Origin: Candidatus Hadarchaeota archaeon
Lineage (GTDB): Archaea > Hadarchaeota > Hadarchaeia > Hadarchaeales > JAGGTB01
DNA length: 64,000 bases
NCBI GenBank assembly: GCA_964384105.1
Contig: CAYLJV010000004.1
Location: 1 to 64,000, forward strand
Reading direction: 5' to 3'
This document shows, one piece after another, positions 1-64,000 of the stretch. The translations under genes and the position numbers were made by a program. The notes below the pieces were generated by a model, which saw nothing but the letters and a program-made list of their open reading frames with translations, had not been told where the DNA came from and ran no database searches. How positions within the stretch are numbered: the stretch's first letter is position 1; each line of letters begins with the position of its first letter.

Positions 1-118
1 ACCCTGGGCGAAACTAGAGACGAGAATCTCCATCAAGATTTACGCAACACAGCAGATCGTTCTGGTTGAAGGAAGTGTCCATGGATTTGAGGTTAAGGTT
101 TGTCTGCTTTTTCGGATT

Positions 119-394
119 TTACTTTGAGTTTTTGAGGACTTCAGAGAATTCTTCAGGTAGCTCTGAATCTATGTAGATACACGTCATAGTGTTTTTAACT
201 CCTTTTATATTCCTGATTTTGTTTACGGTAGTGTCCAAGATATCTCTTATACTACTGCCACTAGTTTCGACTTTAATATCATATGGTCCGGTAACCATTT
301 TCGCTTCTTTTACACCCTTTAGCTTTCCGATTTCTTTATGGACCTTCTCCATAGAACCTGCACTCGTTTTTATGAGAACCATAGCGCCTACCAA
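119..394 (-). CDS. Lrp/AsnC ligand-binding (RAM) domain protein, no HTH
   Basis: AMVLIK...GVKEAKMVTGPYDI...IRNIKGVKNTMT pattern typical of stand-alone AsnC C-terminal domains; GGTGA RBS-like site upstream. Confidence 0.85.
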   Translation of the reverse strand: MVGAMVLIKTSAGSMEKVHKEIGKLKGVKEAKMVTGPYDIKVETSGSSIRDILDTTVNKIRNIKGVKNTMTCIYIDSELPEEFSEVLKNSK

Positions 395-526
395 GCGAAA
401 TTCACCACTTACTATTTATCTTCGACTCAACGTTAAAATCTTTTTATTAAAATTTAATAAATGTTAATAAATATTATTACTTTTTCGACAAAAAGTTAAA
501 GGGAGTAGCTGACGAGTGAGCATGAG

Positions 527-1780
527 GTGGTTACAGTTTTTCTAGCCTACTATGTTAAACCTATTTATCCCTTGATCAAAAAGACAGAACTGAATCTTAT
601 GATGCCAAGATCCGTTTTTAGGAAAGTTGAGACGCTCCATGAGGTTGACAAGAAGGTTTACCACCGTTTTAATACTTCCGACCATGCTTTCAATCTGATT
701 TCTTATGAGGATAAGGGCGAATTGGATCCATTTGGATTTTTGGAAAAAATGTCTTCTGTAGAGGCCGAAAATATAGAGAAAGGTTTGAAAAATAAGTCGA
801 GAGAGGATTACGCTCTTGGCAAAGGGGCACAAGCTATAAACCTTATTGTAGGTGCGTACGGTCAGGATACTGAAAATCAACTGCATTTAAAATGGAATCC
901 ATTGTTTGTTCCTTCTCATATGAGAGATTCTCCTCCAGATCGAACTCCGGAGCAGTGGAGTGATTCTATTAGAGAAGCGGCTTTCTTCTACGGTGCAGAT
1001 CTAGTAGGTTTTGCTAATTTAGACCGAAGGTGGGTTTATTCTGAAAATATCTACAAGCCGATTGTATTTGATGATGTTGATGAACCTGATGAGACAGATG
1101 ATGAACTCATTATTCCTGAAAAAGTCGATAAAGCGGTCGTTATGGGGATCTCCATGACCGAAGAAATGCTCAGGACCTCACCAAATCAACCCGCCGCAAC
1201 TACTACAGATTGGGGGTACTCCGAAATGGCAATTGCATCTGTTTCTCTCGCGGAATTTATAAGGGCAATGGGCTATGAAGCGATTCCCTGCATGAACGAT
1301 ACTGCTTTAAGTATCCCTCTCGCGATAGATGCTGGTTTAGGTCAGCTTGGAAGAAACGGGCTTCTTATTACACCGGAATATGGAGCAAACGTGAGACTAT
1401 GTAAAGTATTGACGGATATGCCGGTGGCTACTGACTCCCCTATTGATTTTGGAGTCACGAAATTTTGTGAAAAGTGTAATGAATGTGCTGAGAAGTGTCC
1501 TGCTGATGCGATCAGCTTTGAGAGCCGGACTTTTGAGGCGGTATGCGAATGCAATAATCCGGGAGTTAGAAAATGGCCAGTCGACACTAAGAAGTGTTTG
1601 AGATTTTGGCAAGAAAATGGAACGTATTGCTCAACTTGTCAGGTAGTCTGTCCATTCACTGCGGGTTTTAGAGGCAGTAATTGTCTGAACTGTGATATTT
1701 GTACTCCATCTTTCAAAATAGATACCATCTCCACCTGTCCTTTACAGATGTTATCTAATCTCAGAGATTCCTATCTCTAA
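527..1780 (+). CDS. rdhA: Reductive dehalogenase-like corrinoid/Fe-S protein (RdhA/QueG superfamily)
   Basis: YGADLVG, GYxA, AGLGQLGRNGLLITPEYG, VRLxxVLTD, FCxxCxxCxxxCP and C-x-W-x6-CxxCxxxCPF motifs; true start may be at about 599. Confidence 0.8.
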   Translation: MVTVFLAYYVKPIYPLIKKTELNLMMPRSVFRKVETLHEVDKKVYHRFNTSDHAFNLISYEDKGELDPFGFLEKMSSVEAENIEKGLKNKSREDYALGKGAQAINLIVGAYGQDTENQLHLKWNPLFVPSHMRDSPPDRTPEQWSDSIREAAFFYGADLVGFANLDRRWVYSENIYKPIVFDDVDEPDETDDELIIPEKVDKAVVMGISMTEEMLRTSPNQPAATTTDWGYSEMAIASVSLAEFIRAMGYEAIPCMNDTALSIPLAIDAGLGQLGRNGLLITPEYGANVRLCKVLTDMPVATDSPIDFGVTKFCEKCNECAEKCPADAISFESRTFEAVCECNNPGVRKWPVDTKKCLRFWQENGTYCSTCQVVCPFTAGFRGSNCLNCDICTPSFKIDTISTCPLQMLSNLRDSYL

Positions 1781-1841
1781 CTAAATTCAGATTGTCCTAT
1801 AGTTAATTTCTGTTAAAAAGATTTGAATGAATGACTTTAAG

Positions 1842-1918
1842 TGGTGCGGCCGGCGGGATTTGAACCCGCGTATCGGGCTTGGAGGGCCCGAGTCTTAGGC
1901 CAACTAGACCACGGCCGC
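1842..1918 (-). tRNA. tRNA-Gly(TCC), CCA encoded, with unusual C33
   Basis: Cloverleaf: GCGGCCG acceptor stem, CGGGC-CCTCCAA-GCCCG anticodon arm, GGTTCAAATCC T-arm. Confidence 0.93.
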
Positions 1919-2154
1919 TCATTACAATTTATCCTAGTGGTATAAATTACATTTCCAAGTTATAGAATCATCTTATCTTTAAGTCTATTCTTACTGAGTC
2001 TAGAGAAATCATTATGGATATTACCTAGAGGTCCTACAAGGTTATCCGCACTTAAATTTTGATAAATAGATCACTAGCTGAAAATTTACTTTCACTGACC
2101 CCTTACGAAAAGTTCTATTTCTTTGTATGATATTAGTAACCTTGGAGATTAGAT

Positions 2155-2235
2155 ATGAAGGTTCCCGCGAGCTGGAGCATGATGACTGCGGAGGAAAAAG
2201 TCCGTTGGATTGAAGAAAATTTAGAAGATGAGTAG
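2155..2235 (+). CDS. Putative 26-aa micro-protein MKVPASWSMMTAEEKVRWIEENLEDE
   Basis: GGAG RBS-like site upstream of the ATG; protein-like composition. Confidence 0.4.
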   Translation: MKVPASWSMMTAEEKVRWIEENLEDE

Positions 2236-2458
2236 GAACTTAATGTTTCTATCAGAGATGTAAACCTCCAAACGCAAGATTGCTATCATAATGTAGTGAG
2301 GACTGATCTATTTTTTAAGAAAAGACCAATTTTGAGATTTCAGGTAGCTATTGTTTCCTGTTTTTAATTTACTAAAAATTGAATTGAAGATTTTGACTCA
2401 ATTATTATTGAATTAGACTCGGACTATAGATATTTCAGAAGGAAGTTAGAAACATTGT

Positions 2459-3130
2459 ATGGTGTTTTATATTTCGACTGGAGGGTTAGTGGGCACAAAG
2501 GAAACTGAGCTTTTTGTAGATCACATGGATAAAGTTATCGTAACTGTCAAAATTATGAAAAATTCTGTGAATCTGTATTGTAGTGATTCGGTAGACTTTC
2601 CTAAAAACTGGCAAACGGAAATAATCAGAGTAGAAAGAGAGGCAGACGAAATAAAACAAAAGATAATACGACATCTGATGGATTCTAGTTCTACTTCTGA
2701 GGTCAAGAGAGATGTTCTGAGTCTTCTTTTCGCTTTCGATGTAATCGCCGAAAATTCCAGGGCTACGGTAGTTAAATTATCCTTTTTGGGTGTCTGTGAT
2801 CCAGATGAAGAAGTGAGAGTGGATCTCCAAGAGATTACGAATTATTTCTACAGTGTTATAACCATTTTGAAAGAAGCAGTTTCGAATATTCTTATGGGTG
2901 AGTATATGGATGCTATAGAGAAATCGAGAGAGGTCGAAAAAGTAGAAGAGAAAGTAGACCAGCTTCGACGAAATAGCTTGTCCCCCAAACTACTAAACTG
3001 GGCTGCAAACGAACCGAATCCTGGAATAGTAGGTCTTTTCATGAATATGGTTGAGAATATAGAAGAAGTTGTCGATCATGCTGAAGAAACTGCCAATATT
3101 GTGAGAAAGATAGCAATCAGTCAATTTTGA
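2459..3130 (+). CDS. DUF47/PhoU-like phosphate transport regulator
   Basis: Two helical repeats with ExEADEIK and EEKVDQLRR, and EEVVDHAEE. Confidence 0.85.
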   Translation: MVFYISTGGLVGTKETELFVDHMDKVIVTVKIMKNSVNLYCSDSVDFPKNWQTEIIRVEREADEIKQKIIRHLMDSSSTSEVKRDVLSLLFAFDVIAENSRATVVKLSFLGVCDPDEEVRVDLQEITNYFYSVITILKEAVSNILMGEYMDAIEKSREVEKVEEKVDQLRRNSLSPKLLNWAANEPNPGIVGLFMNMVENIEEVVDHAEETANIVRKIAISQF

Positions 3131-3286
3131 ATGTTTCTTCGCGGCGAGAGAGCTTTATTAGAAGGAAGTAGACCAGATTGTATGCTACAATACTAATAGA
3201 CTGGAGCATTTTTTTCAGGAGATTTATTGGTTTGTCTCTCGGAATTTTAATGTGATTTATTAATTACATTTCCAAATTTATGCTTA

Positions 3287-3949
3287 ATGAGCTTGAAGTA
3301 TAGTAGAGAAATAAAGAATAAGTTTCCTGAATTAAAAGCATTGACTAGTTTGGTTAAGGGAGTTAACGTAAAAAAGAAATCAGAAAAACTTCAAGATTTC
3401 AAAGAGGAATTGTACAGAAAGGTAAGAGAAGATTACAGTCTAGAAAAATTGAAAAATGTTTCTATTTTTAGGGCATACAGGGATTTTTTCTGGGAAATTA
3501 ATATCGATCCTACCAAGACAAGACCGGCCTCGGAGGCGCTGGTAAGAAGGATATTACAGGGTAAAGAGCTTCCTACTATCAATACTCTGGTTGACGCATA
3601 TAATCTGGCGTCGGTTAGTTCGGGTATACCACTCGCGGCATTCGATAATCATACCTTAGAAGGAGATTTGAAAATGAGATTCGCAAGGGAGAACGAAGAA
3701 TTTCTTGGGATTGGCATGAACAAACCTAAAGTTTTGGATGGGGGCGAAATAGTAATCTCTGATTCGGAGAAACTGATTGCGGTTTATCCCTATAGGGATT
3801 CTGAGGAGACAAAGATTACCACAGAGACAGAGGATGTTCTTCTTATGGTTTGTGGAGTTCCTGGAGTTGAAGGTAAGTTGAAGAAGGCGGAGGATATAAT
3901 GCTCGGTTACGTTACTCGCTTTTGTGATGGGGTTACTGAGAGTGGTTGA
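3287..3949 (+). CDS. B3/B4 domain protein (PheRS beta-subunit-like editing domain)
   Basis: AYRDFFWEINIDPTKTRPASEALVRR, LPTINTLVDAYNLAS. Confidence 0.9.
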   Translation: MSLKYSREIKNKFPELKALTSLVKGVNVKKKSEKLQDFKEELYRKVREDYSLEKLKNVSIFRAYRDFFWEINIDPTKTRPASEALVRRILQGKELPTINTLVDAYNLASVSSGIPLAAFDNHTLEGDLKMRFARENEEFLGIGMNKPKVLDGGEIVISDSEKLIAVYPYRDSEETKITTETEDVLLMVCGVPGVEGKLKKAEDIMLGYVTRFCDGVTESG

Positions 3950-4661
3950 AGATTCCTTCAGAGAAGCCAAAGCAGTTATTTTTGATTTAGACGAAACTTT
4001 GATAGATGCCCCAAAAGGATTAAGCGCAGCTCACAGGGCCATAATTGAAAATTTATTTGATTACCTCAATCTCGATAAGAAAAGATTCTCAATAGACAAT
4101 CTTAATAAAAAATTAGTGGATTTTGATGATCGGATGAATCGAGAGAGGGAGTACGACAGAGATATTTGGTGGCCCGAATTTGTTGAGGAGCTTGGTATTG
4201 ATACCAAATTGAGTCCTTCCCAGATAGAGGGTCTGACAAAAATATATTGGAAAACATATGCAGAAAATGCTGTTCCTTACTCCGATTCCAATCAAGTATT
4301 AGACTACTTAAAAAAAGAAGGTTATCTCCTAGGGATGATTACGGATACGGACGGACCAGGAGTTTCTAAATGGGATCGAATTTTCGATCTAGATTTCTCA
4401 TCTTTATTCGATGCGATTGTAGTGGGGGGAGATGATACCGAAAGATCTAAGCCGGATCCCCGACCTTTTGAGTTGATATGCGATAAATTGAGTCTAAAAG
4501 CAGAGGAATGCGTTATGATAGGTGATAAGCCGTTCACTGACATCAAAGGAGCGAATTCAGTAGGAATGAAAACTATTCTGGTGAGAAGAAGAGAGTGGGA
4601 TTCTGATGGTGAACCTGATCTAACCATCGACTCTTTGACTGAACTAAAGAAAATACTCTAG
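3924..4661 (+). CDS. HAD-superfamily hydrolase
   Basis: FDLDETL, KPDP and IGDKPFTDIKGA motifs. Confidence 0.9.
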   Translation: MMGLLRVVEDSFREAKAVIFDLDETLIDAPKGLSAAHRAIIENLFDYLNLDKKRFSIDNLNKKLVDFDDRMNREREYDRDIWWPEFVEELGIDTKLSPSQIEGLTKIYWKTYAENAVPYSDSNQVLDYLKKEGYLLGMITDTDGPGVSKWDRIFDLDFSSLFDAIVVGGDDTERSKPDPRPFELICDKLSLKAEECVMIGDKPFTDIKGANSVGMKTILVRRREWDSDGEPDLTIDSLTELKKIL

Positions 4662-4789
4662 AACTCTTTGCTTCTGCTTTTAATCGGTATTTCCCTTTTT
4701 TATTTTGAGATAATCTTCAGTGGCCTTTTTCACAGTATCTTAAAGTTTAAACCAGAATCGGAGTTTAAAAACTAGATATTAGGGATATA

Positions 4790-4954
4790 TTATACTCTAA
4801 CATGCCAGTAGCCAGAGTTTTCAGGGAATTCGACCTGATGACAGCAAAGACAGAGGAAGTATCCTCCTTCTCCGTCATCTATCAGTTTCATTAACTTGTT
4901 GCACTGGGGGCATCTCACGGTTTTTGCACCGTCTACGTCGTAAAATTTCACCAT
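4790..4954 (-). CDS. 54-aa zinc-ribbon micro-protein (not in ORF track)
   Basis: MVKFYDVDGAKTVRCPQCNKLMKLIDDGEGGYFLCLCCHQVEFPENSGYWHVRV; AAGGTGA RBS upstream. Confidence 0.7.
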   Translation of the reverse strand: MVKFYDVDGAKTVRCPQCNKLMKLIDDGEGGYFLCLCCHQVEFPENSGYWHVRV

Positions 4955-5230
4955 ATTCTTTCACCTTTAGATTCTTTTAGAATGATTAACATGCTAGAGT
5001 TTTCACTTCCATTCCTTGAATTCTATAAATTTCATTATTCTACTGAGATTCCTTGAAATCTACGTAGTTAATATTCTGGTGGGTATCTGTGTACTTATTA
5101 GTATTTGAACTTTTCCTATTGGGATCTATCACTTTCCTTCAAAAATACCGAAATCAGACTCTTTCTTCTAATATTGTCTGGATTTTTGTGATTTGCACCA
5201 GTTTCAAGTAGTTTGAACTAACAAGAGGGT

Positions 5231-5704
5231 ATGGGAGGTGTAATATTGGATAGGGAGATAGAAGTGGGTGATAAAGCTAAAGATTTTGCTTTGAAAGATC
5301 AAAACGGTAAAAAGGTTGTGCTCTCTGATTTTGAAGGAAACAAGGTTCTGCTTTCTTTTCATCCCCTCGCATGGACCAGCGTTTGCGCCAAGCAAATGAG
5401 TTCCTTGGAAAAGAATTACGAAAGATTGAAGAATTCTGACACTGTACCTCTCGGTATTAGCGTTGATCCCGTGCCTTCCAAAAAGGCTTGGGCAGAGAAT
5501 TTAGGGCTGGAAAAGTTAAAGATACTTTCGGACTTCTGGCCTCATGGTGAGGTAGCTAAGAAATACGGCATATTTAAGGAGAAAGAAGGATTTTCTGAAA
5601 GGGCAAATATAGTGATAAATAAGAACCGAAAAGTAGAATTTTTCAAAGTTTACGAGATTTCCGAAGTTCCGGATATAGGAGAGATAATCAACGTAGTTAG
5701 GTAA
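5231..5704 (+). CDS. Peroxiredoxin (AhpE/Bcp-like)
   Basis: FHPLAWTSVC peroxidatic motif, LSDFWPHGEVAKKYG, SERA. Confidence 0.9.
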   Translation: MGGVILDREIEVGDKAKDFALKDQNGKKVVLSDFEGNKVLLSFHPLAWTSVCAKQMSSLEKNYERLKNSDTVPLGISVDPVPSKKAWAENLGLEKLKILSDFWPHGEVAKKYGIFKEKEGFSERANIVINKNRKVEFFKVYEISEVPDIGEIINVVR

Positions 5705-5856
5705 TATTCTTTCATTGAATTTTCAAAAAGTCTACAGATGGCGGAAGACAGATAATTTTAATTAATTTTTAAATTTTTTTCATATGGTTTCATTAAAAAT
5801 TTTCAGAGGCTTATACCTTGGAGAATAATTTTATTAATATTTCAGATGAAGGCTTT

Positions 5857-6312
5857 CTATTTATGGTAAATAGATTTTATTTCGAATTTATCGGAACTTT
5901 CGGGTAGTAGTTCTCCGAAATAAAGCTTAACCTCTACGCCAGGAAAGCGGTTCAATATAATCTCTTTTGCTTTTTTCAGATCCTCATAGTGTTGATTTAA
6001 CTCTTCTTGTCTTGATGGAAATTCAATGTCATTATAGGCACCACAGTCTTCATGATTTACCAAATAAATAGTCTCAGCCTCATGAAGTTTTGCTGAAACT
6101 TTTGTATCCCTCAGTAGGGAATCACTGTATCCCTCACTTTTTTGTCTGACTAAGTCTTGAACTCCCCCGCCTCTAGTTATAAGGTCACAATCTTTTTCCA
6201 GATTCTTAATGAAATCTCCGATATAATTTCTACCGTCAGCCCTTTGATGGAGTCGAAAGTCTTCACAGGTAATCAAAGCTGCTTCACAACTATTCGCCAT
6301 ATTTTTAACCAT
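5857..6312 (-). CDS. Small beta-carbonic-anhydrase-like protein
   Basis: CxDxR (CEDFR) and HxxC (HEDCGAY) zinc ligands. Confidence 0.7.
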   Translation of the reverse strand: MVKNMANSCEAALITCEDFRLHQRADGRNYIGDFIKNLEKDCDLITRGGGVQDLVRQKSEGYSDSLLRDTKVSAKLHEAETIYLVNHEDCGAYNDIEFPSRQEELNQHYEDLKKAKEIILNRFPGVEVKLYFGELLPESSDKFEIKSIYHK

Positions 6313-6656
6313 CTATTACATCTAACGAGGCACAGTTATTAAAAAAATATAATTATTTAGAACTAGCTATCTTGAGTGAAAATCGGCTTGACCAATTTCT
6401 TTAGAATTTATTGAAATCAGAGCTTCAACTTACAGGTAAATTAAAAATTTTGATTTCTAAAAAATTACCATTAAATTAACAATTTTTACAATATCATTCT
6501 TGCTCTAAAAGTTACAATATGCCAAATCTAACCTCTAAGATCGACTTTTTTGTTTTGAAGAGTATTTGTCAAAATACTTAGAAAGGTCAGTTAAAGTAAA
6601 TTCTGTTTATTATTGAGCACTATAATCTGTGGCTTAGGATTCGAGGTTGACCGCCC

Positions 6657-6800
6657 ATGTGCGCACATAGAGATAGGAAGAGGCTTAATCACCCTTTGCC
6701 CGACTCTTTAATTAAGGAACTTAAAGAAGAGAAAGATAATATTTCTCGGTATATTGAATCCTTAATCAAAAAAGACAATTATAAAACTACACAATCTCCT
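6657..6800 (+). pseudogene. Degenerate ribbon-helix-helix (CopG-like) gene remnant
   Basis: RKRLN..LPDSLIKELKEEKDNISRYIESLIKKD; the ORF runs on antisense into the tRNA with no credible end. Confidence 0.4.
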
Positions 6801-6827
6801 TTTGCTAACTTTTCTGTAGAAAAGTTG

Positions 6828-6904
6828 TGGTGCGGGGAGAGGGATTTGAACCCTCGACAACCGCATCTTCAGTGCGGCGCTCTCCCAAGCTGAGCTATCC
6901 CCGC
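6828..6904 (-). tRNA. tRNA-Phe(GAA), CCA encoded
   Basis: Cloverleaf with CCGCA-CTGAAGA-TGCGG anticodon arm. Confidence 0.97.
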
Positions 6905-7033
6905 TTTCCGATTTAAATTAAACTAGAGCAGTATTTATTTTTTGTATTCAATAGAGTTGTAAATACTTTCTTTTATCCATTTTGTAACCGAAAATCCTAA
7001 AAATAAGTTTTGTAAATTTCATTTCTTGAAGTT

Positions 7034-8413
7034 GTGATTACAATGCCAGAGATAAGCGAAGTTCCCGATAAACCAGAAGACGAGTTTCGAAGAATAAGCG
7101 CCCATACTCACATTAAGGGTCTGGGTCTTGACCAGAAAGGAGAACCACTCGGCGTTTCTGATGGGATGGTGGGACAGAAAAAGGCCAGAGAAGCTGCTGG
7201 GAGAGTAGTTAGTCTTGTTAAGAAAGGGAAGCTCGGTGGACGTTCCGTGCTTTTGGCTGGTCCTCCAGGTACGGGAAAAACTGCGGTGGCTGTAGGAATG
7301 GCTAGAGAGTTGGGTGAAGATGTGCCATTCATCCAGCTTTCAGGTTCTCAGATTTTCTCTGCAGATAGAGACAAAACTGACATTTTGATGGAATCTCTGA
7401 GAAAAGCTTTGGGAATTAGAGTCAGGGAGATGAGAGATGTTTACGAGGGCGAGGTAGTCTCTCTAGATATACAAAGTGCTCAAGCTGCATATAATCCATA
7501 TCAACAAACTGCGAGTGAGGCGACTATAAGCTTGAGAACCCAAGATGAAAAGAAGACTTTAAGGCTGGGCAAGAGTGTTGCTACTTCTCTTCAAAACAAG
7601 CAGATTTCCGAAGGTGATGTTATCCAGATTGATGCGGAGACCGGTAGAATAATGAAGATTGGAGAAAGCCGAGATGCTTGGGAGAACAAAGAGGCGGATA
7701 TTAGCGTTAGCCCAGATTTGGTTGATGTTCCAACTGGTGAGATCAAGAAGGAGAGAGAGTTTGTTTCTACTCTGAATATTCACGAGGTTGACACTCTTCA
7801 TGCGAGACAGAGAGGTGGTCTCAGTTCTTTCTTTGGTGGAGGTGGAATAGAGATAGATGATAAGGTAAGACAGGCTACAAATGAACAAATCAGGAAGTGG
7901 ATAGAGGAGGGCAAAGGAGAACTATTACCCGGAGTTCTTTTCCTTGACGAGGTCCACATGCTCGATATTGAGGCTTTCTCTTTCCTGAACCGAGCTCTTG
8001 AGGAGGAATTCTCGCCGATCGTGATTCTAGCCAGCAACCGGGGAATATCAAAGATAAGGGGTACTGATTATGAATCGCCTCATGGTATGCCTTTGGATTT
8101 CTTGGATAGACTTTTGATTATTGATACTCACCCTTATGAAAAGGAAGAGATCAAATCCATACTGAAAATTAGGGCCAAGGAAGAAGACGCACAAATTGGG
8201 GAGGAGGCTCTGGAATACCTGTCGGGTGTTGGTGCTGATTCCTCTATGAGGTATGCAGTTCAGCTGATTGCTCCTTCTGCTGAAATAGCTTCGGTAAACG
8301 GCCACGAAGAGATTGAGATTGAGGATGCCAAAGAGGCGAGAAGACTTTTCATAAGTGTAGAAGATTCTGTGGATATTCTCAGAGAGTACGAGGAAAGAAT
8401 GCTATCGGGTTAG
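7034..8413 (+). CDS. TIP49/RuvB-like AAA+ ATPase (TBP-interacting protein)
   Basis: AHTHIKGLGL, GPPGTGKT, FLDEVHMLD, SNRG, SPHGMPLDFLDRLLII. Confidence 0.95.
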   Translation: MITMPEISEVPDKPEDEFRRISAHTHIKGLGLDQKGEPLGVSDGMVGQKKAREAAGRVVSLVKKGKLGGRSVLLAGPPGTGKTAVAVGMARELGEDVPFIQLSGSQIFSADRDKTDILMESLRKALGIRVREMRDVYEGEVVSLDIQSAQAAYNPYQQTASEATISLRTQDEKKTLRLGKSVATSLQNKQISEGDVIQIDAETGRIMKIGESRDAWENKEADISVSPDLVDVPTGEIKKEREFVSTLNIHEVDTLHARQRGGLSSFFGGGGIEIDDKVRQATNEQIRKWIEEGKGELLPGVLFLDEVHMLDIEAFSFLNRALEEEFSPIVILASNRGISKIRGTDYESPHGMPLDFLDRLLIIDTHPYEKEEIKSILKIRAKEEDAQIGEEALEYLSGVGADSSMRYAVQLIAPSAEIASVNGHEEIEIEDAKEARRLFISVEDSVDILREYEERMLSG

Positions 8414-8476
8414 CGGTTTAACTGTCCGTTCCAATAAGTTTGAAAAATCGTAAGTAATCTATTTATTGATAGAAAG

Positions 8477-9244
8477 ATGTCCGAGATTAAAATCGGGACA
8501 TGTGGGTACGGCTACTATAATTCCCCTGAAGGATGGGGGAAAAATACGAGAGTAAACTCCAGGCCTATTCTGATGAGTTTGAAGTGGTCGAGTTAAACAG
8601 AACTTTCTATAAACTCCCGATGGTCAAAACCACAGAGAGGTTTTCAGCGGCTTGAGTTTACTTTAAAAACCTGGCAGGCTCTTACTCACCCGGTTAATAG
8701 CCCTACATGGAGAGGTAAAAAAGACAAACTTTCGAAGAAGCAGAAGGATAATTTTGGTTACCTAAGGCCTAGTGAAGAAGTTTCTAACGCTTGGGAAGAG
8801 ACTAAGGAACGGGCTAAGGCTCTAGATGATAGGGTCTGTGTTATTCAAACTCCCGCCAGCTTTGACCGTTCCAAAGAAAATGAAGAGAATATGCGAGCTT
8901 TATTGAATAAAATAGAAAGAAATGGTCTAGAGCTAGCTTGGGAACCTCGGGGAAATTGGAAGGAGAACACAGCCAGAATCAAAGAAATATGTGAAGATTT
9001 GAATCTTATTCATATAGTTGACATAATGAGGAGGAACCCTGTGTCGGATCATAAAATAGCTTACATTAGACTTCATGGTCTTAATCCCGACGAATATGAG
9101 TATGACTACGATTATTCAAGGGATGAATTAAAAGAGCTTGCTGATAAACTCCGGAAATTAGCTGATAATCATAAGCAGGTATATTGTATGTTCAATAATT
9201 ACGAGATGTTTTCTAACGCAAAAGAATTGAAGTCTATTCTCTAG
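8477..9244 (+). pseudogene. DUF72 family gene interrupted by two frameshifts
   Basis: IKIGTCGY in one frame, VVELNRTFYKLP in a second, FTLKTWQALTH...QTPASF...WEPRG...YIRLHG...MFNN in a third. Confidence 0.85.
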
Positions 9245-9253
9245 TTCGTAGAT

Positions 9254-9502
9254 TTAGTTTTCTGGTTTGGGTGGCATATCACTTAATCTCTTCAGAAAAG
9301 TAAGAACAGTTGATTTTCGGCCCCTAATGATTTTTGCCGGCACTGAGAGGTTTTCCGCTACCTTCTTTGCTTCTTCAAAAGAACTGAAGTTCTGTTGATA
9401 TTTATATGGGCTATCTTTCTCTTCTTTTGTCAGGACTATATACACGAAGTGTTCGGGCTCTGTGACTTTTCTTGACATTTTTACTAATCCCCTTTTAATC
9501 AA
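9254..9502 (-). CDS. Hypothetical small protein
   Basis: ORF with RBS-like GGGGA upstream of the ATG at about 9478. Confidence 0.55.
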   Translation of the reverse strand: MIKRGLVKMSRKVTEPEHFVYIVLTKEEKDSPYKYQQNFSSFEEAKKVAENLSVPAKIIRGRKSTVLTFLKRLSDMPPKPEN

Positions 9503-9660
9503 ATCTCTATAAATTATTAATACTATAAATAGTTTTTCTTTGTCTAAATATTCTATATTTTCAATAATTATTTAATCTTTATCTATTTACTGAAGGTAAA
9601 TCGGTTCTAAATCTCTGTTTTATAGGATTTTTAGTGTTTGTGATAGAATAGGATAACAGT

Positions 9661-9843
9661 ATGAAAACAGGTATTTTAAGACACCTATTGAAATTGGATC
9701 ACTTTACGTTTTTGATAGCTCTGGTATTAATAGTGATCAACATTTTTGTAGGAAGAACTCTTCTCGATCTTTTAGCGTTTCTTATTCTGCTTTTTGCTCT
9801 TCTTTATGATATTTATGAATTTTATTCCGAATCAAGTGGTTAA
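9661..9843 (+). CDS. Small two-TM membrane protein
   Basis: Two hydrophobic segments. Confidence 0.55.
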   Translation: MKTGILRHLLKLDHFTFLIALVLIVINIFVGRTLLDLLAFLILLFALLYDIYEFYSESSG

Positions 9844-9874
9844 CTACTACTTGATGAACTAGTTTGTTCGGAAG

Positions 9875-9948
9875 CGGGCCGGCTGGGATTTGAACCCAGG
9901 TTGCGGGCTCCGCAAGCCCGTGTCTTATCCGGACTAGACTACCGGCCC
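9875..9948 (-). tRNA. tRNA-Arg(GCG), CCA not encoded
   Basis: Cloverleaf with CGGGC-TTGCGGA-GCCCG anticodon arm. Confidence 0.95.
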
Positions 9949-10037
9949 TCGTTCATATTCGGTATCTGCAGATTAATATTAAGCCATGAAGGCAAAAAGG
10001 TTAAAGCTTGCCTTTACGAAGAGTTAAAGCGATTCGA

Positions 10038-10199
10038 ATGGTAAAATGTACAAGCTGTAATCGAGAGATTTCCCAGGATGGGAAGGCAGTAAGATTTCCC
10101 TGTCCAGGATGTCTAGAGGAAGAGATTAGACGTTGCGAAAAATGTAGAACTCTGAGTCGTGAGTACACTTGTTCGAAATGTGGATTTACTGGACCTTGA
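10038..10199 (+). CDS. DUF1610/HVO_2753-like zinc-finger RNA-binding protein
   Basis: CTSC..FPCPGC..RCEKCR..YTCSKCGFTGP; conserved position upstream of aEF-1beta. Confidence 0.9.
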   Translation: MVKCTSCNREISQDGKAVRFPCPGCLEEEIRRCEKCRTLSREYTCSKCGFTGP

Positions 10200-10210
10200 G
10201 GTGAATTTTA

Positions 10211-10465
10211 ATGGGTAATGTTGCCGTAATTCTACAGGTCATGCCAGAAGATCGGGAAACTGATTTGGATAAGCTTAAAGAGGAAATAAAGTCTCGTCTT
10301 GATCCTAAAGAGATTAAAGAAGAGCCAGTTGCTTTTGGTTTAGTTTCTCTGAAAGTTCTGAAGATAGTTCCTGATGATACTGGTGGATCTGATAAGTTAG
10401 AAGAAGAGCTTTTGAAAATAGATGGAGTTAAGGACGTAAGAGTTACCGATCAGAGCAAGCTTTAA
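10211..10465 (+). CDS. ef1b: Translation elongation factor aEF-1beta
   Basis: VMPE, EEPVAFGLVSL motifs. Confidence 0.95.
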   Translation: MGNVAVILQVMPEDRETDLDKLKEEIKSRLDPKEIKEEPVAFGLVSLKVLKIVPDDTGGSDKLEEELLKIDGVKDVRVTDQSKL

Positions 10466-10500
10466 GGAACTTTCATCTTATCTAGCCTTGAGGTTGTAAA

Positions 10501-11703
10501 TTGGGTAAGTCAGTTCGGGAAGTTAGGTCAGACATCCCCTTTCTGGAGACAGGAGTTATTTATCTGGATAATGCTGCTACGACTCCTACCCCTGAACCGG
10601 TTATAGATTCAATGCTAGAGTACTATCACGAGTACAATGCGAACATAGGGCGGGGAATACATAAGTCTACGAAGAGGGCAACCGAAGCTTTTGAATCTAC
10701 CCGAGGTAAAGTAGCCAAGGTTATCGGCTCTTTGCCAGAGGAAATAGCGTATACAAAAAATACCACCGAAGGTCTAAATCTAATTTCGAGGGGCCTTAAT
10801 TTTGAGAAGGGAGATAAAGTAATTGCCACTGTTCTTGACCATCACAGTAACCTCATACCATGGCAAATGTTAGAAAAGGAAAAAGGTGTTGAACTAGAAA
10901 TCATTCACGAACATTCTGATTTTGTTATCGAAAGTTCTGCTATAGAGAATTCTATCGATGAGGACACACGTCTTATAACGATGCCACACGTTTCAAATGC
11001 GTTTGGTACCAGGCAGCCTGTTGAGGAGGTTGGGAAAATAGCCAAAGAAAACGACGTTTTGTTCATGATCGATGCCGCTCAGTCAGTTGGTCATATGAAA
11101 ACGAATGTCAATGAGATTGGGTGTGATTTTTTGGTTGCTCCAGGACATAAGGGTCTTCTTGGACCCCAAGGAACGGGTTTTCTCTACATAAAAAATGAAC
11201 ATGTCGATAAAATCTCACCTTTGCTTTATGGTGGTGGCATTGTGGAATCAGTGAGTGAACATGATAGTAAGCTCACTAAACCGCCCCAAATCTTCGATGC
11301 TGGCACACCTAATATTCCTGGGATAATAGGGCTGGGAAGGGCCGCAGAGTACGTTCTTGAAATCGGCTTGGAAGAAATCGAGAAAAGAGAAAGAAAGCTG
11401 GTAGAAAGAATTCTAAAAATAGAAGAGATAGATGGCATAGAGGTTTATGGTTCTTCTAGAAAAGATTTAGGTGGAGTTGTAAGTTTTAATCTTGAGGGTA
11501 TTGATTCACATGAAGTATCTTCTATGTTGGACGAGATTGGGAATATAGCGACTCGTTCTGGCCATCACTGTGCGATGCCGGCTATGAGACATTCTGGTAT
11601 AGATGGAAATGTTAGGGCATCTTTACACTACTACAACATCGAAGAAAATCTAGATACTTTTGTCAAAATCTTAGACCAGATAGCCTCGGAGTTTATCGAT
11701 TGA
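10501..11703 (+). CDS. Cysteine desulfurase, SufS-like
   Basis: YLDNAATT, HHSN, DAAQS, PGHK, RSGHHCA. Confidence 0.92.
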   Translation: MGKSVREVRSDIPFLETGVIYLDNAATTPTPEPVIDSMLEYYHEYNANIGRGIHKSTKRATEAFESTRGKVAKVIGSLPEEIAYTKNTTEGLNLISRGLNFEKGDKVIATVLDHHSNLIPWQMLEKEKGVELEIIHEHSDFVIESSAIENSIDEDTRLITMPHVSNAFGTRQPVEEVGKIAKENDVLFMIDAAQSVGHMKTNVNEIGCDFLVAPGHKGLLGPQGTGFLYIKNEHVDKISPLLYGGGIVESVSEHDSKLTKPPQIFDAGTPNIPGIIGLGRAAEYVLEIGLEEIEKRERKLVERILKIEEIDGIEVYGSSRKDLGGVVSFNLEGIDSHEVSSMLDEIGNIATRSGHHCAMPAMRHSGIDGNVRASLHYYNIEENLDTFVKILDQIASEFID

Positions 11704-11794
11704 AATATTTCCGAGATATGATTTCTAGCAAAAATCCCACTTTTTTGTGATCAACAGTAAAGCTTTAAAAGCAAGAAAGCTCATTTTAATTCCA

Positions 11795-11885
11795 GATGAA
11801 GCTTATTGGGCGTTAAAATGCGCCCACTTTTAAACCCAGGGCCGGACGGTTCCCCCGACCGTTCGGCTCCCCTCCCCCCTCTTAC
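11795..11885 (+). ncRNA. Candidate structured small RNA or leader upstream of the his operon
   Basis: TATA-like TTTAAAA at 11764-11770; stems TGGGCG/CGCCCA and a 12-bp GGGCCGGACGGT/ACCGTTCGGCTC with G-U pairs; C-rich tail. Confidence 0.45.
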
Positions 11886-12044
11886 AAAATCTTCGAATCC
11901 AGTACCTTATTGTGATTCTAGATTTATTCGTGGAGAAGATGAGTCTGTAGAATCTTTATATGTTGGAATATCCAGTTTTTGACGGTGGTTAACGGTTTTA
12001 CAATCATCAAGAATTGCTATATGGATTAAACAGGAGGTTGAAAA

Positions 12045-12695
12045 ATGAGGAGAATTGATTTGCATACGCACACTTTTTTCAGCGATGGTGAGCTTTTGTT
12101 ATCGGAGCTTGTTGCAAGAGCGGAGGAACTTGGACACGAGGCTATAGGAATAACTGACCATGTAGGGCCTTCAAATATGGAGTGGGTTATAGAGCAGACA
12201 GTTAAAGCAGCAAATAAACTCAATGAAGTCATGGATATCAGGGTCGTTCCTGGAGTAGAGCTGAGCTATGTGCCTCTTTCTTTGATTCCTGAATTAGCCG
12301 AGGAAGCAAAGGATAAAGGGGCTGAGATAGTTGTTGTTCATGGTGAAACTATAGTGGAACCCGTACCTCCAGGTACCAATATTGCGGCTTTGAAATGTGA
12401 AGATGTCGATATATTGGGACACCCCGGAATGCTAACGCTTGAGGAAGCTCAATTTGCCGAGGAATCTGGAACTTGCCTGGAAATTACTTCTCGCGATGGC
12501 CATTCTTTAACAAACGGGAGAATAGCTAGGTTGGCTTTAGAAACGGGTGCCAAACTGTTGGTTAATACAGATGCTCACTCTCCCGATGATTTGCTTACTT
12601 TCGAGGAAGCGAAGGCTATCGGCTTGGGAGCGGGTCTTGAAGAAGATAAACTCGGTGAAATACTGATTGATAATCCAAAATCATTGATTGAGTGA
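12045..12695 (+). CDS. PHP-family phosphoesterase (putative histidinol phosphatase)
   Basis: DLHTHT.FSDG, ITDH, HGET, DAH; first gene of the his operon. Confidence 0.85.
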   Translation: MRRIDLHTHTFFSDGELLLSELVARAEELGHEAIGITDHVGPSNMEWVIEQTVKAANKLNEVMDIRVVPGVELSYVPLSLIPELAEEAKDKGAEIVVVHGETIVEPVPPGTNIAALKCEDVDILGHPGMLTLEEAQFAEESGTCLEITSRDGHSLTNGRIARLALETGAKLLVNTDAHSPDDLLTFEEAKAIGLGAGLEEDKLGEILIDNPKSLIE

Positions 12696-13774
12696 ATAAC
12701 ATGATTTCAAAAAGAGTTCGGGAGATGATGGAGACCGGGACAACCTATCCATTAGCTGAATATTCTGAGGAAGAGGGCGATCTCATAAAACTATGTTCGA
12801 ATGAGAATCCGTTGGGTCCATCACCCAAGGCGTTGAAGGCTGTAAAAGAAGAGGCAGAGCGAATTGGGGAATATCCCGAATCCGCTTCAGTGGAGTTGAA
12901 GGAGGCTATAGGGGACTATATTGATGTGAATCCTGTCGAAATATGTGTAGGTAACGGCTCGGATGAGGTTTTAGATCTTATATGTAAGGCATTTATGGAT
13001 TCGGGAGATAAGGCTCTGGTTCCTATTCCCACATTTAGTCAATATGAACTTGTATGCAGAATAAATTCTGTTGAACCAAAGTTTCTCGAATTGGAGAAAT
13101 TTCAGTGGAAGGCCGGCAAATTAATTGAAAATATGAATGATGTGAAGGCTGCTTTTATCGGTCGGCCAAATAACCCTACTGGAAATGGCCTTGATGAAAA
13201 AGGTCTCGAAGAATTGCTTGAAACTGGAAAGGCTATAATCGTTGATGAGGCCTATGTGGAGTTTGAGGGTGATTCGGTTGTCAGTTGGGTTAAAAATTAT
13301 GATAACCTGGTTGTACTAAGAACTTTTTCTAAGATATTTGGCCTTGCGGGTCTTAGGGTTGGATACGGCATAGCGAATCCTGAATTGGTTATGGCTCTTG
13401 AGACTGTTCGCCCTCCATTTAGCGTTAATAGACTGGCTCAAAAGGCGGCGTTTGCTGCACTGAAGGACAAGGATTTTCTGCAAGAATCTAAGGAGATGAT
13501 TCTGAAAGGTAGAGAATATTTGGCCAGAGAACTGGAGAATTTGGGTTTTAAGGTTTTGCCTTCTAATGCAAATTTTTTGATGGTGAGTCCAGAACCAATA
13601 GAGTTGACTGCAACGAAGCTCTACGATTATCTCTCCGAGAACGGAATTGTCATAAGAAACTTGTCTGGTTTTAGGGGAATCGAAGGAGAGTGGATTAGAA
13701 TTACTGTAGGAAAACCCGACCAAAACAAGTATTTAATTAAAACGCTGAAAGAACTTAAAGAGAAAGGAGAATGA
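12692..13774 (+). CDS. hisC: Histidinol-phosphate aminotransferase
   Basis: NENPLGPS, GNGSDE, PNNPTG, DEAY, RTFSK.FGLAGLRVG. Confidence 0.95.
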   Translation: MNNMISKRVREMMETGTTYPLAEYSEEEGDLIKLCSNENPLGPSPKALKAVKEEAERIGEYPESASVELKEAIGDYIDVNPVEICVGNGSDEVLDLICKAFMDSGDKALVPIPTFSQYELVCRINSVEPKFLELEKFQWKAGKLIENMNDVKAAFIGRPNNPTGNGLDEKGLEELLETGKAIIVDEAYVEFEGDSVVSWVKNYDNLVVLRTFSKIFGLAGLRVGYGIANPELVMALETVRPPFSVNRLAQKAAFAALKDKDFLQESKEMILKGREYLARELENLGFKVLPSNANFLMVSPEPIELTATKLYDYLSENGIVIRNLSGFRGIEGEWIRITVGKPDQNKYLIKTLKELKEKGE

Positions 13775-14631
13775 CATTGAAACTTGCAGTTCCAAATAAG
13801 GGGCGTTTGCATGAGCCCGCCATAAACTTGCTTGAAGATTCAGGCGTAGGAATAGTGGACAGGGGCTCTCGACAACTTTTTGCTAGAACTAACGTCTCTG
13901 ATTTGGAGGTGATTTTCGTACGCACTCAGGATATACCTAGTATGGTTGAGATGGGTGCTGCAGATTTAGGGATTACGGGTCATGATCTCATTTTAGAAAG
14001 TGGCTGTAAGGTGTCCGAACTTTTGGATTTGGACTTTGGGAAGGCAAAGATGGTGGTTGCGGCTCATGAAAAATCGGCTATCACTTCTATAGAAGATGTG
14101 AAAAATGGGGCCAAAGTAGCAACTGAATTCCCAAATATAACAAAAAATTACTTTGAGGATAAAGGTATAGAGGTGGAGCTCACGGAAGTTTCGGGTGCAA
14201 CAGAAATCACTCCGTTTTTGGGAGTTGCTGATTTAATTGTTGATCTTACGAGTACAGGCACTACCTTGAGGACCCATGGCCTTGAAGTGATAGATACTGT
14301 TTTTGAGACATCGGTTAGGCTTATAGCTAATTACGAGAGCTTAGAGAAAAATAAGGATAAGATTGAGGACATCAGAATTGCATTAAAAAGTGTGCTTGAG
14401 GCTAAACCACTCAAATTAGTTCTAATGAATGTTCCAGAGGATAATATTGAGGCCATAAAGAATTTAATGCCTGGTATGTCGGGGCCTACAGTTTCAGAGG
14501 TTAGAGGGGCTGATATGCTGGCTGTTCAAGTTGTTGTGAAAGGGAGTGAAGTTTACGAGTTAGTGAATAAGGTTAGGGAAGAGGGGGCCAGAGACATTCT
14601 GGTGGTTCCTATAGAAAGGATATTGCCTTAG
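13771..14631 (+). CDS. hisG: ATP phosphoribosyltransferase (long form)
   Basis: AVPNKGRL, DLGITGHD, GATE, DLTSTGTTL, C-terminal ACT domain. Confidence 0.96.
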   Translation: MTLKLAVPNKGRLHEPAINLLEDSGVGIVDRGSRQLFARTNVSDLEVIFVRTQDIPSMVEMGAADLGITGHDLILESGCKVSELLDLDFGKAKMVVAAHEKSAITSIEDVKNGAKVATEFPNITKNYFEDKGIEVELTEVSGATEITPFLGVADLIVDLTSTGTTLRTHGLEVIDTVFETSVRLIANYESLEKNKDKIEDIRIALKSVLEAKPLKLVLMNVPEDNIEAIKNLMPGMSGPTVSEVRGADMLAVQVVVKGSEVYELVNKVREEGARDILVVPIERILP

Positions 14632-14633
14632 TC

Positions 14634-15359
14634 TTGAGGGTGTTTAGAGTGTTGGTTATACCAGCCGTGGACATTATGGAGAGCAAATGTGTGCAGCTAG
14701 TTGGAGGTAAACCTGGTACAGGGCACGAGTATGGGGATCCCGTAAAAGCGGCTATGGAGTGGGAGGACAAAGGAGCGGAGTACCTGCATGTAGTAGATTT
14801 GGATGCCGCTATGGGAAGTGGCGAGAACTTTAACAAGATAGCAGAAATTTTGGCGAATATTTCTATCGGAGTTCAGGTTAGTGGTGGAATTAGGTCTGTT
14901 GATAAGGGTTGTGAGCTTATTGGGATCGGCGCTGATAGGATAATCCTTGGCACTGCGGCTTTTAAAAATCAGGAAATACTGGAAGAACTAGTTGAGAAGA
15001 CAGGTTCCGAAAGAGTTCTTGTAGCTCTGGATGTGAAAAATGGAATGATAGCGGTAGAAGGGTGGAAAGAAAAGGCGGATGATGATGTTCTAAAGATTGC
15101 CAAGAAATTTGAGGAGATTGGCGTGGGTGGTTTCTTGTTTACTAATGTGGACGTTGAGGGTAAAATGTCGGGATTGGACCCGGAGCCGATCAAAGAACTT
15201 GTTGATTTTGTGAATGTTCCTGTTGTTGCGGCCGGAGGAGTTAAATCGATTGAGGACGTCAAGAAGGCTAAGGAAGCGGGTGCAGCAGCGCTTGTGATTG
15301 GAACAGGATTATACGAAGGAAGATTAACGCTTGAGAAAGCTATGGAGGTAGCTAGATGA
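14634..15359 (+). CDS. hisA: ProFAR isomerase
   Basis: IPAVDI..CVQLVGG, LHVVDLD, GGIRS. Confidence 0.95.
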   Translation: MRVFRVLVIPAVDIMESKCVQLVGGKPGTGHEYGDPVKAAMEWEDKGAEYLHVVDLDAAMGSGENFNKIAEILANISIGVQVSGGIRSVDKGCELIGIGADRIILGTAAFKNQEILEELVEKTGSERVLVALDVKNGMIAVEGWKEKADDDVLKIAKKFEEIGVGGFLFTNVDVEGKMSGLDPEPIKELVDFVNVPVVAAGGVKSIEDVKKAKEAGAAALVIGTGLYEGRLTLEKAMEVAR

Positions 15360-15925
15360 GAAAAGCTAAGATTGAGCGGGAGACTAAAGAGACGGTTGTC
15401 AGAGTGGAATTTACCCTAGATGGTTCGGGGAAAGCGGAAGTTGAGACGGGCATAGAATTTTTCGATCATTTATTAGAAGCATTTTCTAAGCATGGCCGGT
15501 TTGATTTGGTAGCAAAGTCGAAGGGTGATTTTGACCATCATATAGCTGAAGATACGATGATTGCTTTGGGACAGGCTTTGGAAGATGCACTTGATGATAA
15601 GAGAGGTATAAAGAGAATGGGTGATGCAATTGTGCCAATGGATGATTCACTTGCTCTCGTTGCAATAGATTTGGGAGGAAGAGTTTATTCTAATATAAAA
15701 GTAGATTTTGAAAAAGAGCAGTTGATAGATCTAAGCTCTGACCTTTTTGTGCACTTGATAGAAACTTTTGCTAATAATGCTAAATGTAATCTTCACGTTG
15801 ACCTTTTGAGGGGGGCCAATGACCATCACAAGGCGGAGGCCATTTTCAAGGCCCTTGGTGTTGCGCTTTCGGAAGCGGTCACGAAAGTAGATGAAGAGAT
15901 TCCTAGCACTAAGGGGATGGTATAG
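15356..15925 (+). CDS. hisB: Imidazoleglycerol-phosphate dehydratase
   Basis: RETKET, DHHIAED, NDHHKAEA.FK, PSTKG. Confidence 0.96.
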   Translation: MRKAKIERETKETVVRVEFTLDGSGKAEVETGIEFFDHLLEAFSKHGRFDLVAKSKGDFDHHIAEDTMIALGQALEDALDDKRGIKRMGDAIVPMDDSLALVAIDLGGRVYSNIKVDFEKEQLIDLSSDLFVHLIETFANNAKCNLHVDLLRGANDHHKAEAIFKALGVALSEAVTKVDEEIPSTKGMV

Positions 15926-16681
15926 TTGGTAAAGCGAATTGTTCCTTGTCTAGATACTCGGGAAGGAAAACTGGTGAAAGGGATTCATTTTAAAAATATA
16001 AAGGAGATTGGCGATCCCGCCGAAAGTGCAAGTATCTACGAGGAACAGGGAGCTGACGAATTGGTATTTTTAGATATTTTGGCTACTCCCGAAGGAAGAC
16101 CCACCTTTTTAGAAGCCGTACGAAAGGTATGCGATAGAATTACTATTCCCCTTACTGTCGGTGGAGGTATACGAAGCGTGGAAGATGCAGAAAAGGCACT
16201 AGAAGCGGGAGCGACTAAGGTCTCTGTGAATTCCGCCGCAGTTAAAGACCCTGATTTATTGAGGGACCTTTCGAATGAATTTGGAAGCGAAGCTGTGGTC
16301 AGCGCTATTGACGCAGATAAAATATCTGATGATAAATGGGAGGTTTACATTTCTGGTGGAAAGGAACCGACTGGCATAGACATGCTTGAGTGGGCGAAGA
16401 CTGTTGAGGAAAAGGGTGTCGGGGAGATTCTTTATACCGGCCTCCATACTGACGGTACAAAAGCAGGTTACGATCTCAAAGGTACGAGAATGCTGGCTGA
16501 TACTGTCGATTTACCCATAATTGCCTCAGGTGGAGCTGGGAATCTGGAGCATATTAAGGAAGCTTTTGAGAAGGGTAAAGCCGATGCTGCTCTTGCTGCT
16601 AGCATATTCCATTATGGGGAGTACACAATTAGAGAGGTTAAAGAATATCTGAGGGACCATGGGATTTCTGTGAGGTTGTAG
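15926..16681 (+). CDS. hisF: Imidazole glycerol phosphate synthase cyclase subunit
   Basis: RIVPCLD, ADELVFLDI, DGTKAGYD, IASGGAG, LAASIFH. Confidence 0.96.
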   Translation: MVKRIVPCLDTREGKLVKGIHFKNIKEIGDPAESASIYEEQGADELVFLDILATPEGRPTFLEAVRKVCDRITIPLTVGGGIRSVEDAEKALEAGATKVSVNSAAVKDPDLLRDLSNEFGSEAVVSAIDADKISDDKWEVYISGGKEPTGIDMLEWAKTVEEKGVGEILYTGLHTDGTKAGYDLKGTRMLADTVDLPIIASGGAGNLEHIKEAFEKGKADAALAASIFHYGEYTIREVKEYLRDHGISVRL

Positions 16682-16682
16682 A

Positions 16683-17990
16683 ATGGAGAAATCCCCCTTG
16701 GAGATAGTTAAGCTTTGGGAGTACTCTAAAGCTGATAGAGAAGATTTGTTAAAAAGATCCGAGTCCAAGGTAGAGGAAATTATCCCGCAGGTGGAGAAAA
16801 TTGTCTCAGAGGTTAAGAAAAAGGGTGACTCTTCTCTTCTAAAATTTACTAAAGATTTTGATAATGTAGATATCCCAAAGGATCGAATTCAGATTTCAGA
16901 GGAAGAGCTTGATCGAGCCTACGAAAAAGTCGGTAAAGAGAATATAAAAGTCATTGAGAGGGCTGCTGAGGCAGTTAAACGTTATCATTTACATCAGCTA
17001 CCTCAGGGATGGGAAGAGGAATTTGAAAGAGGTGTGAGGGCCGGCCAAGTCGTAAGACCTCTGGAGTCAGTGGGTGTGTATGTTCCGGGTGGTACTGCTA
17101 AGTATCCTTCGACCGTTCTTATGTCTGTTATACCTGCGAAAGTTGCAGGTGTTAAAGAGGTTGTTCTCTGTACGCCCCCTAATTCGGGGGGAGAAGTTAA
17201 TCCGGAGATTCTTGTAGCTTCCAAAATTTCTGGAGTAGACAAGGTCTATAGAGTGGGTGGTGCTCAAGCCATTGCTGCGATGGCTTATGGAACTGAATCG
17301 ATACCTAAATTGGACAAGATAGTAGGTCCGGGAAATGTTTACGTTACTGCAGCAAAAAAACTTGTTTCTATGGATGTAGAAATAGATTTTCTGGCGGGTC
17401 CTAGCGAAGTTCTTATTCTTGCTGATTCTTCTGCCAATCCGAGATTTGTTGCATTGGATTTAGTAGCTCAAGCCGAACATGATGAGTCCTCGTCTTCTAT
17501 TTTAGTGACTACTTCGGAAAAACTGGCTAAAGACGTTAAGAAGGAGATAACAAAAGTCTTAGAAAAGATACCGAGAGGGGATATAGCGTCGAAAGCTCTT
17601 AGAGACAATGGTCTCGCTATTATAGTAGAGAGTCTTGAGTCCGCTCTTGATTTTACAAATAAATATGCTCCCGAACATCTTGAAATAATGGTTGAAGAGT
17701 CTGAGAAAGTTATAAAAGAGGTAAACAACGCTGGTGCTATCTTTGTTGGATCGTTTTCTCCTACCTGTGCTGGGGATTTCGGAGTGGGTCCCAGCCATAT
17801 ACTTCCCACTGGGGGCAAGGCTCGAGTTTTTGATGGTTTGAATGTTTTCGATTTTCTTAAGATGCCGAGTATCCAAAAATTGACTAGGAAAGGTCTAGAA
17901 AGCATGTCTGATGTTTTAGAGAGATTTTCAGAAATGGAGGGTTTACACGCTCACGGTTTAAGCGTCAAAGAAAGGTTGGAGGTGAATTAG
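16683..17990 (+). CDS. hisD: Histidinol dehydrogenase
   Basis: YVPGG, GGAQAIAA, GPGN, AGPSE, QAEHD, APEHL, HILPT. Confidence 0.96.
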   Translation: MEKSPLEIVKLWEYSKADREDLLKRSESKVEEIIPQVEKIVSEVKKKGDSSLLKFTKDFDNVDIPKDRIQISEEELDRAYEKVGKENIKVIERAAEAVKRYHLHQLPQGWEEEFERGVRAGQVVRPLESVGVYVPGGTAKYPSTVLMSVIPAKVAGVKEVVLCTPPNSGGEVNPEILVASKISGVDKVYRVGGAQAIAAMAYGTESIPKLDKIVGPGNVYVTAAKKLVSMDVEIDFLAGPSEVLILADSSANPRFVALDLVAQAEHDESSSSILVTTSEKLAKDVKKEITKVLEKIPRGDIASKALRDNGLAIIVESLESALDFTNKYAPEHLEIMVEESEKVIKEVNNAGAIFVGSFSPTCAGDFGVGPSHILPTGGKARVFDGLNVFDFLKMPSIQKLTRKGLESMSDVLERFSEMEGLHAHGLSVKERLEVN

Positions 17991-17991
17991 T

Positions 17992-18291
17992 TTGAGTACT
18001 AAAATTCTGGAAGAAGTTTTCGATGTTATCAAGGACCGTCGTGAGAATCCCAGAGAAGATTCGTATGTTTCTTTCCTGATGGACAGGGGCGAGAAGAAAA
18101 TACTGGAGAAAATTAAGGAAGAGTCTTGGGAACTCATAAAAGCTGTAAAGGAAGAGGGTAGGCCCGAAATTATCCATGAGTCCGCAGATACGATATTTCA
18201 CATAATGGTCATTCTAGCAGCTAGAGATATAGAGTTTGATGAAGTGATGGAAGAATTGAGAGGGAGGCGTAAACCCCGTGAAGGTGAGTGA
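17992..18291 (+). CDS. hisE: Phosphoribosyl-ATP pyrophosphatase
   Basis: SYVS.L, KIKEES.E, IHESAD. Confidence 0.93.
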
Positions 18292-18676
18292 AAAAGACGC
18301 AAAAAGGATTTTAAAAGAATTGAGTTTCGAGAACGAATTGGTAACAGCGATAGCTAGAGACTATAAAAGTGAAGAAATTTTGATGGTCGCTTTTATGAAC
18401 GAGGAAGCAGTTGTGAAAACTTTGACCACTGGCATAATGCATTACTGGAGCAGAAGCAGGGAGAAGATATGGAAAAAAGGCGAGGTTTCTGGTAACCGAC
18501 AGAAGATTCGGGAGATCAGGGTTGATTGCGATGGAGATGCGTTGCTATTCGATGTTGATCCGGAAGGGCCCGCCTGTCACAAGGGATATCGTTCCTGCTT
18601 TTATCGCAAAATTGAGGATTCAAAGTTAGTTAAAATTGATGAAAAAGAGTTTGAACCTAGTGAAGTATATGGCTAG
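18278..18676 (+). CDS. hisI: Phosphoribosyl-AMP cyclohydrolase
   Basis: [27 protein letters not shown]. Confidence 0.96.
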
Positions 18677-18700
18677 TTCTGAGTTCTTCAGTAACTTTTT

Positions 18701-19003
18701 TTGCTGAATATTACAAATTCAGTTTGGGACGATCCCAGGTATGTGATTTCATTGGAAGGATTTCAAGAGAATGATTCATTTTCTCCGGAGAAGATTAGAA
18801 GGGAGCTGATTTTGTATTTACTTCAAAATTACGGAAGCCTACGTACAAAGGAGATTTCAAAGATTTTGGGACAAAAGCCAAGGACCATAAGGAGGGATCT
18901 TAGCAAGTTACGGGATTTGGGAAAGATAGAAGGTGAAAAGCTGGGTAAGGGCTATGTATGGTCACCTCTGAATGAAGAAAAAGATAAATCAATGTATTTT
19001 TAG
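18701..19003 (+). CDS. Winged-HTH protein (DeoR/ArsR-like)
   Basis: TKEISKILGQKPRTIRRDLSKL HTH; start probably later (GTG at about 18743). Confidence 0.75.
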   Translation: MLNITNSVWDDPRYVISLEGFQENDSFSPEKIRRELILYLLQNYGSLRTKEISKILGQKPRTIRRDLSKLRDLGKIEGEKLGKGYVWSPLNEEKDKSMYF

Positions 19004-19013
19004 GTTATTTAGT

Positions 19014-19418
19014 CTATTTTATGCTTAGTTTGAAAATATTATCAGTTTTATCTATTTTCTGAAATCTTACTTCTGTGAATGATTTATGTAGAGTGATTCT
19101 GGGAGTTATTAGTGCGATAACATCTGGAGCTTCTATTCTTAGACTGTTGCCTTCTTCTAGTTCAATTTCCACAGTCTTCTTTTTTTCTTTTGCTGCATTC
19201 TCTATCTCTTTCGTTATCTTCTCTAAGAGGTCCTTATCCTCTTTCGGAGTTTCTTTTTCCTTTAATTCTCTATTTTTTCCGAATTCTTCCTCCAGTTTCT
19301 TTATTTCCTTTTCTCTCTTTTTCTTTTTCATCCTTCTCATCCAAAAGAAGAAAAAAATCAATAATATTACCAGAAGGGCGATTAGGATCGCTATCTTTCC
19401 GAAAGGAATAGTGATCAT
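19014..19418 (-). CDS. Hypothetical N-terminally membrane-anchored protein
   Basis: Single TM followed by a basic, charged coiled region. Confidence 0.6.
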   Translation of the reverse strand: MITIPFGKIAILIALLVILLIFFFFWMRRMKKKKREKEIKKLEEEFGKNRELKEKETPKEDKDLLEKITKEIENAAKEKKKTVEIELEEGNSLRIEAPDVIALITPRITLHKSFTEVRFQKIDKTDNIFKLSIK

Positions 19419-19511
19419 TGTATAACCTTTAGTTGATGTATAAGGTATATTTTCGCCTAGTTACCTAATTATGTGGGTAATTTCAGTAAGATATTGCGAA
19501 ATCTGTGAATT

Positions 19512-19718
19512 TTAAACCTCGCCTAGGCCGAGTTTTATTTTTTGAGGATTTTCAATAGATGGTTCAGTTTCATAGCTTGGTAGTTTCTGTAAATTTTTGC
19601 TGATTGCCTTTTTTTGACCTTCTCTTTTTTTCTTTTTTAGCTCGTAGTGGTGTTCACACCACCACTTCTTTTCGGTGAAGATAGTTGCAACTTCACCACA
19701 GATCCAACATTTAGGCAA
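19512..19718 (-). CDS. Small zinc-finger protein
   Basis: CWICG...WCEHH; GAGG RBS-like site upstream. Confidence 0.55.
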   Translation of the reverse strand: MPKCWICGEVATIFTEKKWWCEHHYELKKKKREGQKKAISKNLQKLPSYETEPSIENPQKIKLGLGEV

Positions 19719-19865
19719 AGTCTTACGCCTCGGTCCAGCCAGAAGGCAATATGCTAGGTCTCCAGTAAAAATATTAGCTTTTGCCAGAATTGCTTTGCCT
19801 TAGATTTATAACGAATAATTTTAATTTTAGTAAGAGTTATTCAATACCAATCAACTATTTACACT

Positions 19866-20330
19866 TTGATATCGACATCAAACGGGGTTGATATTTTGAC
19901 TAAGATGGTGGATATTAGCGGTAAGGAGCATGTTGATAGGCGGGCTAAGGCTTCCGGGTTTATTAAACTTCAGAGTGATACAGTTCGTAGGGTCGAGGAG
20001 GGGGAGATTCCGAAGGGTGATGTGCTAAGTGTGGCTCAGACTGCGGGTGTAATGGCTGTTAAAAATACTCCGGAGATAGTGCCATTGACGCATCCGATTC
20101 CTATCACGAAGGTCGACGTATATTTTGATTTAAAAGATGAAGGAATAGAAGCAGAGGTTGAAGTGAAAAGTAGAGGTCAAACAGGGGTCGAAATGGAGGC
20201 TTTAACAGGCGTTTCAGCCGTTTTGCTGACTATTTGGGATATGGTTAAGGGTTTCGAGAAGGATGAAGCTGGTCAGTACCCAGATACGGAAATAAAGAAC
20301 ATAAGAGTTTTGGAGAAGATTAAGAAATGA
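19866..20330 (+). CDS. moaC: Cyclic pyranopterin monophosphate synthase
   Basis: MVDISGK, KGDVL, PLTHP, TGVEMEAL, IWDMVK. Confidence 0.95.
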   Translation: MISTSNGVDILTKMVDISGKEHVDRRAKASGFIKLQSDTVRRVEEGEIPKGDVLSVAQTAGVMAVKNTPEIVPLTHPIPITKVDVYFDLKDEGIEAEVEVKSRGQTGVEMEALTGVSAVLLTIWDMVKGFEKDEAGQYPDTEIKNIRVLEKIKK

Positions 20331-20842
20331 CTTCAAATAAGCATAGGGAAGAGGCTCCTGAAAGCCTTCATGTTGGCGTTATCACAGTTAGTGATACCAG
20401 AGCTGCTGCGATGAAGGAAGGTCGTGATGAGGACAAATCGGGGAAGATAATTCAAAGTAAGCTTGAAGAGGTAGGATTTACATCTGACAGGGCTATAGTC
20501 CCCGATGAGATGGATGAAATAGAAGAGAGAGTAAAAGGTTTTATAGAGAACCCCAAAGTTGACGCTGTTATCACTACAGGTGGTACGGGGATAACCTCTC
20601 GAGATATAACAGTGGATGTAATCAGACCTCTGTTAGAGATAGAATTGCCAGGTTTCGGCGAGTCTTTGAGGAGATTGGGATACGAAAAGGTTGGTGGACC
20701 TGGAATTATTACCCGAGCCACGGCTGGATTGATAGAAAGAAAACCTGTTTTTTGCCTACCCGGAGCTCCAAATGCAGTCGACGTTGGGATGGATCTTATC
20801 CTGCCTGATTTAGCGCACATAGTTAAGCACGCTCGTGAGTAA
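20327..20842 (+). CDS. moaB: Molybdopterin adenylyltransferase (MoaB/MogA)
   Basis: ITVSD, TTGGTG..RD.T, LPGFGE, LPG.P. Confidence 0.93.
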   Translation: MTSNKHREEAPESLHVGVITVSDTRAAAMKEGRDEDKSGKIIQSKLEEVGFTSDRAIVPDEMDEIEERVKGFIENPKVDAVITTGGTGITSRDITVDVIRPLLEIELPGFGESLRRLGYEKVGGPGIITRATAGLIERKPVFCLPGAPNAVDVGMDLILPDLAHIVKHARE

Positions 20843-22082
20843 GATGGAAGTTAAGAGGCACGGCTTTTCGGAGTACACCAGGTTTGAGGAAGCACTTGAG
20901 GAGATTTTTTCTAGAATAAAACAAGTTCCTGATGACAAAGTATCTTTTTCTTCATCTTGCGGGAGAGTCCTTTCTGAGGATATAGAGTCAGGGGTAAATG
21001 TTCCTCCATTTGATCGTTCTGCTATGGACGGTTTTGCTGTTAGGGCGGAGGACACGTTTGGTGCTGACGAGAACGATCCTAAGAAGTTGGATTTAATCGG
21101 TTCTGTGGGAATAGGTTCAAAAACTGATTTGAAAGTGAGTAGTGGTGAAGCGGTTGAGATTGCTACAGGCGCCTCAATACCTATCGGCGCAGATGCTGTT
21201 GTAATGTTAGAAAAGACAAAATTGGGAGATTCGAACGTGGAGATTTATTCGCCTGTCACTCCGGGAAAAAATGTTTCATCAGAAGGTGAGGATGTCAAGG
21301 AGGGGCAACTGATCCTAGGTTCCGGTCATAGAATTCGGCCTTGGGATGTTGGGATGCTTGCTTCGACGGGCAATCTAGAAGTGGAAGTGAAAGTGAAACC
21401 AAAAGTAGCACTTGCTTCAACTGGTGGAGAGCTTAGAGAACCGGGTGAGAAGCTTGATTTGGGAGAAATAACAGAATCAAATACTTATTCATTGGGTGCG
21501 GCTGTGGAGGCTAATGGTGGCGAGTTTGTTCGCCTTGGGATCGTACCCGATCGGGTGGAAAAAATTAAAGAAGTATTGGATCAGATTTCAGATTTTAATT
21601 TATTTTTGTTTACCGGCGGTACCTCTGTTGGCGAAAAGGATCTCGTTCCAGATGTGATATCAGAGATGGGGGAATTGATTTTTCATGGGGTTAATGTTCG
21701 TCCGGGTGGGCCTATTGCTTTTGGGATGGTGAAAGAAACTCCTGTTTTTTCTTTGCCCGGTTTTCCGGCTGCGGCTGTGATAGATTTTGAGGTTTTTGTG
21801 AGACCCGCTATGCGTGCCATGCTCGGGTTATCTAAGAGTGACTTCAGGCCGAGGATAAAGGGTAAACTGGTAAGAAAAATCAGGTCTACTTTGGGTAGAG
21901 TGGATGTCTGTAGGGTTAAAGTTTGGAAGGACGAGGGGGAGTATATGGTAGAGCCCATTAGAGTCACAGGTTCGAGTATTCTTAGGACTATGACTGAAGC
22001 TGATGGAATCGTGATGGTTCCGAGAGAAAGCGAAGGATTTTCTGAGAATGTACCGGTAGATGTAGAACTATTCGATTATTAG
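20835..22082 (+). CDS. moeA: Molybdopterin metal-insertase MoeA (copy 1)
   Basis: PPFDRSAMDGFA, GGTSVG..D, LPGFP. Confidence 0.94.
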   Translation: MSKMEVKRHGFSEYTRFEEALEEIFSRIKQVPDDKVSFSSSCGRVLSEDIESGVNVPPFDRSAMDGFAVRAEDTFGADENDPKKLDLIGSVGIGSKTDLKVSSGEAVEIATGASIPIGADAVVMLEKTKLGDSNVEIYSPVTPGKNVSSEGEDVKEGQLILGSGHRIRPWDVGMLASTGNLEVEVKVKPKVALASTGGELREPGEKLDLGEITESNTYSLGAAVEANGGEFVRLGIVPDRVEKIKEVLDQISDFNLFLFTGGTSVGEKDLVPDVISEMGELIFHGVNVRPGGPIAFGMVKETPVFSLPGFPAAAVIDFEVFVRPAMRAMLGLSKSDFRPRIKGKLVRKIRSTLGRVDVCRVKVWKDEGEYMVEPIRVTGSSILRTMTEADGIVMVPRESEGFSENVPVDVELFDY

Positions 22083-22141
22083 AACTTATCGAACTCACTT
22101 AATTGTCCGATATCTTTAATTCTTATTGGCTATAGGGAAGG

Positions 22142-23401
22142 TTGGCTGGTCCAATGCATGAACCTCTGGATGTAAAAACATTAGAAGAAGCTAAGTCTGA
22201 GTTCTCCAATTATTGGACACCGGCGAGAAAAGTGGAAAGAATTTCCCTTTTTGAAGCTGGAGGTAGAATACTCGCTACTGATGTGAAATCTAAGGTTGAT
22301 TTGCCTCCTTTTACTCGTTCTGTTTATGATGGTTTTGCTGTTAGGGCGGAGGATACGTTTGGTGCTGGAGAGGAGAACCCAGTGACACTCCAAAATATTG
22401 GAAGGGTTCTAGCAGGGCAGGTTTTTAAGAAAAAAGTGGAGGAAGCCGAATGTGTGGAGATATCGACCGGAGCACCACTTCCAGAAGGTGCGAATTCGGT
22501 GGTCATGGTAGAGGATATAACTACTTCGGGTGAGGGGAAAATCGAAGTTAGGAGGGCCGTTTCTCCGGGAGAGAACGTATCTCAAAGTGGTTCTGAATTA
22601 AAAAAAGGAGAAAAGGTGGCTAGTAAAGGTCAAAGACTAACTCCACAGCTTCATGGAGCACTCTTTGCTTGTGGTATTGAGGAGTTGGAAGTTTTCGCAA
22701 GGCCGAAAGTTGGGATTATTTCCTCAGGAGAGGAATTAGTTGAAGTGGGTTCAGAAATCGAGCTTGGCCAGATATACGATGTTAATGGCCCGGCCATATC
22801 TGATGCGGTTAGGAACTGTGGTGGGGATCCTGAGTACTTTGGGATTGTAAAGGATGATTTTGAAATGATTGAAGAAAGAATAAAGGCGGCTTTGGAAAAA
22901 TGCGATCTGGTAATCACCTCTGGTGGTTCCTCTGCGGGAGCTAGTGATATAGTACCGGAGGTTATCGACAGTTTGGGGGAGCCGGGTGTTATCGTACATG
23001 GCCTTGCACAGAAACCGGGAAAACCTACTATATTGGCTTTAATAGGCGAAAAACCAGTTTTTGGTCTCCCAGGTTATCCAGTCTCGGCCTTGATGGAATT
23101 TGATCAGTTAGTTGCATCATATATAAGAGAATTGGCGGGTGAATCAGAACCTGATTTGATGGAGGTTAAAGCGAAATTAAGTAGGAAGATACTTTCTGCA
23201 AGAGGTAGGAGAGAGTTGGTTCCGGTAAGTCTGGAGAAGAACGAGGAGGAACTTTTTGCCGTTCCTTTAAGAGAAGGATCTGGAGCGATAACTTCTCTCG
23301 CTAGAGCCGATGGGTATACGGTAATATCTATAGAGAGGGAGATAGTCAGTGAGAATGAGCTCGTAATTGTGAATCTATTTGGGGGGTCAGAACTTGGCTA
23401 G
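22142..23401 (+). CDS. moeA: Molybdopterin metal-insertase MoeA (copy 2)
   Basis: PPFTRS.YDGFA, SGGSSAG..D, KPGKP, GLPGYP. Confidence 0.94.
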   Translation: MAGPMHEPLDVKTLEEAKSEFSNYWTPARKVERISLFEAGGRILATDVKSKVDLPPFTRSVYDGFAVRAEDTFGAGEENPVTLQNIGRVLAGQVFKKKVEEAECVEISTGAPLPEGANSVVMVEDITTSGEGKIEVRRAVSPGENVSQSGSELKKGEKVASKGQRLTPQLHGALFACGIEELEVFARPKVGIISSGEELVEVGSEIELGQIYDVNGPAISDAVRNCGGDPEYFGIVKDDFEMIEERIKAALEKCDLVITSGGSSAGASDIVPEVIDSLGEPGVIVHGLAQKPGKPTILALIGEKPVFGLPGYPVSALMEFDQLVASYIRELAGESEPDLMEVKAKLSRKILSARGRRELVPVSLEKNEEELFAVPLREGSGAITSLARADGYTVISIEREIVSENELVIVNLFGGSELG

Positions 23402-24122
23402 ATTAGTAACAATTTCCGGTTTCAAGAAAAGTGGCAAAACTACGGTAGTTGAAAACGTAGTGAGAGAATTGAAAGAGAGGGGATATAGAGTTGGAACGAT
23501 AAAACACGTCCCGAATGAAGATTTTTCGCTTGATAAGTCCAAAACAGATACTTGGAGACATGCGAATGCAGGAAGTGATCGGGTAGTAGCATTGGGTCCT
23601 AGTGAGTTGATGGTGTTAGATAAGAAGGAAGCCGATTTAGAAAGTGTACTTTTCAAAATGAACGAGTTGGATTTCGTGGTTTTGGAGGGATTTAAAAAAC
23701 TTGAAAATGTAGCTAGAATCATAGTTGTTCGGAACGAAAGTGACATTCTTGAGTTAAAAGATGAGTTCACGATTGGTGTGGTTGGGGATATTTCTGAGTC
23801 CGATTTTAGTTTTGAGGACTCTGCAGGTTTAGTCGATTTGATTGAAGAGAGATCAGTTATGTTTACCGGGGGATTAGACTGCGGTCATTGTGGTTTTGAG
23901 ACTTGTAGAGATTATGTTATTTCAGCGATAAATGGTGGTGCTTCTGTTGAAGGTTGTGTGGCTATGAAGGGAACCGTTTCCCTTTTTATTGATGGTAAGA
24001 AAGTTCCATTAAAGCCGTTTGTTCAGAATTTGATAGGTAAAACGGTTTCAGGAATCGTATCTGCTTTGAAGAAAAGCGATGGAAGGAGGATTGAGATACA
24101 TGTCGAAAAAGACGAAGGATAG
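23379..24122 (+). CDS. mobB: Molybdopterin-guanine dinucleotide biosynthesis protein B with Fe-S domain
   Basis: SGKTT, IKH, DT.RH, LEGFK, LDCGHCGFETC. Confidence 0.9.
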   Translation: MGGQNLARLVTISGFKKSGKTTVVENVVRELKERGYRVGTIKHVPNEDFSLDKSKTDTWRHANAGSDRVVALGPSELMVLDKKEADLESVLFKMNELDFVVLEGFKKLENVARIIVVRNESDILELKDEFTIGVVGDISESDFSFEDSAGLVDLIEERSVMFTGGLDCGHCGFETCRDYVISAINGGASVEGCVAMKGTVSLFIDGKKVPLKPFVQNLIGKTVSGIVSALKKSDGRRIEIHVEKDEG

Positions 24123-25026
24123 CTATGGGAGACCCCTGACCAGTCTTAGAATCTCGGTTACTCAAGCTTGCAATCAAAATTGTTTTTATTGTCATAGGGA
24201 AGGCTGTGTGGAAGAAGAACGTGAGATGAGCCAGGAGGAAATTGGCAAACTCGTGGAGATAGCTGCAGAGTTCGGAATTGAAAAAATAAAGATAACCGGA
24301 GGAGAGCCTCTGGTTAGAGATGATATAGAGGAGATCGTTTCGGAAGTTTCTCTTCCTTCCATAATAGACGTGTCTATTACGACAAATGGGGTCAAACTGG
24401 CTGAGAAGATTGATGGTTTAGTCGAAGCAGGTTTGGACCGGGTGAATATTAGCCTTGATACACTTGATCCTGAGGTTTACGAGAGAATCACGGGAACACC
24501 CAATTTAGACTTGGTATTAGAGGGTATAGATTCCGCAATTGAGGCGGGACTCCATCCAGTGAAGTTGAATACTATTGTTATCGATGGAGTTAACGACGAT
24601 GAAATCGATGAGTTAATCGATTATTCTACTAAAAAAGGGACTATATTGCAGTTGATAGAACTAGAGCGGGTATTGCCCGAGAATGGAGAGATCTATGAAA
24701 GATACCATTCTAGCCTGGATCCTATAGAGAAGAAGATTAGGGATAGAGCCTCCAAGGTTGATACGAGATGGATGATGCAGGCAAGGCGGAAGTATATGGT
24801 TGATGGAGGGGAAGTAGAAGTTGTTAATCCTATGCATAATTCAGAGTTCTGTGCCCATTGTACTAGATTGAGGATGTCTGCGGGTGGATTTTTAAAACCG
24901 TGTCTTATGAAGAATGATAATTTGGTAGATGCACTTACTCCTGTGAGGAATGACGATGAAGAAGGGGTTAGAGAGGCCTACAGAATTGCGATAGGTCGTA
25001 GAAAACCTTATTTCTCCGATGATTGA
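24079..25026 (+). CDS. moaA: GTP 3',8-cyclase
   Basis: CxxxCxxC radical SAM motif, GGEP, FCAHCTRLR...KPCL; start probably 24100. Confidence 0.95.
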   Translation: MEGGLRYMSKKTKDSYGRPLTSLRISVTQACNQNCFYCHREGCVEEEREMSQEEIGKLVEIAAEFGIEKIKITGGEPLVRDDIEEIVSEVSLPSIIDVSITTNGVKLAEKIDGLVEAGLDRVNISLDTLDPEVYERITGTPNLDLVLEGIDSAIEAGLHPVKLNTIVIDGVNDDEIDELIDYSTKKGTILQLIELERVLPENGEIYERYHSSLDPIEKKIRDRASKVDTRWMMQARRKYMVDGGEVEVVNPMHNSEFCAHCTRLRMSAGGFLKPCLMKNDNLVDALTPVRNDDEEGVREAYRIAIGRRKPYFSDD

Positions 25027-25095
25027 GCATTTGAGAAAATAAACATACATTTTTAATTATCAGAACGCCCAGAGTATTATTCGAGGTGAGGGCAA

Positions 25096-25518
25096 GTGTC
25101 AGAGTATGAATATCCCTTGCCAGTCACTAGGGGTAAATATTTGACTGAAGTGGGGGGCCATAGTGATTCTTTAAAAGGGAATCAGATTGGTTTACATATA
25201 GAAGCTATTAAGCGGAATACGCGACTTTCTGTGGGCGATAAGATAATTGTTGATTCCCTTCAAAGCGGGACAAAAAGAGGATATTCTTCTTCGAAACCGA
25301 TTTTTACTAAGAAGACGTTTTTCGTCAAATCAATTGAAAGTTATTGGGACGAAAGGACCGTGTCTATGTCCCGGGAAGGGAGAGCAGTTCTGCCTTTAGA
25401 TATTGAATGTGATTTGAGAGAGGGTGACGAGATCGTTTTGAATTCGGCTATTAATCTAATCCCGAGTGGATGGTTAACTCGCTTTATTAAAAGAAGGGTG
25501 GAAGATACTAATTTCTAG
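25096..25518 (+). CDS. Hypothetical protein (possible beta-barrel, EF-Tu domain II-like)
   Basis: GAGGTGA RBS; LSVGDKI and LREGDEI motifs. Confidence 0.55.
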   Translation: MSEYEYPLPVTRGKYLTEVGGHSDSLKGNQIGLHIEAIKRNTRLSVGDKIIVDSLQSGTKRGYSSSKPIFTKKTFFVKSIESYWDERTVSMSREGRAVLPLDIECDLREGDEIVLNSAINLIPSGWLTRFIKRRVEDTNF

Positions 25519-25524
25519 AAATTC

Positions 25525-26748
25525 CTAAAAATTCTTTAAATATTCAACTTCTTCCTCTTCTAATTCTAATTCTTTTATTATATTTTCGGCAGACAAAGAA
25601 TTTTCTTTAAAAATAGTATTTAAATAGGGTAAGAAGTCATTTATCGCTCTATTACTGGATACGTGATATTCTTTTGAAATCTTATTCGCTATATTATCTC
25701 TAATATTTCTTTTCTTCTTGCTTCGACCATACGTTTTTCTATAACTTGGATAAGAATATCTTCCTTTACCTGGAGTTCCTTTACGAGACAGAGCTATGCC
25801 TGCACTCATTAAGTCTGAAGCATATTTCCATAGGCTATAGTTTTGGCTTCGTCTTACGCGCCCTAGGAAAATATCTGCTCTGGAGAGCTTTTCGTAAGCG
25901 TCGGCTATATCCGGAATATTGCTCATTATTTTTGGGATATTTTCATCTATCCAATCTATTGCTTCCTCGGGTGTTTGATCGAGGTCCCATAATGTCTCCC
26001 GTGCTTCATTCACGTTTCTAGTTTTCTTCAGCTTGCTCAAAGCATCAAAAATGCCGATTTCCCGATTTCTTTCTTGGACCGTAATGTCCTCCTCCCGGAT
26101 TTTCTTTTTTCCTCGAGCGATGGCCTGAAAATCTGTTATCGCTGATCTAAGATCACCGTTAGACATTTCTGCGAATTTTTTGAGCGTGGCTTTGTCAATT
26201 TCTATATCTTCTCTTTCAGCAATTTTGTTTAGAATCTTAGCAATGGAGCTTTCTCTCAGCTTTCGGAAATTTATTTTTTCGCATTTTCTTTGAATATTTC
26301 TTGGAATATCATATTGGTCGTTCCCAATCAGGATAATGGGATTTTGTGTTTCGTTTAAGAGCTTGGATATAGCGCCTTGGCCGCCCCTATCGGCTTGCCC
26401 GTGAACATTGTCAGCTTCATCGAGTACTATTAGCCTTTTTGAGTTCTTTCCTGTCAGTGTTCCCATACCGGCTGCGGATCCGGCTATCCTCTCAATTTCT
26501 TTCTTAGTTCTTTGATCAGAGGCGTTTAGCTCAATGAAGTCCCACTTCATTTCCTTGGCGAGAGCTGCGGCAGTCGCAGTCTTTCCAACGCCTGGCGGTC
26601 CATAGAACAGTAAAGCCGGTTTTTTTGGTCTACCTGTTTTCCACTGATCGGCCCATTTTCTTATCTCTTTTATCGCACGTCCTTGAGCTTTTACATCTTC
26701 AAGATTTTTTGGATTGTATTTGTCTGTCCAAGACTCTTTATCGTTCAT
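25525..26748 (-). CDS. rfcL: Replication factor C large subunit
   Basis: WTDKYNP, GPPGVGKT, ELNASDQR, LDEAD, WIDENIP. Confidence 0.95.
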   Translation of the reverse strand: MNDKESWTDKYNPKNLEDVKAQGRAIKEIRKWADQWKTGRPKKPALLFYGPPGVGKTATAAALAKEMKWDFIELNASDQRTKKEIERIAGSAAGMGTLTGKNSKRLIVLDEADNVHGQADRGGQGAISKLLNETQNPIILIGNDQYDIPRNIQRKCEKINFRKLRESSIAKILNKIAEREDIEIDKATLKKFAEMSNGDLRSAITDFQAIARGKKKIREEDITVQERNREIGIFDALSKLKKTRNVNEARETLWDLDQTPEEAIDWIDENIPKIMSNIPDIADAYEKLSRADIFLGRVRRSQNYSLWKYASDLMSAGIALSRKGTPGKGRYSYPSYRKTYGRSKKKRNIRDNIANKISKEYHVSSNRAINDFLPYLNTIFKENSLSAENIIKELELEEEEVEYLKNF

Positions 26749-26849
26749 GTTGTATCAATAATCGAATTGTTGCTTTAACAGTTTATATGATGTTGATGTT
26801 TTTGGAATAATAATTAGTGAGTAGTTTATAATGTATACTCGGGTTTGAG

Positions 26850-27383
26850 ATGAATCAAAAGAGAATAAGTAAGCAGATATCTTATTTACTCCGCCATAAT
26901 CCGAGAGAGATGAACATATCCAAAGAAGGTTTTGTGGATATGAATGAGTTGATTAGTCTTTTGGAAAGACGATGGTCAAATTTAGATAAAGAGGATATCG
27001 TAGAGATCGTAAAAAATGATCCTAACGGACGATATGAAATAGAAAATGGTATGATTAGAGCCAGATACGGCCATTCGATAGACGTGTGCCCTACTCTTTT
27101 CAAAGCGTCGGTAAAGAAACTTTATCATGGGACTACATCTGAATTTGCCGAGAAAATAACGACCGAGGGATTGAAGCCGAAAGGCAGGAAAAAGGTTCAC
27201 CTTTCCAAAGATATTAGAGATGCAGTAGATGTAGGTAAACGCAGGACCGATAATCCTGTTGTCTTAGAGATAGATGCTGCAGAGGCCAGGTGTGAAGGTA
27301 TAGAATTTGAGAAGGCCAGCGAAAAAGTTTTTGTTGCAGATTATATTCCTCCGAAATTCATTTCTATTAGTAAAAAAGTCTGA
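26850..27383 (+). CDS. kptA: RNA 2'-phosphotransferase
   Basis: SYLLRH, IRARYGHS, LYHGT, VHLS. Confidence 0.93.
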   Translation: MNQKRISKQISYLLRHNPREMNISKEGFVDMNELISLLERRWSNLDKEDIVEIVKNDPNGRYEIENGMIRARYGHSIDVCPTLFKASVKKLYHGTTSEFAEKITTEGLKPKGRKKVHLSKDIRDAVDVGKRRTDNPVVLEIDAAEARCEGIEFEKASEKVFVADYIPPKFISISKKV

Positions 27384-27405
27384 GCAGCGTTGCTTTTCTG
27401 AAGTT

Positions 27406-27819
27406 TCAGCCGAAGATTCCTGAAAGAATTTCTTTTGGGGACTTTCCTTCTAGGCCCTTTTTTATAAAGACTATACAGAAAAGACCTATTAGTATGTCTT
27501 CTATCCATCCCACTCCGATTAGGTAATCCGGAACAAAATCGATGGGAGAGATTATGTAAAGTATTCCTATCGTGGCTAACAGAATGGAGCTATAGTTCGT
27601 GTTTTTTTCTAAAGTTATTTTGTGATGTGAATTTAGCCTAACGTGATTTTCGAATTTTACGATTGCTTCTTCTTTGGTTGGTTTCAATCCGCTAGTCCAA
27701 CCACATTCGCACTTTGCAGTGAAACCCTTTTCGTGGTTTTCTATTTGAGCTTTCGAATTCTCAAACTTATGTACATTCATATGATTGCTCCTTGTTTTCC
27801 ATTTGAGTTGGATTGGCAT
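27406..27819 (-). CDS. DUF1232 (YkvA) membrane protein with N-terminal zinc finger
   Basis: YIISPIDFVPD..GVGWIED; N-terminal CECGW...H...H. Confidence 0.8.
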   Translation of the reverse strand: MPIQLKWKTRSNHMNVHKFENSKAQIENHEKGFTAKCECGWTSGLKPTKEEAIVKFENHVRLNSHHKITLEKNTNYSSILLATIGILYIISPIDFVPDYLIGVGWIEDILIGLFCIVFIKKGLEGKSPKEILSGIFG

Positions 27820-27845
27820 CTTTGGTAGTAGATTTGCTATTTTGT

Positions 27846-28286
27846 CTATTTGGCTTGTTCGGTTTTTAGGTACTCTTCAATTGCTTCTTTGGATAGTTTG
27901 TCTGCTTCCTGGTTCTCATCTCGGGGGATCCATTTGAATGAAACTTCAGACTCAAGTTTCTCCAATAATTTTCCGATTTCTCTGTAGAGCGGCTTTATCC
28001 TGTTCGATTTTACGGCATATTCTCCCTTCAGCTGTCTTATGAGAAGTTGGCTATCGCTTAACAGTTTTATTTCTTCAGGTTCCAGATTTTCTTTAATCCA
28101 TTTGATAGCTTCTATCGCTGCAGTATATTCTGCAACGTTATTTGTCATACCTTTTCCTTCCCCAATTACTCCTTTGCCTTTGTGGAGAATTTCCCCATTT
28201 TTTTGAATGAGAAAGCCATATGAGGCTACCCCTCCTGGATTTATGGGTTCGCAGGCTCCATCTATGTTGACGATTATTTTTTTCAT
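27846..28286 (-). CDS. rnhA: Ribonuclease HI
   Basis: DGAC.P.NPG, TNNVAEY, DSQL, WIPRDENQEAD. Confidence 0.93.
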   Translation of the reverse strand: MKKIIVNIDGACEPINPGGVASYGFLIQKNGEILHKGKGVIGEGKGMTNNVAEYTAAIEAIKWIKENLEPEEIKLLSDSQLLIRQLKGEYAVKSNRIKPLYREIGKLLEKLESEVSFKWIPRDENQEADKLSKEAIEEYLKTEQAK

Positions 28287-28522
28287 TATACTTCTAGTTG
28301 AGTTATTGGATTTTCTTTTTGATAAACTAGTTGCGCCTTTGGGCAGTTGATAAGTTTTCAGGGAGTCAATTTTCCCGACAATTTTTGTCTGGGTTAGAAA
28401 GAACTTGGGATTTTGGTGTCTTTTGTTTAAAAGATTAACTCAAAATTTGAAAATGTTTAAATAAATTGAAAATATAAATTTAATATGAGAATATCTACTT
28501 CTCAGACAATTTTTGTCGTACA

Positions 28523-28960
28523 TTAGAGTAATCTCTTCAGTTTTCTGTTTCTTTCTCTGCTCCATTTTTTTATCCGTTCCTTTACGTAATCCAGAACCGG
28601 CTTTGTTTCTTTGTCTTCCTCTATTTCCTTGAATCTTCTCGCTAAGGTTCTGGTAGAAATATCGACGGCTTTTGCGAGCTTATTTTTGTTTAGTTTTCTG
28701 TTCTTCATTATTTTAGCAGCGTACCATACTGATGCGGCAGAAAAGCTTTTTCTCTGTGAGTCAGTCAGTCCTTTTCCGAGACCCACAAAAAGTCTGAAAA
28801 TCAAAATTGCTGCATCAGTTAGTTCTTCAGTTAGATCAAACTTACTCTCTAAATCCTTAATAATCCTTTCTCTATACAGCTTTGACCTAACTTCGTCTTT
28901 CTGATCTCCAGTGTCTGATTGATTTTCTTCAGATCTCATATTTTCTCCCTTTCTAAGCAT
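28523..28960 (-). CDS. Single cyclin-fold (TFIIB repeat) protein
   Basis: AASVWYAA...LAKAVDISTRTLARRFKEI resembles the second TFB repeat with its HTH. Confidence 0.7.
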   Translation of the reverse strand: MLRKGENMRSEENQSDTGDQKDEVRSKLYRERIIKDLESKFDLTEELTDAAILIFRLFVGLGKGLTDSQRKSFSAASVWYAAKIMKNRKLNKNKLAKAVDISTRTLARRFKEIEEDKETKPVLDYVKERIKKWSRERNRKLKRLL

Positions 28961-28991
28961 TAATGAGGTCTTATATTCGCTTTGTCCTAAT

Positions 28992-29138
28992 TTATCGAGG
29001 TATTAGTAGTTTGGTTCCTTTTTTACCCTCTTCGATTTTTTTCATTCCTTCCAGTATATGACGTGATTTGGTGTTTTCGTTGTACATCTCGCAACTTTCC
29101 TCGATGTAGTCTCCTCTAAGAAATGGACAAATTCCCAT
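28992..29138 (-). CDS. Putative 48-aa micro-protein (MGICPFLRGD...)
   Basis: GAGGG RBS-like site upstream of the ATG; not in ORF track. Confidence 0.35.
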   Translation of the reverse strand: MGICPFLRGDYIEESCEMYNENTKSRHILEGMKKIEEGKKGTKLLIPR

Positions 29139-29335
29139 CCTTTCCCTCGTTAATTATTTTTCCCCTAAAGTTATTGATAATAGTTCTCGAGTTACTAAAA
29201 AATCTCTAAGTCCTTTTCTCTTTTTATTTTTAAAATTGAGATTTTTTGTTAGTGGTCGTTAGATTGACTGTTTTTGTAGACGGGTTCCAAAAACCGTTTT
29301 GACAATAAATAATTCAAGGAATTGCACTAATAGAT

Positions 29336-29908
29336 TCATTTTTTATTTAAAAAATAACGGTTAAACCAACTATGCAGATGATCCGGATCAACTTTGGAAA
29401 TATCCATTTCATCGATTTTTTCTAGTTCGATAACTTCCTTTAACTTCTTATCTAATTCTTTTTGCATATAATCCCCCTCCCTCTCTACTATACTTTTCAA
29501 ATTACCTTTGAGAATAGGCCTATAGACATAATTTCTAATCCCATCTGATGCCAACAAAAGATATTTCAGTTTAGTATCGTATTCCTTCCAAATTACGTAA
29601 ATATATCTCCGTAGCTGATTCTTTGCCCGCTCTAGTACCATCTTGTTCCTTCCTGAATCTAACCTATCCGCTTTAAATTCAATAATGAGATTTTCAGGGA
29701 ATACACCGGCCCTACCTCTAATCGCAACAGCTCCCCTCCTTGTGACGAGATACTTTTCAAATTCTGGGAAGACTTCCTTTGCATAATCAATATCTATTTC
29801 TTCCCCGAAGATGTTCTCAACAAAACTAAGAAAACGATAAGCCTTTGAATGTTCTGTATTTGAATCTTCTACTTCAGAAATATAATTCCGAAGAGTGGAT
29901 TTGTCCAT
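29336..29908 (-). pseudogene. N-terminal nuclease-domain fragment of a type IIG-like restriction-modification enzyme
   Basis: LIIEFK...ERAKNQLRRY and LLASDG(I) pattern; no methyltransferase motifs follow. Confidence 0.55.
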
Positions 29909-30136
29909 TTATGGTATCCCATATTCTATTGTTCAAGAAACCAAAAAAGAATTTTGGCAAGCTTAAAATTGAATTTTTAATTTTTGTGCAAAGCCCACCA
30001 TCATAGTGAAACAGTTTACGGACCTTAACTTCTTCATCTTCATTATTGGTATAATTTTTGCGAACGTTTCGGGTTACTTGCCATGTTTGTGTGTTTCCTT
30101 CGATACTATAAACTCAATATAGCAAAGGTTCTATTT

Positions 30137-30417
30137 TGCCCATTCTGCGGACCTGAGAACTCTGCGAACGCAAAGTTCTGTAATGAGTGTAATGGCCCCC
30201 TTGATTCTTTTTTGCAGAGCAGAACGATAAGAATACGAGAGAACAGGATCACTTGACCAAGAAGGCCATCAGGAGACTTATGGATAAAGCACCGGAGATA
30301 TTAGAAGAAGTTCTTAAAGAAGAGGAAATATCTAGGGAAATTTATAGATTAGGGGGAAAAGAAGGTCAAGACCTAAGCTTGGGGGTTATTTTTTCGCCTT
30401 TAGGCGATAGAAAGTAA
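30137..30417 (+). pseudogene. Remnant resembling the C-terminal zinc ribbon and tail of an archaeal tyrosine integrase
   Basis: CPFCGPENSANAKFCNECNGPLD, then frameshift to LTKKAIRRLMDKAPEILEEVLKEE. Confidence 0.5.
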
Positions 30418-30539
30418 CTCAGTAGTTATTGATAATATGTATGTCTTGACGGGTTGTGGATATTTCGAGATTTTTTGGGTTAGATATTAATGTAGGAATA
30501 CGAAAACCCTTAATAAGCCTGTTATGTGGGGGAGTTTTC

Positions 30540-32504
30540 ATGCCGAATTCTAGTAAAGATAGCAATCATCACGATCATCATAAGGCGATGCTGAAAGATT
30601 TTAGAAAGAGATTTTTCGTTTCACTAGTAGTTACTATTCCAATTCTTGTTTTTTCTCCGACTCTCCAAGACTGGCTAGGATTTGAATTTACTTTTGCCGG
30701 AAGTAGTTATGTTATTCTCGCTCTTGCCACTTTCATATATTTATACGGTGGTTGGCCGTTTCTAAGCGGAATTTACGATGAATTAAAGGATCGGTCTCCC
30801 GGTATGATGACTCTCATAGCGGTTGCTATATCCGTGGCCTTTTTTTATAGCGCTGCGGTGGTATTCGGTTTAAGAGGAAAATTCTTCTTCTGGGAATTAG
30901 CCACGCTAATTGATGTAATGCTGGTTGGCCACTGGGTAGAGATGCGGTCGGTTATGTCTGCTTCTAGATCTTTAGAGGAGTTGGCGAAGTTAATGCCTTC
31001 AGAAGCTCACTTAGTTAAGAATGGAGAGACGGTTGATGTTGAGATAAAGGAGCTTAAAGAGGGGGATAACGTTCTAGTTAAACCTGGAGAAAAGATCCCC
31101 GCCGATGGAGAAGTCGTGGAGGGAAGTAGCTATATTAATGAATCGATGCTTACGGGTGAATCGCAACCAGTTTCTAAAGCTAAAGATGATGAGGTGATTG
31201 GAGGTTCTATAAATGGAGAAGGCTCTCTCAAGATTAAAATTAAAGGGGCAGGAGAGGATTCCTACCTTTCAAAGGTTATTAATCTTGTTCAAGAGGCTCA
31301 GGAGTCAAAATCTAAGACACAGAGACTCGCCGACCGTGCGGCATTCTATTTAACTATAATCGCTCTTACTGCTGGCACCCTTACACTTTTTGCTTGGCTT
31401 TTTACAGGCACTGATCTGCAGTTTGCCATCGAGAGAATGGCCACGGTAATGGTGATTACCTGTCCACATGCACTGGGTCTGGCAATTCCGCTAGTCAGTG
31501 CGGTTTCAACTTCACTCTCAGCTAAGAATGGCTTGCTTATTCGGAACAGAACCGCTTTTGAAAACTCCAGGAAAATCACCACTGTTGTATTTGACAAGAC
31601 CGGTACTCTCACTGAAGGTGTATTCGAGGTGAGTTCGGTTCGTTTCGTCGATGAACATGATGAGAAGGAGATTATTAGGATTGCTGCTTCTCTTGAGCAG
31701 GATTCGGAGCACCCCATAGCCACGGGAATCATGAAGAGAGCCAAAGAAATGGATATACAATCTCTTTCGGTTTCGGATTTTCATGCCATCAGGGGGAAAG
31801 GAGTCGAAGGAAGTGTTGAAGGTCGGTCCGTTAAAGTGGTAGGGCCAAAATACCTTGAAGAGGAGGATATAACAGTACCCGAAAGTCTAGAACCTAGTGA
31901 ATCCGCTACGGTAGTATATGTTATTTCTGAAGGGGGGTTAATCGGGTCTATCAGTTTATCCGATAGGATAAGAGAAGAGTCATACGAGGCCATAAGGGAA
32001 CTTAAAAATGAAGGGATAAAGTGTTGGATGCTCACTGGTGATAATGAGGCTACCGCAAAGGCTGTTTCGGAGGAGCTTGGGCTTGATGGGTATTTTGCTG
32101 GAGTGCTTCCCGATGAAAAACAGGAGAAGATAAAAGAATTGCAGGAGAAGGGGGAATTTGTTGCTATGACCGGGGATGGAGTCAATGACGCCCCGGCTCT
32201 CGCTCAGGCTGATGTGGGAATTGCTATTGGTTCTGGCACGGATGTCGCTGCTGAGACCGCGGATATAATTCTCGTCGAAAGCAATTCTGCGGATGTTACC
32301 AAGCTAATCCTGTTCGGAAATAAGACTCATAACAAGATGATTCAGAATTTATTCTGGGCTACGGGGTATAATGCCTTTGCGATTCCACTAGCTGCGGGTG
32401 TAGCTGTTAGTTGGGGGATAATTCTACCACCGGCGATTGGCGCTTTGCTTATGTCTGTCAGTACTGTAATAGTGGCAATAAATGCTAGGTTACTAAGCCT
32501 GTGA
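30540..32504 (+). CDS. copB: P1B-type copper ATPase (CopB-like)
   Basis: His-rich N-terminus, CPH, DKTGT, TGDGVNDAP, YN, MSVST. Confidence 0.92.
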   Translation: MPNSSKDSNHHDHHKAMLKDFRKRFFVSLVVTIPILVFSPTLQDWLGFEFTFAGSSYVILALATFIYLYGGWPFLSGIYDELKDRSPGMMTLIAVAISVAFFYSAAVVFGLRGKFFFWELATLIDVMLVGHWVEMRSVMSASRSLEELAKLMPSEAHLVKNGETVDVEIKELKEGDNVLVKPGEKIPADGEVVEGSSYINESMLTGESQPVSKAKDDEVIGGSINGEGSLKIKIKGAGEDSYLSKVINLVQEAQESKSKTQRLADRAAFYLTIIALTAGTLTLFAWLFTGTDLQFAIERMATVMVITCPHALGLAIPLVSAVSTSLSAKNGLLIRNRTAFENSRKITTVVFDKTGTLTEGVFEVSSVRFVDEHDEKEIIRIAASLEQDSEHPIATGIMKRAKEMDIQSLSVSDFHAIRGKGVEGSVEGRSVKVVGPKYLEEEDITVPESLEPSESATVVYVISEGGLIGSISLSDRIREESYEAIRELKNEGIKCWMLTGDNEATAKAVSEELGLDGYFAGVLPDEKQEKIKELQEKGEFVAMTGDGVNDAPALAQADVGIAIGSGTDVAAETADIILVESNSADVTKLILFGNKTHNKMIQNLFWATGYNAFAIPLAAGVAVSWGIILPPAIGALLMSVSTVIVAINARLLSL

Positions 32505-32533
32505 TTCGATCTAAGAACGTTTGCTCTGCTAAG

Positions 32534-32941
32534 TTAGCGGATCGTTTCCTGCTTGCAGAATCCCTGCCCTTGTGATAGAGTTAGTCCCGTTGTTTCTCTC
32601 GTGACCTTTATACTTTTTTTCGTTGTTTCACAATCCTCGGGATGTACAAACAACCATCCTTCTCGATCGAACCTTACACCGATGAGTGCATCGCATCCGA
32701 ACTTTTCACAGAATTCTTTCAGTTTCTTTACTTCTTCTTTGTTGATGTAGACACATTTTTTTGAGCTAGACTTGGTTTCTATTCCTACTACAAAATCTCT
32801 GTTGCTGGCTAGTATGTCTGGTTGGGGATGCTTTCTGCCGGAACCTGAAGCGGGTGATCTCATCACGGCGAAACCACTTCTCCATAGCAAGTTTACTAGC
32901 TCTCTTTCTGCTCGACTTCCTTTTCCTATTTTGACCACCAA
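32534..32941 (-). CDS. hjc: Holliday junction resolvase
   Basis: KGSRAEREL, RSPASG, PDI, IETKS. Confidence 0.93.
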   Translation of the reverse strand: MVVKIGKGSRAERELVNLLWRSGFAVMRSPASGSGRKHPQPDILASNRDFVVGIETKSSSKKCVYINKEEVKKLKEFCEKFGCDALIGVRFDREGWLFVHPEDCETTKKSIKVTRETTGLTLSQGQGFCKQETIR

Positions 32942-33043
32942 ACGTATGGTTTTAGTACTCGATTACTAAAGTTTCCTTATTTCTATGACAGTTTCTTTGT
33001 TTTCCTTAGGATTATTAGGCATGAATTATATAGATAAAAAGCG

Positions 33044-33271
33044 ATGGGACGATATTTAGTCATAGAAGAACCGAGGAGTAATAAATCGTATTTCTACAAT
33101 TTTGCCATTATCGAGGCTGAGGACGAGGAAGAGGCTGAATCAAAGTACTTAGGGAACATAGATGTTGATTTGGACAAGAACGATCTAAATATCTTTGATT
33201 TGAACTCAGTAGAACCAGATTTTTTCTATTACTTGGAAATCGATGAAGAGGAACTCGAAATTAGGAGATGA
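33044..33271 (+). CDS. Hypothetical acidic small protein
   Basis: Clean ORF with AT-rich promoter-like upstream region. Confidence 0.55.
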   Translation: MGRYLVIEEPRSNKSYFYNFAIIEAEDEEEAESKYLGNIDVDLDKNDLNIFDLNSVEPDFFYYLEIDEEELEIRR

Positions 33272-33384
33272 AGAATTACATCCGATTTTTGGTCGGCCGG
33301 TGGTGAGATTGTGAAGTGCTCCTTTTCTTTTTTTTAATTTTGGTACTCACTTTAATTAGGGATAAGAGCGATTATTAGTAGTAA

Positions 33385-36156
33385 ATGTTGAATCTTTCGG
33401 AGAGGGGTCAAACTCTATTTAGGTGGGTATTCTATGCGATCGTCGCTATCGCAGTGTTTATGTTAGTGGTATCCATAGTTTCAGGATTCATAATGGATTA
33501 TTATTGGTTCAGTTCTGTTGGTTATCTTCAGGTGTTCATGGTAAATCTTGAGTATCAACTGATACTCCTTTTTGTGGGCTGGTTAGTCACAACGATTTGT
33601 TTGCTTCATACTTGGCGCGGTATAAAGAAAAGGTTTGATGCCGATGTACCATTTATTGGAGATAAAGTATTCAAGGTTTTTTCTGTTTTGTTTGGTCTCG
33701 GTATTGGGTGGTGGTTTAAAGGAGAGTATATGACCGTTCTTAAATTTTTGAATCGGGCTTCATGGGGTGTTACTGATCCTGTTTTCGGAAATGATATCTC
33801 GTTTTATATTTTTACTCTTCCTTTCATTAAAACTGCTTTAACTTTTGTTGCTGTGGTCTCGGTAGTTGTTCTTTTTGTTTCAGTTTTCTCATATGGAATA
33901 TTGAGATCGGGACTTCGGAAGGAAGAAGAGGAGTTTGAATTAGAGGAGAGAGAGCCATTATCGGATGTTTTTGATTTCTTGAGATCGTGGCCTATCTCGG
34001 GCTCGATTATTTCTCTGACTGCGGTTGGAGCTATTTCCGTCTGGCTCGGTCGTTATTCTTATCTGTGGGAGTTTAATCCTGGTGCGCAGGTGCCTACAGG
34101 CGCAGCTTATATGGCTACTCACTATCTTATTCCATATGCATGGGTCAAGGCTTTCGGAATTATTTTGCTTGGATACATATTTTTATATGTTTTACGAAAT
34201 GCTGAGGAGCTTCGTTATAGACTGGATGTGAGCGGTTTATTCTCTCTGAAAAAAGTAGTTTCAATTGTATTGGCAATAATTGTGATATTTGCGATAGTTC
34301 CCGGTGCGGTTTTCGGCGCTATAGATACATTCAATGTTCAGCCGAATGAACCGGGTATTGAAAGGCCTTACTTAGAGAGAACTATAGAGTATACCAATAA
34401 GGCATACGGCCTAGACGGTATTTTTGAGATTCCGTACACTGTAACTTCAGAAAATTTGGGTGTTGAGGAAGCTCTTAATAGCCCTACTGTAAAAAACGCC
34501 AGAATAGTCGATTATAGGCCTGTTAAAGTTACCTATGAACAGAAGCAGAGATTGAGGACTTATTACGAGTTCCCAGATGTGGACGTGGATAGATATAGGA
34601 CAGAAGATGGTAAGAAACTGGCCGTTATTAGTGCACGAGAGATGGTTGTTAGAGACAGTAGCTGGCAAAATCGACATCTCTTCTTCACCCATGGTTTTGG
34701 TGCAGTGGTATCGCCTGCTAGTGAGAAAGAACCTGATGGGTCTCCAGTTTTAACTGTACGGGATATACCACCCGTTAGCGATTGGGATGTTACCGATATT
34801 CAAGAGCCCAGAGTTTACTTTGGAGAGAGAACCGACGATTATGCTATAGTTAGGGCTGAAGGACTTGACGAGTTTGATTACCCGCTGGGTGAAAATAATG
34901 TTCAGTATAGGTACGAATATGACAGCGGAATACCACTCGATAGTGCTTGGAAGAAGTTAATCGGCTGGTTCTATACGGGTGATTTCAATATGATCGTTTC
35001 TGATTACGTTGGAGAAGAATCTAAACTTTTATTACACAGAAACGTCCACGATCGTGTCAAAAAAATTGCACCTTTCTTGAGGTTCGATCCGAACGCTCAC
35101 CTTTTTGTTGGAGCAGATAAAGATTTGAACTATCTTCTAAATGGAATCACGTGGGCCGAGAAGTATCCTTACTCTTACTCGGACGGAACTGCACCAGGAT
35201 ATCTATCTGATAGCGTGAAGACATTTGTGAAAGCAAATACTGGAAAGGTCGATTTCTATATGGTCGATGAGGATGATCCTGTGGCGGAAGTTTACTCAAA
35301 TATTTATCCCGATCTTTTCCACGAAGGCGAAGAGATGTCCGAAGACTTCCGAGAGCATTTGATCTATCCAGAAAGTCTCTTCGATGTTCAGATGAATATT
35401 TTCAGGAGATATCATATGATGGATTATCAGGCTTTTTACCAAAAGGAGGATATGTGGACTTCTGCGGAGGAAAGATACCACGGTTCGACCAAGAGAGTGG
35501 AGGCCTATAACATCTTTTTGGACGTTAATGGCTACTCAGGATTCGAGAGAAATGAAGAGGAGTTCACTCTAGTACAGCCTTTCACCCCGGAAGGAAAGCA
35601 GAATATGAGGGCGTGGGTTGGAGTCTCCCAGGACCCCACTAACTATGGGAAGATTATGGCGTTAATGTTCTCGAAAGGAGAGCTAATAAGAGGCCCGATG
35701 CAGATCGAGTCTATAATCGACCAGCAGGAGGAGATATCACAACAGTTTTCCCTCTGGGATCGAGCCGGAAGCCAGGTTTTACGAGGTAATCTGTTAGTTC
35801 TACCGGTTGGGGGTGATGTGCTATATATCGAGCCGATTTATCTCAGCGCTGAGACGGCTCCTTATCCTCAGTTGAAGAGAGTTATATCTGTTTATGGTGA
35901 TACTGCTGCGATGGCAGATAATCTGGAAAGTGCAGTCATCGCATCTTTAGGTGAGATACCACTCACTAGACCGCCTGTGGGTGATAATATTATTGTCGGA
36001 GAACTTGCGAGAGTAGTCGATGACTATCTAGACCTTAATAGTGAATATCGTAGATTAATCGCCGAGAATAGGTATGCTCGAGCAGGACAGATAAGAGAAG
36101 AAATGTTAGAACTTGAGAGGAGAATGGCGGAGCTTTTGCGTGGGGAAGATAGGTAG
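33385..36156 (+). CDS. UPF0182 family membrane protein
   Basis: DPVFGNDISFYIFTLP, DVDRY, YTHG-like FTHG, YFGE, GNLLVLP..LYIEPIY. Confidence 0.93.
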   Translation: MLNLSERGQTLFRWVFYAIVAIAVFMLVVSIVSGFIMDYYWFSSVGYLQVFMVNLEYQLILLFVGWLVTTICLLHTWRGIKKRFDADVPFIGDKVFKVFSVLFGLGIGWWFKGEYMTVLKFLNRASWGVTDPVFGNDISFYIFTLPFIKTALTFVAVVSVVVLFVSVFSYGILRSGLRKEEEEFELEEREPLSDVFDFLRSWPISGSIISLTAVGAISVWLGRYSYLWEFNPGAQVPTGAAYMATHYLIPYAWVKAFGIILLGYIFLYVLRNAEELRYRLDVSGLFSLKKVVSIVLAIIVIFAIVPGAVFGAIDTFNVQPNEPGIERPYLERTIEYTNKAYGLDGIFEIPYTVTSENLGVEEALNSPTVKNARIVDYRPVKVTYEQKQRLRTYYEFPDVDVDRYRTEDGKKLAVISAREMVVRDSSWQNRHLFFTHGFGAVVSPASEKEPDGSPVLTVRDIPPVSDWDVTDIQEPRVYFGERTDDYAIVRAEGLDEFDYPLGENNVQYRYEYDSGIPLDSAWKKLIGWFYTGDFNMIVSDYVGEESKLLLHRNVHDRVKKIAPFLRFDPNAHLFVGADKDLNYLLNGITWAEKYPYSYSDGTAPGYLSDSVKTFVKANTGKVDFYMVDEDDPVAEVYSNIYPDLFHEGEEMSEDFREHLIYPESLFDVQMNIFRRYHMMDYQAFYQKEDMWTSAEERYHGSTKRVEAYNIFLDVNGYSGFERNEEEFTLVQPFTPEGKQNMRAWVGVSQDPTNYGKIMALMFSKGELIRGPMQIESIIDQQEEISQQFSLWDRAGSQVLRGNLLVLPVGGDVLYIEPIYLSAETAPYPQLKRVISVYGDTAAMADNLESAVIASLGEIPLTRPPVGDNIIVGELARVVDDYLDLNSEYRRLIAENRYARAGQIREEMLELERRMAELLRGEDR

Positions 36157-36166
36157 TTATCTACAA

Positions 36167-37285
36167 CTACTTTTTCTGGTTAAGCTTCATCCTCAAGATT
36201 ACTGTGGCGATCACGACACTTCCCATGAGGGGTACTAGTGTCCACATTCCGGTTTTCAAACTGTAGTGATCGGCAATCACGCCGATTAGAGCTGGGAATA
36301 CCGAGATTCCTATAGCGGAAGAAGTCATTGCGAGCCCGTTAACCGGCCCGCTGTACTGCGGATAGGAGCCGGTTGTTAGTGATAGGATATTCGGAAAATT
36401 TCCTGAGATGAAGAAGCCCACGGAAAAAATGCATATTACCGATATGATTTCGGAGCTTAGGAAGAGTGCCAGGAAAATTAGGAGGGTCGATATTGCCGAA
36501 TTCCAGATAACTAAGCTTGTGTAACCTGTTTTTTCGGCGATTCTGCTGTAAAGTATCCTTCCAGGAACATAAGCTGCTAAAAACCCGGAGAGTACTATAT
36601 TTGCAAAGTTTTCGGAAAAGAATCCGCTCATGTAGTATGGTAACCATATAAAGAATCCGCCTTCCACCCCGCCGTTGAGAAAGATTATGACTATCATTCC
36701 GAGTATTGGGGCACTTTTCCAGATTCTTCGAAGGCCTTTTAACGAAAGCGGTTTTTCTCTCTTGAAGCTGGGTAGTTCCGTTTTCCACATTATTAGGAAC
36801 AGTGGTATGCATATCAGGCCCAGCAAATAGTAGACAATTCTCCAGCTTCCAAACTTCAGGATTAAACTTGCAAGGAGAGGTCCTGAAGCCGCTCCGGCTC
36901 CCCAGGCGGCAGCGTTCAGATTGTATATCCAGCCCGTTCGATTTGGGTAAAGGTGATTGAGAGTAGGCCTGTCCAGACCTCTGAAGATACCGCTGCCGAT
37001 TCCCGTTCCAACCAAGAAAAGTAGTAACAGGTAGTAATGAGTCGAAAATCCTGTGAATATCAGAAATATTGAGACTATCCCTACTCCTAGAAGGAGAAAT
37101 TTTTTGATTCTTACTCTCCCAGAGGCCATACCCATGGCCAAAACGGTGGCAATGAATCCGACTGACCCGGCGGGAGCAATGAGGCCCAATAAACTCTTGG
37201 AGACCAAAAAAGTTTCCTGAAAATGAGATAGCAGAGGGCCTCTTACTTGCATCGCTGCTGCTCCGATTCCTACAAATAAGAACAT
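36167..37285 (-). CDS. MFS transporter (FucP-like)
   Basis: About 12 hydrophobic helices; the frame stays open upstream to an AGGAGG site. Confidence 0.88.
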   Translation of the reverse strand: MFLFVGIGAAAMQVRGPLLSHFQETFLVSKSLLGLIAPAGSVGFIATVLAMGMASGRVRIKKFLLLGVGIVSIFLIFTGFSTHYYLLLLFLVGTGIGSGIFRGLDRPTLNHLYPNRTGWIYNLNAAAWGAGAASGPLLASLILKFGSWRIVYYLLGLICIPLFLIMWKTELPSFKREKPLSLKGLRRIWKSAPILGMIVIIFLNGGVEGGFFIWLPYYMSGFFSENFANIVLSGFLAAYVPGRILYSRIAEKTGYTSLVIWNSAISTLLIFLALFLSSEIISVICIFSVGFFISGNFPNILSLTTGSYPQYSGPVNGLAMTSSAIGISVFPALIGVIADHYSLKTGMWTLVPLMGSVVIATVILRMKLNQKK

Positions 37286-37467
37286 GCACAGTGTCCAAAT
37301 TTTCCTGTTCCTAATTCTATCAATCCTCCTTTGTAGAGGGTTTTCTAAGAGGTCTTGGAAGCAATATATCTCTGATTATATTAACTAATTCGGTTTGCGA
37401 AATTGGGTTCTAGAAGGCAAAACCTTAAACTTTCAGATGCGTATTTTGGAAGAGCGAGGAGATAAAC

Positions 37468-38427
37468 TTGGTGGGAATAAAAGAGTTACATAGATTTTTT
37501 GTTCAAGAGGGGATCAAAGAGGACCCTCGGGGAGAAGATAGGATCGAGGAACAGCTGAAGAAAAGAAAAGAAAAATTTGGGGAGTTAGAAGGTGTGAGAA
37601 AGGAGGCCTACGACAAAGATAGGCTGGATAATCCCTTTGATGACACTAAAGTGCTTTTTGATTCTGGTAACGAGTTATCAAAAATTGCTGTTGGAATAGA
37701 CATGGAAGTCCAAGAACTTCTTCTTCTGGACAGGTTGAATGAAAAAGACGAAGGAATAGATGGTGTTATCAGTCATCATCCTGAGGGTATAGCTCTGGCT
37801 AGGCTCCATGAGGTTATGGGGCTGCAGATAGATGTTCTCTCCGAAGGCGGTATTCCCATATCGCAGGCAGAAGCCTTAGTTCGGCCAAGGTCTGATGAGA
37901 TCAAGAAAGCCGTTCATCCCAGAAACCACCCTAGAACCCCCACGGCCGCCGAATTGTTGGGATTCCAATATATGACTCTACACACACCGGCCGACAATCA
38001 CGCTTACAATTTTGTTGATGAGTACCTTTCTGAGAAGAATCCCGAAACTTTGGAAGATGTTGTATCGACTTTGCTTGAGATCCCAGAATATGAGTGGTCC
38101 CTAAAGTATGGTATGGAACCTCAGATCCACTCGGGAAAAGATAGTAACAGGGCTGGAAAAATTGGAGTTTTTGGATTTACAGGTGGAACCGATTTGGGTG
38201 AGGATGTGATTAAGAAAATGGCGGAATCCGGAATAGATACACTAGTTGCCATGCATGCTCCGAAAGATCAGATAAAGAAGGCGGACGAATACAACATAAA
38301 CATAGTAACTGCGGGTCATATGCCATCAGACTCTCTAGGATTGAATTTACTCTTGGATAAAGCGGAAGAGAAGTTCGATGTTGATTTCTTTGACATGTCT
38401 GGTTTTAAGAGAGTAAAAAGAGTTTAG
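37468..38427 (+). CDS. NIF3-like protein (long, bacterial-type)
   Basis: DPRG, NPFDD, GIDM, HHPEG, HTPADN, AGHMPSDSLG. Confidence 0.85.
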   Translation: MVGIKELHRFFVQEGIKEDPRGEDRIEEQLKKRKEKFGELEGVRKEAYDKDRLDNPFDDTKVLFDSGNELSKIAVGIDMEVQELLLLDRLNEKDEGIDGVISHHPEGIALARLHEVMGLQIDVLSEGGIPISQAEALVRPRSDEIKKAVHPRNHPRTPTAAELLGFQYMTLHTPADNHAYNFVDEYLSEKNPETLEDVVSTLLEIPEYEWSLKYGMEPQIHSGKDSNRAGKIGVFGFTGGTDLGEDVIKKMAESGIDTLVAMHAPKDQIKKADEYNINIVTAGHMPSDSLGLNLLLDKAEEKFDVDFFDMSGFKRVKRV

Positions 38428-38572
38428 TTTAATTTTTCTTGCTTTCCAACATTTTCTCTGTTTTATCATTTTTCGGTTGGAACTCTTTTTCCCCTTTATA
38501 GAAGATTTGAATGGATATATTTACAAAATTTCGGAACTTTCCCCAGATTTAAATAAACTGAGGATAAAATGA

Positions 38573-39505
38573 GTGAGGCTGATGAAAATGAGGGTTATAA
38601 AGAGATTAATTCTCATAATTACGGTCTTGGCACTTGCTTTTTCCCTTATCCCCCATTCCTTGGGAGATACTATCAGTGGACAGGCAGAGGTCGGTAATTC
38701 AATGCCTCGCTTAGTTGGAGTAGATGTGTCCGGTTCTATGGTTGATCCCGAGAGTTCTTTTACTGTTCGAACTGAGATCAGTGATAACAATACTCTGGGA
38801 GATATTGACAACGTAATCTTGAAAGTCTATGAGAATACTTTTGCTCATACAGATTCTGATGATAAGAGAAATCACTACACCTTTTGGTTTGACCCGTCGG
38901 ATAATACTTGGCATAGCGGGGTAGGGGCGAATATTATTGGTGATCCATTTATAGATTCCACTAATTCTACATATCCCACAGATTTAGGCGTAAATCAAGA
39001 TAATTACAATTTTGTAATCCGACTTAATGGAACTGCGAGCCCATCTAACTGGAATGTGTACGCGGAGGTTATTGATTCACAATCCGATACAGATGATCTC
39101 GAGAAGGGCAACGAGTTTTCGGTGAATAATTACGTAAGCTATAGCATTGGTATTGACACCATTTGCTGGTCAGACTTAGAACCTGATAGTAATACTAATC
39201 CTTCAGATAACAATCCAGTTCAAGTAGATGACATTGAAACGAATGTGAGGTTTGATGTTCAGAATAAGCTGGATAATGATTGGGCTTGTGGTGCTGATAC
39301 AATTGACATAGGTAATACAATGTATGCTAGTTCTGACGGTAGTGGCGAATCGGGATTTGCTAGTATGGCTTTTTCCAATATTTTTGAAAACCAAAATTAT
39401 GGAGAAAATCTAAGCAGGGGAATAAACTATTATCTTGATGTGCCATCGGATTGTTCACCGGGGACGTATACGAATACTTTCATTATCGAAGTAAGTGAAA
39501 CCTAA
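38573..39505 (+). CDS. Secreted acidic beta-sandwich surface protein
   Basis: Signal peptide; D/N/S/T-rich; C-terminal PGTYTNTFIIEV. Confidence 0.75.
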   Translation: MRLMKMRVIKRLILIITVLALAFSLIPHSLGDTISGQAEVGNSMPRLVGVDVSGSMVDPESSFTVRTEISDNNTLGDIDNVILKVYENTFAHTDSDDKRNHYTFWFDPSDNTWHSGVGANIIGDPFIDSTNSTYPTDLGVNQDNYNFVIRLNGTASPSNWNVYAEVIDSQSDTDDLEKGNEFSVNNYVSYSIGIDTICWSDLEPDSNTNPSDNNPVQVDDIETNVRFDVQNKLDNDWACGADTIDIGNTMYASSDGSGESGFASMAFSNIFENQNYGENLSRGINYYLDVPSDCSPGTYTNTFIIEVSET

Positions 39506-39561
39506 TTCCCAAGTTACGATAATGGACGGAGGCTTCTTTAATTCTAGCTAAGAGTGAGAAA

Positions 39562-40152
39562 ATGAAGATTTTTGCTGTACTTTTCTCCTTATTTCTCTTG
39601 GTTACTTTTATTCCCATTTCTGAGTCGAATAGAATCACAGTCACTTATCCTTCAGGAACCGATGATTTAACTATAAAAACTGGAGAAATCACAGAAATAG
39701 AAATTCACCTTTACAATAAAAACGAGAACCACTCATTAAGAGCTAATCTGACTTCCTCGTCTTTGAATAATATCTCTCTTTCATTTAGTGAAAATATCGT
39801 ACTGCCACCTGATAGTATGAGTGAGGTGATTCTGGAGTTAAGTTCCGAGGAAGTAAAGACTTTCTCTGGAGAGGTTCACGTGGAGTTTCTTGAATTGGAG
39901 AATGATTTTTCTTCTGATGCTGGTGGAAATGTCATAGCGGGTTCTTCTATCCCGATCGGCGGAGAAATAGTAGTGGAGCCTCGTGAGAGTTCGTTTAAAA
40001 TAACTCTATCCACTCTTTTCAAAATAATCTTGCCGATTTTATCCTTGTTGGTAGCTATTCTTATTTTTAAGAGAAGATTTGGGGGAAGGTCCTCTCCATG
40101 GAGGAGGTTCTCAGCCGCGAGTCCGATTGCAGGTTTCCGAAAATATAACTAG
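39562..40152 (+). CDS. Surface protein with signal peptide and C-terminal TM anchor
   Basis: Hydrophobic N-terminus; Ig-like core; TM followed by KRR. Confidence 0.7.
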   Translation: MKIFAVLFSLFLLVTFIPISESNRITVTYPSGTDDLTIKTGEITEIEIHLYNKNENHSLRANLTSSSLNNISLSFSENIVLPPDSMSEVILELSSEEVKTFSGEVHVEFLELENDFSSDAGGNVIAGSSIPIGGEIVVEPRESSFKITLSTLFKIILPILSLLVAILIFKRRFGGRSSPWRRFSAASPIAGFRKYN

Positions 40153-40186
40153 CAAAAATTTAAAATCTTGAACCAAGTAATTCGTC

Positions 40187-40942
40187 TTGGGGATCTTTTT
40201 GGCGGATATAGAAATTGTTGAGAAGAAAAAGCCGAAAGAGGGGTCTACTTTAATATTGGCTTTTCCGGACGTCGGATTGGTAGGTCCAATATCCATTAGA
40301 CAGATGATAAAGGACCTTGATATGACCGAGATTGGCCATATAACCTCTGATGACTTTCCACCCATCTCAGCTGTTCACAATGCTAGACCGACCCACCCAG
40401 TTAAAATATACGAATCAAATGGGTTTATCGTACTTTCTTCGGAAATTCCTATCTCTCCAGATCTAATCGCTCCACTTTCCAAATCTTTAGATAATTGGAT
40501 CAACCAAATAAAACCGAAAAGAATCTACATAATAGGCGGACTTCCACATCAGAACAGATCAGAAGTTGATAAACCGGAGGTTCACGGAGTTCCGGCTAAC
40601 GAGGAGATGGAGAAGCTACTGGAGGATAACGAACTACATGTCATCCAAGAGGGATTTATTACCGGAATAAATGGTGTGATCCTGAGGAACTTCGCTGACG
40701 ATAATTTACCAGGGGTATATTTGATGGCAGAGGCCCATAAGAATTACCCTGATCCAGGTGCTGCTGCATCGGTGCTAGAGACGCTTTCTACTCTGACTGA
40801 TCTCGAAATAGATGTCGAGGAATTGAGAAAGAAGGAGGAGGAAATAAGATTGGCGGCTAGAGACCTTATGCGTCAGACTCAAAAAGCTATGAAACAGTCG
40901 TCCAAGGACCAAGAAGAGGAGATACCTATGATGTATGGGTGA
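40187..40942 (+). CDS. PAC2-family proteasome assembly chaperone (PbaB-like)
   Basis: FPDVGLVG, GFITG, YPDPGAAA, C-terminal HbYX motif MYG. Confidence 0.9.
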   Translation: MGIFLADIEIVEKKKPKEGSTLILAFPDVGLVGPISIRQMIKDLDMTEIGHITSDDFPPISAVHNARPTHPVKIYESNGFIVLSSEIPISPDLIAPLSKSLDNWINQIKPKRIYIIGGLPHQNRSEVDKPEVHGVPANEEMEKLLEDNELHVIQEGFITGINGVILRNFADDNLPGVYLMAEAHKNYPDPGAAASVLETLSTLTDLEIDVEELRKKEEEIRLAARDLMRQTQKAMKQSSKDQEEEIPMMYG

Positions 40943-41304
40943 TCGGAATGTTTGACAGGAAAAATTTGAGTTGGGATATTGAAAAGAGAAGTTTGGATCC
41001 ATTGGTTCATGTTCGAGAAAGCGATGATGAAGTAATAGTTACTGCGGACCTTCCGTGTGTAAAAAAGGAGGATGTAGAACTTTATATTGAAGAGAGATCT
41101 CTGGCCATAAAAGCAAAGATGAAGAAAGAGATGAGATTCGAGAGTTGGGGCGGCGTTCATAGAAAGTATAAATTCAATAGCTTTCGTAAAAGTATCACCC
41201 TCCCTGCTAGGATCGACCCAGAGAAAGTCGAGGCAGAGTTTAAAAAGTGTATGTTGAAGGTTACGCTCAAGAAAAAGAAGCCCAAGTCGATCAGAATCGA
41301 GTAG
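40939..41304 (+). CDS. Small heat shock protein Hsp20
   Basis: PLVHVRE..VIVTADLP.VKKEDV, FRKSITLP, I-x-I tail. Confidence 0.9.
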   Translation: MIGMFDRKNLSWDIEKRSLDPLVHVRESDDEVIVTADLPCVKKEDVELYIEERSLAIKAKMKKEMRFESWGGVHRKYKFNSFRKSITLPARIDPEKVEAEFKKCMLKVTLKKKKPKSIRIE

Positions 41305-41380
41305 ATTTGCCTTTTTATCTTTAAATTTTTATTTTTTTAGCGCAGGTTTTTAGTGTAAGAAATAAAAACAGTGTAGTCGT

Positions 41381-41514
41381 GCGGGGGTGCCCGAGCTTGG
41401 TCGAAGGGGCCGGTGTGAAGGATGAATGTCCTTCGCGGCTAAACTTAAGATCTCTCGTAGATAGGCCATCCGGTGGCCGTAGGGCCTTCGTGGGTTCGAT
41501 TCCCACCCCCCGCA
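41381..41514 (+). tRNA. tRNA-Leu(TAA) with two introns (41414-41442 at 30/31; 41450-41467 at 37/38)
   Basis: Removing both introns restores CCGGA-CTTAAGA-TCCGG; long variable arm; bulge-helix-bulge motifs at both junctions. Confidence 0.9.
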
Positions 41515-41557
41515 TATCCCTTCAATTCAAAAAATTGGTTCTTTGTTTAGAAGGATA

Positions 41558-44176
41558 CTAATTTTGGAATCTCTGCAGTTTTACTTTGAACTTAGCTCCG
41601 CCGAGCTCGGAATCCTCGACTTTTATATTACCACCATAACTTTCAGCAATTTCTTTTACTAGGGCTAATCCCAAGCCGGAACCGGCATTTTTTCCGCATT
41701 TGAACCCTTTTTCGAAGATTTTGTCTTTTATCTGGTTGGAAATACCCTTTCCATCATCTTCTACAATAATCACACATTTTTCCCCCGATTTTTCCGCGGA
41801 TATTTTTATCTTCTTACAATTTGCATGTTTGATAGAATTTTCTAAAAGATTGGAGAAGAGCTCTTCTAGTAGCGGTCCTCCTAATATTTCACAATCTAGA
41901 TTTTCATATTCGATTTTGATACCATCTTCTTTTGCTTGAGTTTCGTGTTCACAAATTACATTTCCTATAACTGTGTGAATATTGAATTTACTAACTCTAC
42001 TTCCTCCGATTTCCCTTAGAGTCCTGACCTTCTCAATTAGTTCGTTCCCTTCCTTACTTGCCTTCTGAGCCTTTCTGATGAATCCTTTCGCTTCTTCAGG
42101 AAGATCGAAGTCTTTTAGGAGTTCGTGATATCCACCTATAATTTGGATCTTATTCTTTAGATCATGTCTTAGAAGCGAATGAAGAAAATCTTCCCTTTCT
42201 TCCATCTTTTTTTCTTCTGTTATGTCACGCCCTAGAGATACAAAACCGATGATATTACCATCTTCGTCTTTTAGAGCATGTGAATTCCAGGAAATTGTTC
42301 TTTTTTGACCATCCTTTCTTCTAATAGTTGTTTCGAGCCCTTCCATCGTTTCTTCCCCGGATACTACCTTTTGGACCTTTTCAAGTATATTCTCTCGATA
42401 TTCCTCATCAGGGTAGAAAAGTTCCCATAATCTTTTACTACCTAAAACTTCGTCTCTGGAATATCCGCTTATCTCCTCAGCCGCTTTGTTGAAAACTAAG
42501 GCGTTTCCCTCTTTATCGAAGACGTCTATCCAGACATTAGAGTTTTCAATAATGCTCTTTCTGAATCTGCTTAGTTCTTCGATTTTTTCTTGCGCTCTTT
42601 TCTGCTCTGTTATGTCTACAGCATGTTCTACTACTCCTATCACCTCATCTTTTTTATTTTTGACAGGGTCGCCTCTTATTTTCCAGGTTTTGTCATCTGG
42701 AGTAGTAAGTTCGGCCTCTTTCGATTTCTTAGTCTTTATCGCCTTTTCGACCGGACAGCCCTTGCAAGATTCATCTAGTTTTCTCCAGATCTCGTAGCAT
42801 TTCTGACCTTCCAGATCTTCAGGATCTTCGCCAACAGCTTTTCCGTAGGGTTCGTTTGCCCACACGATCCTTTGATTGATATCGTGATACGCTATTATCT
42901 CCGAAATATTGTTGAGAATTATTGATTTTTCCCTTTCCGATTTTTTCAGTTCTTTTTCCATATTCATTCTTTCGATTTCAGCTCCTACTCTGGACGCTGA
43001 AATAGTTAAGGCTTTTTTCCAGCTTCTGGGTTTTCTTAATCTATCCTTTGATATTACCCAAAGGACCCCCACTGTTCTGTCTTCCGTGTTTTTTATCGGT
43101 ATTCCGGCGTATCCTTCTGCACCTAGATCCTTTAGTTCTTCGTCCTCAGGAAACTGGCTACAAATATTTTCTTGATAAATACAGGCTCCTTCTTTGGTTA
43201 CATTCTCGCATGGAGTTTTGGGAAGTTCATATTCAAAATCCTTAATTTTTTCCCCGTCAAGAACCATGGCTATGGATTTTACTTTCTTTCCATCTTTAAT
43301 CTCCCCTATGTAGGCACCATCTGCGTTAAAGAATCGAGCTAACTCTTTAACTGTTTTAACAAATAGTTCCTGACCGATCGTTCCAACAGTGCTTTTTACT
43401 AGGTATTCCAAGGCCTTTTTAGATTCTTCTTGCTCTGTGATATCTTTTGAGATTACTGAGACTCTGTCAGTTTCTCCTGTTATTGGATTTTCAATAGGGG
43501 TGATGGTTCTAATTATGTAATATTCACCGTTAGTCCGGTGTTTTATTTCTTGAGTTTGCGATTTTCCTGATTCGAGTGTTTTTCTAACTTTCTTTTCAAA
43601 TTCTCTTGAATCTTTCTCTTCATGCAACTCGTGAAATTTAGTGCCGATTATCTCTTCATGCTTAATATCGTGTCTGCTCAGTTCCACGTCGTTTGCGAAA
43701 ACAAATCTGTAGTTTTTGTCTATGATGTAGATCGGGTCTTTTGAGCCCTTTACCAGAGAAGAGAGTTCGGATTCTATTTTTTCTTTTTCCCATCGAACTT
43801 TTTTGTGCTTTATCTCTTGAACAATCGCTTGAGCTAAGACACCGTACTGAGACCTTGGATCGCCTCCCTTCTGGATGTATCGATCGGCTCCGAGATTTAG
43901 AGCTTCTATTGCTACTTCCTCTCGACCTTTTCCGGTGAACATAAGAAAGGGTATATCACTTTCTAGCTCTTTTCTTATAATCTTGAGAAATTCTAGGCCA
44001 CTCTGAATTGGCATCTGATAGTCGGATACAATTGTATCATACTCTTCTTTATCTAGCATACCTAGGCCTTCTTCCACTGAAGTGGCTGTCTCTACGTTTA
44101 GCTTATCTTCCTTTTCAAGGAAGATTTTTGCCTGCTCTAAGATATCTGGCTCGTCGTCTACCATGAGAACTTTCAT
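41558..44176 (-). CDS. Hybrid sensor histidine kinase (REC-PAS-GAF-PAS-PAS-HisKA-HATPase)
   Basis: VDDE/SDYQMP receiver, PAS repeats, LRHDLKN, N box, DDGKG, GSGLGL. Confidence 0.93.
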   Translation of the reverse strand: MKVLMVDDEPDILEQAKIFLEKEDKLNVETATSVEEGLGMLDKEEYDTIVSDYQMPIQSGLEFLKIIRKELESDIPFLMFTGKGREEVAIEALNLGADRYIQKGGDPRSQYGVLAQAIVQEIKHKKVRWEKEKIESELSSLVKGSKDPIYIIDKNYRFVFANDVELSRHDIKHEEIIGTKFHELHEEKDSREFEKKVRKTLESGKSQTQEIKHRTNGEYYIIRTITPIENPITGETDRVSVISKDITEQEESKKALEYLVKSTVGTIGQELFVKTVKELARFFNADGAYIGEIKDGKKVKSIAMVLDGEKIKDFEYELPKTPCENVTKEGACIYQENICSQFPEDEELKDLGAEGYAGIPIKNTEDRTVGVLWVISKDRLRKPRSWKKALTISASRVGAEIERMNMEKELKKSEREKSIILNNISEIIAYHDINQRIVWANEPYGKAVGEDPEDLEGQKCYEIWRKLDESCKGCPVEKAIKTKKSKEAELTTPDDKTWKIRGDPVKNKKDEVIGVVEHAVDITEQKRAQEKIEELSRFRKSIIENSNVWIDVFDKEGNALVFNKAAEEISGYSRDEVLGSKRLWELFYPDEEYRENILEKVQKVVSGEETMEGLETTIRRKDGQKRTISWNSHALKDEDGNIIGFVSLGRDITEEKKMEEREDFLHSLLRHDLKNKIQIIGGYHELLKDFDLPEEAKGFIRKAQKASKEGNELIEKVRTLREIGGSRVSKFNIHTVIGNVICEHETQAKEDGIKIEYENLDCEILGGPLLEELFSNLLENSIKHANCKKIKISAEKSGEKCVIIVEDDGKGISNQIKDKIFEKGFKCGKNAGSGLGLALVKEIAESYGGNIKVEDSELGGAKFKVKLQRFQN

Positions 44177-44361
44177 TTTTTTACTTTCCTTTTTACTAGC
44201 TTCAAAGAGCTCCTTTTTAAATTATCAATACTTATCTCGGATTTTCTGTGATAAAGTTTTTCTTAGAGTGTTTGTTTCTGATAATTGATGTAAAGAATTC
44301 ACCGATTGGGAAAGTATTAAATGAGTAAAGATATATCTCACATGTCCCGGAGTTTTTACTC

Positions 44362-45249
44362 ATGCAGTCAGATTTAATCAGTGCGGCATTAGCTATCACT
44401 TCTGCGTTATTTTTTGCATTTGAGGCCTTAATGATAAGAAGATCTACCGTGAGGGGTGATCCGATGGACGCTGCTATTGGCGTCATGTGGGTTAGCTTTT
44501 TAGTTTATCTCCCCTTCTCTATTTTTTACTCTTTAAGCTCTGTCCTAACTGTCAAATCAATTTTAGCTTTTTTTGCTGCGGGAGCCTTTGGATCTTTTCT
44601 TGCAGTGATCTGTCTTTATTTCGGGATCAAGATAGTGGGAGCTTCTCAGACGAGTCCAGTTCTTAAGGGAGACCTTTTAGTAGCCTCAATAGTGGGAGTT
44701 TTTTTACTTGGTGAGACCGTTACGGCTGGCCATCTTGCCGGAATATTACTTTTGGTTGTAGGTCTGGTGATCGTTAGTCGAGAGATGGAAAGTGATGATT
44801 CTGCTACAGATTGGAGTCCGAAAATAGACCTCTTTTTTCCGATAGGTGCGATGGTGTTTTCGGGCTTGGCGAGACCGTTTGCTAAGATAGGATTATCTGA
44901 AGGGACACCCGTATTCTTGGGTTTAGGAATAAAATTCTCCGCCGGATTGGGTCTTCTTATCCTCTATTTTCTTATCAGAGGTAGATCCCCTTTTGCACCC
45001 TTTAAATCAGCTGAAAGGAAATCGTATATTCTTACAGGCTTTGCCGTTGCGATAGGAATGTTGTTGTTTTATTTGGCGCTCAGAGTATCTAGGGTCGTAG
45101 TCGTTATGCCTTTCTGGAGTTTAACTCCTCTTTTCGTACTAATTTTCTCGTATCTCTATTTGAAGAAGCTGGAAAGAATAACGAAGGGATTGGTTTTAGG
45201 TACCGTGACAGTTATTATTGGGGCTATTTTGACCGGTATCTTCATGTGA
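44362..45249 (+). CDS. DMT/EamA family transporter
   Basis: About 10 TMs in two EamA repeats (LLGETVT, LERIT). Confidence 0.88.
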   Translation: MQSDLISAALAITSALFFAFEALMIRRSTVRGDPMDAAIGVMWVSFLVYLPFSIFYSLSSVLTVKSILAFFAAGAFGSFLAVICLYFGIKIVGASQTSPVLKGDLLVASIVGVFLLGETVTAGHLAGILLLVVGLVIVSREMESDDSATDWSPKIDLFFPIGAMVFSGLARPFAKIGLSEGTPVFLGLGIKFSAGLGLLILYFLIRGRSPFAPFKSAERKSYILTGFAVAIGMLLFYLALRVSRVVVVMPFWSLTPLFVLIFSYLYLKKLERITKGLVLGTVTVIIGAILTGIFM

Positions 45250-45306
45250 TTGTTTTGATTTAATTAGCAGCTTGAACATTAAAAGGATAGGTAGTGGGGA
45301 AAATCG

Positions 45307-45930
45307 ATGGTCAAAGTTGTAAAGATTTGCGAGGACGAATCTTCAGAAGCGATAGAGGAAGCAGCTGATTTGATAGACCGAGGTGAGCTGGTTATTTATC
45401 CCACTGAGACGGTTTATGGGCTGGGGGCTGATGCGACTTCTGATGAAGCGGCTTACAAGATTTTCGAGGCCAAGAAGAGGCCCTTTGAAAAGCCTATTTC
45501 CATAGCAGTCGATTCTCTGTCCATGGCTTACTATGCCGGCAAACTCTCCCGATTGGCAGAAGATCTGATTCAGGAATTTTTACCGGGACCTCTTACAGTT
45601 ATTGTGGAGAAGAGACCAGTGATCTCGGATGTATTGTCCGCAGGCACAAAAAAAATTGGTATCAGGATTCCCGATCACCCCGTGGCGTTAGGGATAATTC
45701 GAAGGTTTGGGAGGCCGATAACCACCACCTCGGCCAACATTTCAGGTGAATCTGAACCTTTTGGAGTAAATGAAGCTGTAAATCAACTCGAAAAATCGAT
45801 ATCACTGGCGATAGATTCGGGAAGATCGAAATCAAGTGGGCCCTCCACTGTGGTGGATTTGACTGAGGGATTGAGGATGGTGAGAGAGGGTCCTTTATCG
45901 GAATCAAAAATCCGCTCTTTTTTAAGATGA
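45307..45930 (+). CDS. Threonylcarbamoyl-AMP synthase (TsaC/Sua5, YrdC domain only)
   Basis: YPTETVYGL, KKRP, PGPLT, TTSANISG. Confidence 0.93.
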   Translation: MVKVVKICEDESSEAIEEAADLIDRGELVIYPTETVYGLGADATSDEAAYKIFEAKKRPFEKPISIAVDSLSMAYYAGKLSRLAEDLIQEFLPGPLTVIVEKRPVISDVLSAGTKKIGIRIPDHPVALGIIRRFGRPITTTSANISGESEPFGVNEAVNQLEKSISLAIDSGRSKSSGPSTVVDLTEGLRMVREGPLSESKIRSFLR

Positions 45931-45999
45931 TTATCAGGCCTACGAAGAATCCGAAAAGTTTTATTTAGGGATTGTAATCAACCAAACAAGTGAAGAGAA

Positions 46000-46392
46000 A
46001 TGTCAAGAAACCCGTTTGATGAATTTAAGAAGTTCGAAAAAATGTTCCGTGAGATGATGGAAAATGATGGCCTCCTTTTAGGAGGGTCAGGTTACAGCAT
46101 CAGCGTTCAGAGAATCGGAGATGAGACAAAAGTTAAGGTAAACGGTGATATTTCCGAGAGGGATATAGAGCAACTAAAGCGAAAATATCCGGATTCGGAG
46201 ATTGTGGTGAACGATAAGAAAATTGGTGATGGAAGTCCAGTAGAAGTTTTGGATGATTCAGAGAATGTCTCTTCTGAGAAAGAAAGTACTTCTCGTGAGA
46301 ATGGGCCCGAAATAGAAGAAGTCGACGAGGACGAAATAGAGCCTGAGGAGCTCGCTCTCAAGAGATTTGAAGAGAGAAAGAAAAAGGAGTGA
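46000..46392 (+). CDS. Hypothetical protein with sHSP-like N-terminus
   Basis: NPFDEFKKFEKMFREMM...GYSISV; acidic tail. Confidence 0.65.
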   Translation: MSRNPFDEFKKFEKMFREMMENDGLLLGGSGYSISVQRIGDETKVKVNGDISERDIEQLKRKYPDSEIVVNDKKIGDGSPVEVLDDSENVSSEKESTSRENGPEIEEVDEDEIEPEELALKRFEERKKKE

Positions 46393-46437
46393 AAAGCTTC
46401 TGACTAAAGCTTTTGCTGTTTTCTTTCTGAAAGAGGT

Positions 46438-47085
46438 GTGTCTTTGGTAGCAGTACTTTTTGATTTAGATGGTACAATTGCAGGTAATTCCAGGAGAAAA
46501 AGCGAAGTAATGGACCAGGTTGCAAATAAATTCGGGGTTCCGGGCATAAAACGGGAGGATTACTTGAAAGCCTTCAAGAAAGTAGTGAATGATAAAAAAT
46601 TGGATAATAGAGTTCCCATTTTTAAGGAGATTGTAGGGGATAGGGCTCTGGCAGAGAAAATCGCTGAGGAGTATAGAAGAAGATCTTTGGAGGGCATCTA
46701 CGTTTACGAAGATGCGAAGGACCTTTTGGAGAATCTGACTGTTAAAATGGGCTTAGTCACCAATGGGCCTCGAGAGGTTCAATGGGAGAAGATCAAGATG
46801 CTCAATATTGAGAAATATTTTGATACGATTCTGGTTTCCGGAGAGTTGGGTGAGTCCAAGCCCCAGTCGAAAATTTTTCAAATTGCGATGAACTCTCTTA
46901 AATCAAAACCAATTGAAACAATGTATGTGGGCGATGTTCCGGGTTTAGATGTAGTCGGAGCAAAAGCTGCTGGGCTTATAGCGGTTTTGATAAATAGAGA
47001 TGGAAAAAAAGTCGATTACAGTCCGGATTATGAAGTTAAGGACCTTAGAGAAGTTTACCAGATAGTCAAGAGCATGGGTGGTTAG
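46438..47085 (+). CDS. HAD-superfamily hydrolase
   Basis: FDLDGT, VTNG, SKP, VGD...DVVGA. Confidence 0.9.
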   Translation: MSLVAVLFDLDGTIAGNSRRKSEVMDQVANKFGVPGIKREDYLKAFKKVVNDKKLDNRVPIFKEIVGDRALAEKIAEEYRRRSLEGIYVYEDAKDLLENLTVKMGLVTNGPREVQWEKIKMLNIEKYFDTILVSGELGESKPQSKIFQIAMNSLKSKPIETMYVGDVPGLDVVGAKAAGLIAVLINRDGKKVDYSPDYEVKDLREVYQIVKSMGG

Positions 47086-47086
47086 T

Positions 47087-47212
47087 TTGGTCAAGAGATA
47101 TGAGTGTAAGGATTGTGGGAAAGAAATATCTCGACAAGAGCTCGAGAATTCGGATAAAATCGTCTGTCCTTACTGTGAGTCTTATAGAATTAAAAAGACT
47201 GAAGAAGATTGA
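47087..47212 (+). CDS. 41-aa zinc ribbon (Rpo12/FmdB-like), not in ORF track
   Basis: MVKRYECKDCGKEISRQELENSDKIVCPYCESYRIKKTEED; GGTGG RBS. Confidence 0.7.
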   Translation: MVKRYECKDCGKEISRQELENSDKIVCPYCESYRIKKTEED

Positions 47213-47216
47213 GAAT

Positions 47217-47735
47217 TTAACCTTCTAAAGATTCTTTTCCGACGAGGAGTTCGCCTAATTGCTTGCGTTCAGATTCGGGCTCTTCTGCCGGTTGCCCTAT
47301 GCAGAAAACGGCCATTAGTTCAAGATGGTCAGGTACTTTTGTGATCTTTTTAACACATTCTTCGTGATTCAGGATTTCCCCATTCCAAACTGCACCGAGG
47401 CCTAAGGAGTGAGTAGCTAGCCATATATTTTGACAACAGGCACCGATGCCCTGCAGGTCCTTTGTTCGATCGTAACCAGCTTCGCTGTCCAGATAGACAA
47501 TTATGAGAACTTTTGCCTGTTTCATCGTTTTTGAATATTTTGTACACTCTGCAATCTCTGTGATTTCGTCTTTTTCTGTTATTACTTGAAACCTCCAAGG
47601 TTGGTTGTTTAATCCTGAAGGTGCCCATCTAGCGGCGTTTAATATTTTTTCGATTTTTTCTTTAGAAACTGGCTTATCCTTGAATTTTCTGATACTTCGC
47701 CTTTCTTTTATACACTTTATGACGTCGTTGCCCAT
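47217..47735 (-). CDS. Nitroreductase family protein
   Basis: RRSIRKF, APSGLNNQPW, LGLGAVW. Confidence 0.92.
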   Translation of the reverse strand: MGNDVIKCIKERRSIRKFKDKPVSKEKIEKILNAARWAPSGLNNQPWRFQVITEKDEITEIAECTKYSKTMKQAKVLIIVYLDSEAGYDRTKDLQGIGACCQNIWLATHSLGLGAVWNGEILNHEECVKKITKVPDHLELMAVFCIGQPAEEPESERKQLGELLVGKESLEG

Positions 47736-47780
47736 TTTAACAAATCCGATTATCCAAGGGATAAAATTAGGTCGTATTAC

Positions 47781-47927
47781 TTACTCTTCTTCGTCTTGTT
47801 TTTCTGTATGCCAGAATCGATCTTTCTTTGGATCGTAAATTACACTACAATTTTTACAATAACAGACACCTAGGCTTTCCCACCATTTCATATCTCGGTC
47901 ACATTCATTGCATTTTGGACATTCCAT
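47781..47927 (-). CDS. 48-aa zinc-ribbon micro-protein, not in ORF track
   Basis: MECPKCNECDRDMKWWESLGVCYCKNCSVIYDPKKDRFWHTEKQDEEE; AGGAG RBS. Confidence 0.7.
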   Translation of the reverse strand: MECPKCNECDRDMKWWESLGVCYCKNCSVIYDPKKDRFWHTEKQDEEE

Positions 47928-48052
47928 AGTTTTCTCTCCTTATTTTCTTGAACCTCAAAAACGAACTTCTACGAGTATAGGCTTTTGAAAGTCCGCTTTG
48001 TACGTTCTGTAATACATTTATTTTCCTAGAGTATAAATTTTAGAGATTATTG

Positions 48053-48838
48053 TTATTTTGAGAGTTCTTTTGATCTTTTTTTGGCTGCTTTAACGGCTTT
48101 TTTAATATTTTCCTCTACTTTTCCGTCTTCTAGTACTTTTACTCCTTCGATAGTCGTACCCTTGGGTGAGCAGACCATATCTATAAGATCTTCCAGATTT
48201 TCTTTGGATTCTAAGACTAATTCACTGCTTCCCTTCACGGTTTGGGCGGCTAATCTTGTCGATTCACTTTCTGATAGTCCATTTTCCACTCCCGCATCTT
48301 TCATGGCTTTAATTACGAGAAAGATGTATGCAGGTCCACTCCCACTTAGTCCAGTTATTATGTCCATCAGATCTTCGTTTACTTTTAGAGTCTCACCCAT
48401 CTTGCTCAAAATCTCATTTACAAGTTTTTCGTCTTCTTCTGTAGCATTTTTTCCTAGGGTGTAGCCTGAGGCCATCTCCGCTACTCGTCCACAGATGTTA
48501 GGCATTACTCTGACTACCCTGGCGTTTGTATGTTTGCCGAGGAAGTCAGTTGATACTCCAGCGGCTAGAGATATCAGGAGTTTGTCCTCCGTTAGTTCGA
48601 GGTTCTCTATCACTTTTCCTACGATACTGGGTTTTACTGCTACGAAAACTACTTTGGATCCCTCGACGGCCTTTTTGTTATCTGTGGTAGTCTTTACCTC
48701 AAGTTCTCGGATTTTTTCTAGCTTCTCTTCGTCTAGGTCGCTGGCAGTTATTTCAGCTGGATTGAACGTCTTGGATCTGATGAGACCCGTTAAGAAAGAC
48801 TCTCCGAGATTCCCACAACCTATAATCGTTATTTTCAT
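48053..48838 (-). CDS. proC: Pyrroline-5-carboxylate reductase
   Basis: IGCGNLG, AVKP, RVMPN, SGSGPAY, CSPKGTT. Confidence 0.96.
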   Translation of the reverse strand: MKITIIGCGNLGESFLTGLIRSKTFNPAEITASDLDEEKLEKIRELEVKTTTDNKKAVEGSKVVFVAVKPSIVGKVIENLELTEDKLLISLAAGVSTDFLGKHTNARVVRVMPNICGRVAEMASGYTLGKNATEEDEKLVNEILSKMGETLKVNEDLMDIITGLSGSGPAYIFLVIKAMKDAGVENGLSESESTRLAAQTVKGSSELVLESKENLEDLIDMVCSPKGTTIEGVKVLEDGKVEENIKKAVKAAKKRSKELSK

Positions 48839-48975
48839 GATATCGTACCTGTTTCAGTTACTTTCAATTCTTTAGGCCTATATTTCTACCGGAATTGAAA
48901 TGGGTTTATCGATATTATGAAACGTGAAGAACAATTATTTAGATGTGTTAATATGGAAATTTATATGTGGTTCAG

Positions 48976-49110
48976 ATGGGAGAGATTTTCAAACCTGGAG
49001 ATTCTAAAAAGGAGAAAATAAGGAGACTTGCCAACGAGCTTCAGATATCGGAGGAAGAAGCGAAGAAGATTCTGAAGAAGCGAGGATTGGAAGATCTGGA
49101 AAGGAAGTAA
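48976..49110 (+). CDS. Putative 44-aa helical micro-protein
   Basis: MGEIFKPGDSKKEKIRRLANELQISEEEAKKILKKRGLEDLERK. Confidence 0.5.
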   Translation: MGEIFKPGDSKKEKIRRLANELQISEEEAKKILKKRGLEDLERK

Positions 49111-49188
49111 GCTTCTTTGCTAGATAGAAACTTTCTAATTAGATCTTCAGCAAGTTTTTAATCTGCTGTTGTAATTATGTTCTGGTAG

Positions 49189-49268
49189 GCCCCGGTAGCT
49201 CAGTTCCGGTCTAGAGCGCACCCTTGGTAAGGGTGAGGTCGCGGGTTCGAATCTCGCCCGGGGCTCCA
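49189..49268 (+). tRNA. tRNA-Thr(GGT), CCA encoded
   Basis: CACCC-TTGGTAA-GGGTG anticodon arm; TATA-like TTTTTAA about 30 nt upstream. Confidence 0.96.
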
Positions 49269-49754
49269 TATCCGTCTTTTCTTTTGGAAAACGTGGGCGA
49301 AAAAGAGGAATTTTCTAGGCCTAATTTTTGGATTAAAGTATTTTCTAGGATTTTGACAGATTGATTCCTTCGCTTTTGGCAAGCTCTTTCAGTTCTTTAG
49401 GTGGTTGATTGTGGTCTTTCTTTTTTCTGTACGTACAGGATTTTTTCATTGGTCATATGGATTATTACTCCTTTGCAGGGTTTGGCTCGTTTAAGAGTGA
49501 AGAAAACAAATTCTCTATTTTTCTGTACTTTTATAGAATTTTAGTCAAACTACTACAGATATTGATCCGTTCACTCAAATGATCTTTTCGAATATCTTTG
49601 AGTATTTTATTTTCTTCTCTGTTTCTCCCCTCATGTGCTTTTTTTATATTTTCTTTCAGTTTTTTCATTAATTCAAATTTGAATTTCTTCAACTTCTCTT
49701 TTTCATTATCGGGTATATTTGGAATCATGCTTTTGAAATTATCAATAATTATCT

Positions 49755-50019
49755 TTGCAACAAAACAAAAAAGAGAAGAATCTTTTTCTTCCCTCTTTAT
49801 GTGGGTTACTCTGGCTTATTGGTTTTATAGGTCTCGCCACCTCAATTAAGCTCGTGGGTTTATCCGTAGCACTTCCCTTTATCGTTTCGAGCACTATTTT
49901 CTCAGTTTTTTTATGCCTTGTTGTCAAGGGAAATGGAATTTGGGTCTAATAAAAAGCAAATTTTACTTGGAGTTTTACTGGGTGTTCTAGGTATAATCGC
50001 CCTAGCCGGAAGTTTATGA
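49755..50019 (+). pseudogene. 3' remnant of a DMT/GRP-type transporter
   Basis: GLLWLIGFIGLATSIKLVGLSVALP..., frameshift at about 49928 to KEMEFGSNKKQILLGVLLGVLGIIALAGSL. Confidence 0.55.
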
Positions 50020-50201
50020 AGCTGTAAAACGTTTTTTACTCTTTATCCTAAAATTTTCAACTCGGCCTTTATCGTAAATCTCTTTTAATTTCTTAGGACT
50101 GGAATCTGAGCAGTGTTGTCCTAAAACACTTTTAGGGATCCGACCACAAAGAGCGTCTATATACTCACCAGAACTTTTTACTTGAGTTTTTTATTATTAT
50201 C

Positions 50202-50738
50202 CTACTCAGAAAACTTATTGTAAGTGATGAATTCATTTAAGTCCTTTCTGGATTTCTTTTTCTTTTCTAAAGGTCTCTTTGGATATCCCATCGTCATCAG
50301 GCCTACTATCTTGCAATAGTCTGGAACTTCTAGAACTTCTTTTGCTTTTTCTTGATTAAAGGCTCCTATCCAGCACGTTCCTAGTCCTTCTTCTGCGGCC
50401 TTGAGACTGAGGTGATCGAGAGCTATAGTCACATCTACGATTCCAGAAGGAATCTCACAAGACATTGTATATTCGGGATCAGTAGTAACACCTGCCACTA
50501 CAGCTGACGCTTCTTTCACGAAATCCTGTCTGTTTGCCGCTCTGGATAATTCTTCTTTTTTCTTGCTATCCGTCACTACGACGAATTTCCAATCCTGTTT
50601 ATTGTTAGCAGATGGTGCCATTCTGACGCAATCCATAATCTTCTCAACTTTCTCTTGAGGAATATCCCTGCCCTCATACGATCTCACAGATCTTCTACTC
50701 AATATGGCTTCTTCAACATTCAAAATATCTATCTCCAA
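50202..50738 (-). CDS. Nitroreductase family protein
   Basis: RRSVRSY, APSANNKQDW, GLGTCWIGAF. Confidence 0.93.
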   Translation of the reverse strand: MEIDILNVEEAILSRRSVRSYEGRDIPQEKVEKIMDCVRMAPSANNKQDWKFVVVTDSKKKEELSRAANRQDFVKEASAVVAGVTTDPEYTMSCEIPSGIVDVTIALDHLSLKAAEEGLGTCWIGAFNQEKAKEVLEVPDYCKIVGLMTMGYPKRPLEKKKKSRKDLNEFITYNKFSE

Positions 50739-50819
50739 TTTATTTTGTAATTATTTAGTTAATTTCAATCTTATTTTTAATTTTGTTTTACCATTTTCTG
50801 GTTGTAATGGTTGTTTAAA

Positions 50820-50870
50820 ATGGAGGTACCGCCCCGGCCAGTCCTCGAAAGTCCGTGTGACCCTCTGATG
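50820..50870 (+). ncRNA. Candidate C/D-box-like guide RNA antisense to the 23S rRNA P-loop
   Basis: GTACCGCCCCGGCCA is complementary to UGGC(U/C)GGGGCGGUAC; CTGA at 50865-50868, followed by a T-tract; C boxes are poor. Confidence 0.45.
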
Positions 50871-51011
50871 TTCTTTTTATTTTTCTAAACAAACACTTTA
50901 GTGTTATAGAAAAATTTTTAACAAATTGTAAAAATATTTATAGGAGCTTGGGGGTGACCTAGAGAGAATTTTCCAGTTAAGGTGATTTTATTAACATTTC
51001 AGTTATCATGC

Positions 51012-51204
51012 TCCCGCCGGTGAATTTCTTCTCTTGAGAATCGAATTTTACAACACCGGCGGTATGTGCCCCTGGGATTTCTCAACTCCTTGTTTGCACA
51101 GCTAGGGGCACTGGGGCTGGGCGTGCCGGTGGGCTCTGCTTCGGTCGGCTACCGACTGTTTGTTTTGCAACCTGCCCGCGAAAGGGTAACATCCCCGGCC
51201 CCTT
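51012..51204 (+). ncRNA. Unidentified three-domain structured RNA
   Basis: Three GC-rich 9-10 bp stems, G-U pairs on the + strand, a cUUCGg loop, TATA-like TTTTATTAA at 50986-50994. Confidence 0.65.
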
Positions 51205-51321
51205 AATCTCACTATCTCGAACTCATAATTAGAATTAAAATGGTTTTCGGTTGACTAAAAAATCCTATACGAAACTTCCGGACTTATGGAAGTATTAATA
51301 ATTCTATAATGAAAGAATAAG

Positions 51322-51711
51322 TTGGTCTTAATGAATATTATTAATCTATTTCATATCCATAGGAAGTATATCTTCAAGCACTACTTCGATGAAAGTAACC
51401 TGTTTAGAGATTTACGTGATTACTACGACAGATCGGAATACAGGTTCGAAGTGGACGAGGACGAAGTAGATTACGTTGTCGAGAAACTCGAAGAATATGG
51501 ATACAGAGCCCATATCGTTGAAAGAAATGAGATATCGGACTACACTTTGATTATAGGCAGATACGATAAACAGGGAGACCTACTGAAAAACTCCGTGGAA
51601 GTCATTGAACTCGGAGACGAGAAGGCTCTAGTTATGAAGAGCAGGGTCGCAAAAGAAGAAGCCATGGACCGAGGAAGAGAGCCGAACGAAAAATGGAAAG
51701 CACGCCTCTGA
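51322..51711 (+). CDS. Conserved hypothetical protein (resembles haloarchaeal proteins)
   Basis: YIFKHYF..LF..LRDYY...YRFEV; acidic composition. Confidence 0.7.
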   Translation: MVLMNIINLFHIHRKYIFKHYFDESNLFRDLRDYYDRSEYRFEVDEDEVDYVVEKLEEYGYRAHIVERNEISDYTLIIGRYDKQGDLLKNSVEVIELGDEKALVMKSRVAKEEAMDRGREPNEKWKARL

Positions 51712-51932
51712 AAGTTCAAAAAAACTATAAAAAACAAATCCTTTTCAACAGTGTTTCGAGAGCTTTTACTGAAAAGAAAAATTTGCTACTTTGGTATTTT
51801 CACTAGGAGTTTAAAATCAAATACTTTCTTAACAAGCTGTTAATTTTAATTTTGTATTAACATACTTTTATTAACGTTAACAAATCATTTAAACCACAAA
51901 AAGTTAAAAACCCAAACAAAGGAGAAACAAAA

Positions 51933-53405
51933 ATGTTTTCGTCAAAAATACCCAGATGTATGTCCACTCAACATCCGGACAATGCAAATCAGCCGATCTT
52001 TGCGAGCGACCCAGAAACGCTAAGAGATAAGGATGAGATTCTTGAAGCGTTCTTTGCCTACTCGGAGCTTAAATGTGATGAACAGATGTGGGATATAGAG
52101 GGAAAAGAAGCGAGTAGGTCAGTTGTTAGAGAACTACTTGAAGCACATCCTGATTTTTTCAAGGAAAACAAATTAGGGGAGGATCTTAGACTTACCGTTA
52201 GAATACCTAATCCAGAATACGAAAAAGTAGAACAAAAGGCAATACTCGAAATACTCGAGAACATACCGCGTTCTTATGATACTGCTAAGGTATTTTATGA
52301 TGATGGAACCGCGCCCATATACGAAGTTATCTTACCAATGACTACTTCTTCGAGGAGTTTAGAGAGGATATACCACTATTATCAAGGATATGTGTCGGGA
52401 AAGAAAGGTCATAGACCCTTCGACAAATCAATAGAAGAATGGGTAGGGGAAATAAAGCCCGATCGCGTGAATGTCATACCCTTAATAGAAGAAATGGATT
52501 ACATGTTGGAAGCTCACAACATAATCAGAGATTTTTTAGAGGAAAAGGAGATTGAGAGCCAAAGAGTTTTTCTTGCTAGGTCCGATCCAGCTCTGAATTA
52601 TGGATTGATCTCGGCAGTTTTGATAAACAAAATTGCATTAAGTAAGCTACAGAAGCTGGAAGAAAACGTTTCTACGAAGATATACCCGATACTCGGTGCC
52701 GGCTCGGCTCCGTTTAGGGGGAATTTATCTCCAGATCGAGTTGAGAATACTCTGGCAGAATACCCCTTCGTTCAGACATTTACAATACAGTCTGCTTTCA
52801 AATATGATTATCCGAAAGAAAAATCTTCAAAAGCCATAGAGATGATAAAAAATGCTAAAAGAAAAAGTATTGATCCGATGGATGAAAGAAAGTGCCTTTC
52901 ATTAATAGAGAAGGCAAAGGGGGACTATAGAAAAAAAGTATTGAGTCTAGCTTCGACTGTTAATAAACTATCTGAATACGTACCTTCGAGAAGATCAAGA
53001 AAACTTCATGTTGGATTATTCGGTTACTCTCGAGGGATAAATGGCGAGAATAAAAGTTTTAAACTCCCTAGGGCGATTAAATTCACTGCATCTTTATATT
53101 CTATAGGAGTCCCTCCTGAGATAATAGGGTTTAGTGCACTTTCTGAGAAAGATGTTGAATTTCTTGTGGATGAAGCTTATAAGAAAATTCTGACTGACCT
53201 TAAAGATGCAGCGCAATACTACAATGAAGATGTAGTTAAAGAGTTTCCTTTTTTAAAAGAAGATATGAAAAAAGTTCAGGAATATGTCGATGTAGAAATT
53301 AATGAAGAACATAAGGAAATAACAAATCAGATTTTGAATCAGGAAACGGATGATATGAAAGAAAAAATTCGACAGGCTGCAGAAATAAGGAAATTTTTAG
53401 GTTAA
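51933..53405 (+). CDS. ppcA: Archaeal phosphoenolpyruvate carboxylase
   Basis: IPRCMSTQHPDN, FLARSDPA, GSAPFRG, LPRAIKF. Confidence 0.96.
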   Translation: MFSSKIPRCMSTQHPDNANQPIFASDPETLRDKDEILEAFFAYSELKCDEQMWDIEGKEASRSVVRELLEAHPDFFKENKLGEDLRLTVRIPNPEYEKVEQKAILEILENIPRSYDTAKVFYDDGTAPIYEVILPMTTSSRSLERIYHYYQGYVSGKKGHRPFDKSIEEWVGEIKPDRVNVIPLIEEMDYMLEAHNIIRDFLEEKEIESQRVFLARSDPALNYGLISAVLINKIALSKLQKLEENVSTKIYPILGAGSAPFRGNLSPDRVENTLAEYPFVQTFTIQSAFKYDYPKEKSSKAIEMIKNAKRKSIDPMDERKCLSLIEKAKGDYRKKVLSLASTVNKLSEYVPSRRSRKLHVGLFGYSRGINGENKSFKLPRAIKFTASLYSIGVPPEIIGFSALSEKDVEFLVDEAYKKILTDLKDAAQYYNEDVVKEFPFLKEDMKKVQEYVDVEINEEHKEITNQILNQETDDMKEKIRQAAEIRKFLG

Positions 53406-53628
53406 GAATTTTGGTATCAGAGCATGCAGAAAGGTTAATTACTGATTCTTAATGTGGGCACTGGTTAATAACCGAAATTTTTTTCCCGTGGTTGTTTTCT
53501 AAAGTAATCTCAGCAGATTTTGATTATTGGAAATGGCACCAAGTAATATCTTATCGTAGCAAAAATAATAATTCTACTAAAAGATTTGAGTTACTTGGAT
53601 AAATCCCCAAGTTGACCAGACTTCGTAT

Positions 53629-53883
53629 CTAATGAACATTTTCCAAAGTAATTTCAATGCCGTGGATGTTCTTCTCGTATATCTCTTCGGATTTTTTTAC
53701 TCTTACGTAAGGAATTGTATCCGTCAACATTTTGACAATCTCCGATGTCTTGCCAGTTTTCTCACCAAGTCCTCTAATTCTCACTTCGTTAGAAAAAGTA
53801 AGTTTGAACAGGCAGGTGCTGGCGTACGTGTCGGCGTGTCTGTTACCGACTTTAACATTGCTTATATTTACATTTTTGATCAT
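53629..53883 (-). CDS. Divergent Alba-family nucleic-acid-binding protein
   Basis: VKVG..Y...EVRIRGLG..TGK..EIV...IEITL; AGGAGGT RBS. Confidence 0.7.
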   Translation of the reverse strand: MIKNVNISNVKVGNRHADTYASTCLFKLTFSNEVRIRGLGEKTGKTSEIVKMLTDTIPYVRVKKSEEIYEKNIHGIEITLENVH

Positions 53884-54307
53884 TATTATCTACCTCCTAA
53901 TTTTATCAAATTCTGAATCAAATCTCCAATAGAATTATTACCAAATTGAATGATTTTTCTAAGAACGTTCCAACGTTTTCTATAAATTTCCTGATTATTA
54001 CTATCGTGTTACACACCCTTAAGCTTTTAGTCTATTGTCGAATTAACTTGGAATAATAGTAGTAATAATAGACAAAAATAACCGTTTTCTTTAAATACAT
54101 ATACCAATTGTCGAATTTTTCCTGTTCAATATAATACCCGTCAGCTATTTCTCTGATTATGTTTTGACCGTTCTTTTTTGTTAGGCAATTTAAACAAACT
54201 TGAAAGTTTATTTTCACATCACGTGTTTTATCACAAAATCTCTTTTTCTGTATCTTTGATTTTGCACTTAATTTTAAGAATCTATAAATCGAATTTTTAA
54301 TTGAATT

Positions 54308-55006
54308 ATGAGCAAAAGTGCTGAGATAATTAAGGCTCCGGAGATGAAAGAGGGGAAGGGTGCTAAGGTCAAGAGGGCCTTCCCTAACAGAGAAGTATCT
54401 CAAGTAAATCCTTTTATTCTTCTCGATGAATTCTTCGTAGAACCGCCAGCTGGCTTTCCAGAACATCCTCACAGCGGGTTCGAGGCGATAACTTACATGC
54501 TTGAAGGAGCTTTCGAGCACGAGGACAATAGCGGGGCAACTGGGAGAATAGAAACTGGTGAAGTACAGCATATGATCACGGGGTCAGGAATAAGACATTC
54601 CGAGTTTCCCGGGACTAATGGACTTAATCATGGACTTCAGCTTTGGATAGATTTACCGGACGAACTTAAGGATATGAGCCCCCAGTATTCGAGCTTTAAG
54701 AGAAATGAAATTCCGATAGAGAAAACGGAGAGCGTTACCATAAGAACGATTATTGGAGAGGGTTCACCTGTCGAAGTTCACACACCTGTTCAATATATCT
54801 ATGTCACTGTGAAGCAGGGGGGAGAATTTTCTTGGAAGATAAAAGAGGGATACAACGGATTTCTTTATTGCGTTTCTGGTAATGGTACATATGAGCAGGA
54901 TATCGACTTTGATGGGGGTACTTTATTGCTTTTCGAGAGAAGGCAGATTAAAATTAGATCAAATACCGAGATGGAGTTTGCTGTAATATCTGGAGAGCCT
55001 CTTTAG
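54308..55006 (+). CDS. Pirin family protein
   Basis: PFILLDEF, HPHSGFE, GSGIRHSE, GLQLW. Confidence 0.93.
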   Translation: MSKSAEIIKAPEMKEGKGAKVKRAFPNREVSQVNPFILLDEFFVEPPAGFPEHPHSGFEAITYMLEGAFEHEDNSGATGRIETGEVQHMITGSGIRHSEFPGTNGLNHGLQLWIDLPDELKDMSPQYSSFKRNEIPIEKTESVTIRTIIGEGSPVEVHTPVQYIYVTVKQGGEFSWKIKEGYNGFLYCVSGNGTYEQDIDFDGGTLLLFERRQIKIRSNTEMEFAVISGEPL

Positions 55007-55427
55007 ATTTCAGATTTCTTAGTAAGAATTAATAAAATAGAATAGAAGTATTTTTTTCTTTTTGAGCAGTTCCTTGTTACTTTTTTATTTCTAGGTTTAT
55101 CTTTTTCCAGTTTTCTCCGATCTTCTCTTTTTCGGCAGTACTTTCCTTCTCTTCTTGAAGATTGGATACCGCGCATGTGAGGACTGAAGTAAGTATTTCT
55201 CGAACAAACTTATTCATGACGATCTTTCGATTGTCTACTTCAAGTTTAATATCCAAATTTTCACCCCCGCATTATTACTATTAACTTTCTTTGATTCTTT
55301 AAACCAATGTGTGGTAAAAGTGAATACAGCTCTGAACTAAAACTCAATTCATTTATTTCTATTTCCAATTTCTTTAGAAGAAAAAAATAAACTTAAAGAA
55401 AGAGAGTTTTGAACAGGATGTGATATT

Positions 55428-55742
55428 TTGCCGAAAGTAAAAATTACCGTTCTTAAAAAGACCACGGAAGAAGACCTTTTCGAAGAATACGCTCACGAAA
55501 ATTGCGAAAGAATTTGTAGTAGATTCGATGTGGGTGAAGAGTTTGTAGTTGAAGGAGAAGGACTGTCTGTTCCCGAGGATTTTTGCCCTTATGCGTGGGA
55601 TTCTATTTCGAGCCATATCAAGGCATTGATTCTAGGTGGTAACTTTGGCCTGTGGGAATGGACTAAGGATGAAAAAACCGCAGTAGTATGTTGTCCGGAC
55701 GGGTTGAAGCCAGTGTTTTTTAAACTAGAGCCGGTTGAGTAG
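55428..55742 (+). CDS. TIGR04076 family protein
   Basis: KITVLK, PEDFCPYAW, CCPDGLKPVFFKLE. Confidence 0.85.
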   Translation: MPKVKITVLKKTTEEDLFEEYAHENCERICSRFDVGEEFVVEGEGLSVPEDFCPYAWDSISSHIKALILGGNFGLWEWTKDEKTAVVCCPDGLKPVFFKLEPVE

Positions 55743-55847
55743 GTTGGTTTGCGAGTAAGAGGTCTTCATCTGTACGAATAGTAAGGACTAATTATTCTAC
55801 TACTTTTTAATAAAAATAGTGCGTGATATTTAACCTAGGGGGATTGG

Positions 55848-56204
55848 ATGGAATATACGACTAAGACTATGCTTCCTCCAGAAGTGAATAAATTCTCTAT
55901 TTCAGAGAGTTCTTTTAGAAGGATTTTGGAGGAGAATCTTGGAGGAGAGATAGAATCTATAGACGTGGATGGGGATGAGGTGGATATAAAGATATCCGGT
56001 TCTTTTTTGAAGAAGATTCTAGGAGAGAGATACGAGAAGAAAATCGGTGGCGTAGAGGTTGACGGTGGAGAAGTGGATATAAGGTTACAAAAACCTCGTG
56101 AAGAATTGGAGGATGAAGATGAAGAAGAGACCGAAGAGAAGACTGAGGATGAAAACGGGGAGGAAGAGAAAAGTAAAAACAAGAGGTCAATATTCTCCAT
56201 TTAG
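55848..56204 (+). CDS. Hypothetical protein with an internal tandem duplication
   Basis: SF.RILEE..G.I..IDVDGDEVDI repeated as SFLKKILGE..KI..VEVDGGEVDI. Confidence 0.65.
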   Translation: MEYTTKTMLPPEVNKFSISESSFRRILEENLGGEIESIDVDGDEVDIKISGSFLKKILGERYEKKIGGVEVDGGEVDIRLQKPREELEDEDEEETEEKTEDENGEEEKSKNKRSIFSI

Positions 56205-56314
56205 AGTAAAAGTTAACTTTATCCATCTTTTTTGAGTGTAATTGTTTTTAGAATATTGAAAAAGAAAGATTTTTAGTTTTTAGAGGTTTTCAGTATTTTG
56301 GGGGAGGTGAAAAG

Positions 56315-56776
56315 ATGAAGATTTTGAGCCCTACATTTGATGATGGTGGAAAGATTCCATCCAAGTACACCTGTGACGGTGCTGATATTTCTCCTAGGCT
56401 GGACATTTCCCAAGTTCCTCCGGACGCTAAAAGCTTAGCTGTGGTAGTTGACGACCCGGATGCGCCTGGAGGTGTTTTTGACCACTGGGTTATCTGGAAT
56501 ATCCGCGCGGATATTGACACTATTCCTGAGGAAGTTCCAAAAAAAGAAGTCGTAGATTCCCTTGGTGGAGCTTTGCAGGGTAAGAACGATTTTGGTAGTA
56601 TTGGCTACAGAGGTCCGTGTCCTCCAGGAGGTCCGGCTCACAGGTACAGATTCAAGGCTTATGCCCTTGACGAAAAATTAGACTTGGACTCCGAAGTGTT
56701 GAAGAAAGATTTGGAAAAAGAGATGGAAGGACACGTTCTTTCAAAAGACGAAATAGTAGGAAAATATAGTCGTTAA
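56315..56776 (+). CDS. YbhB/YbcL (PEBP) family protein
   Basis: DDPDAP, HWV, GYRGPCPP, HRYRF. Confidence 0.93.
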   Translation: MKILSPTFDDGGKIPSKYTCDGADISPRLDISQVPPDAKSLAVVVDDPDAPGGVFDHWVIWNIRADIDTIPEEVPKKEVVDSLGGALQGKNDFGSIGYRGPCPPGGPAHRYRFKAYALDEKLDLDSEVLKKDLEKEMEGHVLSKDEIVGKYSR

Positions 56777-56804
56777 ATTCTCAGTTAATTGTATCTATCG
56801 AGAT

Positions 56805-58760
56805 TTACTCGGTTATTATCATTCCTGGCCCAGGGGGTAGAATCCTCATTAATTCGTCAATATCTACCTTCTTGCCTGTTTTTTCTTCTATTTCTTCTTT
56901 GAGTTCCTTAGCGAGTTCACTTTTCTTTGTTGGACCTGGTTTTAATTTAGCCAGTATTTCGGAACGAGCACTTATCGCCGATATTGGGCCACACATAAGA
57001 ACATCGTTTCCATTATCCTCTTTGAATAAGCCTATTTCAACTTCTACAGGAACGGTTAGATAATTTCTTTCTCCTTTTATCATGTAGCTCCCCTGGGGGA
57101 GATATTCTCCTGCAGGTGTCTCTTTGGTTACTTGTTCAGGTTTTGCCCAGTAAACATCTGCGTTTGCTAGACCCTTTTTCCATGCTCTAGAGTACGCTGC
57201 TGCTAGCTTCGCCGCTTCCCCTATGGTGCTTTCGGGAATCTTTTTGTTTTCACTTTTTATTACCGTATGAGGCGCCCCTTCCAAATCCGCATGGAGGTAT
57301 AGGTCCTGGGATTCCATGTGTTTTTCTACGACTTCTTGATTCGTTTTTTTGTCCCGTCCCGCTATTATCAAAAATCCGTCCGAGGAGTAACACCATCTGT
57401 ATTTTTCATACCACATTCTCTTCCGTGTCTTTTTTGGAGCCGGTTTTTCGGGGATTTCTATCTCTTCCTCTTTCAATTCTTCGATTTCTCTCAGAGTTTT
57501 TTCTCTCGCTTTTTTAGCTCCTTCAATCTTACTTTTCGAACGTTTGTATTCTTTGTAGAATTTGGCTGCATTTTCAAACGATGATAATCTTATATCTATC
57601 TTGACCGATACTTCCGGAAAGTTGATTGTAACTTCTCCTTTGTGGGGATCTACAGATTCGATCATGCTTGCCCATTTCTTACCTTCCTTTGATGCCTCTT
57701 GGATAATTTCGTCAATGTTTTCCCAGCCCTTTTCATTTCTAATCTTGTCTAGCTTTTCTAGAATTTCGTCAACAGTTTTATTACATGTTGAGATCTTATC
57801 GGCCTTTCTTTTGGTTTCCTTCTTTTTTTCTTTCATCTCTTGTATCTGGTTTTCCTGTTTTTCGAGCTTGGATTTTATTTTATTCAGTTTCTTTTCCAAT
57901 ATGCTTTCTTTCTTATCTTCTACTTTCTCTCTAGCAATTTTTTGAAAATATTTGTCTAGAGCTTCGTTAAAACTTTCAAAACTCTCGCTTTCTTGATCTT
58001 GTTGAGTTTCAAAGGGAAAAGGTAGTACTTGAATGGGTTCTTCATTTTCATATACGATTACTGGAGATTTCTTTCTTGTGAGAATATCCTTTATCACTTC
58101 GTGGATTTTTTCGTAATCTGATTTGGAGAGTTCATTAGGATCGGTTTCTTTTGATATGCCGGCTCTGGAGCATATTTCTTCGGAGAGATCTCCACCGATA
58201 TTGAGATTTCTGGCTAGTCCTCTTACGAGTTCTTTAGATTCTTTCAATACCTCTTCCAGTTCATTTATGGAAATAGAGGAGATATTTTTTCCTTTTTTAG
58301 GCGGTAAAGAATATTCCTGACCGGATTTTATCTCTCTGTGCTTCCAGCTTTTGGTCCGATACGGTTGTATTATTTTCCGGTCTTTATCACATAATATCAA
58401 GTTGCCGTCCCCAAAAAGCTCGGCAATTAAATAAAATGTTCCTTTTTTACTCTCAAACTTTAGGTTCACTATCCTTTCCATGTCAGGTTGGATGATATCG
58501 GTTAGTTTGGAGTTTTCCAAATATTTTCTCAACAGCATTGGGTAAGAAGGTGGATGAGTTGGAGTTTCATATTTCATCTCGGTTAGGTGTATCCGTTTTC
58601 CGGGTTCGATTATTAAATCAGTTCTACTTTCTCCAGATGGTTTGAATTTGAAGAGGAATACTCCGCCAATCTCGTAGATTTTTCCGGTCCAGGCTCCTAC
58701 AATTATCTCTAGCTCTTCTAGGCAATTCTTGATATCTAGTGCGGACATTGTGTTTTTCAA
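56805..58760 (-). CDS. rqcH: Ribosome rescue factor Rqc2/RqcH (NFACT/FbpA)
   Basis: LRKYL, ER, ELFG.GN, WYEKYRW..SSDG, GRD...N, LHAD, GEYL..GS. Confidence 0.93.
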   Translation of the reverse strand: MKNTMSALDIKNCLEELEIIVGAWTGKIYEIGGVFLFKFKPSGESRTDLIIEPGKRIHLTEMKYETPTHPPSYPMLLRKYLENSKLTDIIQPDMERIVNLKFESKKGTFYLIAELFGDGNLILCDKDRKIIQPYRTKSWKHREIKSGQEYSLPPKKGKNISSISINELEEVLKESKELVRGLARNLNIGGDLSEEICSRAGISKETDPNELSKSDYEKIHEVIKDILTRKKSPVIVYENEEPIQVLPFPFETQQDQESESFESFNEALDKYFQKIAREKVEDKKESILEKKLNKIKSKLEKQENQIQEMKEKKKETKRKADKISTCNKTVDEILEKLDKIRNEKGWENIDEIIQEASKEGKKWASMIESVDPHKGEVTINFPEVSVKIDIRLSSFENAAKFYKEYKRSKSKIEGAKKAREKTLREIEELKEEEIEIPEKPAPKKTRKRMWYEKYRWCYSSDGFLIIAGRDKKTNQEVVEKHMESQDLYLHADLEGAPHTVIKSENKKIPESTIGEAAKLAAAYSRAWKKGLANADVYWAKPEQVTKETPAGEYLPQGSYMIKGERNYLTVPVEVEIGLFKEDNGNDVLMCGPISAISARSEILAKLKPGPTKKSELAKELKEEIEEKTGKKVDIDELMRILPPGPGMIITE

Positions 58761-58855
58761 GTATTATCACCTTTTGGAATTTTTTCAAGATTTAATAAAA
58801 CCATCATTAGTATAAATAAAAAATGGGATAAAATGGGTCTCTGAAAGTTTGTAAA

Positions 58856-59962
58856 TTACTTTCTAGCCACGAGGACAATGTCTTTTTTGCTCTGTTGGTG
58901 TTCTACATTTGTAACTATTTTCGCTACTTCATCGTCCGTGATGTCTATTACATAGATCACTTGTAAGTCGTAATCAGCTATATTTGCGTCGTCTCGAGCT
59001 GCTTCTATGACACTTTTAGCCCAATCTTCCCACTCAGAATTAGCTTCTTCAAATCCGGCTTTTGAGGCCTTTATTTCTTCCCATACATCTGTTGAAAATC
59101 TATGGGTTGCTCCATCCTGGTTATAGCTCCATGCAATCGAGGAAATGACATCTTTTGGATATATTATTTTTAATACCTCAGCGTTTTGCACTCTCTGAAT
59201 CAGAGTTTTGTTTTCTGGATCGTATTCATAAACGTCAACTCTGGATCCTTCTTCAAGAGTAGGTGTCTTTTGAAATTCATTTATGATTGGAACCATATAG
59301 GAATTTGGAGCTCGGAACTTTGCTTCCTTTAAAACTTCCCAATTTTTGTTCAATACGAAACTTCTTGCTTCGGATTTAGCATAATGAATCTCATAGAGTG
59401 GACTGTCCTGTCTCACCATAACCACATAGTTTTCGTAGATGGTACCTATTTGAGATAGATGTATGCTCCGCCATTCGGAATTCAATTTATCATTTAGCTC
59501 GGTCTCAGCTGCAGTTAGTGCATTTAGACTAGTTGCTGAATTTATTTGCTTTTTTAGGCTTTGATTGAGCTCTTCAAGCTCATAAAAATGCCCTTGGGTT
59601 GCTTTTTCTATCTGAGTGATAAGTTCCTTGCGTTTTTTCTCGATTTCATAAGAAGAGTTGATCTCGTTTACTATCGAGGCAACTTCACCTTTCGAATCAG
59701 CGGCTTGTATCTGTGCTAGATATTCTCTTGTCTTAGCTTGAGATTCTTCAGTTTTGACTTGGGCCAATGTTTTGGCTAAAGTATTGGTTGCAGAGTCTTT
59801 GGCCTCTTGCAGTTCTTCCCTTTCAGCTTTTACAAAACCGAAGTAATAGACTCCATATCCAACTGCACCAATTATGGCTAGTACGACAACAACTCCAACC
59901 ACTACCGAAGAATCGACTTTTCCTTCTTGATTAATACGTTTCACGCTCCAGTAACCAAACAT
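58856..59962 (-). CDS. DUF515-like pilus-associated membrane protein
   Basis: N-terminal TM, coiled coil, GSRVDVY SAF/CpaB-like C-terminus; divergent from the pilin cluster. Confidence 0.7.
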   Translation of the reverse strand: MFGYWSVKRINQEGKVDSSVVVGVVVVLAIIGAVGYGVYYFGFVKAEREELQEAKDSATNTLAKTLAQVKTEESQAKTREYLAQIQAADSKGEVASIVNEINSSYEIEKKRKELITQIEKATQGHFYELEELNQSLKKQINSATSLNALTAAETELNDKLNSEWRSIHLSQIGTIYENYVVMVRQDSPLYEIHYAKSEARSFVLNKNWEVLKEAKFRAPNSYMVPIINEFQKTPTLEEGSRVDVYEYDPENKTLIQRVQNAEVLKIIYPKDVISSIAWSYNQDGATHRFSTDVWEEIKASKAGFEEANSEWEDWAKSVIEAARDDANIADYDLQVIYVIDITDDEVAKIVTNVEHQQSKKDIVLVARK

Positions 59963-60173
59963 AATAGTGAGCTATTCATATATAAGCTAAAGCTTTTTTC
60001 GTACTATTAGTGCTAACTAAAGGTCGGATTGACAATCAGAAGGTTTTTTTTTCTCCCATTAAGGATGAGAGGTCCAATTGGATTGAGAGAATTATTTAGC
60101 GATTGAATGGTAGCCTTATAAGTAAAAGGTGTCGATAATAGTATAATAGAAGATGTTAGAAAATTACTAATTA

Positions 60174-60683
60174 TTGATAAGGGGAAAATATTTGAATAAA
60201 GGACAGTTTAGTATAGAATTTATATTTGTTTTGGCAGCTTTACTTGCGGTCCTAGTTAGTGTATCGATTCCACTTTATAGGAGTTCTAGAGAATCCACAG
60301 AGGAAATTACGGATACTTTGGAGGCTCGAAAAGCGTTAAATAGTATCTCACAGGGTCTCAACTCCACGTATTCTGGATTTTCTGGAAATAAGAAAAAGGC
60401 CGTTTACTGGTTGCCGAAAAACGTCGATAATATCTATGGAAACGCTGTCGATAACCATTTTGTTGTGAAACTAGCTCTAGATAGTGGAGATAACACTGTT
60501 ACCTTGTCGTCCGATACGATTTTACCTGGTTACTGGGAGAATAGAATTGATTTAGAGAATATTACGATTGAATCCGATAATCGAGTTCTTCATGAAACTG
60601 TTTTTGAGCTAACTGAAAATAATGAAAGCCCGGGTATTGACCATATGATAAATATTTATGATAGTATATTGGAGAGGGAATGA
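60174..60683 (+). CDS. Type IV pilin-like protein (class III signal peptide)
   Basis: KG/QFSIEF followed by a hydrophobic helix. Confidence 0.85.
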   Translation: MIRGKYLNKGQFSIEFIFVLAALLAVLVSVSIPLYRSSRESTEEITDTLEARKALNSISQGLNSTYSGFSGNKKKAVYWLPKNVDNIYGNAVDNHFVVKLALDSGDNTVTLSSDTILPGYWENRIDLENITIESDNRVLHETVFELTENNESPGIDHMINIYDSILERE

Positions 60684-61155
60684 ATTGAAAGGACAATCCT
60701 CAGTAGAATTCTTGCTTGTTGTCGCGGTTATACTATTGGTCTTAACCACTTTTACTGTAACCCAGATGTTCAATCCGAGTCAAAACGCTACTCAGGAAGT
60801 AACCTCTGCTAGTTTGGCCAACTCTGTGGCTGACCGGATTGCGAATGCTATCAATGGGGTTAGTTCAGGAGGGGAGGGTACGGTCGATTCTGTGGGAGTT
60901 TCCCTAACAGATAAGTGGTCTTTGCGAGTCGAAAGGGATAACCAGGTGTTGAAGATCGGAGTTAAAACGGGAAAGTCAGTTACTTGGTTGGAGAGTGAGT
61001 TGATTTATGCATTTAACGCGGAATTAGTCGATATACCTTCTGGAGAGTACATAGTGATTGTTGAAAAAGGAGGAGATGAAGGGATATCCAGGTCGAATAA
61101 TCGAATATTCATAAACGTTAATCCATCCTCCGGTGGAGGAAGGTGGAAATATTGA
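60658..61155 (+). CDS. Type IV pilin-like protein (class III signal peptide)
   Basis: KG/QSSVEF followed by a hydrophobic helix; start probably the TTG at 60685. Confidence 0.85.
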   Translation: MIVYWRGNELKGQSSVEFLLVVAVILLVLTTFTVTQMFNPSQNATQEVTSASLANSVADRIANAINGVSSGGEGTVDSVGVSLTDKWSLRVERDNQVLKIGVKTGKSVTWLESELIYAFNAELVDIPSGEYIVIVEKGGDEGISRSNNRIFINVNPSSGGGRWKY

Positions 61156-61240
61156 CAATAATTATCATGACGGGTCTGTTAATCTGCTTGAACCGTATTT
61201 GTAATCTGTTATCAATTCAGTTATGCTGGGTGGATATTTT

Positions 61241-61645
61241 ATGAAGGGTCAAGCCAGCTTGGAAATGCTTTTAATTTTAGCGGCGATTCTATCGGCTTTA
61301 TCGGGATTCATATATTATGCTCAAGGGTCCAATGAATCAATAAATGCTTATTCTGCAGTACAAACTGGTGTTGAGAACTCAGTAACCAAGCTAGAATTGA
61401 AACATAAAATTTCAGTGAATTATGATATTGATCAAGACGGAGATGACTTTACTATCAGCCTAAAGTACTGGGGAGGCAATCTATCAAATTCCTCGATAGA
61501 AAACCTTGTCTATAATGAGGCAGTAAGTTTTGTTTATAAAGCATTTAGAGACAAGTATCCTGACAGTATCCCTGAATCGGTATCTACCGATCGCCACGAG
61601 TTTAGGATATTTGTCAATGCTAGTGTGGTGACGAAGAATGAATGA
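61241..61645 (+). CDS. Type IV pilin-like protein (class III signal peptide)
   Basis: KG/QASLEM followed by a hydrophobic helix. Confidence 0.85.
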   Translation: MKGQASLEMLLILAAILSALSGFIYYAQGSNESINAYSAVQTGVENSVTKLELKHKISVNYDIDQDGDDFTISLKYWGGNLSNSSIENLVYNEAVSFVYKAFRDKYPDSIPESVSTDRHEFRIFVNASVVTKNE

Positions 61646-62603
61646 CCGAGGTCAGATTTTTACCTTCGATATGCTTTTGGCAATGATCCTTTTAATGTTA
61701 GTAACTATATCTTCAGGATATGCATTGAATATGGTTAACGACCAGTCCTCAGAATACGTTTCTAGGTATTCTTTGGATAGAGAAGCTCAGGATATAGCTA
61801 ATGCGTTGATTAGGTCTCCGGGTATGCCGAGTTACTGGGAAGAAAATGATGTGGATATGTTAGTTCCAGGTTTTGCTAAGTTAGATCAGTACGACCAGCC
61901 TATTTCTCATTATTTGGATATAATCAAACTATCACAATTTGCATCCAAAATTGGTTACGAACCAATAGATGAAAATATAAAAAAGTTTTTCGGTGGCACA
62001 ACTAATTTTGAAATAGAGATTAGTAGAAATGAAAATGCTCATTTACGAATATGGCCAGGATGGAAAAATAGTTCTAAATCAGGTGTGGAGAACGCTCTTG
62101 AGGTGGTGACTGTTGAACGAATTGTTTATGGAACGGGTGCAGAAGTTCGTGCTGAAACTCCGCCTTTAATAAGGGCAACGGGAAGAGATGTTGAAAACCT
62201 TTGGTTTAGAATTAATGCTGGAGAGCTAGATGCTTTTAATTGGTATATATATGCTGAGAATTTAGTGCCCTTTGAGATGAATTATAATATAGATGTCTAT
62301 GTCAATCACACACAACTGGGAGGAGGGCATGTGAACTACAATTTTCATAAGAATCAAATTCCCATCCCAGGTCAAGCTCCTAAACCGCCTGCCACTGGTG
62401 GGATAGAAAATGACACTGATATATCAACCACTAATCAGCTGAAAGTTGGTATGAATTTTATACATATAAAAATGACAGCAGTTCCGGGAGTCAATACAGT
62501 AAAATTCTATATAATTGCTATTCCTGAGGGTTCCCCGGAATATGAAATAGTTCCTTCTACGGAAAGAATTTCGATGCAGCTTAAATTGAAAATGTGGAGG
62601 TAA
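61638..62603 (+). CDS. Minor pilin-like protein
   Basis: RG/QIFTFD, SPG.P..W, C-terminal LKLKMW. Confidence 0.8.
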   Translation: MNDRGQIFTFDMLLAMILLMLVTISSGYALNMVNDQSSEYVSRYSLDREAQDIANALIRSPGMPSYWEENDVDMLVPGFAKLDQYDQPISHYLDIIKLSQFASKIGYEPIDENIKKFFGGTTNFEIEISRNENAHLRIWPGWKNSSKSGVENALEVVTVERIVYGTGAEVRAETPPLIRATGRDVENLWFRINAGELDAFNWYIYAENLVPFEMNYNIDVYVNHTQLGGGHVNYNFHKNQIPIPGQAPKPPATGGIENDTDISTTNQLKVGMNFIHIKMTAVPGVNTVKFYIIAIPEGSPEYEIVPSTERISMQLKLKMWR

Positions 62604-62607
62604 AAAA

Positions 62608-63759
62608 ATGTCGGTAAAAAATGATGAAAGAGGATTTATATTCACTTTGGATGCCACTTTGGCCGTTTTAGTGTCTTTGATAGCGATAGTGGGTGTAGCA
62701 CAGATTGGAAGTCCATATACAGTATATAGTCAACACAGTCAGCTTCAGATTGAAAGGTATGGAAACGATGCTTCACAAGTAATCCAGTTATCGGGTGGCA
62801 TGGGCCGTGTTATGGAACTAGTCGAAAACAAAGAGTTTGAAGAGGCCAAAGCTCTAGCGAGAGAGGAACTCCGGAAGGTGCTACCCTCTGAATTGCAGTT
62901 TAAATTAGTTGTTGGGGATAATCTATTGGCAGTTTATCCTAATGATAATAGTGGATGGGAAAATAGATTTTCTAATGTGAATGACCTTTACGTGTCAGCT
63001 CCGATATATGTGACCCCTCCACTAAAAGAACTTCGTTTACTCGCCTGGTTGGATGACTCAAAGGATCAAGAGCTTTTGAATAGTATTTTGAGTGGAATGG
63101 AGTGGGAAGTTACGTATACGGATAATGAGGCTCGTTTCCAAGAGGAGATACAACGGGATAATCTGGGCTATTACCATACGGTATTCATACCCGATGCAGA
63201 TCTCACGTTTGTTCAGGAGACAATCGATAATCTTGTTCAGTTTTCTTCTTATGGAAGATTAGTAGTTGGTGGTGACACATTGTGGAATAACTTAGAAGCA
63301 GATGATTCTTTACCCGATGAACTAGCGGGTGTTTTTGGAATAGATGATGAGTACATACTTAGATACGCACATGCTGATGAGGGTATGATGTATATTTGGG
63401 ACTCAACTCATCCCATAACGGAAGTGTTTATAAGAGGACACCCAGTGGATTATCCTGATGAAGAAAACCTTTACGAGTACTCTCTTCAAGGTGGTACAGC
63501 ACTTTCCCATTGGTATCATCAACAGACCGATTCTTACTTGGGTGAGCCTGCTATAATATTCAATGACGAGGATGAGTTCAATCCGGGCACGGGGGTACTC
63601 TTTAATATGCGTTTAGCTCAAGCTGCGTCTTCGGATGAAATTAGTTCACAGGATAGAAGCGATTGGATCACTTTGGCAAAAAGGTCTGTTTACTGGATCA
63701 GTCCCTTTTGGATATTTAGAAGGGTAACACTTTACGTATGGAGAGGAGAGGGTGTTTGA
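62608..63759 (+). CDS. Minor pilin/adhesin-like protein with an inserted GATase-like domain
   Basis: RG/FIFTLDA, HPIT motif, C-terminal VTLYVW. Confidence 0.75.
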   Translation: MSVKNDERGFIFTLDATLAVLVSLIAIVGVAQIGSPYTVYSQHSQLQIERYGNDASQVIQLSGGMGRVMELVENKEFEEAKALAREELRKVLPSELQFKLVVGDNLLAVYPNDNSGWENRFSNVNDLYVSAPIYVTPPLKELRLLAWLDDSKDQELLNSILSGMEWEVTYTDNEARFQEEIQRDNLGYYHTVFIPDADLTFVQETIDNLVQFSSYGRLVVGGDTLWNNLEADDSLPDELAGVFGIDDEYILRYAHADEGMMYIWDSTHPITEVFIRGHPVDYPDEENLYEYSLQGGTALSHWYHQQTDSYLGEPAIIFNDEDEFNPGTGVLFNMRLAQAASSDEISSQDRSDWITLAKRSVYWISPFWIFRRVTLYVWRGEGV

Positions 63760-64000
63760 TGATACAGGAGGATCAACGCGGATTTGTCCTTAGCGGAGTT
63801 ACACTTTTGCTCATATTACCGGCCTTGCTCTTATCTGTCTCTTTTTTGAATGTAGTAGAGACTGGTGAAGAAGCAGTGGCTGTTAGGAGCGTATCGGACA
63901 AAGTTGTGACTACTGCTTGGAATATTGAAAGAATGGTTAGTTATATGGATACGATTGGAATTACTCTTGATAATTCCACTCTCAGAAAGCTTGCCGAAAA
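63759..64000 (+). CDS. Pilin-like protein, truncated by the window end
   Basis: MIQEDQRG/FVLSGVTLLLILP... Confidence 0.75.
   Translation, partial: MIQEDQRGFVLSGVTLLLILPALLLSVSFLNVVETGEEAVAVRSVSDKVVTTAWNIERMVSYMDTIGITLDNSTLRKLAE

Follow-up and report, generated by a model that had tools for sequence, protein, structure and literature searches.

The window, meaning the whole 64,000-nt stretch of DNA that was analysed, contains a GC-rich segment of about 190 nt at 51012-51204, and this locus raises the question of whether it encodes a structured RNA and, if so, what such an RNA might do. The preliminary description treated it as a single locus, an assumption that did not survive a search of the source genome (G000; 1.62 Mb in 12 contigs, 90% complete, and 40% G+C). 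By BLAST and an nhmmer profile the RNA family there has exactly seven copies, with none beyond these seven at E ≤ 10, and nhmmer found no extra partial copies in that genome. The locus is one of seven paralogous, diverged copies of a structured non-coding RNA gene of ~200-250 nt with three hairpins. Pairwise identity of the core among the copies is only 41-76%, and the extents of the pairwise blastn alignments show that similarity begins about 100 nt before the core start and ends about 250 nt after it, giving a unit of ~350 nt. In each ~350-nt cassette, promoter-like boxes precede the three hairpin domains, and a T-rich tail follows them (Table 1). The RNA family is real, structurally constrained, and uncatalogued; it has several copies but is limited almost wholly to a single genome, and any function assigned to it is conjectural.

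Table 1. Features of the copy under study (window coordinates) and the seven family copies in the source genome (contig coordinates)
Feature	Position	Strand	Basis
Whole repeated unit	50929..51287	+	nhmmer envelope and pairwise blastn extents
Distal TATA-like box TTTATA, left edge of shared unit	50937..50942	+	Sequence; candidate promoter
Conserved G-rich, SD-like box GGGGGTGA	50950..50957	+	Motif count
Proximal TATA-like box TTTTATTAA	50986..50994	+	Sequence, alignment, comparison with 41 tRNA upstream regions
Domain 1	51014..51062	+	Direct reading, folding, inverted-repeat search
P1 CCGCCGGUG/CACCGGCGG	51014-51022/51054-51062	+	Also detected as inverted repeat
Domain 2	51066..51111	+	Direct reading, folding, seven-copy P2 comparison
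P2 GUGCCCCUGG/CUAGGGGCAC	51066-51075/51102-51111	+	
Domain 3, most conserved part	51113..51202	+	Covariation in 8-sequence alignment, models R1 and R2
P3	51113-51121/51194-51202	+	Direct reading
P3b GGUGGG/CCUGCC	51128-51133/51171-51176	+	Covariation
P3c UGC/GCA	51137-51139/51167-51169	+	Covariation
P3d hairpin GGUCGG/CCGACU (51143-51148/51152-51157)	51143-51157	+	Covariation
17-nt 3' bulge CGCGAAAGGGUAACAUC	51177..51193	+	Pairwise identity averaging 0.89, one of the highest regional values
3' tail with third CU-rich stretch AUCUCACUAUCUC	51203..51251	+	Alignment; common to the G002 fragment
Family copy under study	C4:50929-51287	+	nhmmer envelope
Family copy	C3:117696-118053	-	BLAST/nhmmer
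Family copy	C3:120265-120634	-	BLAST/nhmmer
Family copy c1_135k	C1:135550-135916	+	BLAST/nhmmer
Family copy	C1:397537-397909	-	BLAST/nhmmer
Family copy c4_85k	C4:84824-85223	-	BLAST/nhmmer
Family copy c1_154k	C1:153703-154109	+	BLAST/nhmmer

Fold and strand of the RNA

Direct reading of 50600-51500 confirmed all the coordinates of the three GC-rich hairpin domains that had been placed at 51014-51202 on the + strand. The element segment is 57% G+C, against 40% for the genome. On the + strand, its MFE of -84 kcal/mol compares with a mean of -66.3 for 200 dinucleotide shuffles (z -4.23), none of which was as good; for the - strand of the element the value was z -1.85, with 10 of the 200 shuffles as good. 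The wobble pairs had been read as G-U on the + strand, and the aligned copies bear this out. The absence of an ORF, also claimed for the element, is literally incorrect, since a GTG ORF of 46 amino acids spans 51066-51206, but correct in substance: its frame is broken by 1-nt and 7-nt indels between copies and the substitutions in the stems are compensatory, and for these reasons we judge it not to be coding.

In the whole-RNA alignment (MAFFT, seven copies, RNAalifold structure), 90.8% of cells were paired versus 40-54% with slid partners, and eight pairs changed on both sides, a number reached by 1 of 500 shuffles. Over the whole-RNA and 3'-domain alignments, the shuffle mean for both-side changes was 2.3-3.1 and slid-partner pairing was 35-62% overall. 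The outer helices P1, P2, and P3 recur in the six other copies with different sequences, and when each copy was folded alone, P1 and P2 re-formed with different sequences in all seven. These results support a fold kept by compensatory changes in all copies. Covariation had been proposed as a check in the preliminary description, and the compensatory changes, in both the 7-copy and the 8-sequence alignments, do support the outer fold. No long-range 5'/3' closing helix is shared by the copies when RNAalifold is applied to the full units. Two further candidate helices were rejected: a UGC/GCG helix from RNAalifold, which is broken in two of the seven copies, and a helix X (UGCC/GGUA), which is 84% paired and has no double change.

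Domain 3 required revision. Its outer helix P3 stands, but the inner arm CGGTGG/CTACCG of the preliminary description, real in this copy, breaks in the paralogs that were read through; covariation supports an inner fold of P3b, P3c, and P3d in its place. When the 3' domains of the seven copies were aligned with a relative from the congener G002, 93.7% of cells were paired and eight both-side changes were found, which none of 500 shuffles reached. P3b (consensus GGYRGG/CCYRCC) contributes three double-changing pairs with 100% of its cells paired, and P3c has the consensus UGY/RCA. A second inner arm, TGCCC-GCGAAA-GGGTA, does fit all copies in the source genome (94.9% paired) but shows no double change and, by eye, is weaker in the G002 relative. 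The 17-nt bulge on the 3' side, CGC[GAAA]GG[GUAA]CAU, is almost invariant; within it, two GNRA-type tetrads stand in tandem (C[GAAA]G and G[GUAA]C), and they are replaced in the G002 relative by GAGA and GCAA, which are again GNRA-type.

Loops, flanking signals, and known RNA classes

P1 is paired in 85.7% of cells of the seven-copy alignment, and above it domain 1 consists of an internal loop and then a small apical hairpin, UUCU-CUUG-AGAA (51029-51040), with a CU-rich UUCUCUU. P2 varies among the other copies, for example as GAGUCCCCCU/AGGGGGCUC and GUGUUCCCG/CGGGGGCAC, and the apical region of domain 2, UUUCUCAACUCCUUG, is CU-rich and anti-SD-like. The loops are more alike than the stems enclosing them, mean identity being 0.64 for loop 2 and 0.60 for the loop 1 apex versus 0.42-0.49 for the P2 strands. 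Reading the alignments, loop 2 is UUUCUCACCUCCUUG in three of the seven copies and a weaker version of this elsewhere; by eye, three of seven likewise carry UCACCUCCU, the same 9-mer as in the 3' end of 16S rRNA (GAUCACCUCCU). The anti-SD core CCUCC is, also by eye, intact in three copies and reads CUCC in two, CCCCC in one, and CUCU in one; the predicted apical stem pairs part of it with GGAG. The loop-2 hexamer UUUCUC has a predicted unpaired probability of 0.71-0.98 in the five copies carrying it. Actual start regions in the source genome, such as GAACAAGGAGGTGAAAATaaaATG, correspond to the complement of loop 2. A loop-2-like stretch at C4:~76.9 kb was rejected, as it lies inside a helicase-like gene. 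The 16S rRNA gene of this genome is split over two contig ends (C6:69770-70532 and C9:16055-16757), an assembly break, with a tRNA-Ala after its 3' end.

The heptamers TTGAGAA (51034-51040, loop 1) and TTCTCAA (51079-51085, loop 2) are present, as is the TTT[AG]CA motif in each domain (at 51047, 51093, and 51164). The kissing interaction that was suggested for the two loops fares worse: loop 1-loop 2 pairing beats 95% of shuffles in only one of seven copies (0.013 in the copy under study and 0.05-0.61 in the others), and the loop-loop kiss is not conserved in the family.

Upstream of the core, distal TATA-like boxes are similar in five of the seven copies, by reading of the alignment, and precede the G-rich box. 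All seven copies have the motif GG[AG]GG at 44-67 nt before the core, versus 5.4% of background 70-nt windows. The CCUCC in loop 2 is complementary to this box, after which there is no start codon. A tRNA-like TATA box about 20 nt before P1 had been noted, and the proximal box does resemble the upstream regions of 41 tRNA genes in the source genome; in the copies, such a box lies 20-30 nt before P1 and is followed by a conserved initiator-like stretch, TTATCAYGC. We infer from these sequences that transcription starts near the proximal box. The 3' tail runs for ~50 nt after P3, has CUCAC-type motifs, and ends in AAAUGSUUUUCGG or in longer T runs in the copies. Its end here, AAAAUGGUUUUCGG, is possibly a T-rich terminator, which would place the 3' end of the RNA at about this point.

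A search of Rfam 15, another of the proposed checks, gave no match to the element; at the gathering threshold, the window yields four tRNAs only. At E ≤ 10, the interval 50700-51350 gave ceN36-1 (21.6 vs. 48 bits) and rli60 (20.8 vs. 60 bits), both at chance level: the former, of the H/ACA type (E 0.19), is at 50819-50939, off the element, and the latter reaches only into P1. At E ≤ 1, the six other copies gave only SRP RNA, tRNAs, and two chance matches off the element. As the lack of their signatures had suggested, the element is neither SRP RNA nor RNase P RNA, both of which are found elsewhere in the genome with scores above cut-off (C4:84328-84638, 190 bits, and C3:148469-148758, 220 bits, respectively); their local alignment to the element is at shuffle level. 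No box ACA or ANA was found 3' of the lower stems: P1 is followed by UAU, UUU, AUU, AAU, AUU, AUU, or AUA, P2 abuts P3, and P3 is followed by UUA, UCA, or UUU. Inspection of the upper stems in the aligned copies revealed no tandem G.A motif with a 3-nt bulge, i.e., no K-turn or K-loop of the kind that forms an L7Ae site, and neither by eye nor by Rfam was any known protein-binding module (K-turn, SRP, or RNase P elements) recognised. Of the proposal that this is a new archaeal ncRNA class, a structured + strand ncRNA with no match in Rfam 15 remains, but its spread was overstated, being nearly limited to one genome. No description of such a family was found in the literature searched.

Distribution, context, and possible mobility

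Two models were used outside the source genome, R1 (207 positions of the RNA) and R2 (the 3' domain). In 65 genomes of the order, R1 found the seven copies described here, a single 39-bit match in the congener G002, and weak matches. Genomes with matches number 2 of 65 in the order/class and 2 of 52 in the phylum sample, with the source genome itself included in both counts, and R2 matched the same two genomes only (among 9 family, 65 class, and 52 phylum genomes). The family was not found in five of six congeners, and in 40 relatives no BLAST match had an E value under 0.007. The weak R1 matches in G001, G007, and G005:C246 (E 0.09-0.23) were treated as noise, and that in G005:C131 was rejected because, on reading, it is antisense to a coding region. 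An exact search with a degenerate 20-mer of the bulge region gave three genome and three metagenome loci, all of them chance matches in GC-rich sequence and none above 17.5 bits with R1; one of these loci carried an unrelated NiCo riboswitch. An exact-motif scan of viral contigs gave 0 matches, and BLAST of phage and plasmid collections gave none.

The only relative outside the source genome, the G002 sequence, is a partial, single-copy one: the 3' domain with a tail rich in C and U, ACUCACCUCCUCUCC...UAAAAUUGG. Its site is a ~175-nt spacer (G002:C102 1480-1660) of a pstC-pstA-pstB operon, where it separates pstA from pstB and is on their strand. The pstA-pstB gap is 2-10 nt in G000 and in G004, whose PstB is 89% identical to that of G002, and the spacers of G001 and G003 are AT-rich and have no 3'-domain structure. 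As these congeners lack the 3' domain between pstA and pstB, G002 carries an insertion. The TAAAATTG repeat that flanks the insert is within chance. The inserted 3' domain is closely followed by pstB and is accompanied by a CUCACCUCCU stretch and, downstream, by AAGGAGGUG; the spacer folds no better than shuffles (z -1.26), and in its MFE structure the CU tail is left unpaired with the SD.

Within the source genome, the neighbouring and downstream genes differ at all seven copies, and several of the downstream genes are convergent. Three of the copies are within 150 nt of a tRNA gene (at 3, 83, and 127 nt; P about 0.012 if copies were placed at random in intergenic sequence). One of them, c4_85k, abuts a tRNA-Ser beside the SRP RNA gene at the point where synteny with congeners ends; its neighbours are ordinary genes. 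Over C4:84328-84821, the order of an NcsA-like gene, SRP RNA, and tRNA-Ser(GCU) is kept in four congeners at ~70% DNA identity, and c4_85k, in convergent orientation, begins exactly where this synteny stops. At C3:115345-120634, two copies are each located upstream of a paralog of TFB (transcription factor B), the two TFB genes being ~66% identical in DNA, and small ORFs resembling HicA/HicB-type and RelE/ParE-type toxin-antitoxin genes were seen by eye beside c1_154k (C1:152080-153163). At 51933-53405, the window encodes an archaeal-type PEP carboxylase (PEPcase_2 by atlas features), which this query did not find in five congeneric genomes; the locus consequently gave no empty-site comparison.

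The preliminary description had set multi-copy occurrence as a MITE or IS end against its proposal. The element is indeed multi-copy, but its copies have no terminal inverted repeats, only AT-rich low-complexity inverted matches, and no target duplications, the longest flanking direct repeats being 6-8 nt and no better than shuffles. Nor was a transposase or integrase partner of the copies found, or any match to RVT_1, in this 90%-complete genome. There is one clear tnpB (C3:~6.8-7.0 kb); its 3' end is unrelated to the RNA (best R1 match 5.1 bits), and no family copy adjoins it. A CRISPR array at C1:451229-454340 has ~47 repeats (CTTAGAATCAGACTACTGTAGGATTGAAA...), and a CRISPR link was rejected, as the repeat bears no relation to the RNA family. 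Elsewhere the genome has ~24 copies (31 matches at ≤3 mismatches) of a hairpin repeat, TTTT-TTGTTATGGGTGTAACAA-AAAA, e.g., at C1:135913, and none on C4; it is often found after genes or tRNAs and also at contig ends, and one directly follows c1_135k. This repeat is perhaps a terminator-like or REP-like element. The proteome pI is not that of a salt-in halophile.

A possible partnership of the RNA with an element at 50.8 kb was not borne out, the latter being single-copy, outside the shared unit, and absent from all eight family relatives. This element (50826-50875 of the window) is a GC-rich island of ~50 nt, GGAGGTACCGCCCCGG...CCCTCTGATG, in an AT-rich spacer, and it folds weakly (-10 kcal/mol on the + strand and -17 on the -).

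Proposed function and comparison with known systems

The reading we prefer, at a probability of roughly one in three, is that the copies are sibling trans-acting RNAs that mask ribosome-binding sites via their CU-rich loops and bind a protein through the 3' domain. It is favoured because the CU-rich sites are laid out like the anti-RBS loops described for the archaeal sRNA154 and sRNA41, and the differing neighbours of the copies argue for action in trans. Each RNA would be made as a separate transcript of ~200-250 nt, acting in trans as a sibling regulator. Its rigid GC-rich scaffold would display three CU-rich stretches, UUCUCUU (loop 1), UUUCUCACCUCCUU (loop 2), and CUCAC (tail), and these would pair with the purine-rich ribosome-binding sites (AAGGAGGUGAnAAA) of target mRNAs and block the initiation of translation, with the near-invariant 3' domain and its tandem GNRA-type bulge serving as a protein-binding or stabilising handle. 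Much can of course be said against this. In an AT-rich genome, GC-rich helices may by themselves be enough to produce CU-rich loops and GGAG/CUCC stems, and complementarity to a generic ribosome-binding site says little about specific targets. It is the 3' domain, and not the putative seeds, that is most conserved, and 200+ nt with an elaborate domain exceeds a typical sRNA. Finally, the family is missing from five of six congeners, and its sole relative elsewhere is a fragment that has entered an operon; a mobile element would account for this pattern better than a regulator.

The main rival follows that last objection: a selfish or transplantable structured repeat that spreads as DNA within and between genomes, its host effects incidental and its structure serving its own propagation or stability. 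We hold this to be possible, if doubtful, and keep it close behind the sibling RNAs because the distribution is patchy and insertional: seven copies in one genome, nothing in most congeners or the rest of the order and phylum sample, a fragment between pstA and pstB that other congeners lack, three copies near tRNA genes, and synteny that stops at the tRNA-Ser by c4_85k. By its copy number, though not by gene associations, the family also fits the category of mobile or repeat sequence candidates that an intergenic RNA-motif survey defines by "multiple copies per genome" (PMC11109978). Against such a repeat are the lack of terminal inverted repeats and of flanking direct repeats beyond chance, the lack of a transposase, integrase, or RT partner (the single tnpB being unrelated at its 3' end and the neighbours of c4_85k ordinary), and the lack of matches in the phage and plasmid collections and viral contigs. 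Moreover, the edges of the unit resemble promoter and terminator signals rather than transposon ends, and the copies are old, yet they keep their fold by compensatory changes and G-U pairs on one strand, which points to selection on the RNA.

A further explanation makes the RNA a protein-binding scaffold or sponge, with the GNRA bulge and the CU-rich and UCAC-type motifs as sites for KH-type proteins or factors that bind the 16S 3' end, and seven copies providing dosage. Archaeal KH proteins bind the 16S 3' end. The bulge is among the most conserved regions, its GNRA-type tetrads are kept in G002, where the 3' domain alone survives, both loops and the tail have motifs of a similar kind, and loop 2 has the 16S 3'-end 9-mer; however, the motifs are short and of low complexity, no neighbouring gene is conserved, and no known protein-binding module was recognised. 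We regard this explanation as improbable. A broader proposal is rated lower again. It holds that the family is a self-contained transplantable RNA gene, a promoter-to-terminator cassette that would multiply and leave fragments in operons of relatives with no recognisable transposase, its 3' domain an unknown RNP or catalytic module and its loops mimicking the 16S 3' end to capture ribosome-binding sites or factors that bind the 16S tail. Action in cis, as a riboswitch or thermosensor in which the 3' domain toggles between P3b and UGCCC-GCGAAA-GGGUA to control a downstream gene, is very unlikely. Both hairpins fit every variant in the source genome, and the G002 3' domain is immediately upstream of pstB, but each of the seven copies has different downstream genes, several of them convergent, no pair of the alternative hairpin changes on both sides, the G002 spacer neither folds better than shuffles nor pairs its CU tail with the SD in the MFE, and no riboswitch family matched. 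Least probable is a self-cleaving or otherwise catalytic RNA, for which only the invariant core-like bulge in a multi-helix domain and the multi-copy habit speak; no Rfam 15 ribozyme matched (E ≤ 10 for this copy and E ≤ 1 for the others), and no known catalytic core was recognised.

If expressed, the seven copies would constitute a rare large paralogous family of sibling structured RNAs in an uncultured archaeon, and archaeal post-transcriptional regulation has few worked examples. The family offers a fold backed by covariation, an invariant motif of 17 nt, and a directly testable anti-RBS hypothesis. If mobile, it would be an RNA-gene cassette that spreads with no transposase, which is likewise unusual. 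With one genome and one fragment, its reach is so far narrow, and it is a good lead rather than a broad discovery.

Among known systems, the omega-RNA of TnpB (IS200/IS605) is also a structured RNA of ~150-200 nt tied to a mobile element, with orphan copies possible, but the 3' end of the tnpB in the source genome has no similar sequence or structure, and no family copy is found there. MITE-like and other mobile-repeat candidates (PMC11109978) are alike in being multi-copy and patchy, as is the insertion into a relative's operon spacer; they differ in that the family has no inverted ends, target duplications, or associated transposase, integrase, nuclease, or helicase genes, and its copies are old and structurally constrained. 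Archaeal H/ACA guide sRNAs share the layout of two or three consecutive hairpins, each with a GC-rich lower stem of ~9 bp, an internal loop, and an upper stem. In the element, however, the hairpins are followed by AUU-type triplets or by nothing instead of a box ACA or ANA, the ACA-like triplets are inside loops, no K-turn or K-loop was recognised, and no H/ACA model matched.

The bacterial sibling sRNAs LhrC1-5, RsaE/RoxS, and Qrr exist as several paralogs with multiple CU-rich, single-stranded hairpin sites complementary to the SD. This likeness is one of arrangement across two domains of life; there is no homology, and the bacterial RNAs are much smaller. In Methanosarcina mazei, sRNA154 (by its loop 2) and sRNA41 mask ribosome-binding sites, for which a block of initiation was proposed (PMC5867862). 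Like the element, these are intergenic archaeal RNAs with stable stem-loops and an anti-RBS loop. The element has no sequence or Rfam relationship to them and differs in its larger size, its three domains, its invariant 3' module, and its seven diverged copies.
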